From an uncultured Pseudomonadota bacterium (GTDB taxonomy: Bacteria; SAR324; NAC60-12): DNA of 16,001 nucleotides. Below, piece after piece: positions 1 to 16,001 of the stretch; position 1 is the first letter of the stretch; each line of letters begins with the position of its first letter. The DNA lies in assembly GCA_913020725.1 (NCBI GenBank), contig CAJWCD010000086.1:1-16001 (forward strand). Direction: 5' to 3'. Both the position numbers and the translations under genes were made by a program. Below the pieces are notes generated by a model that saw only the letters and a list, made by a program, of their open reading frames with translations, did no database searches and was not told the origin of the DNA.

Positions 1-2
1 AT

Positions 3-719
3 TTTGTGGTTGAATTTCTGGAACATTTAACTGAAAAAATAATCGTTCCCTGGTGTGAACGGTTAGTGCAAAAATTTCCAAATATCTGGCTCGATCTTTC
101 TGATGCTTCGGGCTCTCCTTTATTCATCAGTCCAAATATTGTTCAACAAATCGCGGCTTGTCCTGTACTTCGAATGATTCAGGAATTTCCTTGGGGAAAT
201 CGGGTGTTTGTTGCCAACTATCGAGGTGATATGACTACAAAAACCTCCCACGTGGAAGGGCGTCGGGGAACAGGGCGGCGCAATCGTCGAGGACAACAAA
301 CCGATCCAGAAACAAGCAGCACTCAATCCTCAACTAATGCTCTGAACGAATTGATTGATTTCAAACTGAGTCTCTGTACTGAGTTCATCATCAAACTGGA
401 TGCCGACCAATCTCCGATTACCGTCTACGTGGAACAGGCACTTGACCGCCAAAAACCGCTCTATCTTGGCATCGGCGCAACCCGCATTGACCACAACAGC
501 ATTGCAAATCGTGAAGTCGCAAAAAAAGAACTTGAAAAGCTGGCAACTGAATCCGCAAAGGGAATTAAAACCGTTTCCGAATTTCTCATCAAAAACGGAC
601 AACCACGCTCGAACCTTTCTTGGCCGGGGGATGTGTACATAGAAGACATCAATGCGGAATCCGAGTTTGGTTTGGTGAACACTATCATTGAGACGGTAGC
701 AAAACATGGAAAGGTATGA
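3..719 (+). CDS. Hypothetical protein, probably 5'-truncated by the window edge; weak resemblance to the C-terminal half of URO-D/MtaA-CmuA (uroporphyrinogen decarboxylase-like TIM barrel) proteins
   Basis: The frame is open back to the window start (GTG at 6, TTT at 3-5). 'FLEHLTEKIIVPW...LSDASGSPLFISPNIVQQIAACP' resembles the URO-D/MtaA 'D..aS..liSP..f.ef..Py' segment. The C-terminal 'WPGDVY...NTIIETVAKHG' resembles the family's 'spGc.i.....eNi.a.ve.v.kyG' ending. Family call is by eye only. Confidence 0.4.
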   Translation, partial: FVVEFLEHLTEKIIVPWCERLVQKFPNIWLDLSDASGSPLFISPNIVQQIAACPVLRMIQEFPWGNRVFVANYRGDMTTKTSHVEGRRGTGRRNRRGQQTDPETSSTQSSTNALNELIDFKLSLCTEFIIKLDADQSPITVYVEQALDRQKPLYLGIGATRIDHNSIANREVAKKELEKLATESAKGIKTVSEFLIKNGQPRSNLSWPGDVYIEDINAESEFGLVNTIIETVAKHGKV

Positions 720-834
720 GCTTGGATCTTCCAATAATATAGCTGAAGAAGATTGCCACTTGCATATAGTGAGCGATTCTCGAACGAAAAATACCTGACA
801 CTGTGGCAGCGTGGGTTTTCGCCTCTTCGTCTTG

Positions 835-884
835 CCCGCGAAGGGCAGCAGAACGAAACCTGCTGCTCCCAAGGACTTCGTGGG
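835..884. other. Extended GC-rich stem-loop in the intergenic region
   Basis: CCCGCGAAG (835-843) pairs with CTTCGTGGG (876-884, one G-U). It encloses GGCAGCAG (844-851) paired with CTGCTGCT (860-867), with an 8-nt loop and an 8-nt bulge. Confidence 0.5.
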
Positions 885-1022
885 TTCGAACCGTGATCAT
901 TTTAACCGTACAGTTTCTCATACGAAGGACTCCGGGAGCGTCTGGGAGTGTGAATCGAGCTGGAAAACTCCCCAGCTTTTGAAGCCATCGGAAGCCGTCC
1001 AGTACTTTTCTGGAGAAAAGAC

Positions 1023-1050
1023 TTTACACTTCTGTGGTGATGTATATAAT
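1023..1050 (+). promoter_or_regulatory. Sigma70-type promoter for the transporter/iol operon
   Basis: TTTACA (1023-1028), a 16-nt spacer, and a perfect TATAAT (1045-1050), about 100 nt upstream of the binding-protein ATG. Confidence 0.65.
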
Positions 1051-1083
1051 TTCACTGTCGCTAGTAGTGAAATATTTATTTCA
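1049..1083. promoter_or_regulatory. Overlapping palindromes at the predicted transcription start; candidate repressor operator
   Basis: ATTTCACT-N9-AGTGAAAT (1049-1073) and TGAAAT-ATTT-ATTTCA (1068-1083) lie directly downstream of the -10 box. Confidence 0.5.
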
Positions 1084-1152
1084 TTCTGGTGCGGGAGCGA
1101 TTCCGGGAGGTCCGGAACCGATTTTCTTAATCTTTCATTTTGGAGATGAACG

Positions 1153-2061
1153 ATGAAAAAACGATTAGTAACTGCTTTCATGGCAGTCGCAATGCTGGCA
1201 GGCACGGCTTTCGCTGAGCGCTTTGTCATGATCACCCACACACAGGGGACGGATCCTTTTTGGCCAGTGGTCCAAAAGGGAGGTGAAGATGCGGCAAGAG
1301 CCGTCGGTTCGAGATTTGATTATCTGTATGCCCCCTCAGGGGACATGTCCGATATGGCGAAGTTGATTGCTGATTCCGCCGCGACCCAACCTGACGGGAT
1401 GGTCATTTCACTGCCCGATGCCGATGCGCTGGGACCAGCAATCAAAGCCGCCGTGGCCAGTGGAATTCCGGTGATCACCATGAATTCCGGGCTGGAGTCT
1501 TCGGCGAGTCTGGGGGCGTTGATGCATGTGGGGCAACCCGAAAAGCTGGCCGGGCAAAAAGCCGGGGAACGTGCGAAATCGGAAGGTGCCACAAACGCAT
1601 TGTGCCTGAATCAGGAAGCCTTCAACACGGCTCTGGTTGACCGCTGCGACGGTTACGCCTCGTCGGTCAAAACCAGGATGATTGACGTATCGAATGACGT
1701 GGCGCAAATTCAGGCGCGTACTGCGGCTGCCCTTCAGGCGGATCCCTCCATCGATGCGCTCCTCGCGGCAGGCCCCCATGTCTGTGACGCGGCGGCCAAG
1801 GCTGTGGATGATGTGGGCGCGAGCGTCCACCTGTCCTGCTTTGATCTGTCTCCGGCGGTCATGGACCTGATCAAAAGCGGCAAAGTCCAATACACCATTG
1901 ATCAGCAGCAGCGTCTACAGGGCTACATACCGATTATCGTTCTGCACCTGTACAATCAAAATGCGGGCTTGCTTCCGGGAGCGAACATCCCCTCCGGGCC
2001 TGGGTTTGTTGACAAATCAAACGCCTCCGCCGTTGCTTCTCAAGCCGGCATCAACCGCTAA
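1153..2061 (+). CDS. Sugar (probably inositol) ABC transporter substrate-binding protein, periplasmic binding protein type 1
   Basis: GGAG RBS at 1142-1145. Sec signal peptide MKKRLVTAFMAVAMLAGTAFA. Motifs 'DPFWPVVQKG', 'GIPVITMNSG' and 'YTIDQQQRLQGY' are typical of RbsB/IbpA-like proteins. First gene of an iol cluster. Confidence 0.9.
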   Translation: MKKRLVTAFMAVAMLAGTAFAERFVMITHTQGTDPFWPVVQKGGEDAARAVGSRFDYLYAPSGDMSDMAKLIADSAATQPDGMVISLPDADALGPAIKAAVASGIPVITMNSGLESSASLGALMHVGQPEKLAGQKAGERAKSEGATNALCLNQEAFNTALVDRCDGYASSVKTRMIDVSNDVAQIQARTAAALQADPSIDALLAAGPHVCDAAAKAVDDVGASVHLSCFDLSPAVMDLIKSGKVQYTIDQQQRLQGYIPIIVLHLYNQNAGLLPGANIPSGPGFVDKSNASAVASQAGINR

Positions 2062-2075
2062 ATAACCCACCCTTC

Positions 2076-2102
2076 TGGAGGAGTTCTGTTCGGGCTCCTC
2101 CA
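2076..2102 (+). other. Stem-loop between the binding-protein and permease genes (likely mRNA-stabilising or attenuating hairpin)
   Basis: TGGAGGAG (2076-2083) pairs perfectly with CTCCTCCA (2095-2102), extended by TTC/GGG pairs. No U-tract follows. This position is typical in ABC operons. Confidence 0.6.
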
Positions 2103-2124
2103 CACCGCTGTGAAAAGGAACAGG

Positions 2125-3741
2125 ATGCCTGGTCAAGCAGACCATCCGGAGCCTCCAGACCTTCCCTCCCCTAAAACCGAAGCAGACAGGCAGATCCGCA
2201 AGAACAAATTCGCGGCTCTGTTCCAGCATCCGGAGATTGGTCCATTAGGGGTCATGCTCCTGCTGTTGTTGGCTCTTGGTTTTTTCTCGATTCCAGAAAG
2301 TGCAGACACGCTGAACCCGTTTAAGGGCGCGGGTTTAAACGCGCTTGGGATTCGCAACAACACCAGACTCATTGCTCAGCTGGGAATCATTGCAATCGGA
2401 GCGGGAATGCTCATCATTTCCGGGGAATTCGATCTTTCCATTGGTTCAATGGTTGGTTTTTCCGGCATGTGCATGGCCATCATTTTGAAGTGGGGATTTC
2501 ACATCTCTGTGCCGATTCTGAGCAGCACTCCAGAGGGTTTGGGGTTTGAATGGGTCCGGATCTTCAGCATTGACCATGCTGATCCTTGGATGGCATTAGG
2601 AATCACCCTTTGCTTTACCCTCTTCTTTGGCTGGTTGATCGGCTTTATTGTGGTCAAAACCGGGATGGCGTCGTTCATTGTTTCTCTATCTTTTCTGTTT
2701 TTTTTACGCGGACTGACGGAAGTCTGCTACAGAGCCTTCAACAAAGCACCGGACCAGACTTCCGGATCAACTCAGGTTTCAGGGCTTCCGGATATAAAAA
2801 ACATCGTGGAACTACCGGGCTATGGAGAAATCGAACGATCCAAGGTCGCAGTTTTACCCGAAGCTGAGATCCAAAAAATCTACAATTCATTATCCCCTGA
2901 AGAAGTTAGCTCCTTTTCCGAGAAAATCAGTTATTCAAATTTCATGATGGCTGAAAATAAAACGCGAATGGTTCACCAAAAAACACTGGAAAGTTTGGGT
3001 CGTGATATTGAACATGCCCAGCAAAGCGGAAATACCCAGCTTTTGGAAACACTCCAGACCCGACTGGCAGAACATGCGAACCCGGTCCCTATTCCTCCGC
3101 CACCTGTCCGGGAACTGGATGTTGTGAAAGAGTATGTAGAGACCCTGCCCTCCCTCAATCCGGTTGCTGATTTTTTAGGAGGCAACATTTTTCAAGGATT
3201 GTTCGACTGGTTTTATGAGATTGGCTGGAACATCAACAATTATGGAAGGCAGTTTGCCCCCGGACTTTACTCGTCCGTCTTGATCTGGGTCATAATCGCT
3301 CTCGTGGCGTATGTTGTTTTGAGCAAGACTCAAGCAGGCAACTGGATTTACTCCACTGGAGGCGACTTAAACGCAGCAAAGGCAAATGGAGTGCCGACCG
3401 GCAAGGTGAAGATCTCTCTGTTTGTGTTTTCCGCTTTTTGCGCAACGATGTTCGCAGCAACACAAGTCTTTGAAACCAACACCTCGGATGCCGCGAAAGG
3501 GAACTTGAAAGAGCTTGAGGCCATTGCCGCTGCGGTGATTGGAGGAGTCGTTTTGACCGGGGGGTTTGGTACGATTGCAGGCATTGTTCTGGGTGCGGTC
3601 ATTTTTGGGATTGCGAGAGAAGCTTTCTTCTACATTCCTTTCGTTGACGGGTCTTTTTACCGAGTGTTTCTGGGTTTCGTGCTTTTGACGGCTGCGTTGA
3701 CCAACGAGAATATCCGTAAACGAATCACCGGAGGAATCTGA
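2125..3741 (+). CDS. Sugar ABC transporter permease (RbsC/BPD_transp_2 type) with a large soluble insertion
   Basis: Motifs 'IISGEFDLSIGS', 'SFIVSL', 'IYSTGGDLNAAKANGVP' and 'ELEAIAAAVIGGVVLTGGFGT', with many hydrophobic helices. ATG 2125 is preferred over GTG 2110 because AAGGA (2115-2119) precedes it. The stop overlaps the next start (TGATG). Confidence 0.88.
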   Translation: MPGQADHPEPPDLPSPKTEADRQIRKNKFAALFQHPEIGPLGVMLLLLLALGFFSIPESADTLNPFKGAGLNALGIRNNTRLIAQLGIIAIGAGMLIISGEFDLSIGSMVGFSGMCMAIILKWGFHISVPILSSTPEGLGFEWVRIFSIDHADPWMALGITLCFTLFFGWLIGFIVVKTGMASFIVSLSFLFFLRGLTEVCYRAFNKAPDQTSGSTQVSGLPDIKNIVELPGYGEIERSKVAVLPEAEIQKIYNSLSPEEVSSFSEKISYSNFMMAENKTRMVHQKTLESLGRDIEHAQQSGNTQLLETLQTRLAEHANPVPIPPPPVRELDVVKEYVETLPSLNPVADFLGGNIFQGLFDWFYEIGWNINNYGRQFAPGLYSSVLIWVIIALVAYVVLSKTQAGNWIYSTGGDLNAAKANGVPTGKVKISLFVFSAFCATMFAATQVFETNTSDAAKGNLKELEAIAAAVIGGVVLTGGFGTIAGIVLGAVIFGIAREAFFYIPFVDGSFYRVFLGFVLLTAALTNENIRKRITGGI

Positions 3742-4523
3742 TGACTGAACCCAAATCCGTGGTGCAGGTTCAAGACATCGTCAAGAAATTTGGGAACTTC
3801 AATGCAATCAACGGTGTTTCCCTAGAGGTCTATTCAGGTGAGGTCCATGCCCTGTTGGGAGACAACGGCGCGGGGAAATCGACTCTCATCAAGATTTTGT
3901 CAGGAGTGTACCAGCCCACAAGTGGTGAAATTCGCGTTGAGGGACAACGTGTCCATTTCAACTCTCCCAGAGATGCCAGTGAAGTTGGCATTGGCACGGT
4001 TTATCAAGACCTCGCGCTTAATCATTTGACTTCGGTGACTAGGAATTTTTTTCTGGGACGGGAATTGGTGATCGGCGGCAGACCTTTCGGTCTCTTGAAA
4101 ATGAAAGAAATGAATGCCGTCACCATTCAGGAAATGGCGAAGATTGGGATTAATATCACCGATCCGGGACAAACGGTCGGCACCATGTCCGGTGGACAAA
4201 AGCAATCCTTGGCCATTGCAAGAGCCATCTACTTTGGTGCGAAGGTGCTGATTCTGGATGAACCGACCTCCGCATTGGGTCAGAAACAACAAATGGAGGT
4301 TCTGAAAACCATTAAGCGGGTAAAAAAACTGGGGAATATCGCCATCATCCTGATCACACACAATGAAGTCCACGCCCGCTTGATTGCAGATCGTTACACA
4401 TTCCTGAGCCTTGGGGAGGTGATTGGTCGGGGTTCCGCTGAAAATCTGGCTGGCGATGACATTAAACGCCTCATGGCAGGAGGAGCGGAAATCGGCAATC
4501 TCGAGAAGGAACTGGCTTTTTAA
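3741..4523 (+). CDS. Sugar ABC transporter ATP-binding protein (single NBD)
   Basis: Walker A GDNGAGKST, Q-loop VYQD, signature MSGGQKQ, Walker B LILDEPT, H-loop ITHN. Translationally coupled to the permease. Confidence 0.93.
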   Translation: MTEPKSVVQVQDIVKKFGNFNAINGVSLEVYSGEVHALLGDNGAGKSTLIKILSGVYQPTSGEIRVEGQRVHFNSPRDASEVGIGTVYQDLALNHLTSVTRNFFLGRELVIGGRPFGLLKMKEMNAVTIQEMAKIGINITDPGQTVGTMSGGQKQSLAIARAIYFGAKVLILDEPTSALGQKQQMEVLKTIKRVKKLGNIAIILITHNEVHARLIADRYTFLSLGEVIGRGSAENLAGDDIKRLMAGGAEIGNLEKELAF

Positions 4524-4624
4524 CCTCCGCAAGCGTTCGGCAAAACCCCTCGGACGGAAAAAATGAAAACCGCAACCGACTTGAGATACAACTTCACGAA
4601 ACCCGACAAAGGACAGTAGCTTTG

Positions 4625-5782
4625 ATGCAAGGCTACTTCTTCGATGCCGCCGACATTAACCTCTCGGAATTTACGGCACTCTGTTCACAGACGGTTCGCT
4701 TGGAAGACTATCGGTTTGCCGCAGAAATCCAACAGAAGCTAGTCGTCTATGAGGAGGATCGCATCCGGTCTGTGATCGGCACGCCGCAAGCCCGTGAGTT
4801 GAAAACGGAACTGCACCACTGTCTCAAGGAGGGGCCGGGAGTGTTCGCCATCCGTGGAGCGTGTCCGGACCTGAAGGCCGTTGATCGGGCAACGGAGGTC
4901 TTCCGGAAAATCATTGCGGAAGAAAAAGAACGCGTAGCACACCGGGGCGATCACTTTGCAAAGCCCGGAGACAATGAGCGCATTTGGAACGCTTTGCAGA
5001 AATTCTGCGAACGGGATCCAGAGGCATTCGTCGCCTACTACGACAACCCGGTGCTTTGCTTCGTGTCGGAGGCATGGTTGGGCCCGTCTTTCCAGATCAC
5101 TTCGCAAATCAATGTGGTCAAACCGGGGGGGCAAGCGCAAAACCCTCATCGGGATTACCATCTCGGATTTCAGGACGATGCCGTTGTTTCGCGTTTTCCG
5201 CTTTCTGTGCAGGTTGCGTCACAGTTTCTTACGCTTCAAGGGGCCGTGGCGCACACTGACATGAGTGTCGCGTCCGGACCGACGCTGCTGCTGCCGTTTT
5301 CCCAGCAATATCCATTGGGGTATCTGGCGTGGCGGAATCCGGAGTTCATCAAGTTTTTTCAGCAAAAGGCCGTGCAGTTTCCGTTAAACAAGGGCGATGC
5401 GGTGTTCTTCAGTCCGGCCCTGTTCCATGCGGCGGGAACCAACACGGAATCCGCAGACCGGGTTGCGAACCTCTTGCAGGTCTCCAGCGCCTTCGGCAAG
5501 GCGATGGAAACGGTGAACCGCCTCAAGATGACGAAGCTGGTCTATCCGGTCCTGCTGGCCAAGAAGCAGAACGGTCGGCTTCGATTCGACGAGCCGCGAA
5601 CTGTCGGGGCTTCCGTGACCGACGGCTACTCCTTTCCGACCAATCTTGATTCCGATCCGCCTATCGAAGGGTCCGCACCGGAAACCGTCCAGACTTTGCT
5701 TGAACGTGCGCTGAGTGAAGAATGGCCGGTTGAGCGTTTTCACCAGCATCTCAACGAAGCTGCGGAACGAAGACTTGCTTGA
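4625..5782 (+). CDS. Phytanoyl-CoA dioxygenase (PhyH)-family Fe(II)/2-oxoglutarate dioxygenase
   Basis: HxD motif in 'PGGQAQNPHRDYH' (His codon 5147). Distal His in 'GDAVFFSPALFHAAGTN' (codon 5426), followed by the Arg of 'ADR'. 'GPTLLLPFSQ' matches the PhyH G.l..lPgSH segment. Start is TTG 4622 or ATG 4625. Confidence 0.85.
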   Translation: MQGYFFDAADINLSEFTALCSQTVRLEDYRFAAEIQQKLVVYEEDRIRSVIGTPQARELKTELHHCLKEGPGVFAIRGACPDLKAVDRATEVFRKIIAEEKERVAHRGDHFAKPGDNERIWNALQKFCERDPEAFVAYYDNPVLCFVSEAWLGPSFQITSQINVVKPGGQAQNPHRDYHLGFQDDAVVSRFPLSVQVASQFLTLQGAVAHTDMSVASGPTLLLPFSQQYPLGYLAWRNPEFIKFFQQKAVQFPLNKGDAVFFSPALFHAAGTNTESADRVANLLQVSSAFGKAMETVNRLKMTKLVYPVLLAKKQNGRLRFDEPRTVGASVTDGYSFPTNLDSDPPIEGSAPETVQTLLERALSEEWPVERFHQHLNEAAERRLA

Positions 5783-5828
5783 ACCACACTCAAGATTCAC
5801 TGCGGTCCACTTGAAACACCCTGAAACC

Positions 5829-7757
5829 ATGCCCAGCACTTCCCGTCCGTTTGACCCCACCCGTGTTCTTGACCTCATCTGCATGGGGCGGGTGGCGGTG
5901 GATTTGTACGCCGAGCAGGTCTTCAGTCCGCTGGAAGATGCCCAGAGTTTCCGGAAGTACCTTGGCGGTTGCGCGGGCAACATCGCCGTAGGCACCTCCC
6001 GGCTGGGTTTGAAATCCGCGCTGTTCTCCTGCGTGGGAACTGACGATATGGGCAAGTTCCTGCGCAAGCAACTCCGGCACGAGGGTGTGGACACCACCTT
6101 GTTGCAGGACACGGACGACCACCTGACTGCCCTCGTCTTGCTTGGCGTCAGCCCGCCGGAGCGCTTCCCGTTGATCTTCTACCGTGAGAATTGCGCGGAC
6201 ATGCAGATCCAACCAGAACACGCCGATCCAGAGTATTTCAAGACCGCCAAAGCGCTGCAAATCACCGGAACCGGGCTTACCACTCCTGCAATGCGGGAGG
6301 CGAGTCGGCAGGCGGTCAAGGTCGCCAAGGAGTCCGGATGTGCCGTGATCCTCGACATTGATTATCGTCCGGTGTTGTGGGGTTTGACGGCAGCAGGGGA
6401 CGGAGAGTCGCGTTTTGTCGCGTCTGCAAGCGTCACAGGCGTACTGCAACCATTGCTGCCGGACCTCGACCTGATCATCGGCACCGAGGAGGAGGTGATG
6501 ATTGCCGGAGGGAAAGCAGCGTTGGAGGACTCCTTGGAGGCGATCCGGAAAATATCCGCAGCGACCATCGTCCTCAAGCGGGGAGCATTGGGCTGCGAGG
6601 TCTTCACTCCGGCAGCGGCTGAATCCATCAAAGCCCGTCCGTTTCCGATTGAGGTGCTGAACATCCTTGGGGCGGGAGATGCGTTTGCGTCCGGATTCCT
6701 GCGCGGCTGGCTGCGGGGTGAACGCCTCGAAACCTGCGCACTTTGGGGCAATGCCAACGGAGCCTTGACCGTGACTCGACATGGCTGTTCCCCTGCAATG
6801 GCCTCGTTTACGGAGTTGCAACATTTGATCGAAAATTTCGACCGAGACCCCAAGGTGCTTGCCAGCCCAAGCTTGTTGCGGTTGCACCAGCGCACCGTGC
6901 TGGGGATGCCCCGCAACCAACCCCTGAAAGTGCTGGCCTTCGATCACCGGAGGCTGTTTGAGGAGTCGTGTTCCTTGCAAGAAATTTCGACCACGCAAAT
7001 CAGCAAGTTCAAGCAGTTGGTGTTTGAGGGCTTCAAGCAGGTCAACAAAGAAAATCCGGAAGAAGCTCTGGCCTTGCTCGTGGATCCAGAATTTGGTGGT
7101 TCGATTCTTCAGGAATCCGCCTACGGAGGCTACCATGTGGGAATGCCCATCGAGCGTTCCGGATCGTTTCCTGTCGAGTGGCTGACGGAGAAGAATCTGT
7201 ACGAGTACCTTGTGCAGTGCCCCAGCACTTGGTTTGTGAAGGTGCTGTGGAATTACCACCCGCATTTGGAAGCAACACATAAGCTCGAACAACTGGCCCG
7301 GCTCCGGAAGTTGCAGTCGGTTTGTGACGCGCTGGAACGGCGTTTGATGCTGGAGATGATCCTGCCGGAGGGGCTGCGCAAGGATGGGGGCATGCTCGCG
7401 AAAGCTATCGAAGAGGTTTACGAACATCAGCTTTTCCCCCACTGGTGGAAGCTCAACCCCACCGACACTCAAGCGGAATGGGATCAGTTCACGGCAATGT
7501 TGGACCGTTACGATCCGGAAGTCGGGGTGATCGTGCTAGGAAACAATGCCCCGCTCAAGCAGTTCGAGCAGTGGTTCCGGATCGTCCGCAGCACCCCGCA
7601 CGCTTGCGGCTTTGCCATCGGACGCAGCATTTTCTGGGAGCCGTGGCTGGATTTTTCTTCCGGAACGGTGGAGGCTCAGGCAATTCCGGGATTGATCGCC
7701 GAACGCTATCAGCAGATGATTGATTTGTGGCAGCATTCCCAAACGCCTCCTGCTTGA
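5829..7757 (+). CDS. iolC: Bifunctional 5-dehydro-2-deoxygluconokinase (PfkB) with C-terminal DUF2090 aldolase-like domain
   Basis: 'LDLICMGRVAVDLY', 'FRKYLGGCAGNIAVGTSRLGL', 'LDIDYRPVLWGL' and the PfkB 'GAGDAF'. The C-domain has 'VLAFDHR', 'WWKL' and 'GFAIGRSIF'. ATG 5829 chosen because 5715 overlaps the PhyH gene. Confidence 0.93.
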   Translation: MPSTSRPFDPTRVLDLICMGRVAVDLYAEQVFSPLEDAQSFRKYLGGCAGNIAVGTSRLGLKSALFSCVGTDDMGKFLRKQLRHEGVDTTLLQDTDDHLTALVLLGVSPPERFPLIFYRENCADMQIQPEHADPEYFKTAKALQITGTGLTTPAMREASRQAVKVAKESGCAVILDIDYRPVLWGLTAAGDGESRFVASASVTGVLQPLLPDLDLIIGTEEEVMIAGGKAALEDSLEAIRKISAATIVLKRGALGCEVFTPAAAESIKARPFPIEVLNILGAGDAFASGFLRGWLRGERLETCALWGNANGALTVTRHGCSPAMASFTELQHLIENFDRDPKVLASPSLLRLHQRTVLGMPRNQPLKVLAFDHRRLFEESCSLQEISTTQISKFKQLVFEGFKQVNKENPEEALALLVDPEFGGSILQESAYGGYHVGMPIERSGSFPVEWLTEKNLYEYLVQCPSTWFVKVLWNYHPHLEATHKLEQLARLRKLQSVCDALERRLMLEMILPEGLRKDGGMLAKAIEEVYEHQLFPHWWKLNPTDTQAEWDQFTAMLDRYDPEVGVIVLGNNAPLKQFEQWFRIVRSTPHACGFAIGRSIFWEPWLDFSSGTVEAQAIPGLIAERYQQMIDLWQHSQTPPA

Positions 7758-7758
7758 G

Positions 7759-7778
7759 TTTGTTAACAAATGCGTTAA
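7759..7778. promoter_or_regulatory. Palindromic operator candidate of the downstream TA module
   Basis: TTTGTTAACAAA (7759-7770) overlaps TTAAC-N6-GTTAA (7763-7778), ending 1 nt before the toxin ATG at 7780. Confidence 0.6.
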
Positions 7779-7779
7779 T

Positions 7780-8114
7780 ATGAGGAAGTGGGAATTCACG
7801 TTTTACAGCAAGTAGCTTGAGGAGGAACTGCTCTCGCTTCCCAAGAGAGTACTTGCGCGGCGGCTGCGTTTTCTGGACCGGATGCAAATCTATGCTCCTG
7901 ACTTGGGAATGCCTCACACCCGTGCAATGGGAGACGGGTTGTTTGAGTTGCAAATCAAGTCACAGGAAAGAGCCGAGCGTATTTTTTACTGCACATTGTC
8001 AGGAAAGCGTGTGCTGCTACTGCACCACTTCGCCAAAAAACACAGAAAACACTGATGCGTGAATTAACAAAAGCCCGGCAGCGTTTGAAGGAGGCCAAAA
8101 ATGCTGACGTCTGA
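7780..8114 (+). pseudogene. Disrupted RelE/ParE-superfamily toxin (Gp49/DUF891, HigB-like)
   Basis: Manual translation: MRKWEFTFYSK*LEEELLSLPKRVLARRLRFLDRMQIYAPDLGMPHTRAMGDGLFELQIKSQERAERIFYCTLSGKRVLLLHHFAKK / TQKTLMRELTKARQRLKEAKNADV*. In-frame TAG at 7813-7815. One added A in the A6 run (8035-8040) restores the family 'KKTQKT' motif. Confidence 0.88.
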
Positions 8115-8399
8115 GAAATTCAAGGAAAAGGCACTCTCCGATCCAGAAGTCAGAGCCGAGTCGAGGCGCTGGAACCCGAGTTCGCGCTCTTTGACGAACT
8201 GCTCAGGGCACGGAAGCGGGCGGGATTGACGCAGGCGAAAATCGCCGAGCGCATGGACACCAAGCCTCCGGCGGTGGCACGACTGGAATCCGGGGGCGGC
8301 AGTGCCCGCCATTCTCCTTCGGTGGCGACGCTGCGACGTTAGGCACAGGCGGTCGGGTGCAATTTTGAAATCCGGCTGGTGGCGCAAGAATCCCATTGA
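8101..8399 (+). pseudogene. Disrupted XRE-family HTH antitoxin (HigA-like)
   Basis: AAGGAGG RBS before ATG 8101. Manual translation: MLTSEKFKEKALSDPEVRAE / EALEPEFALFDELLRARKRAGLTQAKIAERMDTKPPAVARLESGGGSARHSPSVATLRR*AQAVGCNFEIRLVAQESH*. One-nt deletion near 8161-8162 and TAG at 8340-8342. Overlaps the toxin's 3' end. Confidence 0.88.
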
Positions 8400-8428
8400 C
8401 GGCCTAATCTGTAAAAATAGAGAATCGT

Positions 8429-9235
8429 ATGTCAAAACTTTTGAGTCGCCACAGCACTCCGGACGATTCCGGGAAGACGCAGCACATCACCCCCGCCTCG
8501 GCAGGCTGGAAGCACGTTGGCTTTGAAGTCTATCACCTGCAATCCGGACAGTCGCTTTCCCAACAGTCCGGAGAGCAGGAGGTGTGTTTGGTGCTAATGT
8601 CCGGCAAGGCCGATGTCACGACACGAAACCAGTCGTGGAGCAACTTGGGCGAGCGCATGAGTGTGTTTGAGGACAAAGCAGCATACGCGGTTTATGTCTC
8701 AAACAGTGACGAGTACACCGTGACGGCAACCACCGCTTTGGAATTAGCGATCTGTCGCGCTCCCGGATTTGGCAATCACGCAGCCCGTCTGCTTCATCCG
8801 GAAACGATGAGCCGCGAAACTCGCGGGACGGGAACCAACACCCGCCATGTCTGCAACATCCTTCCGGAAACCGCAGCGGCAGACAGCTTGCTGGTGGTTG
8901 AGGTGATCACACCAAACGGCAACTGGTCCAGCTATCCCCCGCACAAACACGATGCGGACAACCTTCCGGAAGAATCCTTTTTGGAAGAAACCTACTACCA
9001 CCGCCTCAATCCACCGCAGGGCTTCGCCTTCCAGCGGGTGTACACGGATGATGGTTCACTGGACGAAACCATGTCTGTCCACGATGGTGATGTGGTGATG
9101 GTGCCTCGTGGCTATCATCCGGTGGGGGCACCGCACGGCTACGACTTGTACTACCTCAATGTGATGGCCGGACCGAAGCGAGTGTGGCATTTCAAGAATG
9201 CTCCGGAACACGAATGGATCGTGAACCAGCAATAA
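8429..9235 (+). CDS. iolB: 5-deoxy-glucuronate isomerase
   Basis: 'ITPASAGW', 'GNWSSYPPHKHD', 'LEETYYHRLNPPQGF', 'VPRGYHPV' and 'YYLNVMAGP' (KduI/IolB family); iol context. Confidence 0.96.
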   Translation: MSKLLSRHSTPDDSGKTQHITPASAGWKHVGFEVYHLQSGQSLSQQSGEQEVCLVLMSGKADVTTRNQSWSNLGERMSVFEDKAAYAVYVSNSDEYTVTATTALELAICRAPGFGNHAARLLHPETMSRETRGTGTNTRHVCNILPETAAADSLLVVEVITPNGNWSSYPPHKHDADNLPEESFLEETYYHRLNPPQGFAFQRVYTDDGSLDETMSVHDGDVVMVPRGYHPVGAPHGYDLYYLNVMAGPKRVWHFKNAPEHEWIVNQQ

Positions 9236-9270
9236 AATAGCAAAAGCATGACATCACTCAAAAAGAGGAA

Positions 9271-11136
9271 ATGGGAACAGCGCGACTGACCATGGCTCAA
9301 GCCCTGCTGCGTTTTTTGGACGCGCAGTATGTGGAACTCGACGACACGGAACACAAATTCGTGCAAGGGGTGCTGGGCATTTTCGGACACGGCAATGTCA
9401 CGGGTTTGGGCGAAGCCTTGGAGTACGGAGGCACGAGTCTGCGCTTCATCCAGGGCTTCAACGAGCAAGGGCTGGTGCATATCGCCACAGCCTACGCAAA
9501 GCAGAAGAATCGGCTGGGCATCTACGCCTGCACCAGCTCAATCGGCCCTGGGGCGACCAACATGATCACCGGGGCGGCCACGGCGACGGTCAACCGCATT
9601 CCGGTGCTGTTGCTCCCCGGAGACACCTTTGCCTCTCGCCAACCTGATCCAGTGCTTCAGCAGATTGAAACGCCGTGGGATCACACGATCAACGCCAACA
9701 TTGCCTTCAAGTCGGTCAGCCGCTACTGGGATCGCATCGAACGTCCGGAACAGTTGATGATCGCCGGGCTGAACGCGATGCGTGTCTTGACCGATCCAGT
9801 GGAAACTGGCGCAGTCACACTCTGCCTGCCGCAGGACACTCAGGCTGAGGCCTATGACTATCCGGCTTCCTTCTTCGAGAAGCGTGTCTGGCACCTTGAT
9901 CGCCGACCGTTGCCTGCGCGGCAGCTTGCTGAGGCGGTGGGAATTTTGCGAAATGCCAAGCGGCCGCTGATCGTTGCTGGAGGTGGGGTACATTACTCGC
10001 TGGCGGCAGAAACCCTCCAGAAATTCGCAGCGACTTGCGGAATTCCGGTGAGCGAAACTCAGGCTGGTAAGAGCGCGATGAGTTGGAAGGACGCGATGGG
10101 CGTGGGTGGACTGGGTGTCACCGGAACCTCGGCGGCGAACCTGTTGGCCCAAGACGCGGATGTGGTGCTAGCCATCGGTTCGCGTTTGCAGGATTTCACC
10201 ACAGCGTCCAAGCAGGTGTTTGCACCGGATGTGAAACTGCTGCACCTCAACGTCAGCAGCTACGACGGACAAAAACTGGACGGCCTCAGCTTGCAGGCCG
10301 ATGCCAAGCTTGGATTGGAAAGTCTGAGCGTGGCACTTCAGAATACTGGATACCAAACCGAGGCCTCCTACCGCGAGCGCGTGGCCCAGTTGCAAGCCGA
10401 CTGGAACGCCGAGGTGGATCGGCTCTACGCGCTGACCTCCGCAGCGGGCAACGTGCAGACGAACATCGTTGGCACTCTCAACGAATTCATGGCTCCGGAG
10501 GATGTCATTCTTTGTGCAGCGGGTAGCCTGCCGGGAGACTTGCACCGGGTCTGGCGCTCAGAACTCCCAAAGACCTACCACATGGAGTACGGATATTCCT
10601 GCATGGGTTACGAAGTCGCAGGAGCACTGGGTGCAAAGCTGGCGATGGATGAGGGCGAGGTTTATGCGATTGTCGGAGATGGTAGCTACCTGATGCTTCA
10701 CTCTGAAATCCTCACCAGCCTCAAGGAGCGCACCAAGATCACCGTGGTGCTGCTCGACAACTCCGGCTACCAATGCATCAAGAACCTGCAAATGGCACAC
10801 GGCAGTGTCGGTTTCGGCAACGAGTTCCGTTTCCGGGAGACCACAACGGATCGCCTGACCGGAGACATCACCCCCGTGGACTTCAAGAAGTATGCGGAAG
10901 CCCTCGGCGTGAATGCCCTCCACGCCGCCAATGCCGATGAACTCCGGAATGCTTTGGAAGCAGCCAAGCGCGAGCCGACGACCACCTTGATCGAGGTCAA
11001 AGTGCTACCCGGCACCATGAGCGATGGCTACCACGCCTGGTGGCGTGTCGGCATTCCGGAGGTCTCCAACTGTGAGGCGACGGTCAAGTCCAGCGCAGCT
11101 ATGCAGGAGGAAGTCTGCAAGGCGCGGGCGTACTGA
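9271..11136 (+). CDS. iolD: 3D-(3,5/4)-trihydroxycyclohexane-1,2-dione acylhydrolase (ThDP-dependent)
   Basis: 'RLTMAQAL', 'GIFGHGNV', 'TSSIGPGATNM', 'PDPVLQQIE', 'YHMEYGYSCMGYE' and the ThDP motif 'GDGSYLM...LDNSGY'. GAGG precedes the start. Confidence 0.96.
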   Translation: MGTARLTMAQALLRFLDAQYVELDDTEHKFVQGVLGIFGHGNVTGLGEALEYGGTSLRFIQGFNEQGLVHIATAYAKQKNRLGIYACTSSIGPGATNMITGAATATVNRIPVLLLPGDTFASRQPDPVLQQIETPWDHTINANIAFKSVSRYWDRIERPEQLMIAGLNAMRVLTDPVETGAVTLCLPQDTQAEAYDYPASFFEKRVWHLDRRPLPARQLAEAVGILRNAKRPLIVAGGGVHYSLAAETLQKFAATCGIPVSETQAGKSAMSWKDAMGVGGLGVTGTSAANLLAQDADVVLAIGSRLQDFTTASKQVFAPDVKLLHLNVSSYDGQKLDGLSLQADAKLGLESLSVALQNTGYQTEASYRERVAQLQADWNAEVDRLYALTSAAGNVQTNIVGTLNEFMAPEDVILCAAGSLPGDLHRVWRSELPKTYHMEYGYSCMGYEVAGALGAKLAMDEGEVYAIVGDGSYLMLHSEILTSLKERTKITVVLLDNSGYQCIKNLQMAHGSVGFGNEFRFRETTTDRLTGDITPVDFKKYAEALGVNALHAANADELRNALEAAKREPTTTLIEVKVLPGTMSDGYHAWWRVGIPEVSNCEATVKSSAAMQEEVCKARAY

Positions 11137-11145
11137 AGATGAAAG

Positions 11146-11350
11146 TCAGGCGGTGAGGGGTTGGATCCCCTCAAGCTCTTCTTGCAACTCCAAGCGGGTC
11201 TTACGCTATCCGCAAGTCCTTCAGCGATGCAGAGACGTCAAGCATCTCCAGCTTGTCCAAGACACGTTGCTGAATCGAAGGCGGAAACTTGCGGGAAAAT
11301 CGACCTTCCCAAATTTTTGCGATTTCTTTGCAGCTAAAGCTTTGGATCCT
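11146..11350 (-). pseudogene. Collapsed higBA remnant: HigB toxin N-terminal half joined to a probable HigA C-terminal tail
   Basis: Minus strand 11350-11201 reads (AGG)IQSFSCKEIAKIWEGRFSRKFPPSIQQRVLDKLEMLDVSASLKDLRIA*, matching the HigB 'MIxSF..K....w.g...rk.P..iq.....KL..L......DLR' pattern, with AGG where ATG is expected. In another frame, 11205-11146 reads RKTRLELQEELEGIQPLTA*, resembling HigA/VapI C-termini (weaker call). Confidence 0.75.
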
Positions 11351-11430
11351 GGGAGGTTAGCATCTTCAGGATGCAGTACTATCTAAACACTAGACTAAAC
11401 TCAAAAAACTCAACTTGCTTGCTTGGCTTT

Positions 11431-12324
11431 ATGTTCACACCCAACACCATCCAACTCTCGATCGCACCCATCGCTTGGACCAACGATGATCTTCCGGAAC
11501 TTGGTGGGCATGTGCCCTTTGAGCAGTGCATTGACGAAATGGCAACCGCCGGGTTTGCTGGAAGCGAAATCGGCAACAAGTACCCCAAGGATCCGGTGGT
11601 CCTCAAGCCCGCCTTGGAGCAGCGCGGACTGCAAATCTCCTCGGCGTGGTTCAGCACCTTCTTCAGCGAGAACGGGCGTAAGGATGAGACGGTCAGCGCC
11701 TTCATCGACCAGATGAACTTCCTCAAGGCGATGGGGGCGAAGGTCGTTAATGTCTGCGAGTGCGGACACTGTGTGCAGGGTACGCCGGAGCACGTTTTTG
11801 ATCGCCCCTCGTACACGGACCAGCAGTGGGTGCGCGTTGCGAACGGCCTGAATCGCCTCGGGGGAATTGCCTGCGACAACGGCATGGTCATCGCCTACCA
11901 CTACCACATGGGTACGATGGTGCAGAGCGCCGCAGAAACGGACCGGATCATGGGCATGACCGACCCGGACATGGTGCATCTGCTCGTTGATACCGGACAC
12001 GCCCACTATGCCGGAAACGACCCGCTGGCTCTCGTCAAGCAATACGGCCCGCGCATCCGCAACGTCCACCTCAAGGACATCCGGCAGGAGGTGCTGGATG
12101 TGGTGCATTCGCAGAAAATGAATTTCCTCGACTCGGTGAAGGCGGGGGTGTTCACGGTTCCGGGAGACGGCTGCATCGACTTCGATCGGATCTTCCAGGC
12201 GCTGGCCGACGCGGGCTACCAGGGCTGGTTTGTTGTGGAAGCCGAACAAGATCCGGACAAGGCCAATCCGCTGGACTATGCAAAGATGGCCCGGACCTTC
12301 ATTCGTGAACATGCGGGGATCTGA
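11431..12324 (+). CDS. iolE: myo-inosose-2 dehydratase
   Basis: 'IAPIAWTNDDLPELGG', 'GSEIGNKYP', 'YHYHMGT', 'LLVDTGH', 'VHLKDIR', 'FTVPGDG' and 'VVEAEQDP'. ATG 11431 chosen over 11371 because recognisable similarity begins just after it. Confidence 0.95.
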   Translation: MFTPNTIQLSIAPIAWTNDDLPELGGHVPFEQCIDEMATAGFAGSEIGNKYPKDPVVLKPALEQRGLQISSAWFSTFFSENGRKDETVSAFIDQMNFLKAMGAKVVNVCECGHCVQGTPEHVFDRPSYTDQQWVRVANGLNRLGGIACDNGMVIAYHYHMGTMVQSAAETDRIMGMTDPDMVHLLVDTGHAHYAGNDPLALVKQYGPRIRNVHLKDIRQEVLDVVHSQKMNFLDSVKAGVFTVPGDGCIDFDRIFQALADAGYQGWFVVEAEQDPDKANPLDYAKMARTFIREHAGI

Positions 12325-13496
12325 TGCGGAACCGATTCAGCAACAAGCCTTTACTGCGCTACGGCATGGTCGGCGGTGGCGCGACCAGCCAGATCGGCGA
12401 CAGCCACCGCATCGCCCTGCGCTGGGACAGCTACTATGACCTCGTGGCCGGAGCCTTTGACGTGGACGCGGAGCGCGGGCGGCAGTTCGGTGCATCCCTC
12501 GGCTTGGCTTCCGACCGTTGCTATGCGGATTACCAACAGATGGTAGCGGCAGAATCCGCCCGTGAGGACGGCATTGACGTGGTGGGCGTGATGACCCCGA
12601 ACAGCACCCACTACGCGATCGCCAAGGCGTTCATCGAGGCAGGATTCAACCTCATTCTGGAAAAGCCGATCACCACGACCACTGAAGATGCACTCGACCT
12701 GATCCGGCTGGCTCGGGAGAAGGACGTGCTCTGCGCCTCGATGTACGGCTACAGCGGCTACCCGATGGTGCGGCAGGCGCGGGCGCTGGTGGCCAACGGC
12801 GATCTCGGAGAGATCACCGTGGTCCAGACCGAGTTCGCCCACGGCAACTACGCCACCGCCGTCGAGCAGCACAGCGAAGGTGCCGCGTGGCGCAACGATC
12901 CCAAAACCTCTGGAGGCACCTTTGTGCTGGGTGACGTGGGCACCCACGCCCTGCATCTGGCGACGTTCATCACCGGACAGCAGGTTCGCGAACTCTCCAC
13001 CGACCGCCAGAGCTTCGTTTCCGGACGGGTGCTGGAGGACAACGCGCATGTGCTGCTGCGTTTTGAAAAGGGCGCGGCGGGCTTCCTTTGGGCCAGTGGC
13101 GTGGCGGTTGGACACCGGCATGGACTGGCCATCCGGGTTTACGGCACCAAGGCCGGAATTGCATGGGATCAGGAACACCCGAACCAACTGCACTACGCTC
13201 CCTTGGGACAGACCCCACGCACCCTGGAATTGGACTCCCCGGAACTCCTGCCTCCCGCCCAGCGCGTGTTGCGGGTGATGCCCGGCCATCCGGAAGGCTA
13301 CTTCGAGGCGTTCGTCAACGTCTATTCGGACTTCGCGGAGAGCCTCCTCGCCAAGCGTTCCGGAGCCGCCCCCGATCTGTTGTGCCTCGATTATCCCACG
13401 CTGGAGGACGGAGCGCACGGGGTCAAGTTCCTCGAAGCGTGTGTGGAGTCTGCCAATTACAACGGGCGCTGGTGCAGTGCCGAACTGGCATTGTAG
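12324..13496 (+). CDS. Gfo/Idh/MocA-family NAD(P)-dependent oxidoreductase, probable inositol/cyclitol dehydrogenase
   Basis: Rossmann start 'YGMVGGGATSQIG', 'TPNSTH', 'LEKP', catalytic 'DVGTH', and 'GHPEGY'. TGATG coupling to iolE. Confidence 0.88.
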   Translation: MRNRFSNKPLLRYGMVGGGATSQIGDSHRIALRWDSYYDLVAGAFDVDAERGRQFGASLGLASDRCYADYQQMVAAESAREDGIDVVGVMTPNSTHYAIAKAFIEAGFNLILEKPITTTTEDALDLIRLAREKDVLCASMYGYSGYPMVRQARALVANGDLGEITVVQTEFAHGNYATAVEQHSEGAAWRNDPKTSGGTFVLGDVGTHALHLATFITGQQVRELSTDRQSFVSGRVLEDNAHVLLRFEKGAAGFLWASGVAVGHRHGLAIRVYGTKAGIAWDQEHPNQLHYAPLGQTPRTLELDSPELLPPAQRVLRVMPGHPEGYFEAFVNVYSDFAESLLAKRSGAAPDLLCLDYPTLEDGAHGVKFLEACVESANYNGRWCSAELAL

Positions 13497-13513
13497 GGCA
13501 TCTTGAAATTAAG

Positions 13514-13544
13514 TTGAAATTGTACACAGATAGGTGTACGATTT
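13514..13544 (+). promoter_or_regulatory. hicAB promoter with overlapping inverted-repeat operator
   Basis: TTGAAA (13514-13519), 17 nt, TACGAT (13537-13542). The palindrome AAAT(T)GTACAC-N6-GTGTAC(G)ATTT (13517-13544) spans the spacer and -10. Predicted +1 falls at or next to the hicA ATG. Confidence 0.7.
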
Positions 13545-13547
13545 GCC

Positions 13548-13724
13548 ATGAAACGACGCGAACTCGAGCAAGCCCTTCGTAAACTTGGCTGGGAGTTCCT
13601 ACGCCACGGTGGTAGACATGATGTATGGACCGATGGCGAGCGTCAGGAAGCGATACCGCGCCATTCGGAGATCAGCGAGAGGTTGGCAAAGGCGATTCTG
13701 CGACGAGCGAAAAGGAAAAACTAG
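13548..13724 (+). CDS. hicA: HicA-family toxin (mRNA interferase), 58 aa; absent from the ORF track
   Basis: MKRRELEQALRKLGWEFLRHGGRHDVWTDGERQEAIPRHSEISERLAKAILRRAKRKN*: basic, with 'L...GW...R.GG.H' carrying the catalytic His and 'iPrH.ei...la..Il'. Confidence 0.92.
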   Translation: MKRRELEQALRKLGWEFLRHGGRHDVWTDGERQEAIPRHSEISERLAKAILRRAKRKN

Positions 13725-13726
13725 CG

Positions 13727-14146
13727 ATGCGATTTTCAGGAAAGGTGTACAAGGAGGGCAAATTTTGGCTGGCGGAAATTCCTGTGCTGGACTTGATGAC
13801 CCAGGGCCACACCCGCAAGGAAGCCTTCGTGATGGTTTCGGACTTGCTTGAAACCTTGGTGAATCGTCCCGAGTTTTCGGTGCGGGTTCATCCAGACAGG
13901 CACGGAAATTTTGAAGTCAGTTCATCTGACGCCCGAAGCCTGATCTCGCTTCTACTAAGACGGCAACGGGAGCAGAGCGGTTTATCGCTGGCAGAAGCCG
14001 CCGAACGTTTAGGGGCCAAGTCGCGCAATGCCTATGCTCGCTACGAGCAGGGGAGGTCGATTCCAAGCGTGGAAAAACTCTCCGAATTGCTCCGGGCGGT
14101 GTCTTCCGGTAGAGATTTCATCCTTCAGCAGAGCGCAGTCAGCTAA
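13727..14146 (+). CDS. hicB: HicB-family antitoxin with C-terminal XRE HTH, 139 aa
   Basis: N-domain 'KEGKFWLAEIPVLDLMTQGHTRKEA' fits the HicB 'w.a..P.l...tqG.t.eEA' pattern. C-domain 'RRQREQSGLSLAEAAERLG...YARYEQGRSIPSVEKL' is an HTH_XRE. Starts 2 nt after the hicA stop, with AAGGA upstream. Confidence 0.9.
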   Translation: MRFSGKVYKEGKFWLAEIPVLDLMTQGHTRKEAFVMVSDLLETLVNRPEFSVRVHPDRHGNFEVSSSDARSLISLLLRRQREQSGLSLAEAAERLGAKSRNAYARYEQGRSIPSVEKLSELLRAVSSGRDFILQQSAVS

Positions 14147-14165
14147 ACCTGATGTTGGAATTCTA

Positions 14166-15899
14166 ATGACACGTCAAAGAAAAACCCCGGAGTCCCTGCG
14201 CAGCCTGCGTTGGTATGGCCCTGACGATCTGCGCTCGTTCGGGCATCGCTCCCGCACCAAGCAGATGGGGCTGCACCGCGACGAGTTCGTCGGCAAGCCG
14301 GTGATTGGCATCATCAACCCCTGGAACGAGATGAACACCTGCCACACGCACTTTCCGCAGCGGGTGCAGGATGTGAAACGTGGCATCTATCAGGTCGGGG
14401 GCTTTCCGGTGGAATTGCCTGCAATGTCGCTTGGCGAGCAGTTGATGAAGCCGACGGCGATGATGTACCGCAATTTCTTGGCGATGGAGGTCGAGGAGCT
14501 TTTGCGGAGCTACCCCATTGACGGCGCGGTGCTGATGGGTGGATGCGACAAAACCACGCCCGGCGTATTAATGGGAGCCATCAGCATGAATTTGCCCTGC
14601 ATCTACGTTCCCGGAGGAGCGATGCTGCGGGGGCATTGGCGGGGGAAAACCTTGGGAAGCGGCACCGATGTTTGGAAATATTGGGATGATCGGCGCTCCG
14701 GTAAGCTGGATGAAAAAAGTTGGTTTGAAATTGAAGACGGCATCGCCCGTTCTCCGGGAACCTGCATGACGATGGGCACGGCAGCCACCATGATGTCCAT
14801 CGCCGAGGCGCTGGGGATGTCGCTTCCGGGTGCCTCATCGATTCCGGCGGTGGACTCCAACCACAACCGCATGGCTTCGCTCAGCGGGCAGCGGGTGGTG
14901 GATCTGGTCTGGGAGGATGTCAAACCTACCGACATCCTCACGGAACAGGCGTTTGAGAATGCGATCATGGTGCTGATGGCCATTGGCGGTTCCACCAACG
15001 GCATCATCCACCTCACCGCCTTGGCACGGCGTGTTGGGGTTGGCTTGGACTTGGAAAGCTTCGACCGCATCTCCCAAGGCATTCCACTGCTGGCGAACAT
15101 CAAGCCCTCCGGCAGTTATGTGATGGAGGATTTTTACTACGCCGGAGGATTGCGGGCACTGATGCAGCAACTGAAGGAGCGGCTGCATTTAGAGGCGTTG
15201 ACGATCAACGGCAGAACCGTCCGGGAAAACCTGGATGGCGCGGAGGTCTTCAATCCGGACGTGATCCGTCTCTTTGACAACCCGGTCAAGCAGGCGGGTG
15301 GCACGGCGGTGTTGCATGGTAGCCTAGCTCCAAACGGTGCCGTGATCAAACCGACTGCCGCCGAGGAACGGCTCTGGAAACATCGTGGCCCAGCGCTTGT
15401 TTTCAAGGACATCCGCGACCTCAAGGCCCGTGTGGACTCCGAGGACTTGGACGTGACGGCGGACTCGGTGCTGGTGCTGCAACACGCCGGGCCGATTGGC
15501 GCTCCTGGAATGCCCGAGTGGGGGCAATTGCCCGTGCCGAAGAAGCTGCTCGACCAAGGAATCCGCGATATCGTCCGTATTTCTGATGCCCGCATGAGCG
15601 GTACGAGCTACGGCGCGTGCATCCTCCATGTCGCTCCGGAAGCCGCGCTGGGCGGCCCCTTAGCACTCGTTCGGGACGGCGATTTGATCGAGTTGGATGT
15701 CGAGGGGCGGCGGTTGGACCTGCTGGTTCCGGAAGCCGAACTGGAGGAGCGGCGCACACAATGGCAACCTCCGAAAGCTAAGGCTCACCGAGGCTACGCG
15801 GCGCTTTACACCCAGCACGTTAATCAGGCGCACGAAGGCTGCGACTTTGATTTCTTGCTGGGCACTCCCGGCGAAACTCCGGAACCGGATATTTTCTGA
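14166..15899 (+). CDS. IlvD/Edd-family [2Fe-2S] sugar-acid dehydratase, L-arabinonate dehydratase-like
   Basis: Cys ligands in 'NTCH', 'GGCDKT' and 'GTCMTMGTA'. Also 'GGSTN', 'GMPEWG', 'ISDARMSGT' and 'LHVAPE'. N-terminus 'LRSLRWYGPDDLRSFGHRSR' is typical of the aldonate dehydratase branch rather than IlvD. ATG 14166 chosen because 14028 lies inside hicB. Substrate not determinable from sequence. Confidence 0.85.
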   Translation: MTRQRKTPESLRSLRWYGPDDLRSFGHRSRTKQMGLHRDEFVGKPVIGIINPWNEMNTCHTHFPQRVQDVKRGIYQVGGFPVELPAMSLGEQLMKPTAMMYRNFLAMEVEELLRSYPIDGAVLMGGCDKTTPGVLMGAISMNLPCIYVPGGAMLRGHWRGKTLGSGTDVWKYWDDRRSGKLDEKSWFEIEDGIARSPGTCMTMGTAATMMSIAEALGMSLPGASSIPAVDSNHNRMASLSGQRVVDLVWEDVKPTDILTEQAFENAIMVLMAIGGSTNGIIHLTALARRVGVGLDLESFDRISQGIPLLANIKPSGSYVMEDFYYAGGLRALMQQLKERLHLEALTINGRTVRENLDGAEVFNPDVIRLFDNPVKQAGGTAVLHGSLAPNGAVIKPTAAEERLWKHRGPALVFKDIRDLKARVDSEDLDVTADSVLVLQHAGPIGAPGMPEWGQLPVPKKLLDQGIRDIVRISDARMSGTSYGACILHVAPEAALGGPLALVRDGDLIELDVEGRRLDLLVPEAELEERRTQWQPPKAKAHRGYAALYTQHVNQAHEGCDFDFLLGTPGETPEPDIF

Positions 15900-15903
15900 A
15901 TCA

Positions 15904-15986
15904 CTGATGTTACGCAGAATACGCGGATTCAACTCGTAAGTGCAACTCCCCGTCTGGTGAAGAGCGGCAAGCTGCGTTAGCATCAG
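15904..15986. repeat. 83-bp segment bounded by imperfect inverted repeats (MITE-like or long hairpin)
   Basis: Left CTGATGTTACGCAG (15904-15917). The reverse complement of the right end (15972-15986) is CTGATGCTAACGCAG. Confidence 0.45.
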
Positions 15987-16001
15987 AGCCTTTCAAACCG
16001 A

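Follow-up and report, generated by a model that had tools for sequence, protein, structure and literature searches.

Three unrelated toxin-antitoxin modules occupy the gaps of an inositol operon

The window, meaning the whole analysed stretch of 16,001 nucleotides, holds an inositol catabolic (iol) operon in which the gaps between the stop codon of one gene and the start codon of the next contain three unrelated type II toxin-antitoxin (TA) modules, two broken and one intact. The host genes and the element at the 3' end are:

5715..7757, + strand: iolC, 5-dehydro-2-deoxygluconokinase fused to DUF2090 (PF00294 and PF09863, TIGR04382; start uncertain)
8429..9235, + strand: iolB, 5-deoxy-glucuronate isomerase (TIGR04378)
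9271..11136, + strand: iolD (TIGR04377)
11431..12324, + strand: iolE, myo-inosose-2 dehydratase (TIGR04379)
12324..13496, + strand: oxr, Gfo/Idh/MocA oxidoreductase (PF01408, PF02894; below the iolG cut-off)
14166..15899, + strand: dht, IlvD/Edd-family sugar-acid dehydratase, L-arabinonate-type (NF009559, above cut-off)
15922..16001, + strand: end of a multicopy IS30-like element (49 blastn matches in the genome; the contig breaks there)

The kinase domain of iolC passes the TIGR04382 cut-off, and the score of the fused model NF047869, 579, stays below its cut-off of 600. The terminal element, probably IS30-like, has a copy on contig C10 that lies beside an HTH_38 domain. Domain and homology matches confirm the original prediction that the iolC/iolB (TA1), iolD/iolE (TA2) and oxr/dht (TA3) junctions each carry a different TA pair, fitted into its gap with tens of base pairs to spare (9-80 bp of spare flanking sequence).

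The genome containing the window (G000) consists of 204 contigs, and chimeric junctions, or sequencing errors mistaken for lesions, might therefore be suspected. Independent contigs, drawn from runs of five different seawater studies, cross the TA junctions: iolC-TA1-iolB is spanned by single contigs in runs X11 and X1, iolD-TA2-iolE by one in run X2 and oxr-hicAB-dht by one in run X4. In addition, the sister genome (G001) carries the same modules at two of the three sites and the TA1 toxin stop codon is unchanged in four of four runs. An assembly artefact, a concern raised with the original prediction, is hardly credible.

The iolC/iolB module is a broken pair whose toxin was probably exchanged

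TA1 comprises the following features:

7754..7781, + strand: promoter and putative operator; -35-like box overlapping the iolC stop codon, palindrome at 7763-7778, -10-like box at 7776-7781
7780..8114, + strand: Gp49/RelE-HigB-like toxin pseudogene (PF05973, E 2e-17, above cut-off)
8101..8399, + strand: XRE antitoxin pseudogene (HTH_3)

All four predicted lesions are present, namely a stop at 7813-15 and a frameshift in an A-run near 8035-41 in the toxin, and a frameshift near 8161 and a stop at 8340-42 in the antitoxin. By its domains, the 14-nt overlap of its genes and its operator motif, TA1 appears to belong to the Gp49/RelE-HigB-like plus XRE type II systems, and it is best described as a probable remnant of a member since both genes carry lesions. 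An intact counterpart exists in the sister genome, where the toxin matches the HigB toxin of PDB 6AF3 (E 1e-8). The TA1 palindrome has 5-bp arms and no entry in a generic repeat listing, and the promoter was not picked by a generic promoter scan that itself did no better than chance (2 found against 2.1 expected). The promoter/operator stretch is also kept in G006, and its motif precedes the toxin in 22 of 52 homologous loci, consistent with a putative binding site.

Identity between G000 and G001 is 88% in the operator, 50% in the toxin, 49% in the antitoxin N-terminus and 82% in the HTH (segments taken from the alignment, with edges certain to within one base), compared with about 79-81% for the iol genes. 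This pattern suggests that the toxin and the antitoxin N-terminus were exchanged between a retained operator and a retained HTH. In 45 of 56 homologous loci, the type of the toxin goes with that of the antitoxin N-terminus (rho 0.72, after 24 of 80 loci were dropped and with kin loci not independent). The antitoxin subfamily is found as a single copy in five of 45 family genomes, in four of which, belonging to three genera, it lies at iolC/iolB; homologues elsewhere are iol-linked in 0 of 80 metagenome loci and 0 of 80 genome loci. An antitoxin tree (75 columns) groups G000, G001 and G006 weakly (88) and does not resolve the placement of G029, and we do not use it as proof. A single clade for the three TA1-carrying genera is rejected for iolB and iolC (p-AU 2e-9 and 3e-64).

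TA2 is a fragment and TA3 is an intact hicAB

The remaining two modules comprise:

11146..11205, - strand: possible HigA antitoxin C-terminal tail, 19 codons (resemblance by eye only)
11204..11350, - strand: N-terminal half of a HigB toxin, antisense to the operon (PF05015, E 0.0014; tblastn 3e-10 to relatives' HigB)
13514..13544, + strand: hicAB promoter and putative operator; -35 at 13514, 17-nt spacer, -10 ending at 13542, palindrome with 11-bp arms
13548..13724, + strand: hicA toxin, open frame (PF07927, E 1e-10, above cut-off)
13727..14146, + strand: hicB antitoxin with C-terminal HTH, open frame (HTH_3; N-domain blastp 9e-8 to relatives' HicB)

The prediction of an antisense, mostly deleted HigBA at TA2 holds for the HigB half, whose start codon is lost (it reads AGG) and whose PF05015 match falls below cut-off because the N-terminal half alone remains. 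It does not extend with any firmness to HigA: a profile built from relatives' HigA gives no significant match in the 11146-11205 tail. TA3 is intact as predicted, and a HicA domain upstream of a HicB domain, both in open frames, makes it a putative HicAB system; Pfam HicB models do not match its hicB, and the N-domain reaches a profile E of 0.0002 against relatives' HicB. A palindrome had been described before every toxin, which is true of TA3 and TA1; the 5-bp arms at TA2 are no better than chance.

The three modules had also been read as a decay series, and an ordering by age is not supported. The sister genome keeps the hicAB promoter and the last ~70 bp around other cargo, so hicAB dates back at least to the G000/G001 split, while the most deleted module, TA2, is absent from all nine relatives with an orthologous iolD/iolE junction.

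The same junctions are empty, refilled or decaying in relatives and in wild populations

Orthologous clusters contain empty and alternative alleles, which the original prediction had proposed to look for. The iolC/iolB junction is TA-free in 17 of 20 relatives and all three TA junctions occur empty in relatives (the oxr/dht junction of G063, whose dht match is a C-terminal fragment, was excluded), which contradicts the idea that the modules are scars of the blocks from which the cluster was assembled. Junctions of other operons behave similarly. At aceF/lpd and at lutA/lutB the module in G000 is not the one in G001, as read from the translations; at lutA/lutB, 10 of the 17 loci from relatives had no visible lutA and are uninformative, and at aceF/lpd several zero gaps in relatives are possibly domain cross-matching artefacts and were not counted. 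The aminotransferase/holB junction has a TA in G000 and is empty, with a 5-bp gap, in G001 and G002, while a HigBA at livG/livF is common to G000 and G001 and missing from the empty junction of G014. In G001, iolD/iolE and paaK/hcr hold hairpin elements where G000 has TA modules. The junction hairpins of G001 and G029 are rare in G000 (2-3 short matches or none each), so a shared hairpin route lacks support there.

In run X4, of which 58% was read, a contig of depth 32.7 runs from oxr into dht with no hicAB between them, and the hicAB contig has a depth of 8.4. Over 630 nt of oxr the hicAB-free contig shows 108 differences, and over 585 nt of dht it shows none, so that the empty allele is linked to a divergent oxr gene and represents one clear recombinant allele. 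Lower depth over oxr-hicAB in runs X13 and X11 was considered as a sign of further hicAB-free alleles and not counted, as no contig joins the flanks. In the wild populations the TA1 toxin stop is fixed and the antitoxin lesions vary: the antitoxin stop is absent in all three runs covering that position, and run X7 lacks both antitoxin lesions. RNA runs contained 0.10-0.29 of the sequence words. Run X11 lacks the toxin frameshift, its toxin-stop position being unread, and we count this against the explanation preferred below.

TA modules are a genome-wide load with mild local clustering

TA loci and remnants in the genome number at least 35, and several of them sit within other operons, including the aceF/lpd, lutA/lutB, aminotransferase/holB and livG/livF sites, and the iol-operon modules are part of this load. 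The census, based on a crude gene caller of our own and 10 Pfam families with flanks named by Pfam, started from 37 merged matches, was reduced to 32 by removing four lone or embedded HTH domains and merging two neighbours on contig C71, and reached 35 with three DUF433 loci; PemK gave no match in the search. Among the 32 loci, 21 lie between two confidently called genes, 16 of these between co-directional genes and nine with at most 120 bp on both sides.

Enrichment at the iol locus, which the original prediction requires, is partly upheld: many TA loci lie elsewhere, and local density is mildly above random. Three loci in five consecutive junctions anywhere in the genome have a p of 0.018-0.049 for 32-45 loci and 0.11 for 60. 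Contig C69 also carries three TA loci; because two contigs below 20 kb hold three each (p 0.0001-0.007), chance insertion alone is insufficient.

Selfish passengers exchanged by recombination probably explain the locus

We think it probable, with some reserve, that the TA modules are selfish passengers which are swapped or removed by homologous recombination in the flanking genes and decay toxin first. Inserts of this kind sit in other operons and vary between relatives, which favours passengers over guards of the cluster. Each module would first have come in when foreign DNA was captured, rarely and without a recombinase, by a lineage with comEC, which is present in the genome, and many IS ends; this entry step, the weakest link, is a tentative proposal. 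Only insertions between genes would survive, giving the tight fit in junctions. Operator and HTH could then serve as homology anchors for swapping the toxin together with the toxin-binding N-terminus of the antitoxin, and later exchange and loss would proceed through homologous recombination in the flanking genes while the toxin decays first. Several points go against this explanation: neither an entry event nor a donor was found, loci cluster more than random insertion would give, the closeness of nine of 32 loci to contig ends or repeats fits IS delivery, and TA1 has occupied the iolC/iolB junction in three genera, a long stay for a neutral passenger. It is conceivable, if doubtful, that operon junctions in this family are long-lived TA slots: at iolC/iolB the operator-plus-HTH scaffold would stay across genera, and toxin and N-terminus would be swapped by homologous recombination as one specificity cassette. 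Recombinase-free TA turnover, driven by plasmid or phage conflict, would then be watchable in ocean metagenomes.

Delivery by transposons, IS composites or integron cassettes whose mobile parts were trimmed later, with subsequent turnover as in the passenger explanation, follows a stepwise model outlined in PMC13617665. The 148 multicopy repeat regions of the genome, the IS30-like end of the window, the nine of 32 TA loci lying <350 bp from a contig end or <100 bp from a multicopy repeat, the attC-like hairpin preceding the cargo that replaces hicAB in G001 and that genome's hairpin elements at iolD/iolE and paaK/hcr all point this way. The claim of no transposase or integrase nearby survives in that the window has no transposase ORF, and fails in that the IS end lies 1.8 kb from hicB; no multicopy repeat falls within 1.7 kb of TA1-3. 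Junction TAs are within 2 kb of a repeat in 4 of 21 cases against 180 of 2007 junctions (p 0.11), and end repeats at eight modules (5-6 nt), sought as target-site duplications, match the random-window background. An attC-like site was found at 0 of 35 TA loci, TA1-3 included, with a home-made finder whose strict version missed even the G001 site and whose loosened heuristic was tuned on that one site. At TA1-3 the marks of an integron cassette or of an IS composite or transposon (attC, flanking repeats, transposase, target duplication) are thus missing, and we regard mobile delivery as unlikely. The earlier claim that TA units entered the operon junctions by an unexplained route is supported in that no recombinase, attC site or target duplication adjoins them.

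Selection at the junctions, with TA1 kept and switched in specificity for anti-addiction or anti-phage protection or with an orphan antitoxin repressing an internal iolB-iolD-iolE promoter, would account for one site occupied in four genomes of three genera, for the retention of operator and HTH while the toxin is swapped or deleted, and for the open antitoxin beside a dead or deleted toxin in G029 and run X7. The antitoxin is nevertheless broken in G000 and G006, most relatives do without TA1, and its carriers are simply the TA-richest genomes, with summed matches to five TA families of 18-38 in the four carriers and 0-7 in 12 non-carriers (taken in 16 of 21 genomes). Antitoxins of unrelated phyla are 76-79% identical to that of G001, so conservation alone proves no local role, and PADLOC returned weak matches (generic HTH models, and one NsnC match at 2e-5 for the G001 toxin); we consider such selection quite improbable. 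Far less probable is the original proposal of successive addiction modules, each in its turn keeping a dispensable inositol island stable, although three modules do fall within five consecutive junctions (p about 0.02-0.05) and the cluster has a patchy distribution, with iolB present in 24 of 36 family genomes and iolE in 27 of 44. Trees of iolB and iolC largely follow genera, g5 excepted, 17 of 20 relatives keep the cluster without TA1, most genomes with the cluster have no TA there, and iol G+C (0.56-0.64) is not below that of the genome (0.567). G002, of the same genus and 89% complete, has no iolB or iolE match, similar inserts occur in aceF/lpd and upstream of holB, genes that require no stabilisation, the operon in run X4 stays although hicAB is gone, and PMC13617665 reports that TAs do not conserve neighbourhoods. 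The addiction-island reading is largely refuted.

The locus resembles known chromosomal TA turnover

The pattern matches published chromosomal TA turnover; the families are ordinary and the general pattern is in print. Our literature search, subscription papers and supplements aside, turned up no report of TA modules within an iol cluster or from this lineage. TAs inserted within operons are mentioned in PMC6504116. Enterobacterial intercistronic type II TAs described in PMC7167474 include mazEF in relA-mazG, yafNO in dinB-yafP and parDE at relA-mazG in Salmonella, and folA-apaH holds ccdO157 in some strains and REP in others. As there, the modules sit in operons without functional link, are missing from other strains and share a site with other modules or with palindromic elements that take their place elsewhere. 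That 2020 review calls chromosomal integration unexplained, and our locus leaves the question unsolved. Unlike the enterobacterial cases, three sites here lie in one operon of an uncultured marine lineage, and one site persists across genera with an apparent swap of toxin and antitoxin N-terminus.

By domains, overlapping toxin-first genes and a putative palindromic promoter operator, the modules resemble HigB/RelE-XRE (Gp49/DUF891; PDB 6AF3) and HicAB systems; unlike functional HigB/RelE-XRE pairs, TA1 and TA2 are pseudogenes in the window genome. Flanking-gene recombination hotspots are similar in that the cargo change in run X4 is tied to a divergent flanking allele and comEC is present; they differ in that the cargo here is <1 kb and operon-internal, with one recombinant allele rather than a genome-wide pattern. 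The locus also resembles the TAs of Photorhabdus, which according to PMC13617665 occupy small spots and do not conserve their neighbours, lose the toxin first as they decay, can return to a place once vacated and can be replaced by a palindrome. The Photorhabdus TAs, according to the same study, co-localise with cointegrate-forming transposases and were bench-tested, whereas our modules show no transposase link and are known from sequence; here, unlike in that study, decay steps segregate in wild metagenomes. In a marine species that has been widely sampled, the locus offers a natural series in which one and the same junction can be found filled, swapped, decaying or empty. Its segregating lesions, together with an allele replaced along with a flanking gene, mean that wild populations can be used to test both the recombination route and the toxin-first order of decay.

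Three unrelated TA modules occupy gaps in the inositol operon

Contig C86, the window, belongs to a 3.45-Mb genome (G000; 204 contigs, 93% complete) and carries genes for an ABC sugar transporter and PhyH, followed by iolC, iolB, iolD, iolE, an oxidoreductase gene (oxr) and a sugar-acid dehydratase gene (dht). Domain and sequence matches confirm the original prediction that three unrelated type II toxin-antitoxin (TA) modules are present in gaps of the inositol operon:

7754-8399: TA1 (iolC/iolB), Gp49/RelE-HigB-like toxin and XRE antitoxin, with four lesions
11146-11350, minus strand: TA2 (iolD/iolE), N-terminal half of a HigB toxin, start codon gone, and a putative HigA tail
13514-14146: TA3 (oxr/dht), hicA-hicB pair, both frames open, preceded by a clear promoter and an operator with 11-bp arms
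15922-16001, contig end: multicopy IS30-like terminal sequence, 49 blastn hits in the genome

The G+C content of the TA segments is 0.48-0.54 versus 0.56-0.64 for the iol genes. The description of TA2 as an antisense HigBA pair holds for the HigB half, while the HigA tail is unconfirmed. The terminal sequence at the 3' end of the contig, overlooked in the original prediction, represents an element that we take to be IS30-like. Its hits often lie at contig ends and a head-to-head palindromic copy is found on contig C15. Window 6-719 encodes a 237-residue ORF with no match in Pfam or NCBIfam; its C-terminal part is also located directly before iolC in the relative G029.

Between 79% and 90% of the window's words are present in 13 seawater DNA runs. 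Among eight runs examined, single contigs bridge iolC-TA1-iolB (X11, X1), TA1-iolB-iolD-TA2 (X13), iolD-TA2-iolE (X2) and oxr-hicAB-dht (X4), ruling out chimeric junctions. The bridging runs come from five studies, possibly including the source of the assembly itself.

The three modules form part of a genome-wide TA load

A census using ten Pfam families and tblastn searches with TA genes of relatives yielded 37 merged hits. Once four HTH hits that were lone or embedded had been removed and two neighbours fused, 32 loci were left; together with three DUF433 loci, this gives at least 35 TA loci or remnants in G000. Two confidently called genes flank 21 of the 32 loci; these genes are co-directional in 16 cases and nine of the 21 loci fit within 120 bp on both sides. 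Other host junctions include aceF/lpd, lutA/lutB, aminotransferase/holB, livG/livF and paaK-like/molybdoenzyme genes. In the sister genome G001, TA remains flank lpd on both sides. The proposed relay of addiction modules stabilising a dispensable inositol island is not borne out, as similar inserts are found in several other operons of G000. The window's modules are a local share of this junction-insert load, and the original inference was too narrow; local clustering above random does exist. Under random placement, three modules in five consecutive junctions anywhere have p = 0.018 (32 loci), 0.049 (45) or 0.11 (60); for two small contigs carrying three loci each, p = 0.0001-0.007. Contig C69 likewise holds three TA sites, so the clustering is real but not unique to iol.

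In the one-contig genome G008 (L408, L409, L415), repeats of an operon type resembling ABC peptide transporters are interspersed with different TA pairs, namely three BrnTA, HicBA and Gp49/XRE.

Junction alleles differ among relatives and in wild populations

Comparison of orthologous iol clusters, as originally suggested, revealed empty or alternative alleles at each junction. The iolD/iolE junction lacks TA genes in all nine relatives with an orthologous junction and is occupied by a hairpin in G001. G029 and G065 have no insert at oxr/dht. In G001, a new ORF at this junction is framed by remnants of hicAB, namely its promoter and the final ~70 bp of hicB. The intact module is therefore not the youngest, and the states of decay do not form the age series that had been envisaged. 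Judged from translations, aceF/lpd and lutA/lutB contain different modules in G001 and G000. The aminotransferase/holB junction has no insert in G001 and G002 (same genus); at paaK/hcr, G001 has a hairpin and G006 another small ORF.

Several further junction structures were observed. At oxr/dht of G001 (L031 4420-5800, minus strand), the hicAB interior is exchanged for about 1.1 kb of integron-cassette-like cargo, with a presumably attC-like hairpin directly 5' of an ORF resembling an NAD(P)-binding protein. Nested inserts lie 3' of a cysteine-desulfurase-like gene (L171 17281-18079, L238, L244): G001 has an open-frame BrnT match with BrnA, in G000 BrnT is interrupted by a HicBA insert, and G002 shares this arrangement with a further 160-bp deletion. 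Two BrnT remnants in G000 (C119:7257-7262, L174; C69:1992-1997, L171) begin on an ATGA overlapping the host-gene stop. The final host codons deviate from those of the empty allele, and the remnants have no apparent promoter of their own; by this arrangement they appear to be TA genes whose translation is coupled to that of the host operon. Short hairpin or tandem-repeat elements occupy the same junctions in G029 and G001 (L049 2395-2500, L031 7824-7933, L248 paaK/hcr gap) and are rare in G000. We take them to resemble repeats flanking four-helix-bundle and GxxExxY genes.

In the four seawater runs with a complete variant table, the TA1 toxin stop is unchanged (four of four). Two of these runs have lost one base from the toxin A-run, and X11 has gained one. 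None of the three runs covering the antitoxin stop has it, and X7 has neither antitoxin lesion. The constant toxin stop and variable antitoxin lesions indicate that loss of the toxin came first and that decay of the antitoxin is ongoing. On a deeper contig of X4 (32.7 versus 8.4), oxr and dht are joined without hicAB; the oxr of this contig shares 83% identity with that of the window, and its dht part is identical. Such a pattern, represented by a single allele in one run, is what allelic replacement through flanking genes leaves behind. Four runs share a cluster of linked substitutions in iolE (window 11487-11690), which suggests a second recombined allele adjoining TA2.

TA1 recurs at iolC/iolB, with a proposed exchange of its specificity block

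The TA1 antitoxin subfamily is found as a single copy in five of 45 family genomes, four times at iolC/iolB. There, the module is intact in G001, broken in both genes in G000, and has lost the toxin in G006 (antitoxin with stop) and G029 (antitoxin frame open). Modules of this type are absent in 17 of 20 relatives with adjacent iolC-iolB, and none of 160 loci with antitoxin homologues outside the family showed iol linkage. Recent spread as an iolC-TA-iolB block is ruled out because iolB and iolC of the four carriers were rejected as one clade. TA1 is either ancestral with many losses or was re-inserted via short tracts. The carriers, kin and thus not independent, have the most TA matches among the 16 genomes counted (18-38 versus 0-7), which points to lineage-wide tolerance of junk as opposed to selection at iolC/iolB.

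Between G000 and G001, identity is 88% for the operator and 82% for the HTH, but 50% for the toxin and 49% for the antitoxin N-terminus, and N-terminus type predicts toxin type in 45 of 56 homologous loci. We interpret this pattern as a putative specificity-block swap in which operator and HTH were kept while toxin and antitoxin N-terminus were exchanged. That operon junctions are persistent slots with swappable specificity cassettes seems rather doubtful to us.

In 15 of 22 homologues with a strict operator, 10-11 nt separate operator and start; the distance is about 5 nt in G001 (L031 near 11290), likewise to the AGG codon in G000 (window 7774-7785). Transcripts initiated at the TA1 promoter might not include the toxin start, and even the intact toxin of G001 may therefore be silent.

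Proposed capture, turnover and decay of junction inserts

We consider it reasonably probable that the modules are selfish junction passengers, turned over by homologous recombination and decaying toxin first. Entry would occur by rare capture of DNA without a recombinase; insertions breaking genes would be purged and those in stop/start gaps would survive. Self-repression at the operator would maintain a module, together with the cost, general to TA systems, of losing an antitoxin ahead of its toxin. Turnover would proceed by homologous recombination in the flanks or within operator and HTH, and decay would affect the toxin before the antitoxin. Alternatively, and less probably, IS elements may have delivered the modules, with mobile parts trimmed later: the genome contains 148 multicopy repeat regions, and repeats or contig ends are close to nine of the 32 TA loci. 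Searches at the three modules turned up neither a target duplication nor an attC site nor an IS end, and comEC is present in G000, favouring recombinase-free capture. A lone attC-like site is located outside called genes at C21:6868-6924 of G000.

Comparison with known TA insertion systems

Our literature search, covering largely the main texts of open-access papers, returned no account of an iol TA locus or an operator-HTH-anchored swap. PMC7167474 describes TA pairs in intercistronic gaps and single sites where other modules or REP sequences can be found instead, with the mechanism of integration unknown. TA clustering, neighbours that are not stabilised, toxin-first decay and palindromes taking the places of TA genes are reported in PMC13617665. 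PMC5635113 reports hotspots that lack mobile elements and undergo recombination at the genes beside them. The general pattern is already known, and the TA locus of the iol operon, which behaves like the systems they describe, is a further case.
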